A stretch of DNA of 64,000 nt, taken from a bacterium (GTDB lineage: Bacteria > UBA8248). The notes beneath the pieces were generated by a model. It was given only the letters and a program-made list of their open reading frames with translations. It did not search any database and had not been told where the DNA came from. Location: the NCBI GenBank assembly GCA_965203325.1, contig OZ241875.1, positions 2,464,001 to 2,528,000 of the forward strand, in the 5' to 3' direction. Below, piece by piece: positions 1 to 64,000 of the stretch; position 1 is the stretch's first letter, and each line of letters begins with the position of its first letter. Made by a program: the position numbers and the translations under genes.

Positions 1-468
1 TTCGTGGAGTACCGCTCACTTTACTCTCTGGAAGGCCCCGTTCCCGAAGGTGACCACACCGAGCCCATCGGGAAGGCGGCGGTGAAAAGAGAAGGGAGCG
101 ACATCACCCTCATCGGGATCGGAAGCCAGGCGCGTAGTTGTCTGGAAGCCGCGGAGTTGCTCTCTGGGGAGGGGGTCGACGCCGAGGTGGTGGACCCCAG
201 GACCATCAATCCCCTGGACGTGGAGGGGCTCGCGGCCTCTGTCCGAAAAACGGGCCGATGCGTCATCGCCGAAGAAGGGCACAAAAGCGGCGGCGTGGGC
301 GCCGAGATAGCCGCATCGGTTCAGGAGGCGGCCTTCGGCGCGCTCAGGGCGCCTATCGTCCGCGTGGCGGCCCTCGACGTACCCGTGCCCGTTCACACGA
401 AACTCGAAGCCATCGTCCTGCCCAGCACGGAGAAGATCGTGGCGGCGGTGAAGAAGCTGCTTGCATAG
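1..468 (+). CDS. 2-oxoacid/acetoin dehydrogenase E1 beta subunit, C-terminal part (5' truncated by window)
   Basis: Frame open from base 1. Transketolase-C motifs EVVDPRTINPLD, SVRKTGRCVIAEEG, GVGAEIAA; clearly paralogous to 1459-2442. Confidence 0.9.
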   Translation, partial: FVEYRSLYSLEGPVPEGDHTEPIGKAAVKREGSDITLIGIGSQARSCLEAAELLSGEGVDAEVVDPRTINPLDVEGLAASVRKTGRCVIAEEGHKSGGVGAEIAASVQEAAFGALRAPIVRVAALDVPVPVHTKLEAIVLPSTEKIVAAVKKLLA

Positions 469-478
469 AGGACCTGTC

Positions 479-1447
479 TTGGCGAAATCGACTTCCGGGT
501 TATCCCGAAAACGCATGGGCGAGATGTACCGCACCATGCTGCGGATCCGCCGCTTCGAGGAGACGGCGGACGATATGTATATGGCGGGCAAGGTGGTGGG
601 CGGCGTGCACGTGAGCATCGGTCAGGAGGCGTGTTCGGCAGGCGTGTGCGCGGCCTTGCGGGAAGACGACGCCGTGCTCACCACCCACCGGGGGCACGGC
701 CACTCCATCGCCAAGGGAACGCGCCTGCCCGAGATGCTGGCCGAACTGATGGGGAAGGTGACCGGTCTTTGCCGTTCCAAGGGCGGCTCGATGCACATCG
801 CCGACGTGTCGAAGGGCCACTACGGCGCGCATTCCATCGTGGGCGCGAACATGCCGATGGCGGCGGGCATCGGCCTGGCATATCAGCTCGAAGGGAAAGA
901 CCGGGTGGCGGTGGTTTTCTTCGGAGACGGGGCCTCGAACAACGGCGCTTTTCACGAGGCGATGAACCTGTGCGCCATCTGGAAGCTGCCGGTCGTGTTT
1001 TTCTGCGAGAACAACCAGTACGCCGTGAGCGTGCCGGCGGAGTATTCCACGGCGGTGGATGACATCAGCGTGCGCTCGAAGGGCTACGACGCCCCCGGCC
1101 TGACGGTGGACGGCATGGACGCGGCGGCGGTGTATGAGGCGAGCCGCGAGGCCGTGGCCCACGCGCGGCGCGGTCTGGGGCCGAGTCTCATCGAGGCGAA
1201 GACCTACCGGTTTTTCGGCCACTCGCGCGGCGACCCGCACTACGGCATGTACCGCACGAAAGAGGAATGGGAGGGCTGGAAGGAAAGAGACCCCCTCATC
1301 GTGTGCGAGAAGATGCTCAAGATGACGGAGAAACAAAAGAAAGCGCACGCCGACGCGGTGGAGGCGGAGATTCAGGAAGCAATCGACTTTGCGGAGAGCA
1401 GTCCCGAGCCCGAAGAAAGCGTGGCGCTCGAGGACATCTTCGCCTGA
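479..1447 (+). CDS. TPP-dependent 2-oxoacid/acetoin dehydrogenase E1 alpha subunit
   Basis: THRGHGH, GGSMH, GDGA...ENNQYA TPP motif, TYRFFGHS. Likely TTG start at 479 after GAGGA. Confidence 0.93.
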   Translation: MAKSTSGLSRKRMGEMYRTMLRIRRFEETADDMYMAGKVVGGVHVSIGQEACSAGVCAALREDDAVLTTHRGHGHSIAKGTRLPEMLAELMGKVTGLCRSKGGSMHIADVSKGHYGAHSIVGANMPMAAGIGLAYQLEGKDRVAVVFFGDGASNNGAFHEAMNLCAIWKLPVVFFCENNQYAVSVPAEYSTAVDDISVRSKGYDAPGLTVDGMDAAAVYEASREAVAHARRGLGPSLIEAKTYRFFGHSRGDPHYGMYRTKEEWEGWKERDPLIVCEKMLKMTEKQKKAHADAVEAEIQEAIDFAESSPEPEESVALEDIFA

Positions 1448-1458
1448 GGGAATCCGGG

Positions 1459-2442
1459 ATGCCTGAACTCACATACGTCGAAGCCCTGAACGAGGCGCTC
1501 CACGAGGAGATGGCGCGCGATGAGAAGGTGTTTCTGATGGGCGAGGACGTGGCGTTCGATTATTTCGGCGTGTGCTCGGGGCTGGCTGATCGCTTCGGGC
1601 GCGACCGGGTGCGCGACACGCCCATCTGCGAACTCGGTTTCACGGGCGCAGGCGTGGGTGCGGCGATGGCGGGTTTCCGCCCCATCGTGGACTTGCGCTT
1701 CATGGACTTCACCACCTACGCGCTTGACCCCATCGTGAACCAGGCGGCGAAGCTGCGCTACATGCTGGGGGGACAGCTATCGGTTCCCATGGTGGCGCGG
1801 ATACCCAGCGGCGCGGGCCTTCAGTACGGCGCGACGCACGGGCAGTCGCTCGAAGCGTGGTTCATGCAGGTGCCGGGGCTGAAAGTCCTCTACCCGAGTT
1901 GTGCGCCCGACGCCAAGGGGCTGCTCAAGGCCGCCGTTCGCGACGAAAACCCGGTCATGTTCATCGAGCACAGGCTGCTCTACGCGCAAAAGACGAAGCA
2001 AAGCGTGCCGGATGGCGATCACACCACCCCCATCGGGGTGGCCGACGTGAAGCGGTCGGGCGCGGACGCCACCATCGTGGGAATCGGCTATCAGATGGGC
2101 CATTGCCTCGAAGCGGCGGAGGCGCTGGCGGGAGAGGGAATCGAGTGCGAGGTCATCGACCCGCGTTCACTCTCGCCCCTGGACGTGGAGACCATCACGG
2201 CCTCCGTTCGCAAGACGAGCCGCTGCGTCATCGTGGAAGAGGGCCACCTGAGGAGCGGCGTAGGCGCGGAAATCTCGGCCGCCATACAGGAGGCGGTTTT
2301 CGAATACCTCGACGCGCCCATCGGCCGCGTGGCCGCGCTCATGGCGCCGATTCCCGTTCAGACGAAACTCGAGAAATTCGTGCTCCCGAGCACGGAGAAA
2401 GTCATCGCGGCGGTCCGCAAGACCCTGGGCGTCGCCGCCTGA
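1459..2442 (+). CDS. 2-oxoacid/acetoin dehydrogenase E1 beta subunit
   Basis: MGEDV, RVRDTPICE, HGQSLEAWF, DENPVMFIEHR. ATG at 1459 (ORF track over-extends). Confidence 0.93.
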   Translation: MPELTYVEALNEALHEEMARDEKVFLMGEDVAFDYFGVCSGLADRFGRDRVRDTPICELGFTGAGVGAAMAGFRPIVDLRFMDFTTYALDPIVNQAAKLRYMLGGQLSVPMVARIPSGAGLQYGATHGQSLEAWFMQVPGLKVLYPSCAPDAKGLLKAAVRDENPVMFIEHRLLYAQKTKQSVPDGDHTTPIGVADVKRSGADATIVGIGYQMGHCLEAAEALAGEGIECEVIDPRSLSPLDVETITASVRKTSRCVIVEEGHLRSGVGAEISAAIQEAVFEYLDAPIGRVAALMAPIPVQTKLEKFVLPSTEKVIAAVRKTLGVAA

Positions 2443-2445
2443 TCC

Positions 2446-3429
2446 TCAGTCCTGGGCGACGATGGGGTTTCTCAGAACCCCCACATGCTCGACCTCGCAT
2501 TCCACCACGTCACCCGGCTTGAGCAGATAGGGTTCGGGGTCTTCCTGCTCCAGGGCCACGCCGCAGAAAGTGCCCGATGAGATGATGTCTCCCGGCTCCA
2601 GCGACATCTGGCTGTAGAAGGCGATGAGTTCGGGTATCTTGAAGATCATGTCGGTCAGAAGCTCGTCCTGTCGCGTCTCTCCGTTCACCCGGCATTGCAC
2701 TCGCAGCGATTCGGGGTTCGGCACCTCGTCGGCGGTGACGATGTAGGGGCCGATGGGGTTGGTGGTGTCGAAGTTCTTGCCCAGGAAAACGCCGCCCAAA
2801 GCGGCGGATCGCTGCACCTCGCGCGCCGTGATGTCGTTGTAGACCGTATAGCCCATGATGGCGTCGAAGGCGTTCTCGGGTTTCACGTCCTTGCAGTATT
2901 TGCCGATGATGAAGCCGACCTCCACCTCGTAATCCAGCATCTTGGTCTGTTTGGGATAGATCACGGGCTCCTCGTGGCCGACGAGCGAGGAGTCGAAGCG
3001 CGGCGCGCCCGGCACGTTCTCGGGAACCGCATGGCCCGTGTTGGCGACGTGCTTGTTCGAGTTGAGCCCGGTGTGGAAGAACTTGCCGGGATGCGGAATC
3101 GGCGCCCTGAGTCGCACGTGGCGGTCTTTCAGGGCGGCGAGTTCGCCGTCCGGCCCCGCAGGCTCTCCGCCCGAAGCGATGATGGCCTCCGCATGGCCGA
3201 GCGCCGCGCCTGCCGCCGCCATGGCCGGTTCGCCGCCGCATAGAAATTCGCGCATGTCCCGGGGAATCCGCGCGTTCGCCATGGCGAAGGGGCGTCCTTC
3301 ACCCTCTTTTTCCGCGAGATAGCTCGCGTAGGCGAGGCGCAGGTCGAGGGTTCGCCCGTCTTTCAGAACGGCGCCCAGTCGGTCTCCGGTCGCGCCCGGC
3401 GAGAGGTTCCTGTAGGTGGCGAGTTTCAT
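2446..3429 (-). CDS. Fumarylacetoacetate hydrolase family protein
   Basis: LDYEVE, GYTVYNDITAR, GKNFDT, PGDIISSGT, LKPGDVVECEVE. Start MKLATY after AGGAG. Confidence 0.92.
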   Translation of the reverse strand: MKLATYRNLSPGATGDRLGAVLKDGRTLDLRLAYASYLAEKEGEGRPFAMANARIPRDMREFLCGGEPAMAAAGAALGHAEAIIASGGEPAGPDGELAALKDRHVRLRAPIPHPGKFFHTGLNSNKHVANTGHAVPENVPGAPRFDSSLVGHEEPVIYPKQTKMLDYEVEVGFIIGKYCKDVKPENAFDAIMGYTVYNDITAREVQRSAALGGVFLGKNFDTTNPIGPYIVTADEVPNPESLRVQCRVNGETRQDELLTDMIFKIPELIAFYSQMSLEPGDIISSGTFCGVALEQEDPEPYLLKPGDVVECEVEHVGVLRNPIVAQD

Positions 3430-3687
3430 GGGTTTCTCCTTTCGGTGATGAAAGCGCAAAGATTTTCGCATGTATGGGGGTCGTGCATCGCAATTTCCGC
3501 ATCCTACAGAACGAAGGCGCGGGTTGTCCATGAAGCGGGGAGGCGCACCGCGCATGCAGGTTTGAATGGCTTCAGGTTATGCGCAAGTGCCACGGCTCTT
3601 GACGAGCCGCCGAAAGAAGGGGATAAGTAATCTCTCACGTATATATGGCGTATTTGTATTCAATCGTTTTTCGGCAAGGGTTTCACC

Positions 3688-4707
3688 ATGCGCACCTATA
3701 TCATCAGACGCTGCCTGCAAAGCTTCATCGTGTTCGGGGCGATACTGATCCTCGTGTTCTCGATGCTCCAGATCACGGGGAATCCCGCGGCGGTCCTCAT
3801 GCCGCTCGATTCCACCGAAGAGGACATCGAGGCCTTCAGCAAGGAGATGGGCTTCGATCAGCCCATACCGATCCAGTTCGCCAAGTTCATCCTGGGATCG
3901 GACCTGGTGGACGACCTGCTCGGCACAGACAGAGAGAAAGTGAAGGTCGATGAACTCGAACGCGACCCCGACGCGCCCAAGATCGTCCGCACCAAGGGCG
4001 TGATTCGAGGCGATTTCGGGTTTTCCTATAGGCACGAGATACCGGCGATGGGCCTCGTGCTCGAGCATTTCCCCAACACCGTTCTCCTCGCCCTGGTGGC
4101 GGTCCTGATAGCCGTGGTGATATCCATACCCGCCGGGGTCTTGTCTGCCACCTTCCGCAATACGTGGATCGACTACTCCAGTTCGGTCGGCGCGATGTTC
4201 GGCCAGTCGATGCCGAACTTCTGGCTCGGCCTTTTGCTCATCATATTCTTCGCCGTGTATCTCGGCTGGCTGCCCACCTCGGGTTACGACGCCTGGTATT
4301 ACATCATCCTGCCGTCGATCACGGCGGGTCTTTACGCCACCGCGCGGATCACGCGCCTCGTGCGCTCCCAGATGCTCGACGTGCTGGGCATGGACTACGT
4401 GCGCACGGCGCGCTCGAAGGGAATCGTGGAGTGGCTCGTGGTCATTCGCCACGCGCTCAAGAACGCATCCATCCCCGTCGTCACCCTGGTGGGTTTCGAA
4501 CTCGGCATTCTGCTCGGCGGCACGGTGGTGACCGAGGCCGTCTTCGCGTGGCCGGGCGTGGGCTTTCTGGTGGTGGACGCCATCAACAACCAGGACTACC
4601 CCATCGTCCAGGCGGCGGTGGCGCTTCTGGCGTTCGTGTTCGTTTTCGTGAACCTCGTGGTCGACATCTTGTACGCATGGCTCGACCCGAGGATTTCCTA
4701 TAGCTAA
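3688..4707 (+). CDS. Peptide/nickel ABC transporter permease (DppB/OppB-like)
   Basis: GDFGFSY, MPNFWLG, DYVRTARSKG EAA loop, TEAVFAWPGVG. Confidence 0.93.
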   Translation: MRTYIIRRCLQSFIVFGAILILVFSMLQITGNPAAVLMPLDSTEEDIEAFSKEMGFDQPIPIQFAKFILGSDLVDDLLGTDREKVKVDELERDPDAPKIVRTKGVIRGDFGFSYRHEIPAMGLVLEHFPNTVLLALVAVLIAVVISIPAGVLSATFRNTWIDYSSSVGAMFGQSMPNFWLGLLLIIFFAVYLGWLPTSGYDAWYYIILPSITAGLYATARITRLVRSQMLDVLGMDYVRTARSKGIVEWLVVIRHALKNASIPVVTLVGFELGILLGGTVVTEAVFAWPGVGFLVVDAINNQDYPIVQAAVALLAFVFVFVNLVVDILYAWLDPRISYS

Positions 4708-4723
4708 GGGGTAAGGACACACG

Positions 4724-5653
4724 ATGGTTGTCGACGACAGGGCGGCGACGCTCGACATCGAAATCGATGAGGATACCGAACGGGGGCCGAGCGATTTTCA
4801 ACTCGCCATGCAGGAGTTAAGGCGCAGGCCGCCGGCGATATTCGGCGCGTTCTTCGTCTCCCTCGTCATCATCTTCGCCCTCGTGCCCGAGTTGTTCTCT
4901 CCGCTGGACCCGCTCTCCCAGGACCTGGGACGCTACCTGAAACCCCCCGGCTTCGTGGACAAGGCGGGAGACACCTACTGGCTCGGCACCGACCAGCAGG
5001 GCCGCGATATCCTGAGCCGCATCGTCTGGGGCTCGCGCATCTCGCTCATCGTCGGCATCGCCGCCGTCATCGTGAGCGGACTCATCGGCATCACCGTCGG
5101 CATCATCGCGGGCTATTTCGGCGGCTGGATCGACACCATCATCAGCCGCATCATCGATACGGCCCTTGCCGTCCCATTCATCCTGCTCGCCATCAGCCTG
5201 GTGGCGATACTGGGGCCGAGTCTCCAGAACATCGTCCTGGTCATCGCGCTCAGGACCTGGCTCGTCTACGCGCGGGTGGTGCGCGCGGAGGTGCTCTCCA
5301 TCAAGGAGAACGAGTTCGTCACCGGAGCGAGGGCGACCGGCTGCGGCACGGTGCGGATCCTGTTCATCTATCTCTTCCCGAACGTGGCTTCCACGACCAT
5401 CGTCATCGCCACCCTGTACCTGGGCCGGATGATCATCATCGAATCGGCGCTCTCCTTCCTGGGACTGGGCGTGCCGCCTCCCACGCCGACGTGGGGCGGA
5501 ATGCTCGCCGACGGCAGGAGTTTCCTCGACACGGCCTGGTGGATAGCGCTCTTCCCGGGCCTCATCCTCATGCTCACGGTGTTGAGCGTGAACCTTCTGG
5601 GCGACTGGCTGCGCGACGTGCTCGACCCGAGAATGAAGCGCCTGGCCGAGTAG
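4724..5653 (+). CDS. Peptide/nickel ABC transporter permease (DppC/OppC-like)
   Basis: WLGTDQQGRDILSR, ESALSFLGLGVPPPTPTWG, NLLGDWLRDVLDPR. Confidence 0.93.
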   Translation: MVVDDRAATLDIEIDEDTERGPSDFQLAMQELRRRPPAIFGAFFVSLVIIFALVPELFSPLDPLSQDLGRYLKPPGFVDKAGDTYWLGTDQQGRDILSRIVWGSRISLIVGIAAVIVSGLIGITVGIIAGYFGGWIDTIISRIIDTALAVPFILLAISLVAILGPSLQNIVLVIALRTWLVYARVVRAEVLSIKENEFVTGARATGCGTVRILFIYLFPNVASTTIVIATLYLGRMIIIESALSFLGLGVPPPTPTWGGMLADGRSFLDTAWWIALFPGLILMLTVLSVNLLGDWLRDVLDPRMKRLAE

Positions 5654-5678
5654 CGCCCCCGGCGGGAGGATACCTTCC

Positions 5679-6671
5679 ATGTCGAACCCCCAGCTTCCTT
5701 CGAGCGTTCTCGTGCGCGACGTCGTCATGCGCGACGGCATCCAGAACCTGAAACAGGTGCTGCCCACCGAACTGAAGATCGAGATCATCGAAGGCCTGGC
5801 GGACGCAGGCATCCGCCGCATCGAGGCCACGAGCTTCATGAACCCCAAGGCCGTGCCCGCCACGGCGGACGCGGACGAGGTGATGCGCCGCATCGAGCGA
5901 AAGCCGGGCGTGACCTATGAGTGCCTCGTTGCCAACGAGCGCGGCGCGCGCCGGGCGGTGGACGCAGGGAGCGACGGGGTGCAGCAGGTCATCTCCATCA
6001 CGGACGTTCACAACCGCGCGAACGTGAACCGCTCCGTCAAGCAGAGCCTGGAAGAGATGGCCAAAATTTCCAAGATCGTGAAGGGCGCGGGGGTTCCCTT
6101 CAGCGGGGCGATCAGCCTCTCGACGGGGTGCCCCTACACCGGGCGCGTGGCGGAAGAGGTGGTCTACGACATCGCCGAAAAATACGACACGCTGGGCGTG
6201 GACGAGTTTTTCCTGTGCGATTCGATGGGCATGGGCGACCCCGCGCGGATGGGCCGCATGGTGAGCGAACTGCGCCGCCGCTGGCCGGAGAAGGGCCTCG
6301 TCGTCCATCTCCACAATACGCGCGGCATGGGCCTCGCCAACGCCCTCGCCTCGATGCAGGCGGGAGCGGACGTGCTGGACGGCTCTTTGGGCGGCATCGG
6401 GGGCTGCCCCTTCGCGCCGAACGCTTCGGGCAACATTTCCACCGAAGACCTGGCCCACATGCTCTGGCTGATGGAGGTGGAAACGGGGGTCGACGTGGAC
6501 GCCCTGGTCCGCCTGGCGGAGAAGCTGGCCGACGCCATGGAAGCCCCCCTGCACGGCACGGTGTTAAAGGCGGGCAAGAGCTTCACGAAGACGCCCACGC
6601 CCGAGTGGCTCCTCGTGGATGAGGACGCCCGCACCACCCAGGCGGTGGATGAACTGGCCGTGCGGTTCTAG
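5679..6671 (+). CDS. Hydroxymethylglutaryl-CoA lyase family (DRE-TIM)
   Basis: RDGIQN, HLHNTRGMGLAN, GGIGGCPFAPNASGNISTED. Confidence 0.92.
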   Translation: MSNPQLPSSVLVRDVVMRDGIQNLKQVLPTELKIEIIEGLADAGIRRIEATSFMNPKAVPATADADEVMRRIERKPGVTYECLVANERGARRAVDAGSDGVQQVISITDVHNRANVNRSVKQSLEEMAKISKIVKGAGVPFSGAISLSTGCPYTGRVAEEVVYDIAEKYDTLGVDEFFLCDSMGMGDPARMGRMVSELRRRWPEKGLVVHLHNTRGMGLANALASMQAGADVLDGSLGGIGGCPFAPNASGNISTEDLAHMLWLMEVETGVDVDALVRLAEKLADAMEAPLHGTVLKAGKSFTKTPTPEWLLVDEDARTTQAVDELAVRF

Positions 6672-6722
6672 GCGGGCAGTGTCCCCTCCCATCACCCCGA
6701 GGCGTTATATGCGAGCAAAAAA

Positions 6723-6775
6723 GTAGGGACAGCCCCTCCTCAGGGCCGTCCCACAGGTCGCGACCTGTCCCTACA
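6723..6775. repeat. GTAG-type REP-like palindromic element
   Basis: GTAGGGACAG...CAGGTCGCGACCTGTCCCTAC; same family at 25737, 27844-27916, 31525, 34151-34272 and 51473-51565. Confidence 0.7.
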
Positions 6776-6806
6776 GAGTCGATACAAATTGCACGCATGC
6801 CCCCCA

Positions 6807-8018
6807 TTACCCCAAATCGATCCCCTCGCTCTTGAGCTTTTCTTCCGTGTAGCCCAGTTGCTCGATCAAGACCTCGCGGTTGCTGTTCCCCAGAGGCTCG
6901 CCCGCGTGGCGCACCTTGCCGGGCGTGCGCGAGAGCTTGCCGAAGGCTTCCTGCATCCGCACCGGGCCGCCGAGTTCCGCGTCTTGCACCTCGGTGATGT
7001 TCCCGCGCGCGACGACCTGTTCGTTCTCCACCACCATCTTCACGTTGTTGATGGGGGTGGCCGCGCCCTCGAACGCGGTCAAGCGCTCCATCACCTCATC
7101 GAGGGTGAGGGTGATTAACGTCTTCTGGAGTTCGTCCTCGATGGCGTCCGCGTTCTTCATGCGCTCGCGGTTGTCGGCGAACCTCGGGTCGGCAATCAAA
7201 TCCTCGCGCCCCAGCCCCCGGCAGATGTTCTCGAAGATGGACTGGTTCGAACCGGCGATGAGCACCCAATGGCCGTCTTTGGTCTCGAAGTTGTTCCTCG
7301 GCACCGCGAACTCGAGGCGCGAGCCGCTCCTGCCCTGGATGAAATCGAGCTGATCGTAGTAGATCACCTGGGGCCCCAGCATGGTGAGCAGCTGCTCGTA
7401 GATGGCGAGATCGATCTGCTGGCCCGCGCCGCCCCTTCGCTCGCGCTCGAACAGGGCGGTCATCACCAGAAACGCCGCCCCGATGCCCGTCGAGCAATCC
7501 CCCAGCCCCCAGGAGGGGCTGAGCGGCGGGCCGTCGGGGTAGCCGTTGATGTGGCTAAAGCCCGCGAAAGCCTCGGCCAGCGAGCCGAAGCCGGGGCGGT
7601 TCCTGTAGGGGCCCGTCCTGCCGAACCCCGTGATGGAGAGCATGATGACGGCGGGGTTCACCTCTTTTAAGTTCTCATAATCCAGCCCCCATTTTTCGAG
7701 CACGCCGGTGCGGTAGTTCTCCACGACGACGTTGGCCCCGGCCACGAGTTTCTTGACCGCCTCGACGCCGAAGGGGGTCCTCAAGTCGAGCGTCACGCTC
7801 TTCTTGTTGCGGTTGATCATCTTGTAGTAGAGGCCCACGCCGTTTTTGTTGTGGCCCCAAAGGCGCATGGGGTCGCCGCCCCTGGGGTTTTCGATCTTGA
7901 CGACATCCGCGCCGTAGTCGGCGAGATACATCGTGCAGAGCGGCCCCGCCAGATAGTTCGACATGTCCACGACCCGCACGCCCGCGAGGGGCATGCGCGC
8001 GGTTTGTTCATCGTTCAT
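6807..8018 (-). CDS. CoA-transferase family III (CaiB/BaiF)
   Basis: PLAGVRVVDMS..LAGP, GADVVKIE, NRNKKSVTLDL, VVENYRTG, ITGFGRTGPY. Confidence 0.95.
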   Translation of the reverse strand: MNDEQTARMPLAGVRVVDMSNYLAGPLCTMYLADYGADVVKIENPRGGDPMRLWGHNKNGVGLYYKMINRNKKSVTLDLRTPFGVEAVKKLVAGANVVVENYRTGVLEKWGLDYENLKEVNPAVIMLSITGFGRTGPYRNRPGFGSLAEAFAGFSHINGYPDGPPLSPSWGLGDCSTGIGAAFLVMTALFERERRGGAGQQIDLAIYEQLLTMLGPQVIYYDQLDFIQGRSGSRLEFAVPRNNFETKDGHWVLIAGSNQSIFENICRGLGREDLIADPRFADNRERMKNADAIEDELQKTLITLTLDEVMERLTAFEGAATPINNVKMVVENEQVVARGNITEVQDAELGGPVRMQEAFGKLSRTPGKVRHAGEPLGNSNREVLIEQLGYTEEKLKSEGIDLG

Positions 8019-8126
8019 GGGTTGTCCTCACGAGAAAGCCTTCGCCTGCGTGTTCAGGAAACGGGGAGAATGCTATCATCCGGCGAAGCCTTTTGGAATC
8101 AACAGAACGCCTCACAGGAGATAGCC

Positions 8127-9239
8127 ATGGGCTACCGGGGCATGCACGTCGTGGACGCCGACGCGCACTATCTCGAGGAAATCCGCGATTTCGCCAAGTA
8201 TCTCAAGGGCCCCTCGGTCGAGCGTTTCGCCGACTGGAGCGGGCAGTACCACATGCCCGCCCTGGTGGGAGAGCAGTACGACGTCATGCTCCACGGCCGC
8301 ACCGTGCGGGGCGCCGAGGCGGGCAAGGGCGATCAGGACGAGATGCTCGGCATGTCGAGTCCCGCCGACATTCCCGTCGTGATGGAGCGCTTCGGCATCG
8401 ACACCATCGTCATGATCCCCACCTACATGCTCATGGTCGAGTTCGTGCGCAACGCGAACCACGCCATGGACATCTGCAACGGCTACATCGACTACATGCT
8501 GGACGGCGTATGCGCCCCCGAGGAGGGAATCTACACGCTGGTAGTGGCCGCGGGCCGCGACCCCGAGCGCGCCGCGAAGATGATAGACCGCGTGGCGGGC
8601 AATCCCGCCGTCTGCGGGGTGGAGATGCTCGGGAGCGTCGAGCTCCCCTTGGGGGCCGAGGCGTACAACCCCATCTACGAGGCGGCGCAGCACCACGGGC
8701 TTCCGGTCGTCTTGCACGCGAACTTCCTGGGGCCCGACCTTTCGAGCTTCGCCAAGTTTCCCTCCTTTTTGGAAAGCCACGCGCTGGACATGACGTGGTG
8801 CAACCAGGTGCAGCTCGTGAGCATGGTGATGGAGGGTGTGCCCGAGCGGTTCCCGGACCTCAAGATCGTATTTCAGGAGAGCGGCATCACCTGGGTGGCG
8901 GGCCTCATGTACCGCCTCGACACCGAATACATGCGCCGCCGCGTGGAAGCGCCGCTGCTTCGGAAGCTGCCGAGCGAATACATCAAGGATTTCTACTTCG
9001 GCACCCAGCCGATGGAGGATATGCCGAGAAAGCACTTGAAGATGTTTTTCGACCTGCTCGACGCGGAGAACACCTTCATCTACGCGAGCGACTGGCCCCA
9101 TTTCGATTACGACGAGCCCTCGGCGGTCGCCGACTTGCCCTTCCTGAGCGATGCGGGCCGCCGCAAAATCATGGGCGAGAACGCGCTCGGCGTCTTCCGC
9201 TTCACGGAGAAGACGGTGAATCTGGAAGTGAGCGCCTAG
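8127..9239 (+). CDS. Amidohydrolase_2-fold metalloprotein, candidate dinuclear oxygenase
   Basis: N-terminal DADAH, LPVVLH, FQESG, YASDWPHFD. ATG 8127 after AGGAG; abuts a Rieske gene. Confidence 0.85.
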   Translation: MGYRGMHVVDADAHYLEEIRDFAKYLKGPSVERFADWSGQYHMPALVGEQYDVMLHGRTVRGAEAGKGDQDEMLGMSSPADIPVVMERFGIDTIVMIPTYMLMVEFVRNANHAMDICNGYIDYMLDGVCAPEEGIYTLVVAAGRDPERAAKMIDRVAGNPAVCGVEMLGSVELPLGAEAYNPIYEAAQHHGLPVVLHANFLGPDLSSFAKFPSFLESHALDMTWCNQVQLVSMVMEGVPERFPDLKIVFQESGITWVAGLMYRLDTEYMRRRVEAPLLRKLPSEYIKDFYFGTQPMEDMPRKHLKMFFDLLDAENTFIYASDWPHFDYDEPSAVADLPFLSDAGRRKIMGENALGVFRFTEKTVNLEVSA

Positions 9240-9617
9240 ATGGCGAGGCGGCTCTGGGCGGCACGCGCCTCCGAGATAGGCCCCGGCGAGCGGATTCGCC
9301 TGGAACTCGGCGGTCTCAATCTCGGGATATTCCGCTTGAGCGACGGTTTTTTCGCGCTGGAGGACAAGTGCCCGCACCAGCAGGGTCCCGTGTGCTCGGG
9401 GAACCTCTTTCGCGAGATTACGGCAACTGTGGCGGAAGACGGCAGGGTGCGCGAGCGCTACGCGCGCGATGAGGCGGACGTGGTCGCGTGCCCCATGCAC
9501 GGCTGGGAGTTCAAGGTCAGGACGGGGGAATGCCTCGCCAACCGCAGGCGGAAAGTCCAGCGCTTTCCCGTGGAAGTCGACGGGGAGGACCTCTACGTCA
9601 TCCTGCCGGGAGGGTGA
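9240..9617 (+). CDS. Rieske [2Fe-2S] ferredoxin
   Basis: CPHQ...CPMHGWEF Rieske ligands; starts immediately after the upstream TAG. Confidence 0.93.
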   Translation: MARRLWAARASEIGPGERIRLELGGLNLGIFRLSDGFFALEDKCPHQQGPVCSGNLFREITATVAEDGRVRERYARDEADVVACPMHGWEFKVRTGECLANRRRKVQRFPVEVDGEDLYVILPGG

Positions 9618-9725
9618 GGAGTCAAAACCGACCGGGGAGGGGGGGTTGCCTTTGTGGGGTTTCCCTTTCAGAGGGTTGCCATTCCCCTCTCAGGGGGTTT
9701 TTCAACGCTCTCCGAATCCGCGCTG

Positions 9726-9756
9726 TTGACAACCCCGCTGCAAACGCCACTATAAT
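9726..9756 (+). promoter_or_regulatory. Sigma70-like promoter with 19 bp spacer
   Basis: TTGACA (9726-9731), 19 nt spacer, TATAAT (9751-9756), upstream of the VOC gene. Confidence 0.5.
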
Positions 9757-9841
9757 TTCTCTTATCTATTCAAGTTCGACCCGAGCAGCCGGGAGGATAG
9801 AGGCCTCCTCTTTTCGGCTCACTTTTTCTGGAGGGGAAAAG

Positions 9842-10234
9842 ATGTCCATGCCCACCTACGGTTACGATCACTTACACTTCCGAAGCGAGGATCCCCACGC
9901 CGCCAGAAAATTCTGGGAGGAGATGTTCGGCGCGAAGGTGGTGGACGAGGGCGACCTGGGCGGCTCGCCGATTTTCCGCTTCGATCTGAACGGCATGAGC
10001 TTTCTGGTCTCGGGCCGGGCGGAGGGCGAGAACCCCGTGCGCACGACGAGCGACCCGCGCTATGGTCTCGATCATTTCGGCCTCGTCGTCGACGACATGG
10101 AGGGGGCCGAGGCCGACTTGCGCGCGAAAGGAGCCGACTTCATCTGCGATCCGTGGGAGATCGGCCCGGGCACGAAGATCGCCTTCATCAGAGGGCCGGA
10201 CGACATCAGCATCGAGCTCGTCTCGCGCAGCTAG
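9842..10234 (+). CDS. VOC/glyoxalase family protein
   Basis: YDHLHFRS, GLDHFGLVVDD, AFIRGPDDISIELV; GGAGG RBS. Confidence 0.9.
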   Translation: MSMPTYGYDHLHFRSEDPHAARKFWEEMFGAKVVDEGDLGGSPIFRFDLNGMSFLVSGRAEGENPVRTTSDPRYGLDHFGLVVDDMEGAEADLRAKGADFICDPWEIGPGTKIAFIRGPDDISIELVSRS

Positions 10235-10301
10235 GGGGGGTTGCCTGAAGCGGCGAGACGGCGCGAGTGGGGATTCGGGAATTTGCCCGAAAAGCGCAAA
10301 A

Positions 10302-10330
10302 TTGACACTTTTTAGGAACCCTGCTAGCAT
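10302..10330 (+). promoter_or_regulatory. Sigma70 promoter for the sugar ABC operon
   Basis: TTGACA, 17 nt spacer, TAGCAT with TG extended -10. Confidence 0.6.
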
Positions 10331-10609
10331 TTCAGCATACTTGTAAGGTTGGTCGAGGTTGCAAGAGGATTTATCGAACGCCGGAGAGTGGGAAACGCGA
10401 ACCGGTGGTATCGTCGCCTCCAGGGCCTCCGTGCCCCGTTTCGCCTCCTGCCGTGAGAACGCTTCCCTCTCTTCGTCTGCACATCTGAGTGATTCAGGAG
10501 CCCGGCGTAGGGCTTCTTGACTGGTGTTGTGGCTTGGTTCTGCCCCCGAATGGCGGTCGCCCTGCCATAGGGGAGCACGGTTCTCCTGGGCGACGATGGA
10601 GGGTTGACC

Positions 10610-11947
10610 ATGAAAGAACTCGGATTGAGTCGTCGGAAACTCCTTCGCAATGCCGCACTTGGAACGGCCGCCATGGCCTTGCCTGTATCACGGGTGACGC
10701 CCTCGGCGGCGATGGTGAAAACGCTCAACTTCTACAGCTGGACCTACGGCATCAGCTTCGTGAAGCAGCGCATCGCCGAATTCGAGAAGCTCGCCAAGGT
10801 CAAGATCAACTACGGGAACACGCCGGGCAGCAAGTACCACGACGCCCTGGTGGTCAAGTTCACGGGCAACACGCCCCTGGACGTCATCTACATGATCGAC
10901 GGACACCTCGCCGAGTTCGTCGAGGCGGGCTGGCTGTATCCCATCGACGAGTTCCCGCGCGTGGATGAGTACAGGAAGGAGTTTATCGGCCCGACCGCCG
11001 ACGCGCTCACCTACAACGGCAAACTCTACGGCCTGCCCTACTACGTAGGCCACATGGCGTTCCTCTACAACGAGGAGCACCTGGAGAAGGCGGGCATCGG
11101 CGCTCCGCCCAAGACCTGGGACGAAGTGGTCCAGCAGAGCCTCCAGATCAAGAGCAAGGGGATTCAGGAGTATCCCTTCCTGCAGTTCCTGAAAGCCGAC
11201 TTCTGGATGGGCGAGATGCTCTTCACCATGATGTACAGCCGGGGCGGAAGGTTCGTCGACGAGAAATACAACGTCATGGGCTACGACAAACCGGATTCCG
11301 CGGTGGCGCAGTCGATCCAGTGGATCATCGACGCGGCCAAGAAGCACAAGATCACGCAGCCCGGCTTCATGGAGATGAACGAGGTCGCCGCGCTCAAGGC
11401 CTTCAGCAGCGGCACGGGCAGCTTCGCCATCCTGCCGAACTACCGGCTGCGGGCCGCGAACGAGCCCAAGTCCTCGAAGGTGGCCGGCAAGATCAAGATG
11501 GCGCTGATTCCGACCGCCAACAACGCCAAACCACACGTGTGCGGATGGACGCGGTGCTACAGCATGACCGCCTCGGCCGCGAAGGACCCCGCGCGCAAGG
11601 CGATGTCCTGGAAGATGGTGGACTTCCTGGGCGGCAAGGACAAATCGGGCACCTACCGCACGGCGAAGAAGTGGTTCACCGAGTTCGGTCTGGGCTTCGG
11701 CCACGCACCGCTGTTCAAGGACCCCGACATTATCTCAGCCGCGAACAAGTGGGGCGAGGCGAAGCTGTTCGAGAGCCAGATGGCGCTCAGCAAGCCCAAG
11801 GACGGGCAGAAGGCCGTCTGGTACGCCGAGTGGGATCAGTTCATGCGTCCGCGCGTCCACAAGGCGATCCTGGGTCAGGCCGATATTGTCGGCACGCTCA
11901 AGACCCTGACCAAGCAGTGGAACAGACTGAAGAGGCGTTACGGTTAG
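10610..11947 (+). CDS. Carbohydrate-type ABC transporter substrate-binding protein with Tat signal
   Basis: SRRKLLRNAALG twin-arginine signal; YNGKLYGLPYY, YNEEHLEKAGI..PKTWDE. Confidence 0.9.
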   Translation: MKELGLSRRKLLRNAALGTAAMALPVSRVTPSAAMVKTLNFYSWTYGISFVKQRIAEFEKLAKVKINYGNTPGSKYHDALVVKFTGNTPLDVIYMIDGHLAEFVEAGWLYPIDEFPRVDEYRKEFIGPTADALTYNGKLYGLPYYVGHMAFLYNEEHLEKAGIGAPPKTWDEVVQQSLQIKSKGIQEYPFLQFLKADFWMGEMLFTMMYSRGGRFVDEKYNVMGYDKPDSAVAQSIQWIIDAAKKHKITQPGFMEMNEVAALKAFSSGTGSFAILPNYRLRAANEPKSSKVAGKIKMALIPTANNAKPHVCGWTRCYSMTASAAKDPARKAMSWKMVDFLGGKDKSGTYRTAKKWFTEFGLGFGHAPLFKDPDIISAANKWGEAKLFESQMALSKPKDGQKAVWYAEWDQFMRPRVHKAILGQADIVGTLKTLTKQWNRLKRRYG

Positions 11948-11958
11948 ACGTTAGCGGT

Positions 11959-11992
11959 CGCCTCCCCCGGCGGCGCACTGCCGGGGGAGGCG
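11959..11992. terminator. Strong intergenic stem-loop after the SBP gene (mRNA stabiliser or partial terminator)
   Basis: CGCCTCCCCCGGCGG-cgca-CTGCCGGGGGAGGCG; no U-tract. Confidence 0.5.
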
Positions 11993-12007
11993 CGATGGAG
12001 GCTTTCC

Positions 12008-12961
12008 TTGGCGAATATCCTCTCCGTCGAAGGGGCAGAGCCGGCCGCGCAGACGGGCGTGAAGGGCTGGCTCGCCCGGCGCACACAGACAGAAGGCGGC
12101 ATTGCGGCGTTCTTCGTGGGCCCCGCGCTGCTCCTGATGGTGTTGCTCAACATCTATCCCATCCTCCATTCGTTCTACGTCAGCGTCCACGTCTATAACC
12201 TGAAAAGACCCCACAGAAACCCCTTCGTGGGTTTCGAGAACTATGTCATGTTCCTGGAGAGTGAGGATTTCTATAACGCGTTCATCAACACGATCATCTT
12301 CGTCGTGGTGTCGGTGATCGCCGTGGCCATTCTCGGCCTCATCTTCTCCCTCGCGCTCAACGAACTGGGCTCCGGCGTGCGCAAATGGGCGGTGCCGCTC
12401 ATCCTCGTGCCCTGGGCGGTGCCCTACGTGGCGAACGGCCTCATCTGGGAGTGGATCTACCATTCCGACTTCGGGGTGCTGAACGGGCTCCTGGTGGCCC
12501 TGGGTATCATCGACAAGTACCAGACCTGGCTCAGCAACCCCGACCGAGCGCTCTATACCCTCGTGAACGCCTTCGTGTGGAAAGAGGTGCCCCTCGCCAC
12601 CGTCTTGTTCCTGACGGCGCTCCAGGCGATCCCCGAGGACCTCTACAGCGCGGCGAAGGTCGATCAGGCGGGCGCCCCGAGGCGCTTTTGGCACATCACC
12701 CTGCCTGCGCTCAAGCTGGCCTTCCTGCTGGTGCTGGTCTACTCCTCGATCATCTCCATCAAGACCTTCGACCTGGTCTACATACTGACCGAGGGAGGCC
12801 CCGGCGACGCGACCGCGCTCGTCTCCTGGTACACCTACGTCGAGACGTTCCGCAACCTGCAGTTCGGCTCCGGCGCGTCGATTTCCTACGTGATCGCCAT
12901 CGCCACCTTCATCCTGGCGATCGGCTACATCAAGATCCTCTACAGACCGCAGGAGAATTGA
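12008..12961 (+). CDS. Sugar ABC permease (MalF/UgpA-like)
   Basis: FVGFENY, LQAIPEDLYSAAKVDQA EAA motif, LTEGGPG; TTG start after GGAGG. Confidence 0.9.
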   Translation: MANILSVEGAEPAAQTGVKGWLARRTQTEGGIAAFFVGPALLLMVLLNIYPILHSFYVSVHVYNLKRPHRNPFVGFENYVMFLESEDFYNAFINTIIFVVVSVIAVAILGLIFSLALNELGSGVRKWAVPLILVPWAVPYVANGLIWEWIYHSDFGVLNGLLVALGIIDKYQTWLSNPDRALYTLVNAFVWKEVPLATVLFLTALQAIPEDLYSAAKVDQAGAPRRFWHITLPALKLAFLLVLVYSSIISIKTFDLVYILTEGGPGDATALVSWYTYVETFRNLQFGSGASISYVIAIATFILAIGYIKILYRPQEN

Positions 12962-12963
12962 GC

Positions 12964-13902
12964 ATGGCCGCCCCGAGCGTTCCCGACGTCAAGGAGATTC
13001 AGAGATACCGCCAGGCCGCCATCCTGGGGCGGGTCGTTCTCTACCTGATCGTCGCCGTCATGCTCTTCTACGCCATCTCGCCCTTCTACTGGATGCTGAA
13101 CTCGAGCCTTCAGTTCGAAAAGGACGTGGTGTCGGTGCCGCCCAACTGGGTTCCGCCCAAGTTCAACATCGGCAACTACGAGGAGATCATCCTCAGGAAA
13201 CCCGCCGACACGAGCGTCGCGTTCGACAAGAGCATGGCCGGATACTCCACGTTCCCCACGGCCGACGTGCTGCCCTCGATGTGGAACAGCTTCGTCGTGG
13301 CGCTGGGCGTCACGATCATCAACGTCATATTGGGATGCCTGGCGGCGTATGGTTTCGCGCGTCTTTACTTCAAGGGAAAGCAGTCCCTTTTCTACGTCGT
13401 GCTGGCGTCGCGCATCGTGCCCGAGGTGTCGCTGATCGTCCCGTTTTATCTGATGATCCGCGGGCTCGGTCTCCTGGATACCTACATGGGACTCATCGTG
13501 GCCTACATTCCGATATCCCTGCCGCTGGCGATATTCGTGCTGGTCGCCTATTTCGAGACCGTCCCGCAGGAGATCGAGAGCGCCGCCCGCGTGGACGGCT
13601 GCAACCGCTTCCAGACGCTCTGGCGGGTGATCCTGCCGCTTTCGGCGCCCGCGATCGTCACGGCGGCGGTGTTCGTGTTCCTCACGAGCTGGAACGAGTT
13701 CCTCTTCCCGCTCGTGCTGACCCAGACGATGAATACCCGGCCCATCACGGTGACGCTGCTCGATTTCGTCTCCGAGTTTTCGGTGAGCTACGCGCGGATG
13801 AACGCCGCGGGCGTCGCCTGCGTCATCATTCCCGTCGCCCTGGCCCTCATGTTCCAGCGCTACTTCGTGCGCGGGCTGACGGCGGGCGCGGTGAAGGGCT
13901 AG
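12964..13902 (+). CDS. Sugar ABC permease (MalG/UgpE-like)
   Basis: VPQEIESAARVDGC, WNEFLFPL, FQRYFVRGLTAGAVKG. ATG 12964. Confidence 0.92.
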   Translation: MAAPSVPDVKEIQRYRQAAILGRVVLYLIVAVMLFYAISPFYWMLNSSLQFEKDVVSVPPNWVPPKFNIGNYEEIILRKPADTSVAFDKSMAGYSTFPTADVLPSMWNSFVVALGVTIINVILGCLAAYGFARLYFKGKQSLFYVVLASRIVPEVSLIVPFYLMIRGLGLLDTYMGLIVAYIPISLPLAIFVLVAYFETVPQEIESAARVDGCNRFQTLWRVILPLSAPAIVTAAVFVFLTSWNEFLFPLVLTQTMNTRPITVTLLDFVSEFSVSYARMNAAGVACVIIPVALALMFQRYFVRGLTAGAVKG

Positions 13903-13928
13903 CCGGTTTTCCATAGGAGCGAGTGAGA

Positions 13929-15017
13929 ATGGCGAAGGTCGTGCTGGAGAACTTGACCAAGAACTACGGCGACGTGGTCGCGGTCGACAACGTGGACTTG
14001 GAAATCGCCGACGGCAGATTCGTCGTCCTGCTCGGCCCCTCGGGCTGCGGGAAGACCACCATCCTGAACGTGGTCGCAGGCCTGCTCGAACCCACCGAGG
14101 GCGCGATTCTCATCGACGGGGTGGACGTGCGCCACATTCCGGCCCACAAGCGCAACATGGCCATGGTGTTCCAGAGCTACGCCCTCTACCCCCACCTCCG
14201 GGTGCGGGACAACCTGGCCTTCCCGCTCCGGATGATGAAGATGACCAGGGCGGAAATCGACGAGAAGGTCCGCTGGGCGGCCGAGGCGCTGAACATCGAG
14301 GAGCTTCTGGCCCGAAGGCCCCGCGAACTCTCCGGCGGTCAGCGCCAGCGGGTGGCGCTGGGCCGGGCGATCGTCCGCGAACCCTGGGCGTTCCTGATGG
14401 ACGAGCCGCTCTCGAACCTCGACGCCGCGCTCCGGGTCGAGATGCGCGCCGAACTCAAAAAGCTCCACCGTCGCCTCGAGACCACCATGATCTACGTGAC
14501 CCACGATCAGGTGGAAGCCCTGAATATGGCCGATGAGATAGCGCTCATGAAAGACGGCGTGCTCCAGCAGTACGCCTCTCCCTACGCCGTCTACCACGAG
14601 CCGGCGAACACCTTCGTGGCGCAGTTCGTGGGCACGCCGCCCATGAACCTCATCCCCGGTTCGCTGGAGCAGGAAAACGGGAGGCTTTGCTTCCGCTACG
14701 GCAACTTCGCCGTGGAGCCGTCTCCCGAGCAGCGCAAGCGCCTGGAGGAGAAGCAGAGGGAGAAGGTGATCCTGGGGATTCGCCCCGAGGACGTCGTCGT
14801 CGAGGCCGCCGGGGGTGACGGGAACGGCCACCTGAGCAAGGTGCTGCTCCTGGAGCCTTACGGGGCGGATCAGGTTCTGGAACTCGCTTTCGAGGACCTC
14901 TCCATCATGGCGCGCACGCCCTCCACCCTTCGGGTCGACATGGGCGATGAGGCCCGCGTGGGGATGCGCGAGGACAACCTCTTCTTCTTCGACGCAGAGA
15001 CCCAACTGGCCATCTGA
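13929..15017 (+). CDS. Sugar ABC ATPase (MalK/UgpC-like)
   Basis: GPSGCGKT, LSGGQRQR, LMDEPLSNLD, YVTHDQ, C-terminal TOBE region. Confidence 0.95.
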   Translation: MAKVVLENLTKNYGDVVAVDNVDLEIADGRFVVLLGPSGCGKTTILNVVAGLLEPTEGAILIDGVDVRHIPAHKRNMAMVFQSYALYPHLRVRDNLAFPLRMMKMTRAEIDEKVRWAAEALNIEELLARRPRELSGGQRQRVALGRAIVREPWAFLMDEPLSNLDAALRVEMRAELKKLHRRLETTMIYVTHDQVEALNMADEIALMKDGVLQQYASPYAVYHEPANTFVAQFVGTPPMNLIPGSLEQENGRLCFRYGNFAVEPSPEQRKRLEEKQREKVILGIRPEDVVVEAAGGDGNGHLSKVLLLEPYGADQVLELAFEDLSIMARTPSTLRVDMGDEARVGMREDNLFFFDAETQLAI

Positions 15018-15059
15018 GGCTGCGCCGCGGGTTTCATCCCTGCGACACCACTCCCCCTC

Positions 15060-15240
15060 GCTCTGAGTAGTCCTGAGCTTGTCGAAGGACGTATCGAAGG
15101 GCAATCGCGACCGGGAAGGGATTTGGAAAAGTTATCTCTGGTTGGAATTGACCATCGCCGTCATTCCGGCGAAAGCCGGAATGACGTGTGTTGTGATCTC
15201 TCCGGAAGGTTGTCGTAGGGGCGCTTCGTGAAGCGCCCGT
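15060..15240. repeat. Cluster of short palindromic repeats
   Basis: CTGAGCTTGTCGAAGG motif; CGTCATTCCGGCGAAAGCCGGAATGACG (related copy 27773-27823); GTAGGGGCGCTTCGTGAAGCGCCC. Confidence 0.6.
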
Positions 15241-15514
15241 TTCTCCGGCAAGGTAAACGCGAGAGCCGAACGAAATCGACAAAACCTCGCACGGGTGCTA
15301 ACGTAGCGCGCGCGACAGTTTGAAACATCACGAGGCTATAGGACCCAACACCCGTGGAATATCTGCGACCTGTTTTTGCGTCTTTGTACGCCCTTTTTCA
15401 ACCCGTTGTTTTTCCCACAAGTGATCCCGAACGACTCACGCAAGTTTTTTGCGGAGTGATACTCGCTTGTTTTGTAATCTGCCTCGCCTTCGGCTTCTGG
15501 AAGAAGCCAGACCC

Positions 15515-18514
15515 ATGGACGTCTTAGAGACTGAAGTCCGCTTCAGGGTCGAACGAAGCGGGCTGGCGTCGTTCCTGTTCGCAGTCTTGCGTCCACGAGA
15601 CGCCAAGGCTGCTTTCGTGAGCGCGAACTCCCTGAGGCTGATGCACGGGTCCCGATACACGGAAATTCCTATTGGGGACATCGTGTCGGCCAAAGTCGAA
15701 ACCGGGCTACGCTGGTCCGGGATACGCTTTCATCATGCTAAAGGGTGCGCAACCGTGTCGGGGCTATCGCGGGACGACGCTTGGGCGTTCGCCGAAGTGT
15801 TGGAAACCAACAGGGTCTACTGGTGGCGCCGGGTGCTCACGACAGAGATCGCAGCTCTCCATTCGTTAGATGAGCGTCTGCTGCAACTTGTATGTCCGCC
15901 AGAGTACATAGCGCGCAGCGTCTTCCGTAAACTGAGGCGCGATGCAAAGAAGGCGGTGGAACAGTTCTTGGAGCGCTGGCCGAAGGCGCTGTCTAATACT
16001 CCAGAAATTCGACTGCTGAAAAGGGTACAGGATTTTCTGGAAGACCCAGAGCGTATACGGGAGAAAGCGAACAGGGCTTTCGTCGAAAATGAAATGTTCC
16101 GGTTGCGGGAGTTTTTCGACCGGATTGAAGCCAGACCGCTTACCGAAGAACAGCGCCGGGCGGTCGTCATAGATGATGACCGGAACCTGGTGATCGCCGC
16201 TGCCGGCAGCGGCAAGACCTCGGTGATCGTCGCCAAGACCGGCTTGCTTCTCCATAGAGGCGACCGCCGCCCGTCGGAACTGCTGCTCCTGGCATTTGCG
16301 AAAGACGCCCAGAACGAGATGGAAGAACGGGTCCGCAAGCGTATCGGCAACGAAGCGGCGGACGGCATGACCGTCAGGACGTTCCACAGCTTGGGCATGG
16401 CGATTATCGGCGAAGCCGAAGGCAGGCGCCCGGGACTGGCCAAGACGGCTGAAGACCCAAAGGCGCTGCTCGACCTGCTCAAGAGCATTATCACCAATCT
16501 GGCCGAAGAGCGAAAGTTCTTGGGAGCTTTGCTGAAGTGGTTTCAGTCTCAGTTCGCGCCTTACAGGAGTGAGCACGAATTCCAGAGTTATAGTGACTAC
16601 TGGGACTATATCCGGCAACATGATATCCGCTCGCTAAAAGGCGAGAAAGTACGGAGTTACGAGGAATGTGAGATCGCCAACTTCCTCTATCTGAACGGCG
16701 TTCCCTACGAGTACGAACGTGACTATGAGCACGAAACGGCTACGTCGGAAAAGGGGCCATACAGGCCGGATTTCTATCTGACCGAAGCCGGTATCTATAT
16801 TGAGCATTTCGGGCTCGACATTGAGGGAAAGACCGCTCCGTTCGTTCCGCAGAAAGAATATCTCGAGTCGATGGCGTGGAAGCGCGGACTCCACTCTCAA
16901 TGCGGCACCACCCTGATCGAGACTTTCAGCTACGAGCGCGCCGCCGGAAGATTGACCGAGAACCTAGCCGGGAGACTGCGTGCTTACGGCGTATCCCTAT
17001 CTCCCATTCCCAATGATGAGGTCTTCGCCATATTGAATCGGCAGGGACAGGTCGACCCGTTTATCAGCCTTCTGGCGACCTTTCTCAAACACTTCAAGGG
17101 AACGCGGCTGAGTTTCCGTGAGGTTGCCCGGCGGGCCGCCAACCATCGGGACCGCCTGCGGGCCGAAGCCTTCCTCGCCCTGTTCCGGCCAGTCTTCGAG
17201 CGCTACGAGGAAAAGCTCTCCCAATCGGGAGAGATCGATTTCCACGACATGATCGACAGGGCGACGGGCCATGTCGAGGCTGGACGCTACCGCAGCCCCT
17301 TCGGCTATATCCTGGTCGACGAGTTCCAGGACATTTCACCGGACAGGGCAAGGCTGTTGAAGGCGCTGCTGGAGAAGTCGCCAAGCGTGCGGCTGTTCGC
17401 CGTCGGGGACGACTGGCAGGCGATATACCGTTTCGCAGGATCGGACATCGGCATCATGCGGGAGTTTACAGAGCATTTCGGCGGCTACGAACGCATCCCT
17501 CTGGAGACGACCTTCCGCTGCGCGGACCGCATTGCCTCTGTCGCTACCCAATTCGTCCTGCGCAACCCTGCGCAGATATCGAAGAGGGTCGGTTCAGTAC
17601 ACCGGGCGGACAGGCCGCGCGTCCATGTTGGCCTCCCCGGCGAGCAAGGACTCCCTCTGTTGAATGAGGCGCTAGACAAGATCACAAAGGATGCCTCAAA
17701 GTTTGAGGGGAGATCGAGCGTGCTATTATTGGGCCGGTACAGGCACACGCGGCCGCAGAACATGTCCGCTCTGGCAAGGAAGTATCCCGGGCTCGGGATA
17801 TCCTACAAGACCGTGCACAGATCCAAGGGGCTTGAAGCGGATTATGTCGTGGTTCTCGACCTGTGTTCCGGAAAATATGGTTTTCCCACCGAAATCGACG
17901 ACGACCCGCTGCTCGACCTAGTCCTCTCTGTGCCCGAAGGGTACCCGAATGCAGAGGAGCGGCGCCTGTTCTATGTCGCCATCACCCGTGCCAGACGCCG
18001 CGTCTTCCTGCTTGCCGAGAGCGGTCCTCCTTCTCCCTTTGACATAGAACTGTTCGACGGGGAATACGACATCACCGTCTTCGGCTGGTTGCCGGATGGC
18101 GACGTCCCCTGCCCGGTATGCGTTAAGGGACACCTCAGGCAACGCGAAAACAAGCGGAACGGCGGCATCTTCTACGGCTGCTCGAACTACCCCTATTGTG
18201 AGCATACACAGGAATCATGCCCGGCTTGTGGAAAGGGACTACTGGTTAAAGTGGAAGACGCTTTCCGCTGCCGAGAGTGCGGCCAGCCCATCGAGGCTTG
18301 TCCCGAATGCGACGGCTGGCTGCAGCCAAAGGTAGGTCGGCGCGGCTCCTTCCTGGGATGCTCGAATTATCCCAAGTGCAAATACACACGGGACAATACG
18401 AAAGAACAATCACGGAGCAGGATGTCGTCCCGGACGAGCGACTCGGGGACGGCTTCATCGGCAAACATGCGTAGAGAGTTTGGGGAATTGAAAAAGAGAT
18501 ACGACTCGGACTGA
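15515..18514 (+). CDS. UvrD/helicase IV-like SF1 helicase with inserted nuclease-like domain and C-terminal topoisomerase-type Zn ribbons
   Basis: [61 protein letters not shown]...YEYE...RPDFYL....YIEHFG insert; repeated CP.C...FxGCSNYP.C. Confidence 0.9.
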
Positions 18515-18696
18515 CGGCCAGCCCCGCCGAACCATCCCTCACCCGACGGATCAGCGCAAGACACCTCATCCTCCCGCTGAAATCCGTAATGACAACGCTG
18601 GCTCCCGAAACGGGAGAAAAAACTATCCGATGCAGAACAGCGATTGACAAGTACCGCTTGACAGATCGACTATCACTGAATGAAGGAGGCCCCAAC

Positions 18697-18990
18697 ATGC
18701 CCATGAAGAATCCGCCGCATCCCGGCAAGGTCGTGCGCGTCTCGTGCCTGGAGCCGCTTGGCTTGAGCGTGACCGAAGGCGCCAAAGTGCTGGGCGTCAG
18801 CCGACAGGCGCTCTCGAACCTGGTGAACGGGCGCGCGCGGGTGTCGTCGGAGATGGCGATACGCCTCGCCAAGGCATTCGGCTCCACGACGGAAACTTGG
18901 ATACGCCTTCAGGCGGCGTACGACATCGCCCGAGCGCTCGAGCGCGAGGATGAAATCGAGGTGGAGCGCTACGAGCCGCAACCGGCGTGA
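18697..18990 (+). CDS. higA: HigA-family antitoxin (HTH-XRE), orphan
   Basis: [56 protein letters not shown]. Confidence 0.92.
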
Positions 18991-19029
18991 GGTGAGCCGA
19001 ATCGCCACCCCCGCCTTGCGCCCCCAGGC

Positions 19030-19803
19030 CTAGGTGTAGACTTCCTGGATTCCGAAGTAATCCGGGTTGAAGTTCTCGACGATCTCGACCACCTTGTTCA
19101 CGCAGGCCTCGAAGTACTGGCGGCCCTTCTCCGGCGTGGCCCGGCGCGGGTCGCCGTAGACGCCGTTGTGCACCCGGCTGTCGGGCAGGCGAACGACCGA
19201 GGTCACCCCGTGCATATAGGAGAGCACGAGTTCGGGCTTGTACTCCCAATCGCCCAGGCGGTCGACGTGCACCATGTCCGGGCGGATGTGCATCATGAAG
19301 GCCGTCTCGAATTCGTTCGCGTGGGTGCCCTCGCGGAAGTTCTCGCCGATGGCGTCGCATGTTTCCTTGTCGACCATGAAGTAGCTCCCGGCGACGATGA
19401 GTTTGTCTCCGTCCCTGCCGTAGCGGTCCATGAGCTTGAACATCATGGTCTGGAGCAGGGGCAGGTTGGGATTGTGGCCGTTCAGGAAGAAAATCCGCTT
19501 GAAGCCGTTGCGCACGAGGCTTTCGGTGATTTCGGCGACGCAGGCCATGAAGGTGTCGACCGTGAAGCTGATGGTGCCGGGAAAATTCTCCCAGACCTCC
19601 GAATATCCGTAGGGAAGCGGCGGGGCGACGAGGCAGCCCGTGCGGTCGCCGACCGCTTTCGCGACCTCGAACGCGCTCGATATGTCCACCTGAACCGGCA
19701 GGTGCGGGCCGTGCTGCTCGGTCGAGCCCACGGGCTGGATGATGACGGGGTTTTCGGGAATCAGGTCGCGGATTTCCATCCAGGTCAGGTCGCTCAGCAT
19801 CAT
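19030..19803 (-). CDS. Creatininase/creatinine amidohydrolase family
   Basis: PVGSTEQHGPHLP..D, FLNGH..N, HANEFET, GVYGDP..AT.EKG. Confidence 0.9.
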   Translation of the reverse strand: MMLSDLTWMEIRDLIPENPVIIQPVGSTEQHGPHLPVQVDISSAFEVAKAVGDRTGCLVAPPLPYGYSEVWENFPGTISFTVDTFMACVAEITESLVRNGFKRIFFLNGHNPNLPLLQTMMFKLMDRYGRDGDKLIVAGSYFMVDKETCDAIGENFREGTHANEFETAFMMHIRPDMVHVDRLGDWEYKPELVLSYMHGVTSVVRLPDSRVHNGVYGDPRRATPEKGRQYFEACVNKVVEIVENFNPDYFGIQEVYT

Positions 19804-19832
19804 GGCGTCGTTCCCTCCATAAGGTTTCGGAC

Positions 19833-20345
19833 TCAGCCGGAGACGGCCTCGGCGGGTTCTCCCTCATACATTTTGAACAGGGCCAGATCGAAGCCGTCCG
19901 GATCGTAGAAAATGGCGGCCCGCCAGTAGCGGCCCGGGCCGCGCCACGTCACCTGGGGCGGGGTGGCGAACTGCACGCCCTTGGCCACGAGGTCCTCGTA
20001 GGCGGCGTCCATGTCTTCTGGCTCGAAGGCGATGTGGCTGCTGCCCACGTCGTTCAGCGCCGGCGGATTGTCGTAGGGTTTTCCCTCCTGTTTCAGGAAC
20101 TGGATGAGCTCCACGACCGCGCCTCCCGCCTGGAGCATGACGATGCGGAGCTTGCTCTCCGGCGTGGTCGAGGCGTACTGGATACCCTCCTCGTCGGAGG
20201 AGATGTCCTCCACCACCTTGAAGCCCAGGATGTCGCGGTAAAACGCGATGGACCTTTCGATGTCCGAAACCGTTCTGCTGGAATGGTGCATGGGACCTAT
20301 CATGACGATCTCCCCCCATTGGTCTGAGATAACCTTGCGGGCCAA
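19833..20345 (-). CDS. VOC/glyoxalase (methylmalonyl-CoA epimerase-like) family protein
   Basis: HHSSRTVSDIERSIAFYRDILGF, VELIQF, GSSHIAF, FYDPDG. Confidence 0.85.
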   Translation of the reverse strand: MARKVISDQWGEIVMIGPMHHSSRTVSDIERSIAFYRDILGFKVVEDISSDEEGIQYASTTPESKLRIVMLQAGGAVVELIQFLKQEGKPYDNPPALNDVGSSHIAFEPEDMDAAYEDLVAKGVQFATPPQVTWRGPGRYWRAAIFYDPDGFDLALFKMYEGEPAEAVSG

Positions 20346-20507
20346 CCGTCTTTCGGGATGGCGCCCGTACCGGGAATTTCATGTACGAGATGTGCGGGCA
20401 ATATAGCACAAAAAGGTCAGCGGAGCACGAAACGCCCTTTTGAATGGGGGCTGTTGGAAAGCGTTGATGAACGTGGGTTTGACCCGTCCGATGAAAGGGC
20501 AAGATTC

Positions 20508-20677
20508 ACTCCCCCCTTGAGGGGGAGTCGATGAGGTGAGGGTGTAAACCCGAAACCGAATCGGTGGGGGGAGTTTTTTTCTGTGGCATGTCCCCCCACC
20601 ACATCGCCCTTCGCACAAACCGCTCGGCCTCTGTCGGGCTTTCCCCTCGGGAAGCCCGACCCCCTCAAGGGGGGAGT
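20508..20677. repeat. MITE/REPIN-like element bounded by ACTCCCCC(C)TTGAGGGGGAGT palindromes
   Basis: Related copies at 27588-27736, 33299-33391 (reverse complement of this left half) and a solo palindrome at 31205-31225. Confidence 0.75.
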
Positions 20678-20810
20678 TGATTTGAAATTCTCTGGCGGAG
20701 GGAGTGCTCCGTAGGTGACGTACACTAGGTTTTTCAACAGTCTCAATAACGGAAGACGGCGAGCCTGGGAGCCGGGGAGATTTGCGAAAAAGAATTTGTC
20801 CGAAACCTTC

Positions 20811-21608
20811 TCAACTCCCCCTGAAGTTCGGTTTGCGCTTCTCGTGAAAGGCCTCCACGCCCTCCTTGAAATCATCCGACTGGCGGAGCCGCGAGTAGCA
20901 ATGCCCCTCCAGCTGGATTCCCAGGGACAGGAAGGTGTCTTCGGTCTCGTTGAGCAGGCGCTTGGCCGTCCGCTGCGCGAGCGGGGCGAACCCGCAAAGC
21001 TCGGCCACCAGGGCGTCTGTGGCCGCTTCGAGCTCATCGTCCGGCACGACCTCGGTGACGATGCCCCACTCATGGGCCTGTTTGCCGCCGATGCGTTTCG
21101 AGCGCATGACGATGTGCTTCGTCCGCGTGATGCCGATCATCTTCTGCAGTCTCGCCGAACCGCCCGAACCCGGAATCTGCCCCAGGCGCTGCTCGGGAAG
21201 AGCGTAGAGGGCCGTCTCGGACGCGATACGGAAATCACAGGCTAAAGAGATCTCGAAGCCCACGCCGAAGCAATAGCCGCGATTCGCGGCGATGGTCGGT
21301 TTTGCGCACCGCGTGGGCGCGGCGATGTTGTCGGCCAGGTTCGAGACGTGCTCGGGCGAGGCCTCCATGAAGCCGCGTATGAATCCGCCCGAAGAGAAGT
21401 TGGGGCCCAGGGCGCGCAGCACGATGACGCGCACGCGACCGTCGAGGTCCAGGTTCTCGAAGGCGGCGCGCAGCTCCTCGCGCTGGCCCATGCTGATCGT
21501 GTTCATCTCGCCGCGGTCGAGAATGATGTCGCCGCGCTGTTGGTCTGCGTCTATCTCGACCGTGAAGCCGTCGAAACTCGCGCCGTGTAAGTCTTCGCCG
21601 TGTGCCAT
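20811..21608 (-). CDS. Enoyl-CoA hydratase/isomerase (crotonase) family
   Basis: FSSGG, KPTIAANRGYCFGVGFEISLACDFRIA, LPEQRLGQIPGSGG, EGVEAFHEKRKP. ATG 21608. Confidence 0.93.
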   Translation of the reverse strand: MAHGEDLHGASFDGFTVEIDADQQRGDIILDRGEMNTISMGQREELRAAFENLDLDGRVRVIVLRALGPNFSSGGFIRGFMEASPEHVSNLADNIAAPTRCAKPTIAANRGYCFGVGFEISLACDFRIASETALYALPEQRLGQIPGSGGSARLQKMIGITRTKHIVMRSKRIGGKQAHEWGIVTEVVPDDELEAATDALVAELCGFAPLAQRTAKRLLNETEDTFLSLGIQLEGHCYSRLRQSDDFKEGVEAFHEKRKPNFRGS

Positions 21609-21642
21609 CGCCAGGGTTCTCCTCCGTCTTGATTTGTCGTCT

Positions 21643-23256
21643 TTATTCCGCGGGCGCCATTTGCAGCAGCGCCTTCTTGTCGATCTTGTCACTCGCGACG
21701 CGGGGGAATTCGCCGAGTTCGATGAACCGCGTCGGTATCTTGTAGGTGGCGAGGCCGCTTTTTCTGAGCGCTTCGGCCAGAACTTCCGGGTCGAGGCTCC
21801 TGCCCTCGTGGGGCTGTACGAACGCCCAGGGCGCCTCGCCGTATTCGGGGTCGGGCGCTGCGACGACGGCGCACTCGAAGACGTCGGGATGTTTGGCGAT
21901 CTCGCGCTCGACCTCGACCGGCAGTATCTTCTGGCCGCTTCGGTTGATGACCTCCTTGCTGCGGCCCAGAAGCCGCAGGCGGCCGTCCTCGTCGATGGCC
22001 GCGATGTCGCCGGTCGCGTTCCAGCCATCCGACCAGACCGCTCGTGTGCCTTCCGGGTCCTTCCAGTAGCCCGAAGACGCGTAGGGGGCCGAGAGCTTGA
22101 AGTGGCCGACGCTCCCCTGAGGCAGCGCGTTTCCCTCCTCATCCTCGATTCGCCAGCGGCATCCCCGGTGCGGCAAACCGACGCTGCCGTTGAGCCTGAG
22201 CGCGGCGGGTTCGTTGAAATCCGCGTGCGCGAAGCCGGGGGTTTCCATGCTGCCCGCCGCGACCACGACGCGGCAATCGGTGAGGCTTTCCACATGGCGC
22301 GCCGCATCGAGATCCGCCGCCGCCGTGCCGATGCGTATGGCGCGCAGCGAACGCAGATCGAACGAGGCGAGATCTTCCTGCGCCAGGCGGTTCAGGATGA
22401 CGGGCACGGTCGTCGCCACGGTGATCCCGGCGCTCTCGATGAGCGCCAGCAAAGCCCGCGCGTTATAGGATTCGGGGAACGTGAAGGCGCACGGCGTCAT
22501 CCCCGACGTCACCCAGACCAGCAGCCCCGCGCCCCCCGCCATCGGCGCGAAAACGCCGATGTTGTCCTTCTCGCTGATACACAATCGCGCGCCGTTTGCG
22601 CGGGCGAGACACATTTGCGCGCCTTCGGGCCATTCGCAAAGCTTCGAAAAACCGCTGGAGCCGCTCGAGACCGTGATCATGGAAATCTCATCGAAGCGGA
22701 AAGCCCGGGCGGCGATTTCCTCCATCGCTCCCGCGTTCTCAGGCGGCCTGGTCAACTCGGCCCAGGGGAGCCAACCCTCGGGAGAAACTCCTGAGAGATC
22801 GACGAGAAGGACGGGCGCGGCTCCGCCTGCCGCCTCATCCAGCCAGACAGTTCCTCCATCGCCGCCCGACTCAGGCGAGGCGAAGATGACGGAAGGCTTG
22901 AGTTCCCGAAAGGCGTAGCCCAGTTCCTTGCCCCGCCACTGCATGGGGGCGAAACAGCCGATGATTCCCGCTTTCTTGAGCGCGATGCGCAAGACTATCT
23001 CGCGGTTCGAGGACGCCATCTGCACCAGGGCGCGGGCGTCGCGCTCGATTCCCCGTGCGATCAGGTTCGCGGCGATGCGGTCGGTGAGTTCATCCAGCCC
23101 CCGCCAGGTGATCTCCTCTTGCGAATCGCGGCAGGCGATTTTCTCGGGGCAATCGCGCGCATAGGCGGCGTAGCGTTCCACCATCGTCTCGCGCGTCCAG
23201 TAGCCTGCGGCGAGGTAGGACTCGATTTTTTCCTGACTCAGAAGAGAAGGCTTCAT
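21643..23256 (-). CDS. AMP-dependent acyl/aryl-CoA synthetase (ANL family)
   Basis: VSSGSSGFSK P-loop variant, GSME, TGD, GRSKEVINRSG, YKIP, KIDK. Confidence 0.9.
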   Translation of the reverse strand: MKPSLLSQEKIESYLAAGYWTRETMVERYAAYARDCPEKIACRDSQEEITWRGLDELTDRIAANLIARGIERDARALVQMASSNREIVLRIALKKAGIIGCFAPMQWRGKELGYAFRELKPSVIFASPESGGDGGTVWLDEAAGGAAPVLLVDLSGVSPEGWLPWAELTRPPENAGAMEEIAARAFRFDEISMITVSSGSSGFSKLCEWPEGAQMCLARANGARLCISEKDNIGVFAPMAGGAGLLVWVTSGMTPCAFTFPESYNARALLALIESAGITVATTVPVILNRLAQEDLASFDLRSLRAIRIGTAAADLDAARHVESLTDCRVVVAAGSMETPGFAHADFNEPAALRLNGSVGLPHRGCRWRIEDEEGNALPQGSVGHFKLSAPYASSGYWKDPEGTRAVWSDGWNATGDIAAIDEDGRLRLLGRSKEVINRSGQKILPVEVEREIAKHPDVFECAVVAAPDPEYGEAPWAFVQPHEGRSLDPEVLAEALRKSGLATYKIPTRFIELGEFPRVASDKIDKKALLQMAPAE

Positions 23257-23270
23257 GCGCGATCCCGGAA

Positions 23271-24056
23271 TCAGCGGCCCTTGTACTCAGGCGCGCGTTT
23301 TTCGGCGTAGGCCTTCAGTGCCTCGCGGCTGTCCTCGGTCGCCATGCAGATGGCGTAGAGCTTTCGCTCGAAGTCAATGCCCGCCAGAAGTTCGGTTTCC
23401 GTGGAGCGCAGGACGGCGTCGCGCCCGGCGACGAAGGCCATGGGGGCCTGCGCCCCGAGCAGGCGCGCCAGCTCCTTTGCGCGGGGCATGAGGTCGGCCA
23501 GCGGCAGGACTTCGGTGACGAGGCCGATTTCGCGCGCGGTTTCGGCGTCGACGCGCTGCCCCGTCAGGATCATCTGCATGGCCCAGCCCAGTCCCACGAA
23601 CCGGTAGAGGCGCTGCGTGCCGCCGCTGCCGGGAATCTGGCCGAAGTTGATCTCCGGCAGCCCGAGCAGGGCGTTCTCGCTCGCGATGCGGATCGTGCAG
23701 CCCATCGAGAATTCGAGTCCCGCACCGAAGCAATAGCCGTTGATGGCGGCCACGGTCGGCTTGCCGAGACGTTCGATGGCGGTCGGCAACTCCTTTCGCA
23801 GCGAGGCCGAAGGGCCCATCTCGGACACCAGCGTGCGCTGCTCCAGTTCGGGGATGTTGGCGCCGGCGGAAAACGACTTGTCCCCATGTCCGGTGAAGAC
23901 GATGGCCTTCACGGCGTCGTCGGTCTCGGCGCGTCGGGCGCAGTCGAGCAGGTCGACCCGCATCTGGTGGGTCATGGCGTTTCGCTTCTCGGGCCGGTGC
24001 AGCGTGACGATCAGCAATTCACCGTCCATCTCGGTGCGCACGTTTTCATAGCTCAT
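23271..24056 (-). CDS. Enoyl-CoA hydratase/isomerase (crotonase) family
   Basis: RPEKRNA, FSAGANI, KPTVAAINGYCFGAGLE, PEINFGQIPGSGGTQRL. ATG 24056. Confidence 0.93.
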   Translation of the reverse strand: MSYENVRTEMDGELLIVTLHRPEKRNAMTHQMRVDLLDCARRAETDDAVKAIVFTGHGDKSFSAGANIPELEQRTLVSEMGPSASLRKELPTAIERLGKPTVAAINGYCFGAGLEFSMGCTIRIASENALLGLPEINFGQIPGSGGTQRLYRFVGLGWAMQMILTGQRVDAETAREIGLVTEVLPLADLMPRAKELARLLGAQAPMAFVAGRDAVLRSTETELLAGIDFERKLYAICMATEDSREALKAYAEKRAPEYKGR

Positions 24057-24230
24057 ATGGAATCCGCCCCCTTGTTCTAAATTTTTATCCGTCGGCCCAG
24101 GCGGCGTACGCCTCGGCGAACGCCCCTGCATTCATTGTAATGACGATAAGCGCCGCTCGGGTCAACCGGCGTTTCGCCATTCGCGAACGCACGGCGCGTC
24201 CCTGAAGAGCGCCGGAGGAAAAAGGGTTCA

Positions 24231-24274
24231 CTGCGGCGTCCCGGCCCTCCTGCGAGAGAGCCGGGACGCCGCAG
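24231..24274. terminator. Long GC hairpin downstream of the hydrolase gene
   Basis: CTGCGGCGTCCCGGC...GCCGGGACGCCGCAG perfect 15 bp stem. Confidence 0.55.
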
Positions 24275-24307
24275 CGGGCTATGATGGAAAGGATGCGTCC
24301 GGTCCCG

Positions 24308-25492
24308 CTACGCTCCCAGCTTGAGCTTCAGCCAGTCGAAAATCTCGTGCGCGTAGGGGGGCACGTTGTCCATCTGGCAGTGCTGGGCGCCCGTTTCGGT
24401 CCCCTTGACGATCCGGAGCGTCTTGTCTTTGGAGCCCGAGGCGTTGAAGAGCCTTTTCGCGTCTGCGAGGGGGATCTGCTGGTCGCCTTCCCCGTGAATC
24501 AGCAAGAACGGGCAGCGCATGTTCTGCACCACGCCCTCGAGTTTGAAGTCCGCGAGGACGTCTAAGCACTCCTCGGTGGAGTCCAGGTTGAAAATCCACT
24601 CCAGGTGATGCCCGGGAACCGAGAGGGCCGTCTTGTAGGCGGCGGCGATTCTGTCGCGCCACACCCGCTGGTAGTCCCAGATCGCGCCCCAGGCCACGCA
24701 CGCCTTGAAGCGGTGCTCCATGCTGGCATTTCGGGGCGCGTAGTAGCCGCCCAGGCTGATCGCCATGACGCCCGCGCGCTTCGCGTCCACGTCGTTTCTC
24801 GTTTCGAGATAATCGAGGGCCGCGGCGCCCGCGGTTTCATGGTCGTGGCGCAGGTAGAGCTTCCTGAAACGGATGGCTTCTCCGTTTCCGGGCGCGTCCA
24901 CGGCGAGCACGCTCATCCCCCGGCGCACGAGGTCTTCCGCGCCCAGGATGTATTGAATCTCCTTCGAGACGTCGAAACCGTCGAAGGATACCACCACGGG
25001 CGGTTTTCTTTTTCTCGTGTTCTGGGCGTGAATGAGGACGCCCGGCAGCGTCTTTTTGCCCTCGAAGGGGATTTCCACGTGTTCGATGCGGGGAGAATCC
25101 GTGAGGGCGGCGAATCGCTTAAAGCTGTCCAGCGATTTGCGGTACGCGGCGTTCGCCGCCTTGTCCTTGGGTGTGCGGAAGCGTTCGCCGAGCTGGTAGT
25201 AGAAACACGCGCGCTTGAAGAAGGCGGCGGCGGAGAGGTCGTTCTTTTTCCTCGCGGCGGCGAGCCCCAAGGCGCGCATCCTGTCGGCCTCGCTCACCCA
25301 TTCGGCGAACCAGGCGTCATCGTCGCCTATCTTGCCCTTCAGCTTGCGGCAGACCCTGTCGACCTCGCCCATCGTGGACGAACCCCAATAGGACGTGGAA
25401 TAGGCGATGCCCACGCCGGCGGACCAGCGGTAGTCATCGGGAAAATACGCGAACCACGGTTCCTTGCGGACGGCTTTTGCTGCTTTTGCCAT
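24308..25492 (-). CDS. Alpha/beta hydrolase, 2,6-dihydroxypseudooxynicotine hydrolase/FrsA-like (copy 1)
   Basis: DGFDVSKE, DAPGNGEA, nucleophile AISLGGYYAPR, HGEGDQQIP, HCQMDN. Confidence 0.85.
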   Translation of the reverse strand: MAKAAKAVRKEPWFAYFPDDYRWSAGVGIAYSTSYWGSSTMGEVDRVCRKLKGKIGDDDAWFAEWVSEADRMRALGLAAARKKNDLSAAAFFKRACFYYQLGERFRTPKDKAANAAYRKSLDSFKRFAALTDSPRIEHVEIPFEGKKTLPGVLIHAQNTRKRKPPVVVSFDGFDVSKEIQYILGAEDLVRRGMSVLAVDAPGNGEAIRFRKLYLRHDHETAGAAALDYLETRNDVDAKRAGVMAISLGGYYAPRNASMEHRFKACVAWGAIWDYQRVWRDRIAAAYKTALSVPGHHLEWIFNLDSTEECLDVLADFKLEGVVQNMRCPFLLIHGEGDQQIPLADAKRLFNASGSKDKTLRIVKGTETGAQHCQMDNVPPYAHEIFDWLKLKLGA

Positions 25493-25736
25493 GAGGCGTT
25501 CTCCTTGCGAGAAGTAGAAGATTATCGTGCACGTATCATTTTGAGGGCCGGCGCGGGAAAATCGAGAAAAACGGATTCTACCATCCGTGCGTTCTTCGAA
25601 ATTCGGGCTTCCTCGTATCGTTGTTCCAGTGGCGGGGAATATATCACAGCGCCGTTCTTTGCGTCATGGGCGGGGAGGTGTTCCGTTCGGGAAGGGAGTA
25701 AATTGTCGAAGGATGGCCACGAAAGGTGAACGCATC

Positions 25737-25764
25737 GTAGGGACAGGCCCCCGTGCCTGTCCTG
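25737..25764. repeat. GTAG REP-like palindrome
   Basis: GTAGGGACAGGCCCCCGTGCCTGTCCTG; exact reverse complement at 27889-27916. Confidence 0.75.
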
Positions 25765-25831
25765 ATCGTGTTTGCATCAATAAAGGACGACCACAGGAGG
25801 CGGGAAAACCCAAAAGGGTTGATTTTACAAT

Positions 25832-25848
25832 TGATTGCAATGCAATCA
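25832..25848. promoter_or_regulatory. Palindromic operator upstream of the TA operon (likely autorepression site)
   Basis: TGATTGCA-A-TGCAATCA perfect inverted repeat about 35 nt before the antitoxin start. Confidence 0.65.
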
Positions 25849-25882
25849 TATGATAGGGTGAAATCCGGCGTAACAGGAGGGC

Positions 25883-26134
25883 ATGAAGATGGCGAGCATC
25901 ACGATCCGCAATCTCGACGATGACGTGAAAACGCGCCTTCGCGTGCGTGCGGCGGAGAACGGCCGCTCGATGGAAGAAGAAGCGCGGGTGATCCTGCGCG
26001 AGGCCGTCGGTCGAGAGGGCGTGCCTGTGAAGGGTCTGGGGACGGCGATCCACGAACGGTTCAAACCCTTCGGCGGTGTCGAGTTGGAGTTGCCGCCGCG
26101 CGAGCCGATGCGTGAACCGCCCCGCTTCGATTGA
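25883..26134 (+). CDS. FitA/StbC-like ribbon-helix-helix antitoxin
   Basis: ASITIRNLDDDVKTRLRVRAAENGRSMEEEAR; ELELPPR C-terminus. Confidence 0.92.
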   Translation: MKMASITIRNLDDDVKTRLRVRAAENGRSMEEEARVILREAVGREGVPVKGLGTAIHERFKPFGGVELELPPREPMREPPRFD

Positions 26135-26140
26135 GGGGCG

Positions 26141-26566
26141 GTGATGATATTGCTCGATACGAACGTGGTGTCTGAATTGATGCGCGATTCCGCCGCCCCG
26201 GAGATACTCGCCTGGGTGGACAACCAGTTGTCACAAGAGTTGTTCGTGACGGCGATTACGGAGGCTGAAATCCGCGCTGGGATCGCCTTTTTGCCCGAAG
26301 GCGCGCGCCGCCGGGGTCTTGTGGACACCTTCGAGCAAACTCTCGGGGATTTATTTGCACACCGCGTTTTGCCGTTCGACAGCGAAGCGGCGCGCGCCTA
26401 TGCGGAGGTTGCAGCCGCCCGGCGCGTCATCGGGCGTCCGGTCTCGCAGCCGGATTGTCAGATCGCGGCAATCGCGATCGCGCGTGGAATGTCCGTGGCG
26501 ACGCGAAACGTCCGGGATTTCTCAGGAACCGGAGTTGAAGTGATAGACCCTTGGGCGGGCGCGTGA
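26141..26566 (+). CDS. vapC: PIN-domain toxin (FitB/VapC family)
   Basis: ILLDTNVVSELMR, ITEAEI..GI, DCQIAAIA, ATRNVRDF, VIDPW. Confidence 0.93.
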   Translation: MMILLDTNVVSELMRDSAAPEILAWVDNQLSQELFVTAITEAEIRAGIAFLPEGARRRGLVDTFEQTLGDLFAHRVLPFDSEAARAYAEVAAARRVIGRPVSQPDCQIAAIAIARGMSVATRNVRDFSGTGVEVIDPWAGA

Positions 26567-26590
26567 GGGTATTACTTTCACGAATCGTCC

Positions 26591-27517
26591 CTACGAAGAT
26601 CGCTCCAGCGCCCTGCGCAGTTCCTCTTGATGACTCAGACCCAATATCCAGGCTTCCTCCGTTTCGATGATGCGGCGCTCCTCTGCGTCGAGAGAGGGCG
26701 CGCCTTCGAACAGGGGCGCGAGGCCGCCCTCTAGGTCGAGCCGAGCGAAGGCCTCCGCGTTCACGCGGACCTGAGCGGCGTCCGGTATTTCACCCTCACC
26801 CCTTCGCTCTTCAATCTCTCGCCTGAGGAGGGAGGGGTAGATTTCGGCAATGACGCCGGGCGATTCGGGCGCGCGCAAGCCGGTATCGAAGGGCCAGACG
26901 GCGAGGCGGCCATTCATGGGCGGGTGCTCGACGAGGCGCTTTATGGCGGGAAGGCCGAGGAGCACCTGTGAGCCGACGGAGCCGGCGTAGGCCAGTTGCC
27001 ATACGGTCTTGGCGCCTCTGGCATGGAGGTCGGCGATACGGCGCTCGGGCGAGTGGGCTTCTCGGTGTGTGCGGCGCGATGCGCGTGTCGGCACATCCGG
27101 GTATCGCCAGCTTTGCGGGCGGCCCCAGAAGGGACCGGTTCCCGGATAGAGCCGGTTGATCTCTTGCGCGATTTGATAGCGGTTGTTCGCGTTGTTCTCG
27201 GCATCCTCGATGCGGGCCGCCAGCCAGTCCCAGAGCGCGTGAGCGGACGCCTCCCCCGTCAGGTGTCTGGCGACCCCGGCCGGGTAGCCGAAGGGAAAAT
27301 CGAAGCCGATCAGTACGCGGCGGTCGGTGTTCAGTTCCTCTGCGATGAGGGAGCAGAGACGTTCCACAGCGTCATGGCGGGTGCGGGCGTAGGCGGGTTC
27401 GTCCACGACGCCGTCTTTAGCTACGGCCCACCAGATGGCGTCTTTCGTCGGACGGGCGGGGCTCGGCCTCGAGCGCGCCGACCAGTCGACGATGACGTGG
27501 GTGTGGAAGATGGTTAA
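26591..27517 (-). CDS. DUF429-like RNase H-fold protein; start codon non-canonical or lost
   Basis: Frame continues upstream of the ORF-track start as (L)TIFHTHVIVDWSA...DAIWWA; GFDFPFGYP, GSVGSQ, WPFDTG, EIYPS, EE.WILG. Confidence 0.65.
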   Translation of the reverse strand, partial: LTIFHTHVIVDWSARSRPSPARPTKDAIWWAVAKDGVVDEPAYARTRHDAVERLCSLIAEELNTDRRVLIGFDFPFGYPAGVARHLTGEASAHALWDWLAARIEDAENNANNRYQIAQEINRLYPGTGPFWGRPQSWRYPDVPTRASRRTHREAHSPERRIADLHARGAKTVWQLAYAGSVGSQVLLGLPAIKRLVEHPPMNGRLAVWPFDTGLRAPESPGVIAEIYPSLLRREIEERRGEGEIPDAAQVRVNAEAFARLDLEGGLAPLFEGAPSLDAEERRIIETEEAWILGLSHQEELRRALERSS

Positions 27518-27587
27518 TTTCCCCCTTTATGCGATTCTAACCACTCCCACCTTTGAGGGTCATTACCAAGGAAGATGAAGGGAATCC

Positions 27588-27916
27588 ACTCCCCCCTTGA
27601 GGGGGAGTCAGTGAGCTAAGGGCGAAAGCCCGCAAGCGAACTGGTGGGGGGAGATTTTATCTGTGGCATGTCCCCCCACCGATTCAGCCTTCGCACAAAT
27701 CGCTCGGCTTCATCGACTCCCCCTCAAGGGGGGAGTGAATTTCTTCTCTCGTCGGTTGGAATTGACCACCGCCGTCATTCCGTCGAACCCTCCCGCATTG
27801 GTCGGCTCCGACACCGGAATGACGAATAAAACGGCACCGCCCCGTAGGGACAGGTCGCGACCTGTCCCTACACAGGCAAACACGAAGGCAGGACAGGCAC
27901 GGGGGCCTGTCCCTAC
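27588..27916. repeat. Composite repeat cluster (MITE-like element, GTCATTCC palindrome and GTAG REP doublet)
   Basis: Elements at 27588-27736, 27773-27823 and 27844-27916 each have related copies elsewhere in the window. Confidence 0.75.
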
Positions 27917-27946
27917 AGCCACCACCGCATCACGCGAACATCCCCC

Positions 27947-29122
27947 CTACCCGCAGAGCTTCTCCTGGAGCCAGTCGAACATGTAGGCCGTGCCGATGGC
28001 GTAGTTGTCGCGCTGGCAGTGCTGGGAGCCGCCTTCCTTCACGGTGAAGACCTTGAGCGTCTTATCCTTCGAACCCACGGCGTTATAGAGCGCCTTGGCG
28101 TCCCGGAGCGGGATCTGCTTGTCGTCCGCCCCGTGCGTGACGAGGAAGGGGCACCGCATGTTCTGCACGACGCCGTCGAGCCGGAAACCATCGAGCTTGA
28201 CCAGGGCGTCGTCGAGCGAGTCGGCGTTCAGGATCCACTGGATGTGGTGGCCCGGAACGGAGAGCTCCGCCTTGAACGAAGCGTCGATGCGCTTTTTCCA
28301 GGTGGCGTGGTAGTCCCAGATCGCCCCCCAGGCGAGGCATGCCTTGTAGCGGTGCTCCATGCTGGCGATGCGCGGCGCATAGTAGCCGCCCAGGCTGACC
28401 GCCATGACGCCGGCGTTCTTCGCGTCCACGTCGTTCCTGGTTTCGAGATAATCGAGCGCGGCGGAGCCTGCGACCTCGTAATCGGGGCGAAGGTAGATGT
28501 TGCGCAGACGGATGGCCTCGCCCGTGCCGGGGCCGTCCATCACCAGACAGCTCATGCCCCGCCGGATGAGGTCTTCCACGCCGCGGGTGAACTGAAGCTC
28601 CTTGGTCACGTCGAGTCCGTCGAAGAATACGACGACGGGGGGTTTTCTCTTTCTCGTGTTCTCCGCATGCACGAGATAGCCGGGGAGTTTCTTTCTGCCC
28701 TCGAAGGGAACTTCCACGGCCTCGATTCTGGGCCTGTCCGTCAGGCGCACGAAGCGGCGGAAGGTGTCGAGCGATTTCTTGAACGTGGCGACCGCGCGCT
28801 TGTCCTTGGGCGTCCGGAAGCGCTCGCCCATCTGGTAGTAGCATGTGGCGCGCTTGTAGTGGGTGGCGGCGGAGAGGTTTCGCTTCTTGCGCTCGGCGGC
28901 GCGTCCCAGGTCCCGCACGACGTCGCCCATGCGGTCCCACTCGCGGAACCACAGGTTGTCGTCGCCGAGTTTCTTGTAGAGGCGGCGGCAGACCTTGTCG
29001 ACCTCGCCGATCTCGGTCCCGCCCCACTGCGCGCTCGAAACCATGCCGCAGATGGCGGCCGACCAGCGGTAGTCTTCGGGAAAGTACGTGTACCAGTTCG
29101 TGTTCGCGGGTGCTTCGGGCAT
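27947..29122 (-). CDS. Alpha/beta hydrolase, 2,6-dihydroxypseudooxynicotine hydrolase/FrsA-like (copy 2)
   Basis: DGLDVTKE, DGPGTGEA, AVSLGGYYAPR, HCQRDN; close paralog of 24308-25492. ATG 29122. Confidence 0.85.
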   Translation of the reverse strand: MPEAPANTNWYTYFPEDYRWSAAICGMVSSAQWGGTEIGEVDKVCRRLYKKLGDDNLWFREWDRMGDVVRDLGRAAERKKRNLSAATHYKRATCYYQMGERFRTPKDKRAVATFKKSLDTFRRFVRLTDRPRIEAVEVPFEGRKKLPGYLVHAENTRKRKPPVVVFFDGLDVTKELQFTRGVEDLIRRGMSCLVMDGPGTGEAIRLRNIYLRPDYEVAGSAALDYLETRNDVDAKNAGVMAVSLGGYYAPRIASMEHRYKACLAWGAIWDYHATWKKRIDASFKAELSVPGHHIQWILNADSLDDALVKLDGFRLDGVVQNMRCPFLVTHGADDKQIPLRDAKALYNAVGSKDKTLKVFTVKEGGSQHCQRDNYAIGTAYMFDWLQEKLCG

Positions 29123-29304
29123 GAATGGCCTCCTTGCGTCGCATTCATGACGCGGCGGAATCCCAGAGGCGAAACGCCCGGGTCTGAGTCGCGCGAATGC
29201 GGGTTTTCGGGTTGAATGTAAGCGCACGGGATCATATCTTTGTTCCACGCTGATAATCAAACCGATGAGCCGACCACGGGTGATTTGCGAAAGAGGGGTG
29301 TGTG

Positions 29305-30669
29305 ATGAGCGAGGGGAAAGACTTCCGGGAAGTGCTGGACTATATCGACGAGAACGCGGATCGCTTCGTGGCGGATCTGCAGGAACTCTGCCGCCAGCCG
29401 AGCATATCGACGACCAACGTGGGGATCAGGGAGATGGCGGCCCTTCTGGAGGCCCGCGTGGCGCGCTCGGGGCTCGAGACGACGCTCCATGAAACCGAGG
29501 GCAACCCGATTCTCACCGCGCGCTTAGGAGGCGGCGGGGACAAGACGCTTCTCTTCTACAACCACTACGACGTGCAGCCGGCCGAGCCGCTCTCGGAATG
29601 GGACACGCCGCCTTTCGACGCCGAGATTGTCGACGGAGCCGTCATCGCGAGAGGGGCGACGGACAACAAGGGCAACATCATGAGCCGCCTCGCGGCGTTC
29701 GAGGCCTTCCTCGCTGTGCGCGGGGAACTGCCGTGTTCGGTCAAGTACATCATCGAGGGCGAAGAGGAGGTGGGAAGCCCCTCGCTCGAGCCCTTCGTGA
29801 AGGAAAACGGAGATCTGCTCGCGGCGGACGGCTGCGTATGGGAGGACAACACCACGCGGGTGGACACGCCCGTGCTCTCGCTCGGCAACAAGGGCCTTTG
29901 CTACATGGAGCTCACCTGCCGGACGGCGAACGTGGATTTTCACAGCTCGAACGCCCAGATATACGAGAACGCGGCCTGGCGCATGACGTGGGCGCTCTCG
30001 ACCATGAAGGACCAGGACGAGAACGTGCTGGTGGAAGGTTTTTACGACGACGTGCTGCCGATTACCGAGATCGAGGACGAACTCATCCGCCGCGTGCTGC
30101 CTTATAATGGGGCGGAGCGCATCGAGAAGTTCGAGCTCAGGAAGTTCCTGCTCGACATGAAGGACGAGGACCTCCCCCGCCGCCACCTCGCGAACCCGAC
30201 ATTCAACATCGCGGGCTTCGACGGCGGCTACACCGGCGAGGGGGTGAAGACCATCGTCTCCGCCCGCGCGCGGGCCAAGATCGACTGCCGCCTCGTGCCG
30301 AACCAGGACCCTTACAAGATAAGGGACTGCGTGCGCGCGCATCTCGACAGGCACGGCTTCGAGGACATCGGCGTGGAGCTTCTGTTCACCTCCTACCCGG
30401 CGAAGAGCGACCCCGAGGCCGACATCGTGAAGGCCTGCAACGCGGCGTCGCACAGGCTCTACGGGGAAGACGCCATCATCAACCCCTTCGGCAACGGCAG
30501 CACGCCGACGTATATTGTGCTCAAACACCTCGGCATTCCGCTTTCCTCGACCGGGGTGGGCCGCATCACCTCGCGCACGCACAGCGCGAACGAGAACCTG
30601 AAGATCGCGGACCTGATCGACGGGGCCAAGTGGATGGCCGCCATCTGCGAGGAGTTCAGCGGGTTGTAA
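29305..30669 (+). CDS. M20 family metallopeptidase/deacylase (ArgE/DapE-like)
   Basis: YNHYDVQP, RGATDNKG, EGEEEVGS, HSANE. Confidence 0.93.
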   Translation: MSEGKDFREVLDYIDENADRFVADLQELCRQPSISTTNVGIREMAALLEARVARSGLETTLHETEGNPILTARLGGGGDKTLLFYNHYDVQPAEPLSEWDTPPFDAEIVDGAVIARGATDNKGNIMSRLAAFEAFLAVRGELPCSVKYIIEGEEEVGSPSLEPFVKENGDLLAADGCVWEDNTTRVDTPVLSLGNKGLCYMELTCRTANVDFHSSNAQIYENAAWRMTWALSTMKDQDENVLVEGFYDDVLPITEIEDELIRRVLPYNGAERIEKFELRKFLLDMKDEDLPRRHLANPTFNIAGFDGGYTGEGVKTIVSARARAKIDCRLVPNQDPYKIRDCVRAHLDRHGFEDIGVELLFTSYPAKSDPEADIVKACNAASHRLYGEDAIINPFGNGSTPTYIVLKHLGIPLSSTGVGRITSRTHSANENLKIADLIDGAKWMAAICEEFSGL

Positions 30670-30738
30670 AGAGTTCATGGGGGCCGCCACCGCGCGCCCG
30701 TTTTCATAGCGAAGGAATCACGCACACAGGAGAAGAAG

Positions 30739-31134
30739 ATGCACGTTTTCGATCTGGAAAAGGAAAAGGAATTCAGCACCGAAAAGCACGTGGAGAAGAT
30801 TCTGGGCCGCTACGAGGAGGGCGACGTGACGGTGGCCTGCTGGGAACCGGGACAGGTGAGCCCCTACCACTGCCACCCCTACGCCACGGAGATTTATTTC
30901 TGCTACAAGGGCGGCGGCAGGATGAAGACCCCCACCGGCGAGGTCGACGTGATCCCCGGTTCGTTCATCGTCCATCCCCCGGGCGAGCTTCATGAATACA
31001 CGAACGGTTCGGAGCGTACGCTCCTCTACCGGGTGCGCTACGGGGGCGATAAGCTCTCGCGCCACAAGGAATGGCCCACCAACCCGAACTGGAAGCCCCG
31101 GCCCGAGGACGAGGAGTATTTCAAGGGCGCGTAG
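30739..31134 (+). CDS. Cupin domain protein
   Basis: PGQVSPYHCHPYATE...G.G, PPGELH..TN. Confidence 0.88.
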   Translation: MHVFDLEKEKEFSTEKHVEKILGRYEEGDVTVACWEPGQVSPYHCHPYATEIYFCYKGGGRMKTPTGEVDVIPGSFIVHPPGELHEYTNGSERTLLYRVRYGGDKLSRHKEWPTNPNWKPRPEDEEYFKGA

Positions 31135-31293
31135 GCATCCTCGAATCGTAGGGGCGGGCACTTCCTCCTTGAGAGTTTTGCCATCTAGGGAATAGGAGAA
31201 ATCAACTCCCCCTCAAGGGGGGAGTAAACTTCATCTTTCATCGGTCGGGTTTGACTCTAAGGGGGTCGTCGAAAAAACCTTACCAAGACATTA

Positions 31294-31434
31294 ACCCCCC
31301 CTACCCCCCCTTGTCAGGGGTCAAAACCGACCGAAGAGGGAGGTTTTGCAAGACGATGTGTTTCTCGTCAATGGCTTATGCAAACGCTCGTTCATCACTC
31401 GCGTTTGACCCCTGACAAGGGGGGTAGGGGGGGT
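31294..31434. repeat. Inverted-repeat element with CCCCCCCTACCCCCCCTTGTCAGGGG arms
   Basis: Arms about 31294-31325 and 31405-31434; second element at 49566-49675; partial arm at about 51611-51632. Confidence 0.75.
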
Positions 31435-31611
31435 GGTTTTATGGGATTTCTCTTTCAAGGGGGTTGCCATTACCTTCTCAGGGACTTTTTCAACAATCCC
31501 TACGAGGCCAAGTGCGATCTGCAGGGCGGACACATGGGTCCGCCCCTACGAAATCATACCCGAACCGATACCCCATCCAGAGACGGAGAACCACCGATAT
31601 GGAGTGCGCCC

Positions 31612-32400
31612 GTGAACGACACGATGGATTTCGATGAGTGCATCTCGCGCCGGGCTGAAGCCATGTACCTGACGACGGACCTGACCGAGGTCAGGCGTCG
31701 GACGATAGACGCTATGAGGCTCTTCCCCGGCGCGCGCGTTCTGGACGTGGGTTCCGGCCCCGGCCTGTTCGCCGATGAGATGGCGCCGATGGTCGGCCCG
31801 ACGGGCTGCGTGCGCGGTGTGGACATCAGCGAGCCGATGATCGCGCTCGCCCGGGCGCGCTGCGACGATAAGCTCTGGGTCGACTTTCAAATCGCCGACG
31901 CCGTATCACTCCCGTTCGAAGATGGCGGTTTCGACGCCTGCGTGAGCGTGCAGGTGCTCGAGTTCGTGGCTGATGTGGATGCGGCCTTGCGCGAGTTTCA
32001 CCGCGTTTTGAAGCCCGGTGGACGGCTCGCGGTCAGCGACGCCGACTGGGGCGCCACGGCGTGGCGCAGTGAGGACGCGGCACTCTGCGAGCGGGTGATG
32101 GATGGATGGACGTCGGGCTTCGCCCACCTGAGGCTTCCGCTCACGCTCAAACGCAGGATCGAGGCGGCGGGCTTCGTCGATGCGTCCGCCCACGCGATTC
32201 CCGTTTTCAATTCCGCCTGCGAACCTGAAGGTTTCAGCTTTCACTTCATCCGTCAGATTCAGGGCGTCGTCCCCGACAGGACGAACCTCACGCAGGAGGA
32301 AGTAGACGCATGGGCGCAAGAATTGCGCGGCCTGAACGAGCGGGGTGCATATTTCTTCTCGCAGACGAGGTATCTGTTCGCGGCCGATAAGCCGCGCTGA
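31612..32400 (+). CDS. Class I SAM methyltransferase (UbiE/ArsM-like)
   Basis: VLDVGSGPG, GVDISEPM, LPFEDGGFD, RVLKPGGRL..D.DW. GTG 31612 after GGAG; the ORF-track N-extension is repeat DNA. Confidence 0.88.
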   Translation: MNDTMDFDECISRRAEAMYLTTDLTEVRRRTIDAMRLFPGARVLDVGSGPGLFADEMAPMVGPTGCVRGVDISEPMIALARARCDDKLWVDFQIADAVSLPFEDGGFDACVSVQVLEFVADVDAALREFHRVLKPGGRLAVSDADWGATAWRSEDAALCERVMDGWTSGFAHLRLPLTLKRRIEAAGFVDASAHAIPVFNSACEPEGFSFHFIRQIQGVVPDRTNLTQEEVDAWAQELRGLNERGAYFFSQTRYLFAADKPR

Positions 32401-32404
32401 AGAA

Positions 32405-33121
32405 TCAACCCTCTTTCGATTTCATCTTCTTGTAGACCACGGGGATGAGGGAGAGCGCCGCGAGTCCCACCAGCGCGATCATGACCTGGGGCGTGAGTAT
32501 CCCCTTGGCGGAGAACTCGCCCCCCGCCTCGAATATGCTGCCGAGCCCGGCACCCACCGAGGCGAAGACGAACGAGCCGGGAATGATCCCGAAGAATGTG
32601 CCGATGACGTAGACGCTCAGGGACACCCCCAGAAAGGCGGGCACGAGGTTCACCACGAAAAAGGGAAAGATCGGAACGAGCCTTAGAACCAGCAGGTAGC
32701 TCAGCGCGTTCTCCTGAAAGCCTTCTTCCATCTTCTGAAGCCAGGGGCCGGCCTTCGCGCGCAGGGGGTCGCCGAGCGAGGTCTTGGCCGCGATGAAGAG
32801 AACCGTCGCCCCCACCGTCGCGCCCACGACGATATAAAGCGCGCCCCAGACCGTCCCGAACAGGAACCCTCCCGTGATGCTCATCACCAGGCCGCCGGGG
32901 AGAGAAAATATCGTCACCGCCGCGTAGGCGAGCATGTAGGAGATGACGGCAAGCGCGCCGTTATCGTGCACCCACCCCTTGAGCAGGCTCTGGTTTTCCC
33001 GCAAGGTCTCGAAAGTGAGGTAGCGGCCCAGCCCCGAGTAGAAGAAAGCGACGAGGACGAGGACGAGGGCAAGCGGAATGACGAAGTTCTTGTAAGAGAG
33101 TTTTTTTTCGGGTTCGCTCAT
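32405..33121 (-). CDS. TVP38/TMEM64 (VTT/DedA superfamily) membrane protein
   Basis: SLPG..MSITGGFLFG, LRLVPIFPFFVVN, GTFFGIIPG. Confidence 0.9.
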   Translation of the reverse strand: MSEPEKKLSYKNFVIPLALVLVLVAFFYSGLGRYLTFETLRENQSLLKGWVHDNGALAVISYMLAYAAVTIFSLPGGLVMSITGGFLFGTVWGALYIVVGATVGATVLFIAAKTSLGDPLRAKAGPWLQKMEEGFQENALSYLLVLRLVPIFPFFVVNLVPAFLGVSLSVYVIGTFFGIIPGSFVFASVGAGLGSIFEAGGEFSAKGILTPQVMIALVGLAALSLIPVVYKKMKSKEG

Positions 33122-33543
33122 TTTCGGATGGTTGCTTTCGTTTTTGGGGTGACGTTGTGTGAGGATGCGGCTGCTCCACATGGCTCGCGGCCCGGCGCGC
33201 TACGCCGAAACCGCGATCAGCTTCTATCACATTTCACGCGCGGGTCAAATCGTCCCGCCGTTTTGCGGGTTGTTGGAGAAGTCCTTGCGGGTCGGGCCGG
33301 TGGGGCGAGATTTTCTCTTTGGCATGTCCCCCCACCGATTCGGTTTCGGGTTTTTACCCTCACCTCATCGACTCCCCCTCAAGGGGGGAGTGAATCTTGC
33401 TCTTTTATTGGTCGCGTCAAATCCTCGTTAATCGGGGTTTTTCCCTTGACGTGGACTTTTTCAATACCCCCTTTCGGGGGAGGGGTGGCGCGATTTGCGC
33501 GATTGCGAGAAAATACCCTCTTATGTCGATTGGGGAAGAGTCG

Positions 33544-34008
33544 ATGAATCCGAGGTTGAAACCGTATCAGACATACGGAATCGCCCTGCTTCGCGTCTCA
33601 TTGGGCGCTTATTACGTTCTGCACGGCTATTACGGCTGGCTGGTGATCGGCGTGGAGCGCCTCGCCGCCCTGAACGTGTCGATGGGCATCCCTCTGCCCA
33701 CCATCAGTGCGTGGGCCGTCGTGCTGGGCCATCTGGTCGGCGGAGCGCTCCTGATCATCGGGCTCTACGCACGCCTGGGCGCTTTGATGAACGTTCCCAT
33801 CATGGCGGGCGCCGCCGCGTACGTGCATTTCGACCAGGGCTTTTTCATGCACGGCATCGTCACGAACCCCCAGACCGGCGCCGCCGTCGCCGGCGGATAC
33901 GAATACTCGCTCTTCCTCCTCCTCGCTACGACCGCCATCCTCTTGATGGGAGGCGGCCCCCTCTCCATCGACGCGCGAATGAGAAGCAGAATGCGTATGG
34001 GGGAGTGA
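33544..34008 (+). CDS. DoxX family membrane protein
   Basis: LLRVSLG....HG, GGALLIIGLYARLGAL, GYEYSL, GGGPLSID. Confidence 0.9.
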   Translation: MNPRLKPYQTYGIALLRVSLGAYYVLHGYYGWLVIGVERLAALNVSMGIPLPTISAWAVVLGHLVGGALLIIGLYARLGALMNVPIMAGAAAYVHFDQGFFMHGIVTNPQTGAAVAGGYEYSLFLLLATTAILLMGGGPLSIDARMRSRMRMGE

Positions 34009-34150
34009 GGGGTTAATTTCGAGCAAGGAGCGAGGAATTGCAGTTGTGGCGGCACTTCCTCGGGGAAGCGCAACCGTTCCCTCATCGGGGTTGTTGAAAA
34101 ACCCCTTATGCCACCCCTGTAATCAACCCGACCGGTGGAGGGAAGGTTTT

Positions 34151-34272
34151 GTAGGGGTCAGACATATATGTCTGACTGTGTGTCCGCCCCATGCGGTCGC
34201 CGTGTTTCACCATTCCGTTATCGGTGCAACACAGATATCCAAGGGCGGGCGGACACACGGGTCCGCCCCTAC
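34151..34272. repeat. GTAG REP doublet (REPIN-like)
   Basis: GTAGGGGTCAGACATATATGTCTGAC ... GGGCGGACACACGGGTCCGCCCCTAC; the right arm is nearly identical to about 31524-31549. Confidence 0.7.
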
Positions 34273-34415
34273 GGAACCGCGACCCTCTCGCTTTCCGGGT
34301 CAGATCATCTCCACAGAGCATGTCCGGTCGCCCGTAGCCCTGGGGTTTTCCGCCGGGTCATGCGATAGTGAGCGCGCTGGTTGATTCTGGAAACGATGGC
34401 CGACAGGACACCCCG

Positions 34416-35216
34416 ATGAATTTGCGCAGGTGGAAGGACAGGATGGTGGCGCGTCTGCTCACGCGCTATCCGGGGCTGGTGAAAAGGTGGGCGGGGGGCA
34501 GGGATTTCTCCGCCGAGATGGCCGGCTGGCGCGCGGGGCCCGCGTTCACGCCCTGGACGCCGCCGGTGAAGCCCGTTCGCGAGTGCAAAGTCGCGCTGGT
34601 GACGACGGGCGGGGTGCATCTCAAGACGCAAACTCCCTTCGACATGGAAAACCCCGACGGCGACCCGACGTTCCGCGAGATTCCGGGCGACGCCGCGCGC
34701 GACGAGATGACGATAACGCACGATTATTACGACCACAGGGGGGCGGATGTGGATTTGAACGTCGTCTTCCCGCACGAGCGGCTTAAGGAAATGGCCGAAG
34801 AGGGCGTGATAGGCGGGGTCTCGCCGGTTCATTTGAGCTTCATGGGCCATATCGATGCGGAGCTCGTCGAGCGGCTCGTGGAGGAGACGGCGCCTGCCGC
34901 GGCGCGGCGGCTGCGCGAGGCGGGGGCGGAGGTCGCGCTGCTGGCGCCTGCCTGAGGGCTTTGCAACCGCTCGGTCGGGCTGATTCAGAACGCTGTGGAA
35001 CGGGAGGGGCTGGCCACCGCGTCGGTGAGCATCGTGAAGGAGATAACGGTCGGGCTTTGCCCGCCGCGTGCGGTGTTCGTGCCCTGGCCGCTGGGCCACC
35101 CCTTCGGACGGGCGGGAAATCTTGAACAGCAGCGCGCCGTGCTGTATGATATGATCGGGTTGCTCGAGACGGCCGAGGATCCGGGAACGCTCATCGAGAG
35201 GGACCATCCCTGGTGA
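34416..35216 (+). CDS. Selenoprotein, glycine/sarcosine/betaine/proline reductase selenoprotein B (GrdB/PrdB) family; Sec at TGA 34953-34955; 266 aa
   Basis: ORF-track pieces 34368-34955 and 34995-35216 share one frame. Read-through gives VALLAPA-U-GLCNRSVGLIQNAVEREGLATAS (UxxC). Family motifs KVALVTTGGVH, GDPTFREIP, HDYYD, DLNVVFP.ERL, SFMG and C-terminal PPRAVFV.WPLGHPFG. Confidence 0.88.
34956..34986 (+). promoter_or_regulatory. Candidate bacterial SECIS element
   Basis: GCUC-[GGUC]-GGGC apical stem-loop whose loop starts 17 nt after UGA; E. coli fdhF has a GGUC apical element at nearly the same distance. Confidence 0.6.
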
Positions 35217-35306
35217 GTTTTCGGGGCGCAGGAGATTGGCGGCGGGATAATGGAAATTATGCGTTTAGTGAAAATTTCTAAATCTGAAAATATCGATAAA
35301 ATCCGG

Positions 35307-35331
35307 TAAATTCACGGGGTTTTTCGATAAA
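35307..35331 (+). repeat. 25 bp exact direct repeat, copy 1
   Basis: TAAATTCACGGGGTTTTTCGATAAA, identical at 49901-49925. Confidence 0.85.
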
Positions 35332-35396
35332 AAACTGGTAATTTATCGTATTGATAATGAAGGCGTTATCCCGATTTTTGAGATCAGGAGGCCGCC

Positions 35397-35981
35397 ATGG
35401 ACGCAGTCGCAACCCCCATCACCCGCCTCGCAGAAGAGCTGGCCGGCATCTATGATAAAGGCGCACGCGGCCGGGGATTCATCCGCGCCGCCGAACCCGC
35501 TCTCAAACGCCTGCTGGGCGAGGATTCTTTCCTTCCTCCCGAGGCGCTCGAGCCCTCCGATGAAGGGTATGCGCGGCACCTGCTGTATCGCGACCCCGAG
35601 GAGCGCTTCGTCGTAGCGGCCATGGTGTGGAAGCCCGGGCAGGGCACCCCGATTCACGATCATGACGGCGCCTGGGGAATGCTCGGCATGGTGGAGGGCG
35701 GCCTGGAAGTCGTTAATTATTTTGCGGATGGGGAAATCGCCGAAGGTGAGGTCGAGTTGCGAAACGATGCGCCCCACAATCCTTCGGCAGGCGGGCAGAA
35801 CTCGGTTTGCGGCTGCGCGGACATCCATACGGTGCGCAATCGGCGTGACGATGTGGCGGTTTCCATTCATGTGTATCCGCGCGATTTGGAAGCGTGCCAT
35901 TTCTTCGAGCCCATCAGCGGTGAAAAAAATCGCTTCTGCGCGCGCCGCGTCTCGATTTCCTACACGGGTGATTCTTCCTGA
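35397..35981 (+). CDS. Cysteine/thiol dioxygenase (CDO type I cupin)
   Basis: YARHLLY, WKPGQGTPIHDH..AWG, DIHTVRN, VSIHVY (3-His site plus S-H-Y triad); AGGAGG RBS. Confidence 0.88.
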   Translation: MDAVATPITRLAEELAGIYDKGARGRGFIRAAEPALKRLLGEDSFLPPEALEPSDEGYARHLLYRDPEERFVVAAMVWKPGQGTPIHDHDGAWGMLGMVEGGLEVVNYFADGEIAEGEVELRNDAPHNPSAGGQNSVCGCADIHTVRNRRDDVAVSIHVYPRDLEACHFFEPISGEKNRFCARRVSISYTGDSS

Positions 35982-36199
35982 GCGATTTCCGATCTACGAC
36001 CAAAAAGCCATAGAATAAGATGGAATATCGGGGAGCGAGGCTTTTTCGCTCATGCTTGATAAGGCCTGAAGTCCGGTGGTTTGCAGAATGGGCGGATTGT
36101 GGTTTATCGGCCAATCCTTTAACAGGAGAGTGAGTTATCGATTTCCCGGTTTGAGAAAATTCCCTGCATCATTTCACGTTCTCATCCCAAGAGGTTCAT

Positions 36200-37063
36200 A
36201 TGCGCAGCAAGGGTGGTTGGTATGCCGGTTTTGAGACGGTCTCGAATTTCCAAATGTTTTTCCGGGACTGGAGACCGGCGAAGAAAAATTTGCTTTTGCC
36301 CGTTATCGCATTGCATGGCTCGCTGATTCAGAGCGGTATGTGGAATGCTATGGCGGAAGGCGCGGGCTCGATACGTATTATTAGTCCTGATCAAAGAGGA
36401 TTCGGGCGAACGGATGACCCGGGTGCGGGTGACGCCGCAAAGGATTTCGCAAGAGACGTGATTGGCTTGGCCGACGCGCTTTTGCTGGACCGCTTCGTGG
36501 TGATGGGGCATTCCTTCGCCGCTTCAATCGCTCTGGCCGTCGCTGCGGAACGCCCGGATCGCGTCGCCGCGACCGTGTTGATGGACCCGACAGTGCGTGA
36601 TGCTACGGGCGCCAATGCGAACCTGGAGGCCTCACGAAGTCGCCCGATGGAGTTCGAGGACATCGCGCAGGCCCAGAAATTCATAACACAGAGCGAGGAG
36701 GGAAACTGGCCACCCGCCAGGACGAGACGATTCTTGAGCGATGTATTGGTGCACGATGGCGCAAACGGCGCCTGGAGGGTTCCTTTTGAGAAAAGCAGAA
36801 TCCTGAGATTACGGGAATTTCAAGCCTCTTCCGCGAGCGATTACGACCCCGTTTTCTGGGCGAAGAGAACAAAATGCCCTTCTCTGGTATTTCGTGGAGG
36901 GGAAAGCAAGCGATTTAGCGAGAAATCAGAGAAATTATTGATGAATGTACTACCCACGAAATCAAGAGTGGTCGTATGTGCAAGAGCCGGTCATTTCCCG
37001 AGCGTTTCCGAGCCGACCATCGTGCAGCGAGAACTCAAGGCGTTTTTGGCAGATTTGAAATGA
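36200..37063 (+). CDS. Alpha/beta fold hydrolase
   Basis: ALHG, PDQRGFGRTD, GHSFA nucleophile, AGHF. Confidence 0.88.
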   Translation: MRSKGGWYAGFETVSNFQMFFRDWRPAKKNLLLPVIALHGSLIQSGMWNAMAEGAGSIRIISPDQRGFGRTDDPGAGDAAKDFARDVIGLADALLLDRFVVMGHSFAASIALAVAAERPDRVAATVLMDPTVRDATGANANLEASRSRPMEFEDIAQAQKFITQSEEGNWPPARTRRFLSDVLVHDGANGAWRVPFEKSRILRLREFQASSASDYDPVFWAKRTKCPSLVFRGGESKRFSEKSEKLLMNVLPTKSRVVVCARAGHFPSVSEPTIVQRELKAFLADLK

Positions 37064-39270
37064 ACAAACGAAACGGCAGCAATCTTCATATTGAGACCGA
37101 ACTCAGTCGCGATTTGGGGCTCGCGTCCGCACTTTCGATTGGCGTCGGTACAATGATAGCGGCAGGTATTTTTACTTTATCCGGCCTGGCTGTAAGGGAT
37201 GTCGGCTCATCAGCCGTCATCGCCTTTCTTTTGGCCGCGCTTGTCGCCGGGTTCACTGCGCTCACCTATTGTGAATTCTCATCTCTGTATCCGGAATCCG
37301 GAGAAGGGTATCTCTATGCGAGAAGAACGTTTCCACCGCCACTCGCTTATCTTGTCGGGTGGACACTGGTGCTTGGCTACACTTCTTCATGCGCTTTCTA
37401 CATCAGCAGCCTTTCTTCCTATTTCAATGAATTCGTCTGGCATTCTCCTTATGAGCAAATATCGGGAATCATAGGACTGGTCTGTCTCGTATTGCTTAAC
37501 ATCAAGGGAACAAAGGAATCGGCTCGGTTTCAAATCCTCATTACCGCCGGAAAGGTCATCCTTCTGGTTTGGTTTGTATTTGGCGGGCTAGAAAATGTGG
37601 ACACAAAAGCCCTTGTCGAAAGAATGAGCATGGACATACCAAGGATTGGCGCGACTGCCGGTTTGGTTTTTATTACTTTTTTTGGTTTTTCGGCAATTGC
37701 CGCGTCAGCTGGAGAAATATCGAATCCCACCAAGACAATTCCTCGTGCGATATTTCTTTCCATGGTGATCGTGACGATTCTATATACCATGGTGGTCTTT
37801 GTGATCATTGCCGCCAATCTTACGGAATATACGGAAGCGGCGATGGGTAATGCGGCGCGTCTTTTCCTGGGACCCATCGGCGGTATGGTGATTGTCGTAG
37901 GTGCGCTTTTCTCGATGATTTCTGCATCCAACGCATCGATTTTGGCGGGGTCGCGAGTCGTTTTGTCCATGGCGCAACTGGGACACTTGCCCTCCGGAAT
38001 CTCCGCGATCAACTCACAGACACGCACTCCCATTATTTCGCTTATTCTGGTGGGAGGAACAATTGTTGTCTTTGCGCAAAGTTTTCACCTGGAGAAGCTG
38101 GCGCATTTTGCGGACACCATTCTTTTGCTGGCACTGATATTGGTGAATGCAGCGCTCATCTATCATCGAAAGAAATTTCCAAACCTCAGCAGGACTTTCC
38201 GTGTTCCCTTCGTGCCGCTGTTGCCACTTCTTGGAATTGCCGCAAATATATATCTGCTTTCATTGATACTGCGGCATCCTGAGCCAGTTATCATGGCAGT
38301 CCTTTGGCTGATTGTGGGGATGCTCGGTTTTCTGGCCTGGAAAGGTTCTCAGGTGGAGGAGGAATTCTTGCCAGGTGAACCATCCCGCGTAGCGCAAGTT
38401 CGCGCGGAAGGTCAAGAGAGTGATTTTCGCGTGTTGGTTCCCATCGCCAACCCGACAAATGTGATTCCTCTCATTGATCTGGCCTCGGCGATTGCCAAAG
38501 AAAATGACGGTGAAATCGTTGTCATGCGGGTTGTATCTTTGCCGGAGCAGGCGCCGACGAGTCGCGAGACTTCGTACGTTGAGCGAGAAAGACGAATTTT
38601 GGAGCGGGCCCATATTCACGCCAATTCAAAGGGTGTCAAAATCAGTTCCCTGGTGAGGATCGGACGTAACCCGGCGCGCGCTATTCTGGAGACGGCAAGA
38701 GAACGTCATTGCGATCTGATCGTGCTTGGCTGGAAAGGCTATACTTCTACCGCCAATCGAATTTTAGGTGAAATTGTGGATGATGTCGTAAAACTTGCAC
38801 GGGCGGACATTATGCTGGTGAAACTTGTAAGTGAGATGAAATTCAAGAATATCCTTTTACCAACTACCGGAGGAATACATGCGCGCCTGGCAGAACGATA
38901 TACGGCTCCTATTGCCAGCGCTTACAATGCCAGACTCGTTGTATCGACAATTATTTCTCCAGAGTCGGAAGGAACTCACAAACACTCTGTAGAACAAGCT
39001 TTGAGCGAGGCGGTAGGCAGGATCAACGATGAGAGTAGTGTTCATGTGGAGAGCCGAATCATCACGCATAAATCCGTTTCCGTAGGCATTATCCAGGCAG
39101 CAGAAGAATATGACGCCATTGCAATGGGTGCCGCCGGCGAGAGTTTCTATAAACAGATTCTATTTGGTTCTATCCCTGAAAACGTTGCGAAACACACGGA
39201 CAAAACAGTTATTGTGTACAAACAATATTCGCCAGTGAAAGCATTGGTGGGCCGGGTGATGGAAAACTAA
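37060..39270 (+). CDS. APC-family amino acid permease fused to two universal stress protein (USP) domains
   Basis: GTMIAAGIF, FFGFSAI..AGEI.NP, FRVPFVP; then RVLVPIANP..DLIVLGW and ILLPTTGG..AIAMGA..FGSIPE. ATGA overlap with the upstream gene. Confidence 0.9.
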   Translation: MNKRNGSNLHIETELSRDLGLASALSIGVGTMIAAGIFTLSGLAVRDVGSSAVIAFLLAALVAGFTALTYCEFSSLYPESGEGYLYARRTFPPPLAYLVGWTLVLGYTSSCAFYISSLSSYFNEFVWHSPYEQISGIIGLVCLVLLNIKGTKESARFQILITAGKVILLVWFVFGGLENVDTKALVERMSMDIPRIGATAGLVFITFFGFSAIAASAGEISNPTKTIPRAIFLSMVIVTILYTMVVFVIIAANLTEYTEAAMGNAARLFLGPIGGMVIVVGALFSMISASNASILAGSRVVLSMAQLGHLPSGISAINSQTRTPIISLILVGGTIVVFAQSFHLEKLAHFADTILLLALILVNAALIYHRKKFPNLSRTFRVPFVPLLPLLGIAANIYLLSLILRHPEPVIMAVLWLIVGMLGFLAWKGSQVEEEFLPGEPSRVAQVRAEGQESDFRVLVPIANPTNVIPLIDLASAIAKENDGEIVVMRVVSLPEQAPTSRETSYVERERRILERAHIHANSKGVKISSLVRIGRNPARAILETARERHCDLIVLGWKGYTSTANRILGEIVDDVVKLARADIMLVKLVSEMKFKNILLPTTGGIHARLAERYTAPIASAYNARLVVSTIISPESEGTHKHSVEQALSEAVGRINDESSVHVESRIITHKSVSVGIIQAAEEYDAIAMGAAGESFYKQILFGSIPENVAKHTDKTVIVYKQYSPVKALVGRVMEN

Positions 39271-39352
39271 CCCGATCACCTTGGTTATCAGAATGCAAAC
39301 ACGGGAGTGTTGTGAGCAGGAATAAAAAAATTTTGCCATTGAGGGAGTCCAT

Positions 39353-40072
39353 TTGTCTAAAATCATACCGAGTTCCATGGAAGCCGTTTCGGATATTCCC
39401 GATGGCGCATCGATACTTATCGGTGGGTTTGGGATATGCGGAATGGCGCATAATTTATGTAAAGCGCTTAGCAACCGAAAAGATGTCGGTGATTTCCATC
39501 TGGTGTCGAATGCAGGCGGAATAGACGGTTGGGGTGTGGGCTTGATGTTTCAAAATCGACAGATCCGCTCCATTATCGCAAGCCGTGTGGGCCCGGCTTG
39601 TAAAGCTTATGAAGAACAAGCTTTGAGAGGGGAAATTGAAGTCGAGCTCTCGCCTCAAGGAACATTCATAGAGCGCATTCGAGCGGGCGGGGCCGGCATC
39701 GGTGGTTTCTTTACGCCAACGGGAGCAGGCACCGTAGTAGCTGAAGGAAAAGAGACGAGAATCATCGAGGGGGAAGAACACATTTTTGAAGAGCCCATTC
39801 GAGCGGATTATGCTTTCATCAAGGCCTGGAAGGGAGACGAGCGTGGGAATCTGATATACAGGATGAGCGCGCAGAATTTTAATCCCGTCATGGCCACTGC
39901 CGCCGAGGTGACTATCGCCGAAGTAGAAGAGATTGCTCCCGTCGGTGAAATTGCCCCGGAAAATGTGCATACGCCCGGGATTTTTGTGCAGCGCGTAGTT
40001 TTAGGTGAAGATATAGAGAAACCTATCGAAATCATGACGAACCGGCCCCGGGAAGGCCTTGGGGGGAGATGA
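39353..40072 (+). CDS. scoA: 3-oxoacid CoA-transferase subunit A
   Basis: [48 protein letters not shown]. Confidence 0.9.
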
Positions 40073-40736
40073 TTTGCCTTTGAGCAGACACGAAATTGCG
40101 AAGCGGGCAGCCATGGAAGTGCCTCGTGGGGGGTATGTCAATCTCGGGCTAGGCATACCTACCTTGGTGAGCAATTACATACCCGAGGAATATGGCGTCA
40201 CCATACATTCGGAGAACGGTGTGTTGGGGGTAGGGCCATTTCCATACGAAGGAGATGAAGACCCCGACCTGCTGAATGCCAGCAAAGAAACCGTGACGAT
40301 TATGCCGGGAGGTTCGTATTTTGATAGCGCCACTTCATTTTCTATGGTCAGAGGCGGGCATATAGACGTCACCATACTAGGTGCAATGGAAGTCGCCGGG
40401 AATGGTGACCTGGCGAATTGGGCAATTCCCGGCAAAATGATATCCGGCATGGGAGGTGCGATGGATCTCGTCGTGGGCGCCCGAAAAGTTATCCTCACTA
40501 TGGAGCATGTTTCAAAACGGGGTGCGCCGAAGATTGTAAAGGCATGCTCTCTACCTTTAACCGGCAAAGGCGTGGTAGATGTCATCATTACTGATCTCGC
40601 GTTCATCACAGTGGAGACAGACGGGCTCTGGCTGCGTGAACTCGCTCCTGGCGTGAACGAAAGTGAAGTGCGGGATAAAACCGGGGCGCCTTTGAGGGTG
40701 GCCTCGGATTTGCGCGAGATGGATGCGAATGCCTGA
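40059..40736 (+). CDS. scoB: 3-oxoacid CoA-transferase subunit B
   Basis: VNLGLGIPT, catalytic [19 protein letters not shown]. The true start may be a few codons later. Confidence 0.9.
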
Positions 40737-40745
40737 GTTGCGACA

Positions 40746-41669
40746 ATGATTGATCTTGAAAAATACACTCAAGAATACTGGGGGTTGATGCGCCAACATT
40801 CCTATCGACTCACAGGTAGCATTTTGGATGCGGATGATATCGTCCAAGATGCCATGTTGCGAGCGATTGAGATGGGTCCGGCCCTCAATAATATCGAAGA
40901 TCATCCCGAGTGGTTGTATACGGCGTGTACGGAAGCGGCACTTTCTCGATTGCGAGAGAAGAAACCACTGGAGTTAAATGAGTTTGACTTCCCTGATTTG
41001 ATACAAACGGCGGGTTCAAGCGCGAACGGCGCAACCAAATCGATTGAGGCGGGTGCTGTATGGCCGAGCGTTGCGCTCGAGTTTTTGTTCCCCCTCCAAT
41101 ACATGACGCCCGAGCAGCGCGCTGTTGCCGTGCTCAGGGACGGGGTCGAGGATGGTGACCGGATTGCGGCGTCCGCAATGGGAGTAAAGATTCAGGAAAT
41201 TTTCAAAATTGCCGACAATGCGGATAACAAACGTGCGCAAATTCAAAAGCGCTGGGGAAAGAATCTTTTCTGCGCAACCACCGATGATCATGCAAAACTA
41301 GCGAGAGTATTCGAACGATTCGTAGAAGCGCTTGGCTTTCGCGACAAGGTATTGTTGCAAGGACTCATGTCACCGGGTGTAGAGCTTATCGTCCGAGACG
41401 AGAGAAGAACGGGTGACGATTTTGTTGCAATGGCCTGTGTGGAGCTTCTCGGCCAAATGGGAGAAAAACTGACATTCAGCCCTGTTTGGCTCAACGGTTG
41501 CCGAGGTGTGCTTATCTGGACTTGGCGCACCATGAGAAACGAATGGCTGCGGTGTGGCGCCATAATGGTTCTGAATGATGAATTCAATATAAAAGCAATG
41601 AAGTGGTATTTGGATGGTCATCTTCTGCGTGCCATTCAGACCGAAGTTCCTCAGACTTCTTCAAATTGA
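40746..41669 (+). CDS. ECF sigma factor-like protein with C-terminal SnoaL-like extension (ECF41/SigJ-like), divergent
   Basis: YRLTGSILDADDIVQDAML region 2; LQYMTPEQRAVAVLRD region 4; ERFVEAL...L..LMSP.V, WLNG.RG extension. Confidence 0.6.
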   Translation: MIDLEKYTQEYWGLMRQHSYRLTGSILDADDIVQDAMLRAIEMGPALNNIEDHPEWLYTACTEAALSRLREKKPLELNEFDFPDLIQTAGSSANGATKSIEAGAVWPSVALEFLFPLQYMTPEQRAVAVLRDGVEDGDRIAASAMGVKIQEIFKIADNADNKRAQIQKRWGKNLFCATTDDHAKLARVFERFVEALGFRDKVLLQGLMSPGVELIVRDERRTGDDFVAMACVELLGQMGEKLTFSPVWLNGCRGVLIWTWRTMRNEWLRCGAIMVLNDEFNIKAMKWYLDGHLLRAIQTEVPQTSSN

Positions 41670-41771
41670 GCGTCGGAACAATCGAAGATTTCGAATCCAC
41701 AGACAACAAAAATGTCTGGGCAACCGAAGATGTTCATCTTTGTTGTGTCTGCAAGAAGTATATCGCGTTTT

Positions 41772-44024
41772 CTATATTCCGCTCTGTTTTCCGATCGCTC
41801 CGCGTATGTGATGCGGCCCAACCGGCATCTCGAAAAATCGGGCGCCCACCGCATCGGCGATGGCGTTCATGATAGCCGCGGGGGCGGCGAGTATGGGTGG
41901 TTCGCCGACGCCTCTCATGCCAAAAGGCGTATCATCCGGCTTGTTCTCAACCATTACGGTTTTCAGTTCGGGAACGTCCAGACTGGTGGGCAAAAGATAT
42001 TCGTGGAGGGTTCCTCCGTAGATGTTACCGGCGTCGTCTCGAGGCTGTTCTTCCATAAGCGCCAAACCGATTCCCTGAAGCATCCCGCCTTCCATTTGGC
42101 CGACGACGGAAGTCGGGTTCATGGCGAAGCCCACGTCTTGGGAACAGACCAGCCTCAAAACTTTCACCTCACCCGAATACGGGTTTACGGCCACCTCCGC
42201 GATTTGCGCCGCGTAGATGGGGCAAAAAGCCGGCGCCTGTGTTTCACCTTGGCCCATAATATAGCCTGCAATTCCTGGCGCCGCTTTTGCCACTTCACTT
42301 AATGACATGGAACGCTCGGGTGTGGATTGCGAAAAAACACGCCCTCCTTCGATTTTCAGATCGTCCGGGGCGGCTTCGAGTTTTTCGGCGGCAACAACTC
42401 GAATTTTTTCTTTCAGATCGTCTACGGCTAGGATAACGGCGGCGCCCATCGAGCGGGTCAGCATGCTGCCCGCCGCGTGGATAGACTCGGGGGCGGTATC
42501 GGTATCGCCGCTGTCAAAAGATACTTGCTCAAAGCCGATATCCATCATTTCCGCGGCAATCTGGCACATCGAGGTTGTTGCGCCCGTAAGGTTTACGGCG
42601 CCGCTGAGGAGTTGAACGCTCCCGTCCGCGTTTAGGCGCGCCGTGCACGCGGAAGCTCCGCCACTTCCGCGCCAAAAACTAACAGCAAGGCCTCGACCGA
42701 ACTTCCAGCCAGGACCTTCCAAGTCTACATCCGTTTCGATGGTCTCACCCCAGTTTCCTTCTTTGGCGGTGCTTTCCAAAACTTTGAGCATGCCGTCGTC
42801 TTCTTGTGTGCCGAATAATCCGGTGTTGCCTTTTCGAATGGCATTTTTTCGCCTGATTTCAAGGGGGTCGATGCCCAGTTCGTACGCGATGATGTCAAGA
42901 TGCACCTCTGTTGCGAAGAAGCACTGGGGCCCACATGGCCCTCTAACCGATCCGCAGATGGGCCCGTTGGTGTAGACGCTCGCCATTGTCACCGAACAAT
43001 CAGGGATGTTGTAGCAACTGGTGAACATCGGCATGCGGGAACTCGCCTGTGTCGGCGCGCCGGGACCATATGCGCCATGGTCGACGATGACATCTGATTC
43101 GCGGGCTAGAATTTTGCCGTCAGAGGTTACTCCGGTTTTTAAATGTATTCGTAACCCTTGCCTGGGACTGACGCCGTTATGATCGTCTTCCCGAGTCATT
43201 TCATGGCGCACGACGCGCCCGCTTTTGAGAGCCAGCAAGGCGATGATGTGTTCGACAAACGAATGGATCTTGCCTCCGAATCCACCGCCGATTTCTGTGG
43301 GAATGATTTTCACTTTCGTCAGCGGAATCCCCAAAGCCGCAGCGACTTGTTCGCGGATGACGAAGGGTGCTTGCGTCGCTGTCCAGATGGTGATTTTTCC
43401 GTCGGCCCCCGACTCCGCCGTGCAAGCATGAGGCTCGATATATCCAGAGTGCGCGTATGGGGTTTGGAATGTGTGCTCGAATACGTGATCTGCCTTTTCC
43501 ATAGCGGCGCCTACATCGCCTATGGCCATTTCATATCGACCGATTACGTTCCCTTCTCCATTGGGCCCGAGGCCTACTTTTTCCCAATCTGCATGGACGA
43601 GTGGACCCTTGCCGTCGCGCGCTTCTAAAAGATCCACCACAGGTTCCAGGGCTTCGTAGTTCACCTGGATGGAGTCCAGCGCCGCCTGAGCCGCATCCAT
43701 TGATTCCGCGGCAACTGCCGCAACAGGGTCTCCGATGTATCGGACATAACCATCGCGAGCCAGCCAGCACATGTCTTTGATCTCAAGACCGAAACGGTGC
43801 GGGGGGCAATCATTGCCCGTCAATACGCTTCGTACACCCGGTATTTTTGTTGCTTCTTCCGTGCTTATAGAAACGATACGAGCATATGGGAGTGGACTTC
43901 TGAGGATGAAACCAACAAGGGGCTGCGCAGCAGGAACGTCTGCTGCGAATTTAGCCGTGCCAACTGCTTTATCCGGCAGATCGTATCTGGGTATATTTTT
44001 CCCAGCTACTTTGAATTCATTCAT
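41772..44024 (-). CDS. Xanthine dehydrogenase-family molybdopterin-binding (large) subunit
   Basis: LRSPLPYARI, VRYIGDPVAAV, IEPH, TQAP, GGGFGGK, VRGPCGPQ, DVG.A.NP..V.GQ.EGG, GVGEPP. Confidence 0.93.
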   Translation of the reverse strand: MNEFKVAGKNIPRYDLPDKAVGTAKFAADVPAAQPLVGFILRSPLPYARIVSISTEEATKIPGVRSVLTGNDCPPHRFGLEIKDMCWLARDGYVRYIGDPVAAVAAESMDAAQAALDSIQVNYEALEPVVDLLEARDGKGPLVHADWEKVGLGPNGEGNVIGRYEMAIGDVGAAMEKADHVFEHTFQTPYAHSGYIEPHACTAESGADGKITIWTATQAPFVIREQVAAALGIPLTKVKIIPTEIGGGFGGKIHSFVEHIIALLALKSGRVVRHEMTREDDHNGVSPRQGLRIHLKTGVTSDGKILARESDVIVDHGAYGPGAPTQASSRMPMFTSCYNIPDCSVTMASVYTNGPICGSVRGPCGPQCFFATEVHLDIIAYELGIDPLEIRRKNAIRKGNTGLFGTQEDDGMLKVLESTAKEGNWGETIETDVDLEGPGWKFGRGLAVSFWRGSGGASACTARLNADGSVQLLSGAVNLTGATTSMCQIAAEMMDIGFEQVSFDSGDTDTAPESIHAAGSMLTRSMGAAVILAVDDLKEKIRVVAAEKLEAAPDDLKIEGGRVFSQSTPERSMSLSEVAKAAPGIAGYIMGQGETQAPAFCPIYAAQIAEVAVNPYSGEVKVLRLVCSQDVGFAMNPTSVVGQMEGGMLQGIGLALMEEQPRDDAGNIYGGTLHEYLLPTSLDVPELKTVMVENKPDDTPFGMRGVGEPPILAAPAAIMNAIADAVGARFFEMPVGPHHIRGAIGKQSGI

Positions 44025-44228
44025 AAGGTCCTCAAATATGTGGTGTATCTGAATGCATGGCCCTTGGTGCGATGTTGAACTTTATCAGTTTTCGAGCTCC
44101 TGAAGAGATGTGATGTTCTCTCGATTGCGAATGGGCTCTGAAAACTCTAGTCTATGTATATTTGTAATAGCAACAAGTTCTTCACAAATACGGCATTAAA
44201 CGATGGAGTGATGTTAAGGAGAACATTC

Positions 44229-45107
44229 ATGCCAAATCCGATACCGCTGGGTGTATTTGGATTCCCGGCAGGCCATATTTTATCACCTGTTCTGCATAAT
44301 AAAGCGGCTGAAGAGTTGGGTTTGGACTATCACTATCTTGCCTATGAAGTGCACCCGGATGATTTGGAAGAAGCTGTGCGGGGAGCCCGGACGATGGGAT
44401 TTCGTGGACTCACAATCACGATTCCGCACAAGGTGGCCGTTGTTAAATTCATGGATGAACTGAGTGAGGACGCCCGGTTGATGGGCGCTGTCAACACGAT
44501 AATTTTTGAAGAAGACGGACGCCTTATCGGCCATAATACGGATGGTATCGGTTGGCTCCGGTTTCTGGAGGAAACAACGGGAGAACATCCCAGGGAAAAG
44601 AAATGTCTTATTTTGGGGGCGGGAGGAGCCGCGAGAGCTATTGCCGTCAAAATAGCCCAGTGCGGAGCGGCTCACCTTGAAATTAGAAACCGGACATATG
44701 AAAAAGCGATGGAGTTGGCAGACTTTGTGGAGAAGAGCGTTCCTTCTTCGAAAGTGAAAGGTGGTGGCTTGGACGATCTGTATTCGGCGGCTGATGGTTG
44801 TGAGATCATCGTGAATACGACAAGCCTCGGGATGTGGGGAAACGCTGAACGTATGGCGACCCCTCCGATTCCCGAGGATGCGATACCTAACGGCTGTATC
44901 TGTTCGGATGCGGTCTATATTCCTCCTGATACGGAATTTCTGAAAGCAGCCAGACGGGCTGGCGCTCAAATTGTTCGCGGAACGGGTTGGTTGGTATATC
45001 AAGCAGCGGCTGCATGGAAAATGTGGACGGGAGTGGATATGCCTACGGATACAGTGATGGAAGTTTTACACGAAGCATTAGAATTGCGCCTCGGCGGCGA
45101 GGGTTAA
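44229..45107 (+). CDS. aroE: Shikimate dehydrogenase (AroE/YdiB family)
   Basis: LSPVLHN, TIPHK, GAVNT, GHNTDG.G, LGAGGAARA, RNRT, NTTSLGM, YQAA. Confidence 0.9.
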   Translation: MPNPIPLGVFGFPAGHILSPVLHNKAAEELGLDYHYLAYEVHPDDLEEAVRGARTMGFRGLTITIPHKVAVVKFMDELSEDARLMGAVNTIIFEEDGRLIGHNTDGIGWLRFLEETTGEHPREKKCLILGAGGAARAIAVKIAQCGAAHLEIRNRTYEKAMELADFVEKSVPSSKVKGGGLDDLYSAADGCEIIVNTTSLGMWGNAERMATPPIPEDAIPNGCICSDAVYIPPDTEFLKAARRAGAQIVRGTGWLVYQAAAAWKMWTGVDMPTDTVMEVLHEALELRLGGEG

Positions 45108-45376
45108 CTATCGAATGTTTTTCGTTTTTTTACACGCTCCTCACATGGGGTTGTCGCATCATTGCCCAGCCATAAATCCCACGCGCCGTGATGACCGATG
45201 TCCACTCCTTCTTTTTGGGCTTTTTTTTGTAGCGCGATTTGTAGCTCGTCCATAAACTCACTATCCATGAGCTCAAGATGCTCTCCGATGTGGCGATGCA
45301 GTATCCTGTAAACAAGTTTCATGTCATCTATGGATGTCTTGAATGAAAATGAATCGCCTTGTTGTGAGAAAGTCAT
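45104..45376 (-). CDS. Hypothetical protein (about 90 aa)
   Basis: Protein-like ORF (HLELMDSEF..ELQ..LQ..A..EGVDIGHHGAWDLWLG) co-oriented downstream of mreB. Confidence 0.6.
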   Translation of the reverse strand: MTFSQQGDSFSFKTSIDDMKLVYRILHRHIGEHLELMDSEFMDELQIALQKKAQKEGVDIGHHGAWDLWLGNDATTPCEERVKKRKTFDS

Positions 45377-45489
45377 TTTACTTTCCAATTGAAAAAAGGA
45401 TTTGGAAAAACCACGGACAAATATCTTCTGATTCTACCGGATTATTTTTGACAGTGAAATCTCTGTGCAGTCATTCTATTAAGAAGGGG

Positions 45490-45527
45490 CCGGGAGCCCG
45501 GTGTTGCGCATGGGGCCGGGCTCCCGG
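45490..45527. terminator. Hairpin downstream of mreB
   Basis: CCGGGAGCCCGG...CCGGGCTCCCGG perfect 12 bp stem. Confidence 0.55.
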
Positions 45528-45550
45528 TAGGGGGGTGGTGCTCGTGAAGG

Positions 45551-46591
45551 TCAATTCAGACAGACTTGCTTGAAGTCTTTGAAATGGTCCAGAACGTGTC
45601 CAGTTCCACGGACGACGGTGGTTAGTGGGTCTTTTACTCTGTATATGGGGAGACCTGTCTCATCATGAAGCCTGGTGCCGAGTCCTTTCAGGAGTGAACC
45701 CCCACCTGCTAAAACGATTCCTCGGCGATAAATGTCTGTAGCAAGCTCAGGGCTTGTTTTGGCCAGCGCTTTTCGAATGGATTCAACGATGGCTTTCACT
45801 GGACCGTCGAGAGCCTCGCGCACCGACTCATCGGATAGCTTGATGGTGCGGGGTATGCCGGTAGAGACGTCTGAGCCTGAAATTTCCATTTCAAGCGGCT
45901 CTGGGAGCGGGGCTGCTGCTCCAATCTCCATCTTGACACGTTCAGCCTCGAATGAGCCGATCGATAAGCCGTGGCGTCTTTTGATGTGACGTTGTATGCA
46001 TTCGTCCATCGCATCTCCCGCCATGCGTAGAGATTCTGAATATGCAACGGCGTATTGGGAGATGACGGCCATTTCGGTTGTTCCTCCCCCGATATCAACA
46101 ATCATAGAGCCGGCGATTTCATGAATCGGCAGTTTGCTTCCAATGGCCGCCGCCATGGGTTCTTCTATTAGATGGACTTTGCCGGCCCCACATTGAGTGG
46201 CGGAATCAATCACGGCTTTCATTTCCACACTGGTGATCCCTGAGGGAACGCAGACCATCATCGTAGGTCGGCTGAAAGACCGTTTGGGTACAATTGCTCT
46301 AACAAAATGGCGTATCATGGCTTTGGTTACGTCAAAATCGGCGATTACCCCATCTTTCATGGGGCGAATTGTCCGAATGGAATCTGGAGGAGTACGGCCG
46401 TACATTTCCTTGGCTTTTTTGCCTACTGCGAGAACGGCTCCTCCATTTTTCGAGTTCAAGGCGACAACAGAGGGTTCATCAAGAACAATTCCAGCATTTT
46501 TCGTGTAAACCAAGGTGTTCGCTGTCCCTAAATCCATTGCGATATTGGGCCCCATCCAAGCTCTAAGGCGCTTCAAAAAATGCAATTTCAT
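45551..46591 (-). CDS. mreB: Rod shape-determining actin homolog MreB/Mbl (no mreC/mreD adjacent)
   Basis: MDLGTANTL, EPSVVA, RPMKDGVIADF, EEPMAAAIG, VDIGGGTTE, GGGSLL; ATGA overlap with the upstream gene. Confidence 0.95.
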   Translation of the reverse strand: MKLHFLKRLRAWMGPNIAMDLGTANTLVYTKNAGIVLDEPSVVALNSKNGGAVLAVGKKAKEMYGRTPPDSIRTIRPMKDGVIADFDVTKAMIRHFVRAIVPKRSFSRPTMMVCVPSGITSVEMKAVIDSATQCGAGKVHLIEEPMAAAIGSKLPIHEIAGSMIVDIGGGTTEMAVISQYAVAYSESLRMAGDAMDECIQRHIKRRHGLSIGSFEAERVKMEIGAAAPLPEPLEMEISGSDVSTGIPRTIKLSDESVREALDGPVKAIVESIRKALAKTSPELATDIYRRGIVLAGGGSLLKGLGTRLHDETGLPIYRVKDPLTTVVRGTGHVLDHFKDFKQVCLN

Positions 46592-48042
46592 GATCCATCT
46601 CCCCCCATAAAACAAAGTTGATTCCCCACGCCCTCTTTTTGAGCGAAACCTAATGCTGCAAGAGATGACTTGATCAGGCTTTTTGAATTTTGAGCGGTTT
46701 CAGGGAAACATGCGGCGCCTATTGAAATTGTGATTTCGGACCCTCTTCCGTCGAGGTAGAAGGGAGTGTGATTGACGACATGCAGGATTCGCTCTGCTAC
46801 AGCCTCGGCATATTCTTGAGAGGAGTCTTGCAGTAACAAGAGAAAACGTGGCCCCTCATGCCGCACCAGAATATCGTTTCCGGCAGCGAATGGTTTAAGC
46901 GAATTTGAGAGATGAAGAATGACTTCTTCCTCGATCGTATCATCAAACTCTGATGAAGCGTCAGGAGCGATGCTGAGCAACGCGAGTTGACGCCCCTTTG
47001 CTTCCGCTTCGCAGATCATTTTATGAAGACGAGAATGTAGATATTCGATATTCTGCTCGCCGGTAAGGGGATCGATTTCTAATCGTGCTTGCCAGCGTGA
47101 CTCGTTTTTCCGATTTGCGATGGCATCCGCCACAAGCGCCGCAATAATTTCTCCGCGCTGGACGGAAGAAGCGTCAAATTGAGCTCGACGTTTGCTTGCG
47201 AACCCCAGGCAACCAAGAATTTCGCCTCTTGAGATAATAGGAAGACATGCGGCGGAACGCGCTTCAAGGCGGGGCTCATCATGATGAAAGAGAGGCCTGG
47301 TTCCTTTTTTCCCCCTCAGGTCGGGGAGTCTTAAGCTTTCTTTTTTGCTTAATACGTAGCCTGCCAGACTTGCATGTTCGCTGATTGTGACTTCACCCAG
47401 GAAAAGTTCCCCAAAACCAGAGGTTCGAACGAGGCGGGGAGAGCCTGCTTCCTCGTCGATGAGGACGAGGAAGCAGGCATCGAAGGGAAGCAACTCGCGC
47501 GGCACCTGGCATATCGCATTCAACAATTGACCTTCATTCTCGCTTGAGCGAAGCGAAGTCAGGTATCTGCTGAAGGCGGGAACGTTCATGGAGCGACGCT
47601 CCACTTGAACGGTCGTCAGGGCACCGTCTGCAAGATAGGCGAATTGCTGGGCGAACCCCGCGAGTATTTTTTGGTCTCTGGACGTGAAACACCAGCTTTT
47701 CTTGCTGTCGATGGCGAGCGCCCCTTTATTGATGGAAGAAGGCAGGGGAGTCGCCATGAAGGACTTGATGTCCTCGTTCCTGCTGTAATAGCCGAGAACC
47801 AGGGTGTCTTTGTCGAATTGATTGACGCTTAACGGCTCGTTATTCTCCAGGACCCAGCCCATGAAGCCCTGGCCCACATCGACCGAGGCATCCGCGAGAA
47901 TGTAGGGGCTCAGGCTGTGGTATGTGGTGAGCTGAAAAGTCTTACGCCTTTTGTTTTCAAGGAATAAGCAGGCGGAGTAAGCCTCCGTGACGTTGCTGAC
48001 GAGCGTGATGAGGGAGAAAAGATCTCTTTCCAGGTTCGTCAT
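46588..48042 (-). CDS. GAF-GAF-GGDEF(degenerate) sensor protein
   Basis: Two GAF-like repeats (GQGFMGWVLENNEPL; LAGYVLSKKESL); DPLTG..N, TISIGAACFP; active-site loop reads RHEGPRF instead of RxGGDEF. Confidence 0.8.
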   Translation of the reverse strand: MTNLERDLFSLITLVSNVTEAYSACLFLENKRRKTFQLTTYHSLSPYILADASVDVGQGFMGWVLENNEPLSVNQFDKDTLVLGYYSRNEDIKSFMATPLPSSINKGALAIDSKKSWCFTSRDQKILAGFAQQFAYLADGALTTVQVERRSMNVPAFSRYLTSLRSSENEGQLLNAICQVPRELLPFDACFLVLIDEEAGSPRLVRTSGFGELFLGEVTISEHASLAGYVLSKKESLRLPDLRGKKGTRPLFHHDEPRLEARSAACLPIISRGEILGCLGFASKRRAQFDASSVQRGEIIAALVADAIANRKNESRWQARLEIDPLTGEQNIEYLHSRLHKMICEAEAKGRQLALLSIAPDASSEFDDTIEEEVILHLSNSLKPFAAGNDILVRHEGPRFLLLLQDSSQEYAEAVAERILHVVNHTPFYLDGRGSEITISIGAACFPETAQNSKSLIKSSLAALGFAQKEGVGNQLCFMGGDGS

Positions 48043-48216
48043 TGCCAGCATCCAACGGGACGGATTGGAATATTGGAAAATATAACAAGGGTCCCAAATT
48101 TGTTTCAAGTAATTTTTTCATTAACGAATGTATCATATTGTATTTATTTGTTTTATGAGAATTAAAAAATTAAGGCGCTGAAAATGTCCTTAAAGCGATT
48201 CCTGTAATAGTTTTTA

Positions 48217-48229
48217 TAACTTATTGATA
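48217..48229. promoter_or_regulatory. IHF-like site in an AT-rich promoter region
   Basis: TAACTTATTGATA matches YAANNNNTTGATW within the very AT-rich 48100-48260 stretch upstream of the GAF-mreB operon. Confidence 0.35.
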
Positions 48230-48394
48230 TTTAACGTGTTATTTGTATAAAATTAACTTTCAGGGCGATTCTGGCGTCTTCGCGGCAAGAACGGCCCATA
48301 TATAGTGTGAGATATCTATTCAAGGGACTGTATATTGTGGAATACGCGGACGCCCGGGATGAACGCCCGGGCGCGCCGGCGTGGAGCCCGGCCG

Positions 48395-49399
48395 TCAGCT
48401 TTCTGTCGGACCCCGGTCGAGAAAACGTCTCGCCGCCAGGTCGAGCGCGTCGATCGCTTCGCGGGCGATCCGCCCGACCAGTTCGCCCGCGCCGGGACGA
48501 TCGGCGATCAGGTCCAGCCCCTCGCCGGCGAAGGTGACCGCCGTATCCGTATCCCCCTCGCGCAGGGCCGCGAAGAAGCGCTCGCGCATCGAGGGGTTCT
48601 GGTCGCGCAACTCCTCGTCGCGGTCATGCCAGGTTTCGGCGAATGCGTTGCGGATGGCCCGCCCGGTGTAAGGCTCCGGCCAGGCGATGCCCCGGGCGGT
48701 GTCGAAGACTTTGGTGCGCAGCGTGTGGTCGCCGCCGGTTCGCTCGAGCAGCGCTTTCTGGTTCGGGTGGCCCAGCGCCTCCTCGGCGGCGAAGAAGCGG
48801 GTGCCGATCAGGGCGGCTTCGGCGCCCAGCATCAGGGCGGCGGCCAGGCCGCGCCCGTCGCTGATGCCGCCCGCGGCGGCGACCGGAACCGGCGCCACCG
48901 CATCGACGACCGCCGGAACGAGCGGCAGCGTGGAGCGCGCCGCCCCGTGGCCCCCGGCTTCCGTGCCCTGGGCGATGATAATCTGGGCGCCCTTCGCCGC
49001 CGCCACCCGGGCGTCTTTCAAGGTCTGTACCTGGCAGATCAGCGCCGCGCCGGCTTCGCGTATCTTCCCGGCGTAGGGTTCGATATCGCCGAAGGAGAGC
49101 ATGACGGCCCTGGGTTTGCATTCAAGCGCCGCGTCGAGCGCGCCGGGCCGCTCGGCCAGCGCCCAGGTGATGAAGCCGATTCCGACCGGGTGATCGCCCG
49201 CCTCCTCGAACTCCCCGCGAATCCACTCGTTCGAGCCGTAGCCGAACGAAGGGTCGGCGTAGCCCGCGCCGATGAGGCCCAACCCGCCTGCGGCGGAGAC
49301 CTCGCGGGCCAGCGCGCCGCCCGCGACGCCGCCCATCGGGGCGAGCAGGACGGGATGTTCGATGTCCAGCAGCCGGGTGATCGCGGTGGAGAGTTTCAT
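48395..49399 (-). CDS. Nitronate monooxygenase / 2-nitropropane dioxygenase-like flavoprotein
   Basis: HPVLLAPMGGVAGG, AQGTEAGGHG, AAGGISDGRGLAAALMLGA, GTRF. Confidence 0.92.
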   Translation of the reverse strand: MKLSTAITRLLDIEHPVLLAPMGGVAGGALAREVSAAGGLGLIGAGYADPSFGYGSNEWIRGEFEEAGDHPVGIGFITWALAERPGALDAALECKPRAVMLSFGDIEPYAGKIREAGAALICQVQTLKDARVAAAKGAQIIIAQGTEAGGHGAARSTLPLVPAVVDAVAPVPVAAAGGISDGRGLAAALMLGAEAALIGTRFFAAEEALGHPNQKALLERTGGDHTLRTKVFDTARGIAWPEPYTGRAIRNAFAETWHDRDEELRDQNPSMRERFFAALREGDTDTAVTFAGEGLDLIADRPGAGELVGRIAREAIDALDLAARRFLDRGPTES

Positions 49400-49565
49400 G
49401 GGCGATAACATAGCGGCCCCGCCGGGGGTTGTAAACGAGGCGCCTGACCTTGAGAGATGTTCCGTTCGGGACGTTCACAGGGGAGCCTTGTTTTCACTCT
49501 CCCTTGGGGGGGTTGTTGAAAAAGCCTTTGTCAAAGGAGCAACCCCCTTGACGGGGGACAAAGGC

Positions 49566-49675
49566 AACCCCCCCTACCCCCCCTTGTCAGGGGGCAAGAA
49601 AAAGCAAAAACCCCTCTACCGGCGGCGGGGCGTCGCCTTTTTATACCCCCCTGTCAAGGGGGGGTAGGGGGGGTT
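49566..49675. repeat. Inverted-repeat element (same family as 31294-31434)
   Basis: AACCCCCCCTACCCCCCCTTGTCAGGGG ... CCCCCTGTCAAGGGGGGGTAGGGGGGGTT. Confidence 0.75.
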
Positions 49676-49900
49676 GGTTTTCAGCCGGGAGCGGGTGAGC
49701 CGCGGCCGCCCCCGCATTTCCCCGCATTTGGCGTTACCGGGCTTGCGCCCGCACGGGGCAGAATCGGGCGCGCGAACGGGAGGAGTTCCGGTGGACCTGG
49801 AAAAAGCGGAAAGAGCGAAGCGAACGGACTCGGCGGCCCGGGTTCGGCCGGCGAACGGACCCGGCGTTTTCCGCGCAATGGGAATTCCTGAAAAATACGA

Positions 49901-49925
49901 TAAATTCACGGGGTTTTTCGATAAA
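49901..49925 (+). repeat. 25 bp exact direct repeat, copy 2
   Basis: TAAATTCACGGGGTTTTTCGATAAA; flanked by AATTCCTGAAAAATA at 49883-49897 and 49924-49938. Confidence 0.85.
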
Positions 49926-50200
49926 TTCCTGAAAAATAACGTCCAGATAAATGACTGTAATCAAAAGGGTTATCATTCAAATCTTAGCGCAGCGCACTTA
50001 GATCCAGCGAGAAAAAAAGTTTTTCGGGCGCCCGCGCATTTGCCCGCAACTGCCCGCATCTGCGCGCCGAACGAGCCGGTCGGCTTCACCGGCATACCGG
50101 AGACCGCGAGGCGCCGGAGTCACCGTGCGCAAGCTTTTGCCGGTCGGACCATGATAGAGTCGACACGGATTCAAGCGGCATCGAGACCCTGGGAGGAAGA

Positions 50201-51418
50201 ATGAGCAAGACGTCCATCAAACCCGCCCTTCGTCCCGGCGAATTCGTCCCCCTCATCGCCCTCCTGATGGCGCTCGTCGCGCTTTCTATCGACGCGATAC
50301 TGCCGGCGCTGCCCGTGATAGGCCAAGACCTCGGGGCACCGCGCCGGAACGACGTTCAGTTCGTCGTCACGGCCGTGCTTCTGGGGCTCGGCCTCGGGCA
50401 GATCGTTTTCGGCCCCCTCTCCGACAGGATCGGGCGCAAGCCCTCCATCAATATCGGCCTCGTTCTGTTCATGTCGGGATGCGTCATGAGCACCTTCGCA
50501 TCCACCTTCGAGGTGATGATTGCGGGCCGCGTGCTGCAGGGGGCCGGAATCGCGGGACCGCGCATCGTGACCGTCGCCCTGGTGCGCGACCAGTACGAAG
50601 GACGCCAGATGGCCCGTCTCATGTCCTTTGCGATGGCCGTGTTCATTCTCGTTCCCACCGTCGCGCCTGCCCTCGGGCTGGGGATACTGTGGCTGGGCGG
50701 CTGGCGCGCGATATTCGCCGCCTTCTTCATCATCGCCATGGTCACGCTCGCGTGGTTTTCACTTCGCCAGCCCGAAACCCTGCCCCCCGCCCGTCGGCGG
50801 CCCCTCTCCCCGCGCGCCATCGGCGGCGCCGTCCTGGAGGTCCTGCGGATCCGGGCCGCGCTCGGATATACCGTGGCCACCGGATGCGTGTTCGCGCCGT
50901 TCGTGGCCTACTTGAGCTCCTCCCAGCAAATCTTCCAGGAGGCCTACAATACCGGCGCGCTTTTCCCGGCCTATTTCGGCGTGCTGGCGCTCGCTTTCGG
51001 CGGCGCCTCGCTCGTGAACGGGTGGCTCGTCATGAAGTACGGGATGCGCCGGCTCTCGCGGAGGGCGACGGCCTCCATGACGCTGGTCTCGGTCGTCGCC
51101 CTGGCGCCGGCCTTCGCCTTCGAGGGGCTTCCTCCGCTCTGGATGTTCATGACCTACCTGCTCCTCGTCTTTCTCTGCATCGGGCTCCTCTTCGGAAACC
51201 TCAATGCGCTCGCCATGGAACCCATCGGCCACATCGCCGGCGTGGGAGCGGGGGTGGTCGCCACGCTCTCTACCTTCATCTCGGTGCCGTTCGGCGCGCT
51301 CGTGGGCCACAGTTTCGATGGCACCATGTACGCGCTGATCGCCGCTTTCGGGGTCTTCGGGGCAGGGACCTACGCCGCCATGAGATGGGCCGAGGGAGGG
51401 GGATACGGTTCTTCGTAG
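50201..51418 (+). CDS. MFS drug/H+ antiporter (Bcr/CflA family)
   Basis: LSIDAILPALP, GPLSDRIGRKP motif A, RDQYEGRQMAR, PETLP. Confidence 0.93.
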   Translation: MSKTSIKPALRPGEFVPLIALLMALVALSIDAILPALPVIGQDLGAPRRNDVQFVVTAVLLGLGLGQIVFGPLSDRIGRKPSINIGLVLFMSGCVMSTFASTFEVMIAGRVLQGAGIAGPRIVTVALVRDQYEGRQMARLMSFAMAVFILVPTVAPALGLGILWLGGWRAIFAAFFIIAMVTLAWFSLRQPETLPPARRRPLSPRAIGGAVLEVLRIRAALGYTVATGCVFAPFVAYLSSSQQIFQEAYNTGALFPAYFGVLALAFGGASLVNGWLVMKYGMRRLSRRATASMTLVSVVALAPAFAFEGLPPLWMFMTYLLLVFLCIGLLFGNLNALAMEPIGHIAGVGAGVVATLSTFISVPFGALVGHSFDGTMYALIAAFGVFGAGTYAAMRWAEGGGYGSS

Positions 51419-51472
51419 GGGAACGGGACTTCACCGCTTGCGTGGGAATCACCTTGAATGTCTGGTTTTTCC

Positions 51473-51632
51473 GTAGGGACAGGCCTCCGTGCCTGTCCTG
51501 ATTGCAACCATCCTGCAAAGGGACAACCACGGAGGGCAGGACAACCCGAAAGGGTTGTCCCTACAGCGGCGGAAAACCGCCATCTCGACCGGAGCAGAGT
51601 TTTCAACAGCCCCCTCAAGGGGGGGTAGGGGG
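51473..51632. repeat. GTAG REP doublet plus partial palindromic arm
   Basis: GTAGGGACAGGCCTCCGTGCCTGTCC ... GGACAACCCGAAGGGTTGTCCCTAC; CCCCTCAAGGGGGGGTAGGGGGG. Confidence 0.7.
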
Positions 51633-51775
51633 AGGCTTTTTCACCAGTCCCATAACTTGGATTTGCTGCGACAAATTCGAGCGTCCCACAGGGTGTGCCC
51701 GCATGAAACGGCTGCCAAACACGAGGATGTTCCACGGAGCCTGCCAGTATTCAAACTGGCGGAAAGGCGTGGAGC

Positions 51776-52141
51776 GTGACACGTCTGCGCTGCCTCGTCA
51801 GGTGGGTTTGGAAGTGGGCCGTGCATTGCTTCCTCCGCCCCTACCGAACGTTGGTTGTCGAAGAAACATTACCGGATCGACTTGAGCGGCGTATCCTATA
51901 CATAGTTCGTGAGGACGGGTTCAACGAGCAGACTGCGTTGCTGTGTCCATGTGGTTGCGGTTCTATTCTCCACATTAACTTGCTACCCGATGAATACCCT
52001 TGCTGGCGTGTGACGCAGAATATCGATGGGACGGCGACACTCTACCCATCGGTTTGGCGGAAAAAGGGCTGCGGCTCGCATTTTTGGCTTCGGAATGGTC
52101 ACATCCAATGGTGTCAGGTAGCGAAACTATCTGCGCGCTGA
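51776..52141 (+). CDS. DUF6527-like Cys/His-rich protein
   Basis: LYIV...CPCGCG..L.INL..W...TLYPSVW...CGSHFWLRNG.I.W signature. Confidence 0.75.
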   Translation: MTRLRCLVRWVWKWAVHCFLRPYRTLVVEETLPDRLERRILYIVREDGFNEQTALLCPCGCGSILHINLLPDEYPCWRVTQNIDGTATLYPSVWRKKGCGSHFWLRNGHIQWCQVAKLSAR

Positions 52142-52553
52142 TCGTGGCACAAACCATCGTCAACTACTTTATACCCGAATAGTTTCCCCCAGCTTTACGA
52201 TGGCCGATATCTTCTATGCCTAGCTAGACTGCAAGCGTATAGACTCGCATTCGTTCGGTAAGCAGGACGAGGTGCACTTCGCCAAGGGTGTGGACCGGAG
52301 CATTTGGATAAAATTTATAGGTGTCTGAGCATGGTCATAATGAAGCCATTACGGGCTGGATTTTGGAAGATTGTCCGACAGGACCCCGCTTAGACACTCA
52401 GAAGTTGTAATTCATCCGCTTTCGTTTTGATTACGTCCTTTGAACAACGAATCCCGAGCGAAAACAGGAACAATGAGCCTTTCCAAATAATATCAACGGG
52501 ATAAGTCAATGAGCAAAAGCTCTGCACCGGATGATTTTCGTGAAGATGCGCTA

Positions 52554-53144
52554 TCACGTGATGAATTCGATGATCAGGCGCGCCGCCTCTTCGGGGGAAA
52601 GGTTCGTGGTGTCCAGTCTAATATCGGGGTTCTCGGGCGCCTCGTAGGGCGAGTCGAGGCCAGTGAAGTTCTTGATCTCCCCTGCGCGGGCGCGCGAGTA
52701 GAGGCCCTTGGGGTCGCGTGATTCGCAAACTTCGAGCGGCGCGTCGACGAAGATCTCGACGAACTCGCCCTCGCCCACCATCCGGCGAACCATGCCGCGG
52801 TCCGCCCGGAAGGGCGAGATCAAAGAAACCAGCACGATCAGCCCGGCGTCGAGCATCATCTTCGCCACCTCGCCCACGCGGCGGACGTTCTCCACCCGGT
52901 CGGCGTCGGTGAAGCTGAGATCGCGGCTCAGTCCGCGGCGCACCTTGTCGCCGTCAAGGAGGTACGTGTGTCGCCCGGCGTTGAACAACAGGCGCTCCAC
53001 GCGGTTGGCGATGGTCGTCTTGCCCGAGCCGGAAAGACCCGTGAACCAGAGTATGCGGGGCGTCTGGCGCTTCCGGCTCACGCGGGCGCGCTTGTCAACC
53101 TCGCCCGCCTCTTCCAAATCGACAACGCGTCCCTCTTCGCTCAT
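52554..53144 (-). CDS. cysC: Adenylyl-sulfate (APS) kinase
   Basis: [61 protein letters not shown]. Confidence 0.95.
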
Positions 53145-53479
53145 CGGAAACAGCGCTCCCGCTTCTTCGGTTTTATTGACACCTCGCCATCATGGCCCAT
53201 CACGTGGCCCTCGCGCCGGGATTTGCGCGCTGCGGACTTCACGGCTGTCGAATTCCGGAAGGCGATCATCTCGCGGAACTTCCAGGTGGTGTCGACGTGC
53301 ATGAGGGGAAACGGCGGCGGGGCAGGATAAAACGCCTTCGTCGCCAGATGCAGCATGACGGAGGAGTCCTTGCCGATGGAATAGAGCATGACGGGACGGC
53401 GGCACTCGGCCATCACTTCCCGCATGATGTGGATGCTCTCCGCTTCAAGGCGCTGAAGGTGGCTGGGCTTGCGCATCAT
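53141..53479 (-). pseudogene. cysD: Sulfate adenylyltransferase subunit 2 (CysD/NodP) with a large in-frame internal deletion
   Basis: First about 75 aa are CysD ([41 protein letters not shown]). The tail [19 protein letters not shown] resembles the CysD C-terminus ERQGRxIDxD..SME.KK.EGYF. Total 112 aa vs about 300 normally. Confidence 0.8.
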
Positions 53480-53920
53480 ATCCCATCGATTTCATGAGGT
53501 GGGCGGCAATTCCGTTCAATGTTTGCGCGCGCTCAGCTTGGCTGTGAGGCCATCCTTGAACCGATAGATTCCAAACGTGATGATTTCCGGGAATTCGTCT
53601 GAAATTACGTCGAGTCACCGCCGGCACAGGGTCGCCAGAGAGAGCACTACCGCCATCTTGCCGAATCCCGACCCGACGCGTATGTGATCGCCGCCGCCGG
53701 TCTGTTGCCGGATCTTCCAAGAGGGCGAAGGAGTCGATGCCCTGTAGCTGGACCCGGCAGTTCTCGCAGGCGACGTGGGTGGGCATATTTGGTAAGGGCG
53801 TGAACCGAATAACCATCTCATATCCTGATCGTGATTACCGTGAGTTTTGAAATCTGACAGTGGAGAATATAGCATTGGAAACGACCCGGTGAAATCAATT
53901 TCTCAGGCCTTGAGCAGGCA

Positions 53921-55309
53921 ATGGAGGATATGCAAGTGGCCAGGACAATCGACCTGAGCGTTGGCCCGATACCCGGCCATTTCCGCAAAATGGCGATTCC
54001 CGCCGCGATCGGAGTTGCGGTCACCAGCCTGTACAACGTCGTGGACAATTATTTCGCGGGCCTGCTGTCGGTGGAAAGCCTCGCCGTGCTCTCGCTCGCC
54101 ACCACCGTGATCTTCCTGCTCACCGTGCTGTCTATCGCCACGAACGCCGCGATAGTCGCTCTCGTCGGCAACGCCCTGGGCGCGCAGAAATTCGCGGATG
54201 CGAAACGATTGGCTTGCCAGGGGCTGAGCTACGCGGTCATCCTCTCGCTCGCGCTGGCCATCGTCTTCCTGGCGCTTGCACCCTCGCTTATAGGCGCGAT
54301 TTCGGTGCCGGGAAGCCTTAGAGAGACGACCATCGCCTATCTGAATATCGCTATTCTATCCACGCCCGCGTTTATTGTGGCGTTCAGCGCCAACGGGATT
54401 CTGATGACGCAGGGCCAGGCGGTCCACATGCTGCGCGCCCAGACAGCGTCCTGCATCGCGAACATCGGCCTGAACCCGCTCTTCATGTTCGGATTTCCGG
54501 GCGTGATCCCGGGACTTGGCATCATCGGCATCGCCGTCTCGACCCTGGTCTGTCAGGCCGGCGTGATGGTTTTCATCCTCCGCCAAGCCCTGAACTCGGA
54601 TCTCATGCGCAAGGGCGGATCGTCGACCTACCGTCCGATACGGGAGGATTTCGCCAGCATCGCGAAAATGGCGCTTCCCATCGGCACGGGCTACGCCCTG
54701 ATCGTGATCGGCATATTCGTCGTGCAGGTTTATCTCAAAAAATTCGGCCCAGAGGCGATAGCCGCGTTCGGGGTCGGATTCAGAATCCAGCAGATCCTCC
54801 TGATGGCGGGACTTGCCATGGCGACCACGCTGCGCGCGATTGCCGCTCGGAACTTCGGAGCGGGCGAATACGACCGCGTACGCGAGGCGTTCCGGTTCTG
54901 CATCAGGGCCGGAGCCGGGTTCATGTTCCTGGCGGCGCTGCTCCTCTGGATGGCCGGCCGTCCGCTCATGACCTTGTTCGCGGACGATAAGGAGGTCGTT
55001 CGCATCGGCGCCGACTTTCTGAGGGTATACGGATTGTTGCTGCCGGTTCACCTATTCACTTTCTCCATGGATTCGCTGCTCCAGGCCTTCAAGCGTCCGG
55101 CGATTACGCTCTTCGTCACCATATACAGGGAAATATTCGGTATCGCGTTCTTCGTGGGCGTATTCGTACTTGCCCTGGGAATGGATACGCTGGGCGTCTG
55201 GCTCGGAGTCGCCGCGAGCGTCGTCACCGCATGTCTTCTGGCTTTGCTCACCACGATGCGAGTCGCACGTCAGGAGATGGGCGGGCTGTTCCGAGCCAAG
55301 ACTGGTTGA
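53921..55309 (+). CDS. MATE family efflux transporter
   Basis: AIPAAIG...SLYNVVD..F.G.L, NIGLNPLFMFG, FGPEAIAAFGVG.R, NFGAG.Y.RV. Confidence 0.92.
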   Translation: MEDMQVARTIDLSVGPIPGHFRKMAIPAAIGVAVTSLYNVVDNYFAGLLSVESLAVLSLATTVIFLLTVLSIATNAAIVALVGNALGAQKFADAKRLACQGLSYAVILSLALAIVFLALAPSLIGAISVPGSLRETTIAYLNIAILSTPAFIVAFSANGILMTQGQAVHMLRAQTASCIANIGLNPLFMFGFPGVIPGLGIIGIAVSTLVCQAGVMVFILRQALNSDLMRKGGSSTYRPIREDFASIAKMALPIGTGYALIVIGIFVVQVYLKKFGPEAIAAFGVGFRIQQILLMAGLAMATTLRAIAARNFGAGEYDRVREAFRFCIRAGAGFMFLAALLLWMAGRPLMTLFADDKEVVRIGADFLRVYGLLLPVHLFTFSMDSLLQAFKRPAITLFVTIYREIFGIAFFVGVFVLALGMDTLGVWLGVAASVVTACLLALLTTMRVARQEMGGLFRAKTG

Positions 55310-55772
55310 CGATGACGGACATCCCCGAAACCTGTGCGGGTCGAGATTCGTTATACTCGCGTTGATGCAGCAGGGTCGCGGCGCTCGACCGCGAGATGCG
55401 CTTGCGCACCTCGCCAGCCTCTCGTGCGGGTTCGTCGCTTCACTTCATCGTCCTTGCCTACCCGGGGCAGAAAATACTGCAGAAAACTAAAAATACACGA
55501 TAATGCTATGATAATAAGGATATTAAATACGAAAAAAATAAGCGGCTATTGTATAATTGAACATGAATCAGGATCAGGATTTCCATTTAGCATAAGGGGA
55601 GGTTCTTCGCCGCCCGGGAGGGACTCGGCGAAGCCCGGGGAGACCGTGGAATCATGGATTGTGAGTTCTCGACGCTGAACGATAGCGACGCGTCCGTGGT
55701 ATACCGCCCTAGGCAATCCGCTAGGAAACCGCGAGCGTACCGGACACGGCCGAAGTGTCCTCGCTCGCAAGA

Positions 55773-56180
55773 GGCGCCGCTCGTTCCCCATACTCGGTTT
55801 TTCCACCGCCGCGTGGAAGCTCGCCCCGCGCGAGGGCTTTATGGGCTGGACGCCGCAGTTGCGCGAGAAGAACCTCTCTCCTCGTGGTCGACAACCCGAG
55901 GTTCCTCATCCTGCCATGGATCAAGGTCCCCGGCCTCGGCTCGCACCTCATCGCCATCATCCGCAGGCGCCTGCCCGGAGACTGGACCCAGCGCTATGGC
56001 ATCACCCCCGTGTTCATCGAGACCTTCGTCGAGACGCCGCGCTACACCTTCACCGTCTACAGGGCATCGGGATGGATCCGCGTTGGAACCACACAGGGAC
56101 GAGGGCGCTACGACAGGGACAGAAAGGATGTCCGGCTGCGGCCGCTCCGCAGCGACTGGAAGCAAGTCCTCAACCGCTGA
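55773..56180 (+). pseudogene. DUF4338 (IS-associated/DruA-like) C-terminal remnant, frameshifted
   Basis: GFSTAAWKLAPRE.FMGW...REKNL in one frame continues as LVVDNPRFLILPW...L..DW..RYG..PV..ETFV...YRASGW..VG.TQGRG in another, with the shift near 55878; N-terminus missing. Confidence 0.7.
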
Positions 56181-56252
56181 AACAATCTCCATCACCCCAC
56201 GACCGAATCGATTACCCATCTACTAATCCACCCAATTCATGAAGGAAGCGAT

Positions 56253-56600
56253 ATGTCGATTGATATAGCATGGGAGCGAAGCGGCGATTTGTTGGTTGCC
56301 TTGATATCGGGCCGTCTCGACGGCAGCACCGCCGATTTGTGCGATAGCGCGCTCGAATCCGGTGTTGACGATGATGATCATGGACTCGTCATAGATTTCG
56401 AGAACTTGTCCTACATCAGCAGCGCGGGCCTTCGGATCGTCTTGAGAGCCGCAAGGAAGTTCACCGGACCGGACAAGAAATTCGCGATCTGCTCGCTGTC
56501 CGATTCCGTAAGGGAGATTGTGGCGATCAGCGGTTTCGACAAGCTCATCGCGGTTCACGGTTCACGGGAAGAGGCGATCAGCGAACTCAACAAAGGCTAA
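56253..56600 (+). CDS. STAS-domain anti-sigma factor antagonist (SpoIIAA/RsbV-like)
   Basis: SGRLD, VIDFENLSYISSAGLRIVL (phosphoacceptor Ser region), VREI..ISGF. Confidence 0.92.
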   Translation: MSIDIAWERSGDLLVALISGRLDGSTADLCDSALESGVDDDDHGLVIDFENLSYISSAGLRIVLRAARKFTGPDKKFAICSLSDSVREIVAISGFDKLIAVHGSREEAISELNKG

Positions 56601-56658
56601 GCCTTCTCCACTTTCGGAGACGCAAAGAGCGTGGAGAACATTTTTAGGGAGATCCAGA

Positions 56659-56946
56659 ATGAATGACACCAACCGTGAAGAAAAAGTCGTTTCCATAAAA
56701 AGTGCCGTCGATTTCGACATCGTGGCGGACAACATGCTCGAGATCGCGGAATTTACGGTCGAGAAGTACGAATTCAGAAATGACACCACGCTTCCCGCCG
56801 AAGTGCGCGAGGAGGCGATGGCGCAGATCAGAAACGTCCTGTGGGCGAAAGTCGAGGAACTGAAACAGCGGCGCAAGGAGATTCTCGAAGATATGTTCAA
56901 CATGGCGGAACAAGCACTCGATAACATCGTGGAGAACAAGGACTAG
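56659..56946 (+). CDS. Small acidic helical hypothetical protein (95 aa)
   Basis: AGGGAG RBS, host-like codon usage, lies between the STAS gene and the PKS on the same strand. Confidence 0.7.
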   Translation: MNDTNREEKVVSIKSAVDFDIVADNMLEIAEFTVEKYEFRNDTTLPAEVREEAMAQIRNVLWAKVEELKQRRKEILEDMFNMAEQALDNIVENKD

Positions 56947-57086
56947 CACGAATTGCGCGGCGCACGCGGCACTGGCCGGGATCACCGAGGCCAACCAAAG
57001 GCGAGAATCATGATGGAGCAGGCCGCTGTTCCTGATGCGCGTATCCGGGGATATGGCCGGGAATCCAGAGCGCTGAGGAGGGCTCT

Positions 57087-60000
57087 ATGGGCTCTGCCGA
57101 ACCAGATTATCCGGTAGCGATTGTAGGCTACAGCTACCGTATGCCGGGCGGGATCCATACCGATGACGATTTCTGGCGTCTGCTCAGCGAACGCGAAATC
57201 GTCCAGGAGCCGGTAGCGGACCGCTACGGCAGAGGCTACCAGCCGATCGGCGGATTCTCCGGCCTGGGCCGCTTCGCCAGTCCGTATGAGGGGCTGATTC
57301 GGGAGGACGGAGAAAAGCTCATCGATCGCGGTCTTTTCGGCTTGTCGCAGGACGAAGTGGTTTCGATGGACGCGCAGGTGAAGATGCTGTTGTCTTGCTC
57401 CTGGGAGACCTTCGAGCGCGTCGGTTGGGACATGCATTCGTTGCGCAACAGTCCTACGGGCGTTTTCATCGGAGGTCAGACCCCGGCAACGGCCAACTGG
57501 CGCCCGATGCAGGGCGCCGGCCCGTTTGACGTCATGAACACCAGTCTCGCCATGCTGGCCAACCGCATTTCCTACCACTTCAATCTGATGGGACCGTCGG
57601 CCACCTATTGCACCGCATGTTCCGCCAGTCTCACCGCCTTGCACGCGGCTGTCGCCGCGCTCCGCTCGGGTGACTGCGAACAAGCCCTCACCGGGTCTGT
57701 GAACTACCTGGTAGGGTCCCGATTGAGCGCCGCATTCAACGTTCTTGGCGTCATCAGCCCGGACGGCAAGTGCCATTCCTTCGATGCGGAGGCCAACGGG
57801 TACATGCGCTCGGAAGGGGCCTTCGTATTTGCGTTGAAGCCCCTCGAGGCGGCCGAACGGGACGGGGACCCCATCCACGCCGTAGTGGAGGCGACGGCCG
57901 TCAATTCGGCCGGCGCCGCCGACGGCAGCAGCGGCCTGGCCCAAGGGCGGTACATTACCGCGCCCACTCGTCATGCGCAGATTGAGCTGATGCGCACGGC
58001 CCGTGAACGCGCCGGCAGGTCGCCGCAGGACTTCGACTATGTAGAAGCCCACGCCACCGGGACCGTGGTGGGTGATCGAATCGAAGGCAATGCCATTTCA
58101 GAGGCGTTCGGCGGAGTCGAACGCGAGGTTCCCCTCCGGATTTCCAGCGTGAAGAGCAACGTCGGACACATGGAAGCCGCCGCTTTCCATTGCGCCCTGC
58201 TCAAGGTCATCCTGATGATGCAGCGGCGCACGTTCGCGCCGAACTCCAAGAATTTCCTGGTGCCGAATCCGGAGATCGACTTCGAGAGCTGCCCCATACA
58301 GGTGCAGACGATCTGCGAATCCTTCCCTGAGCGCCCTGCCGTGGTCGGCGTCAATTCGTTCGGCTTCGGCGGTGCGAACGGACACTGCGTGGTGCGTGAG
58401 TACGCTCCCGAGAAGCCGCGGAGCTGGTCGTCAGCCCTGGCCCCGAAAGCCGGATTCATGATTCCGCTCTCGGCGCGAACCTCCGGCGCATTGACCCGGA
58501 GCGCGCGGCAACTGCGCGAAGCGCTGGACGAGCAGGAGATGGACCTCTATACGCTGGCCGGGAACCTCAGCCGCCGCCGCACCCATTTCGCCACCCGCAC
58601 TGCCTTTGCAGCGCGTGACCAACGGGAACTGGTAGAGGCGCTGGACGCCTTCATCGAAGACCCCGCGCCGGTCGCCACCGTAGATGATCGCGAGCGACGG
58701 GTGGCTTTGGTCTTCTCCGGGCAGGGCACGCAATGGGCCGGTTGCGGCCGCGCGCTCTACGATGCGGACCCCGTTTTCCGCCGCACGGTCGACGCCATCG
58801 ACGAGCACTGGCGGGAGCACTCGGACTTCTCGCTGCGTGAAGCCTGTTTTTCCGTCTCCCAGGAGGAAATCAACGAAGTCCAGTTGGCCCAGCCCGTCAT
58901 TTTCATGATCCAGTGCGCGCTGGTGGAGCTGCTTAAAACCTGGGGCGTCTATGCGGATTGCGTGGTCGGCCACAGCTCCGGGGAGGTCGCCGCCGCATAC
59001 GCCTGCGGAGCGCTCTCGCTGGCGGAGTCGACGCGCCTGGTGTTCCATCGCGCCACGCTGCAGCAGCGCGTGGCCGGTTCGGGCCGCATGTTGGCGGTCG
59101 GCCTCGACCGGGCGGGCGTGGAGGAAATGCTCGAAGCGCTGCGCGTTCCCTTCCGACCCGAAGAAGGACCGACTCAGGTGGAGGTCGCCTGCGAGAACGC
59201 GCCGGCCAACACCGTCATCTGCGGCAAGGAGGCCTCCCTGCGGCCCATCATGGAGGAACTCGAGCGGCGCCGCCTGCAGAATCAACTGCTGCCGGGCAAT
59301 ATCGCTTTCCACTCCAGCGCCATGGACCCGCTCGAAGACGACGCGCTGGCGGCCCTCTCCTTCCTCAACGATTGCGTCTTCGAGGCCGAGGCGCCGTTCG
59401 TCTCTTCGGTGAGCGGCGTGAAGACGGAGCGGCTGGAGGGCGCCTACTGGTGGTCGAATATCCGCAAGCCTGTGCAGTTCGCTGCGGCGATGGAAACCAT
59501 CAAGCAGGATTACCGGCCCGACGTGGTGCTGGAAATCGCGCCCCACAGCGCCTTGCAGCCCATCATCGCACAATGTCTGGAAGACGCTCCGGCGATGGCA
59601 TGCATCCCGACGCTGATGAGAAACACGGATGTATGCCTCGGCTTTCAGCAGACTCTGGGCGCCCTTTTCCGGGCCGGCGTACCACTGGATTTCGCCGCCC
59701 AGTATCCGCGTCCCGAGCCTGTCGCCCATGTGCTTCCCGGATATCCGAGAGAAGAGCAGGCTGTGGTGGACATCATGCGCGACGACGAGTTCTACGTTCG
59801 GCAGGGGGAGTATTCGCATGGCCCGCTGGTCGGGCACAGAGTGCCTAGTGAGCACATGCTCTTCGAAGCAAGGCTTTCCGAGGCGGACTTTCCCTGGCTG
59901 GCGGATCACCGCGTCCATCATGCGGCGATCTTGCCGGGGGCCGGCTACATCGAACTGATCCTGGAAGCTCTTGGGGGCGTTCCCGTTTACTTCGACGTGA

Positions 60001-63000
60001 TCGAGTTCCTACAGCCCTGTCCCATCCCCAAGGAACCGGTCCGCCTGCAAACGGCCCTGTATCCGGTAGCCAATGACCCGGATGCATTCACGTTCACGAT
60101 CACCTCGCGGTCATACGACCCCGAGGCTAGGAGCGAGGTCCATTGCCGCGGCAAGGTGCGTCTGGTGAATGACGACCACATGGTGGACGTGCCAAGTCGG
60201 CTGGCTGATATCGATACGACCTGCTTTGAGTCCTCTATTCTCGCCGACGACCGTGATTTTTACGAGCGCCTGGAAGCAGTCCTTAGCGGGACTTTCGAAT
60301 ACGGACCCTATTTCAGGACTATCAGGCGCGTTCTGGTAGACAAGATATCCCGGGCTTCTCTCTTTGACGTAGAGATGGATGAGGGATTATGGGCGACGGG
60401 CAAAGAGGAGGGCTATGTCTCGTGTCCCCCCTTGTTCGACGGGGGATTGCAGATATTTCTCTACCATTTGCTGAACGCCGCCGACCTTTTCGCCATTCCG
60501 CAGCGAGCCGAATACGTTACTTTCCTTCGTCCGCCCACCGGACCGCGGATCACCTGCCATGTGACGAAGCCTGCTGAAAATAGGAGCGATGTGGACGAAA
60601 AGGGTCAGTATTCCATTGGTCGCGGCGAAACAGCAGGGGGCAGCATCAGTTTCTACGATGGCGCCACGGGTGATCTCCTCGCCCACATCGGCGAATACAC
60701 TTATTTCACGTCCAATCCGAGTTGGAACGACTTGCCCGAGAGCAAACACAGGATTTCCTGGCAGCCGAAATTCGTCCCCGAGGGGAAACCACTTGCGGAT
60801 CGATTGCCCGACGGAGAGATCGAACCCGCCGCCTTGATTGCCGCTCTCGAGCAGCCGCAAGGGCGGGAGCGCTACGCCTGCCACGTCGTAGAGTTCGCAG
60901 GGAGTCGAGAGCCCGAGCAGACCGTCCTCGAACAGTGTGCCGACCACCTCTCGAACGGCGGCGCACAGACCGAATTCTGGCTGCTCGGCGATACGGAAGA
61001 GAGCACTCGCTCCTGCTACGACGCTTTCGGTCAACGCGATGCCGCGCTGCGTTTCGAGTGCCTCGATCCGGCCGCTCAGCCGGAACTGGATTCAGGCCTG
61101 CTGCGCCCGGGCGTCGCGGAAATCCTTTTCCTGCACGCAGATGGCGAGGCGCCTGGAGCGGAGCAATGGGGACTCGCGAGGCAGCTGGCTGTGGCCGGAG
61201 GCTTGGCGCTGGTCTCTCACGGCGAAGGCGGTGTCATCGAACCGGGCGACGGTTGGACCATGGTCCGAGCCGGTCGACGGACAACCCTGCTGCAGGCGCC
61301 TCAGTCCCTGCCGGAAATCGCCGAAACTGCCGAGCTGCCGGGGCCGCGATGGGTGCTGGGCGAACAGGGTAGTTGGGCGGCTGACTGGGCGGGCATGCTC
61401 AATGCGCCGGACGTGCATACAATTCCCGATGAAGCTCTCGCCATCGACGTCATCCACTTGCTCGAAACGTGGCCGCAGGCGGCCGAGGTCCGGGCAATCG
61501 ATTTCTTCTGCGGCGCGGATCCCGAGGATCCGACGGGAGAAAAGGCCGTATCTCGTTTTGTCGCCCTTGTCCAGGCGCTGGTCTATTGCAGGATGGAGAA
61601 CGCGAATCACCCGTGCCGGCTGACCGTGGTGACGCACGGCGCCGCCCTCGATGTCGAGAACCCGAGCGCGTGTGCTCTGTGGGGAGCGGTTCGGAGCATG
61701 GCCGTGGAAATCAACGAGGAAGCCCGGATTGATTTCCGTCTGGTGGACCTTGGCGATTCGGATGACTTGAAGACTTTGGCATGGCTTGCCCGGTGCGATT
61801 TGCGTGAGCGCGAACTTGCGGTGCGGGAGAACCGCTTGTGGGCGCCGCGGATGGTCAGCATTCCGGAGCGGTATTCCCGGGCGCCTGCCGGTGAGAAGCC
61901 CGCCTACCGCCTCGCTCTCGAAAATCCGGGGCAGATCGCCGGCCTCGAGATGAAGACCTGCGAACTCCCTCCGTTGGGGCCGGATGACGTGGAGATCGAG
62001 GTGACGGCGGCGGCCCTCAATTTTCGCGACGTCATGGTCACGCTGGGCCTGTTGCCCGCGTTGGCCTATGAACGCTCCGCCCTCGGGCGTGAAGTCGGCA
62101 TGGAAGGAAGCGGGACCGTCCGCCGCGTCGGGTCGGGGGTGCGGGGTTTCCGCGCCGGTGACGAGGTAGCGTTCATACAGGGCGGCTGCATCGCGAATCG
62201 CGTCGTGGTCAACCGGCACCTCGTCTTCGCCAAGCCTGGCCGCCTGAGCATGGAAGAAGCCGCGTCAGTCCTGTCGGTCTACGTCACCGCTTACTATTCG
62301 CTGATTCACCTGGCCCGTCTGCGCAAGGGCCAGCGCGTCCTCATCCACTCAGGGATGGGCGGCGTCGGACAGGCCGCCATCGCACTGGCCAGGCATGTGG
62401 GCGCGGAGATTTACGCCACGGCAGGCAGCGAAAGCAAGCGGGAGCAATTGCTGTCGCTGGGTGTGCGAGCGGCCTTCGATTCGCACAGCCACGTCTGGTA
62501 CGACGACCTGATGGAGGCGACCGAGGGCGAGGGAGTGGACGTCGTGCTGAACTCCCTGGCCGGCCGCCACGTCGAACTTTGCCTGAAGGCCCTGCGTCCG
62601 AGCGGCTGGCACTGCGAGATCGGCAAAGTCGACATCTATGCCGACAACGACCTCGGCCTGCGCGTCTTCCGCAAGAACCTGCGCTTCGCTGCCATCGACG
62701 TGGACCGCCTGATGATTGACGACCCGCTCCTCTCGCATGAACTCTCTCAGGCTTGCCTGGACTTGCTCGATGAGGGCGCGTTGCCGCCGCTTCCGGTTAC
62801 CGTCTTTCCGTTCAAGGACTACGCCAAGGCCCTTCGCCTGATGACCACAGGCCGGCATCAGGGGAAACTCGTGCTGAAAGCCCCGGAGGCTTCCGGCGAA
62901 CCCGGATTTCCGATTGCCGACGTGCGTCCGCTGTTCGATCCCGATGCGACTTATCTGGTCACGGGCGGCCTCGGCGGGTTCGGGCTGCGGCTGTTGCCCT

Positions 63001-64000
63001 ATCTGGTGGCGTCGGGGGCGCGCCATATCACCCTGATGGACCGCGACCCCGAGCGCCTCCGGGACGCCGACTGGATCCGTCAGTCGAGCGCTCTCGTCTT
63101 CATGGATGAGGATGCCGAATTCGACATCGTATCGGGTGACGTGGCGGTGGAAGAAGACGTCCGGCGCTGCATATCTCAGTTAAAGAGGCCACTCAAGGGC
63201 GTATTCCACCTCGCCGCCGCGCTGGACGACCGTCTGCTGGCCGACATCACCAACAAATCCATAGGAAAGGTTTTCGCGCCCAAGGCGGAAGGCGCCCTGC
63301 ATCTCCACCGCGCCACGGCCGGCTATCCTCTCGATTGCTTCGTTCTTTTTTCCTCTACGGCCTCGGCACTGGGCAACCCCGGCCAGATCAACTATAGCGC
63401 GGCCAACGCATTCCTGGACGGGCTGGCCGCAAATCGCCTGCGGAAGGGTCTGCCATGTCTCTCCTACAACATGGCCGCCGTCGCCGACGCCGGCATGGCC
63501 GCACGCAGTCTTCCCGTTTTGCGGATCATGAGGGCCACCGGCATGCCGCCGGTGAGCAGCGACTTCGCCATCACCAACCTGGATTACGCCCTGCGCTCTA
63601 TGAGGGGGGAGCACCACCTGATCACGGCCATGTTCAAGCGCCTGGTGTGGACGGTCGACTACCCGGATTACATGCGCATCGGGCGTTTGATGAACAATCA
63701 GGATGCCTTCGAGGCCGGCGTGGACAGCGAGTTGAAGTTCGAGAGCGTCGTGGCGCAGATTGCGGCCAAGGTCGCCGAGCTCTGCGGCCACGAGGAGGGC
63801 GGCGTGGAAGAACCGCTGGCCAGTTTCGGGCTCACGTCCATCTCGGTCGCCGAGCTGGGCACGTTCATCCAGACGCAGTTCAACTACCGGGTGAGCGCGC
63901 TCGAACTGATGACCACGGCGTCGGCCATGTCGCTGGCGCAGGGCATCATCCAAGGCAAAAATGATGTGGAAGAGGAGCAAGCCGAAACGGATACGGTCGA
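57087..64000 (+). CDS. Mono-modular type I PKS/FAS, KS-AT-DH-pseudoMT-ER-KR-ACP (SwfA-like), 3' truncated by window
   Basis: ATG 57087 after GAGGAGG; frame still open at the window end, hence absent from the ORF track. KS CTACSAS (Cys 57618), EAHATGT (58050), KSNVGHMEAA; AT GQGTQW, GHSSG (Ser 58974), IAFHS; DH DHRVHHAAILP (His 59907); ER IHSGMGGVG; KR VTGGLGGFG and YSAAN; ACP FGLTSI (Ser 63837). Confidence 0.93.
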   Translation, partial: MGSAEPDYPVAIVGYSYRMPGGIHTDDDFWRLLSEREIVQEPVADRYGRGYQPIGGFSGLGRFASPYEGLIREDGEKLIDRGLFGLSQDEVVSMDAQVKMLLSCSWETFERVGWDMHSLRNSPTGVFIGGQTPATANWRPMQGAGPFDVMNTSLAMLANRISYHFNLMGPSATYCTACSASLTALHAAVAALRSGDCEQALTGSVNYLVGSRLSAAFNVLGVISPDGKCHSFDAEANGYMRSEGAFVFALKPLEAAERDGDPIHAVVEATAVNSAGAADGSSGLAQGRYITAPTRHAQIELMRTARERAGRSPQDFDYVEAHATGTVVGDRIEGNAISEAFGGVEREVPLRISSVKSNVGHMEAAAFHCALLKVILMMQRRTFAPNSKNFLVPNPEIDFESCPIQVQTICESFPERPAVVGVNSFGFGGANGHCVVREYAPEKPRSWSSALAPKAGFMIPLSARTSGALTRSARQLREALDEQEMDLYTLAGNLSRRRTHFATRTAFAARDQRELVEALDAFIEDPAPVATVDDRERRVALVFSGQGTQWAGCGRALYDADPVFRRTVDAIDEHWREHSDFSLREACFSVSQEEINEVQLAQPVIFMIQCALVELLKTWGVYADCVVGHSSGEVAAAYACGALSLAESTRLVFHRATLQQRVAGSGRMLAVGLDRAGVEEMLEALRVPFRPEEGPTQVEVACENAPANTVICGKEASLRPIMEELERRRLQNQLLPGNIAFHSSAMDPLEDDALAALSFLNDCVFEAEAPFVSSVSGVKTERLEGAYWWSNIRKPVQFAAAMETIKQDYRPDVVLEIAPHSALQPIIAQCLEDAPAMACIPTLMRNTDVCLGFQQTLGALFRAGVPLDFAAQYPRPEPVAHVLPGYPREEQAVVDIMRDDEFYVRQGEYSHGPLVGHRVPSEHMLFEARLSEADFPWLADHRVHHAAILPGAGYIELILEALGGVPVYFDVIEFLQPCPIPKEPVRLQTALYPVANDPDAFTFTITSRSYDPEARSEVHCRGKVRLVNDDHMVDVPSRLADIDTTCFESSILADDRDFYERLEAVLSGTFEYGPYFRTIRRVLVDKISRASLFDVEMDEGLWATGKEEGYVSCPPLFDGGLQIFLYHLLNAADLFAIPQRAEYVTFLRPPTGPRITCHVTKPAENRSDVDEKGQYSIGRGETAGGSISFYDGATGDLLAHIGEYTYFTSNPSWNDLPESKHRISWQPKFVPEGKPLADRLPDGEIEPAALIAALEQPQGRERYACHVVEFAGSREPEQTVLEQCADHLSNGGAQTEFWLLGDTEESTRSCYDAFGQRDAALRFECLDPAAQPELDSGLLRPGVAEILFLHADGEAPGAEQWGLARQLAVAGGLALVSHGEGGVIEPGDGWTMVRAGRRTTLLQAPQSLPEIAETAELPGPRWVLGEQGSWAADWAGMLNAPDVHTIPDEALAIDVIHLLETWPQAAEVRAIDFFCGADPEDPTGEKAVSRFVALVQALVYCRMENANHPCRLTVVTHGAALDVENPSACALWGAVRSMAVEINEEARIDFRLVDLGDSDDLKTLAWLARCDLRERELAVRENRLWAPRMVSIPERYSRAPAGEKPAYRLALENPGQIAGLEMKTCELPPLGPDDVEIEVTAAALNFRDVMVTLGLLPALAYERSALGREVGMEGSGTVRRVGSGVRGFRAGDEVAFIQGGCIANRVVVNRHLVFAKPGRLSMEEAASVLSVYVTAYYSLIHLARLRKGQRVLIHSGMGGVGQAAIALARHVGAEIYATAGSESKREQLLSLGVRAAFDSHSHVWYDDLMEATEGEGVDVVLNSLAGRHVELCLKALRPSGWHCEIGKVDIYADNDLGLRVFRKNLRFAAIDVDRLMIDDPLLSHELSQACLDLLDEGALPPLPVTVFPFKDYAKALRLMTTGRHQGKLVLKAPEASGEPGFPIADVRPLFDPDATYLVTGGLGGFGLRLLPYLVASGARHITLMDRDPERLRDADWIRQSSALVFMDEDAEFDIVSGDVAVEEDVRRCISQLKRPLKGVFHLAAALDDRLLADITNKSIGKVFAPKAEGALHLHRATAGYPLDCFVLFSSTASALGNPGQINYSAANAFLDGLAANRLRKGLPCLSYNMAAVADAGMAARSLPVLRIMRATGMPPVSSDFAITNLDYALRSMRGEHHLITAMFKRLVWTVDYPDYMRIGRLMNNQDAFEAGVDSELKFESVVAQIAAKVAELCGHEEGGVEEPLASFGLTSISVAELGTFIQTQFNYRVSALELMTTASAMSLAQGIIQGKNDVEEEQAETDTV

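Follow-up and report, generated by a model that had tools for sequence, protein, structure and literature searches.

A probable PrdB-like selenoprotein gene with an in-frame UGA belongs to a family that co-occurs with arsenosugar-type genes

The 64,000-nucleotide stretch of bacterial DNA analyzed here (the window) holds on its forward strand a reading frame that appears to end at a TGA, raising the question whether this codon terminates the gene or encodes selenocysteine (Sec), and what the resulting protein would do. Translation table 11 splits positions 34416–35216 into ORFs of 195 and 73 amino acids. Translated with TGA=U, the frame continues past the TGA at 34953–34955 to a final stop at 35214–35216 and yields a protein of 266 amino acids, as an earlier reading of the bare sequence (the sequence-only reading) had claimed. 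The U-G-L-C placed by that reading at the position of the redox motif was likewise recovered: the predicted Sec180 lies in the context LLAPA-U-GLCNRSVG, where U180-G-L-C183 forms a UxxC motif whose Cys183 (34962–34964) starts a predicted helix comprising residues 181–196. The start methionine is common to homologues and is preceded by an AGGA at 34405–34408. Positions 34416–35216 are one conserved gene, and the apparent stop lies inside it.

Alignments of homologues bear out the placement of Sec at codon 180. TGA occupies this column in 34/34 loci, a set including the window gene and two paralogues, and in 167/168 related loci with kin and a few duplicates counted. Of the 270 database proteins, 54 carry Cys at the column, the query being included in this count, and 180 end there; Cys is found in full-length homologues, among them the true PrdB P0179, whose Cys aligns to the TGA of the window. 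The Cys183 column shows a Cys frequency of 1.00 among 164 close-subfamily rows. Furthermore, the TGA of the window gene recurs in 15 of 15 close relatives, as does its final stop, and comparison with them gave 158 nonsynonymous and 202 synonymous codon differences after the TGA (1290 compared) versus 224 and 408 before it (2685 compared), revealing constraint past the TGA. One group of close homologues (P0030, P0036, P0040, P0053 and P0122) has Ser at the Sec column, reading S-G-L-C. A promoter scan returned two overlapping weak sites, within the gene end.

The hairpin following the UGA was assessed for the family and for the window separately. The family SECIS has a stem of 8 bp and a loop whose first base is G, at +18/+19, and its covariation is pronounced: 93.4% of cells are paired with 48 compensatory cells, 0/500 shuffles score as high, and slid controls are only 9–56% paired. 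The GCUC-GGUC-GGGC hairpin reported earlier at 17 nt downstream is indeed present on the forward strand (GCTC-GGTC-GGGC, 34969–34980); this distance applies to its loop, beginning with G at +18, whereas the stem begins 13 nt past the UGA. The window hairpin is a weak variant of the family one, having 4 bp and a shifted position, with a C/C mismatch when placed in the family register. When the 48 nt starting at the UGA were folded, it did not appear in the minimum-energy structure (z = +1.2 versus shuffles), so that, taken alone, it would not rise above chance. The family SECIS is therefore well supported by covariation and the window's own copy is weak. The host genome contains all four Sec genes named by the sequence-only reading, selA, selB and selD above cut-off and tRNA-Sec (selC), with selD itself UGA-containing.

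Based on the conservation of the TGA, the Cys homologues, the constraint past the TGA, the covarying family SECIS and the sel genes, we infer that the UGA at codon 180 almost certainly encodes Sec, the insertion of which SelB would direct. A real stop, whether in a nonsense pseudogene or between two small genes, would agree with the weak window hairpin, with the ~170-amino-acid length of most database homologues, which end at the column (180/270), and with the sole RNA-library contig (~92% identity, possibly DNA), which spans 34400–34783 only and ends ahead of the UGA. It is hardly conceivable, however, given the identical TGA across phyla, the Cys homologues, the constraint past the TGA, the covarying family SECIS and the completeness of the Sec machinery.

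To which family does the protein belong? The best-scoring model was PrdB (TIGR04483) with 157.6 bits, which does not reach its cut-off of 300, whereas the GrdB-type models TIGR01917 and TIGR01918 gave 42–48 bits (TIGR01918, 45 bits; cut-off 65). PF07355 (GRDB) matched at 31.4 bits, above its cut-off of 22, as anticipated. The initial GrdB/PrdB assignment thus holds for its PrdB-like half and fails for GrdB. Relative to PrdB (TIGR04483; C. difficile PrdB, U151), the window protein has the same length, the UxxC motif and the core residues H68, D83, R87, H102, D113, N115, M143-G144, C183, E195 and R218, but adds basic amphipathic amino-terminal helices, scores 158 versus 300 bits and comes from a genome without PrdA. 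It is 36% identical over 210 residues to a protein that passes the PrdB cut-off; the subfamily features Y104, H107, H145 and H228 where this true PrdB has G, N, G and S. GrdB, GrdF and GrdH (~435 residues) share with it a homologous carboxy-terminal half and Sec at the same column, whereas the 266-residue window protein lacks their ~200-residue amino-terminal part and falls below all their cut-offs. A profile search returned 3667 clusters at 50% identity, more distant family members included. In a FastTree tree of 212 rows, from which four duplicate loci, matches shorter than 170 residues and matches with more than one stop were omitted, the window protein falls into a 164-row clade (support 0.935) of Desulfobacterota, Chloroflexota and members of the host's group, its close relatives being labelled Nitrospinota or Tectomicrobia by their depositors.

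The AlphaFold2 model of the window protein is confident (pLDDT 95). PDB sequence searches found no relative, Foldseek with this model gave no match at E<=0.001, and VIA-align returned only generic Rossmann-like/periplasmic-binding matches (best Z 9.5, rmsd 3.3, 138 aligned). The model predicts two basic amphipathic helices at the amino terminus (residues 3–17 and 19–27; 34416–34496, forward strand; pLDDT 85–93), which are typical of the subfamily. Residues 1–30 contain nine K/R versus two D/E, with a hydrophobic moment of up to 0.63 and a maximal 19-residue hydropathy of 1.26, and hydropathy analysis found no transmembrane segment in the protein. It is plausible from this composition that the amino-terminal helix may anchor the protein to a membrane. 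One homologue, P0148, is fused to VTT; a search for longer fused forms found none, which is weak evidence. A separate PrdB-like subfamily of 386–419 residues (Cys or Sec; P0151, P0188, P0209; L184, L185, L188–L200) bears an extra carboxy-terminal domain of ~170 residues, for which a Pfam search gave no convincing match; several of its loci adjoin arsS, Prx, DUF547, DUF3179 or an acr3/arsG operon.

We then considered the partner subunits. Grd and Prd partners are missing from the window, as had been noted, and the only PF09338 and PF04723 matches of the genome lie ~1.97 Mb away. Unlike GrdB, the window gene is not beside grdA/C/E, the grdC-grdA-grdE-grdB operon being located 1.97 Mb off (L046:7904-12226; G000 C1:522.5-527.2 kb). 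The GrdB of this operon reads T-U-G-T-G, not UxxC; grdD was not found above cut-off in the host genome, and glycine-cleavage-T-like and dimethylglycine-dehydrogenase-like genes lie near the operon. The host genome encodes three PrdB-like genes, all with the TGA. The two paralogues (U-P-L-C; L044:6937-7700 and L045:8360-9141) group in the tree with the arsS-adjacent L186/L187; TIGR04283 is found 8.7 kb from one of them, and the other is surrounded by amidohydrolase, nitrile-hydratase-like and MFS genes. The earlier label of a solo selenoenzyme therefore fits the gene, which has no partners nearby, but not the genome with its grd operon and two TGA paralogues.

A search for PrdA in the host genome did not find it, the best match, at 25.8 bits (cut-off 700), being GrdE. 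Among close-homologue carriers of other phyla, PF09338 (the pyruvoyl partner) occurs in 2/49 and 0/5, leaving 52/54 without, and it was not found in the closed or near-closed relatives G023, G033 and G034, where the orthologue is present. Within the host's phylum, 47/51 genomes have a PrdB/GrdB-type match and 38/51 have PF09338. The non-Stickland role suggested earlier is supported, and a PrdA/GrdE-type partner is absent genome-wide in most carriers. As far as the accessible text of PMC11229817 goes, Prd activity was demonstrated with processed PrdA and Sec-PrdB combined, so canonical proline reduction by the window protein is unlikely.

No neighbour is universal across PrdB-like loci. In the window, a DoxX-family gene (33397–34008, forward strand, true start probably later) lies upstream on the same strand, and a divergent DedA/VTT-domain gene (32405–33181, reverse strand) lies 1.2 kb away, 37–42% identical to the VTT directly upstream of arsS in L186/L187. 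The VTT link recurs in relatives L205, L206 and L208–L210, and DoxX precedes the PrdB-like gene in L205, L206 and L210. In the host's own family (L205, L206), DoxX and the prdB-like gene are divergent from a YHS-VTT-MerA-like series. Of this arrangement, DoxX and the divergent VTT are retained in the window, while for YHS and MerA-like the best matches are found at other sites of the genome. Located 180 nt downstream, a cysteine-dioxygenase-like (CDO-like) cupin (HxH...H; 35397–35981, forward strand; PF05995 38 bits, cut-off 23) corresponds to the O2-dependent thiol dioxygenase recognized earlier, but was not seen in loci outside the host's group. This restriction makes it a weak functional clue, and it was dropped as the main one.

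In other lineages, PrdB-like genes adjoin genes of arsenosugar-type clusters. The order arsM-like–arsS–(PHO4)–PrdB-like is found at L137, L172 and L173, and the order PrdB-like–TIGR04169–arsS at L143, L174 and L180, the short L122 and L153 showing TIGR04169 alone; TIGR04283, an arsenosugar-type glycosyltransferase, is a neighbour at L095, L100 and L155, and DUF3047 at L166 and L170. Close-subfamily genes adjoin arsS, TIGR04169, TIGR04283 or DUF3047 on four branches, with only 13/164 close-subfamily tree rows having one of these genes in the fetched flank. DUF547 lies directly upstream of the PrdB-like gene in all five arsS-positive Chloroflexota carriers, and other PrdB-like subfamilies also adjoin cluster genes (L184–L188). 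Compared with the ArsM–ArsS arsenosugar pathway and its NCBIfam companions, the family co-occurs with these genes and in several lineages lies inside the clusters, where TIGR04169 is another predicted redox member. The window protein itself showed no match to the NCBIfam arsenosugar models TIGR04167, TIGR04169, TIGR04282 and TIGR04283. Outside cyanobacteria, the arsenic role of the cluster is itself an annotation.

The association extends to whole genomes. TIGR04283 exceeded its cut-off in 25/28 close carriers versus 10/33 non-carriers in Desulfobacterota, and in 9/15 carriers versus 1/19 controls in Chloroflexota, where 6/15 carriers lack it; controls were drawn systematically, 33/65 drawn Desulfobacterota and 19/39 drawn Chloroflexota genomes being used. 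For arsS, the corresponding numbers were 21/28 close carriers versus 50/200 selA-positive non-carriers among 301 Desulfobacterota genomes and 5/15 carriers versus 5/155 among 191 Chloroflexota genomes, 10/15 carriers being without arsS. These counts are not phylogeny-corrected, and the Fisher tests treat kin as independent, so the association is overstated. ArsM (NF008823) was not enriched in Chloroflexota carriers (6/15 versus 95/155). Among 74 PrdB-like genes from all subfamilies, four have arsS within 2 kb, with 0.13 expected and 0/43 for a selA control using the 43 listed positions in arsS-positive genomes; the close subfamily contributes none of these four. Of 111 arsS genomes, 58 have no PrdB-like gene, and in family f4 other PrdB-like genes occur in 5/7 genomes and arsS in 0/7. 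The host genome has arsS, arsM, TIGR04283, a TIGR04282-like gene and DUF3047, and tblastn found neither TIGR04169 nor DUF547 in it. In contrast to the clustered loci, the window gene is unlinked to arsS in its genome, arsS lying 478 kb and TIGR04283 586 kb away, with VTT as the sole cluster-type neighbour.

The missing textbook partner, together with the co-occurrence of relatives with arsenic-sugar genes, points to a likely part in the reduction of organic arsenic compounds. On this genomic evidence we tentatively favour the window protein being a PrdA-independent selenol reductase for pentavalent organoarsenicals. Such a stand-alone selenol/thiol reductase would serve an arsenosugar-type organoarsenic module: Sec180 would attack an organoarsenic(V) oxide, for instance dimethylarsinate or an oxo-arsenosugar intermediate, releasing the As(III) form; the selenenylsulfide would be resolved by Cys183, and re-reduction of the enzyme from NAD(P)H would fall to a MerA-like flavin disulfide reductase or to thioredoxin. 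The amphipathic helix would keep the enzyme close to the DedA/VTT protein, on the inner face of the membrane. According to the accessible part of PMC13598754, ArsS adenosylates its substrate DMAs(III), and would therefore profit from a reductant of pentavalent methylarsenic. We counted against the arsenic reading that VTT and flavin-reductase pairs are common on their own, as stated in the available text of PMC10127716. Somewhat less probable is the wider proposal that orphan PrdB-like selenoproteins constitute a missing selenium-dependent organoarsenic step, PrdA-independently reducing or cleaving methylated or sugar-linked arsenic; if true, they would couple the selenium and arsenic cycles.

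Among the other explanations, a general thiol/persulfide redox enzyme is unlikely yet has to be reckoned with. Here UxxC would take sulfane sulfur or reduce disulfides or sulfur oxides, and the arsenic cluster would be just one among several redox modules recruiting the enzyme. The commonest neighbour of the family would suit this role: a tandem rhodanese with a signal peptide (3-mercaptopyruvate-sulfurtransferase-like) lies directly upstream in 26–27 loci (L037:4967-5992 and 25 similar), in some with its stop overlapping the start codon. Nearly all of these loci belong to a single Desulfuromonadia clade, and the rhodanese appears to be an exported protein, whereas the PrdB-like protein has no transmembrane segment. 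The CDO-like cupin and DoxX beside the window gene would also fit, as would a cystathionine lyase (L082), a sulfite-reductase-like gene (L086) and thioredoxin (L219–L221) beside other loci, and the abundance of the family in oxic seawater among Trx/Prx-like selenoproteins, as given in the accessible portion of PMC2398784. A housekeeping role, on the other hand, leaves the TIGR04283 distribution in Desulfobacterota (25/28 versus 10/33) unexplained.

Rather improbable is that PrdB-type chemistry was kept, with Sec attacking carbon and cleaving the C–heteroatom bond of an onium substrate, namely arsenobetaine, trimethylarsonio-sugars, or sulfonium or ammonium compounds, whose charge would make the pyruvoyl Schiff base unnecessary. 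The arsenic co-occurrence fits this chemistry equally well, the PrdB core residues are retained, several host paralogues lie among amine-catabolic genes, and in Prd, by the text available from PMC11229817, Sec attacks the alpha-carbon. However, the activity shown in that same text is only for processed PrdA with Sec-PrdB, and no transporter or acyl-transfer partner is conserved beside the gene. Very unlikely is an action in trans with GrdE/GrdA as an alternative Stickland-type protein B, or as a true D-proline reductase subunit: the host's grd operon, PF09338 in most genomes of the phylum and the identity to a true PrdB would allow it, but the operon already has its own GrdB, PrdA is absent, and the lack of PF09338 in nearly all other-phylum carriers and in the closed relatives largely refutes it.

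'Proline reductase PrdB' selenoproteins were among the most abundant in the GOS ocean survey of Zhang and Gladyshev 2008, the accessible part of which (PMC2398784) lists 235 Sec PrdB sequences in 38 samples versus one GrdA and five GrdB, suggesting mostly partnerless genes; the gene type was therefore already known. A PF07355 match and UxxC are common to these and the window protein, compared by family description rather than by sequences; the same text assigns the family no function and mentions neither an orphan status nor the surrounding genes. The available text of two reviews (PMC13188914, PMC9312934) gives only a clostridial function for PrdB, and a literature search covering few subscription papers and no supplements found neither a link between PrdB-like proteins and arsenic nor an orphan clade described. 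The gene is real and its read-through ordinary; new is the functional lead to arsenosugar-type genes, which points to assay substrates and to a candidate enzyme for the reduction on which ArsS depends. Annotation is affected too: thousands of family genes are cut short at the UGA and frequently bear the wrong name, D-proline reductase, so that Stickland metabolism can be implied for organisms that have none.

Further features were observed around the gene. A palindromic REP-like element lies upstream at window positions 34237–34280, with 19 matches of at least 28 nt in the genome. A methyltransferase gene at 31378–32400, 2 kb upstream, has its best NCBIfam matches among ArsM-related selenoprotein models, far below cut-off. 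The segment 36200–41669 is a block encoding an alpha/beta hydrolase, an APC permease–Usp fusion, CoA-transferase A/B and an ECF sigma, and is kept downstream across the host's family.
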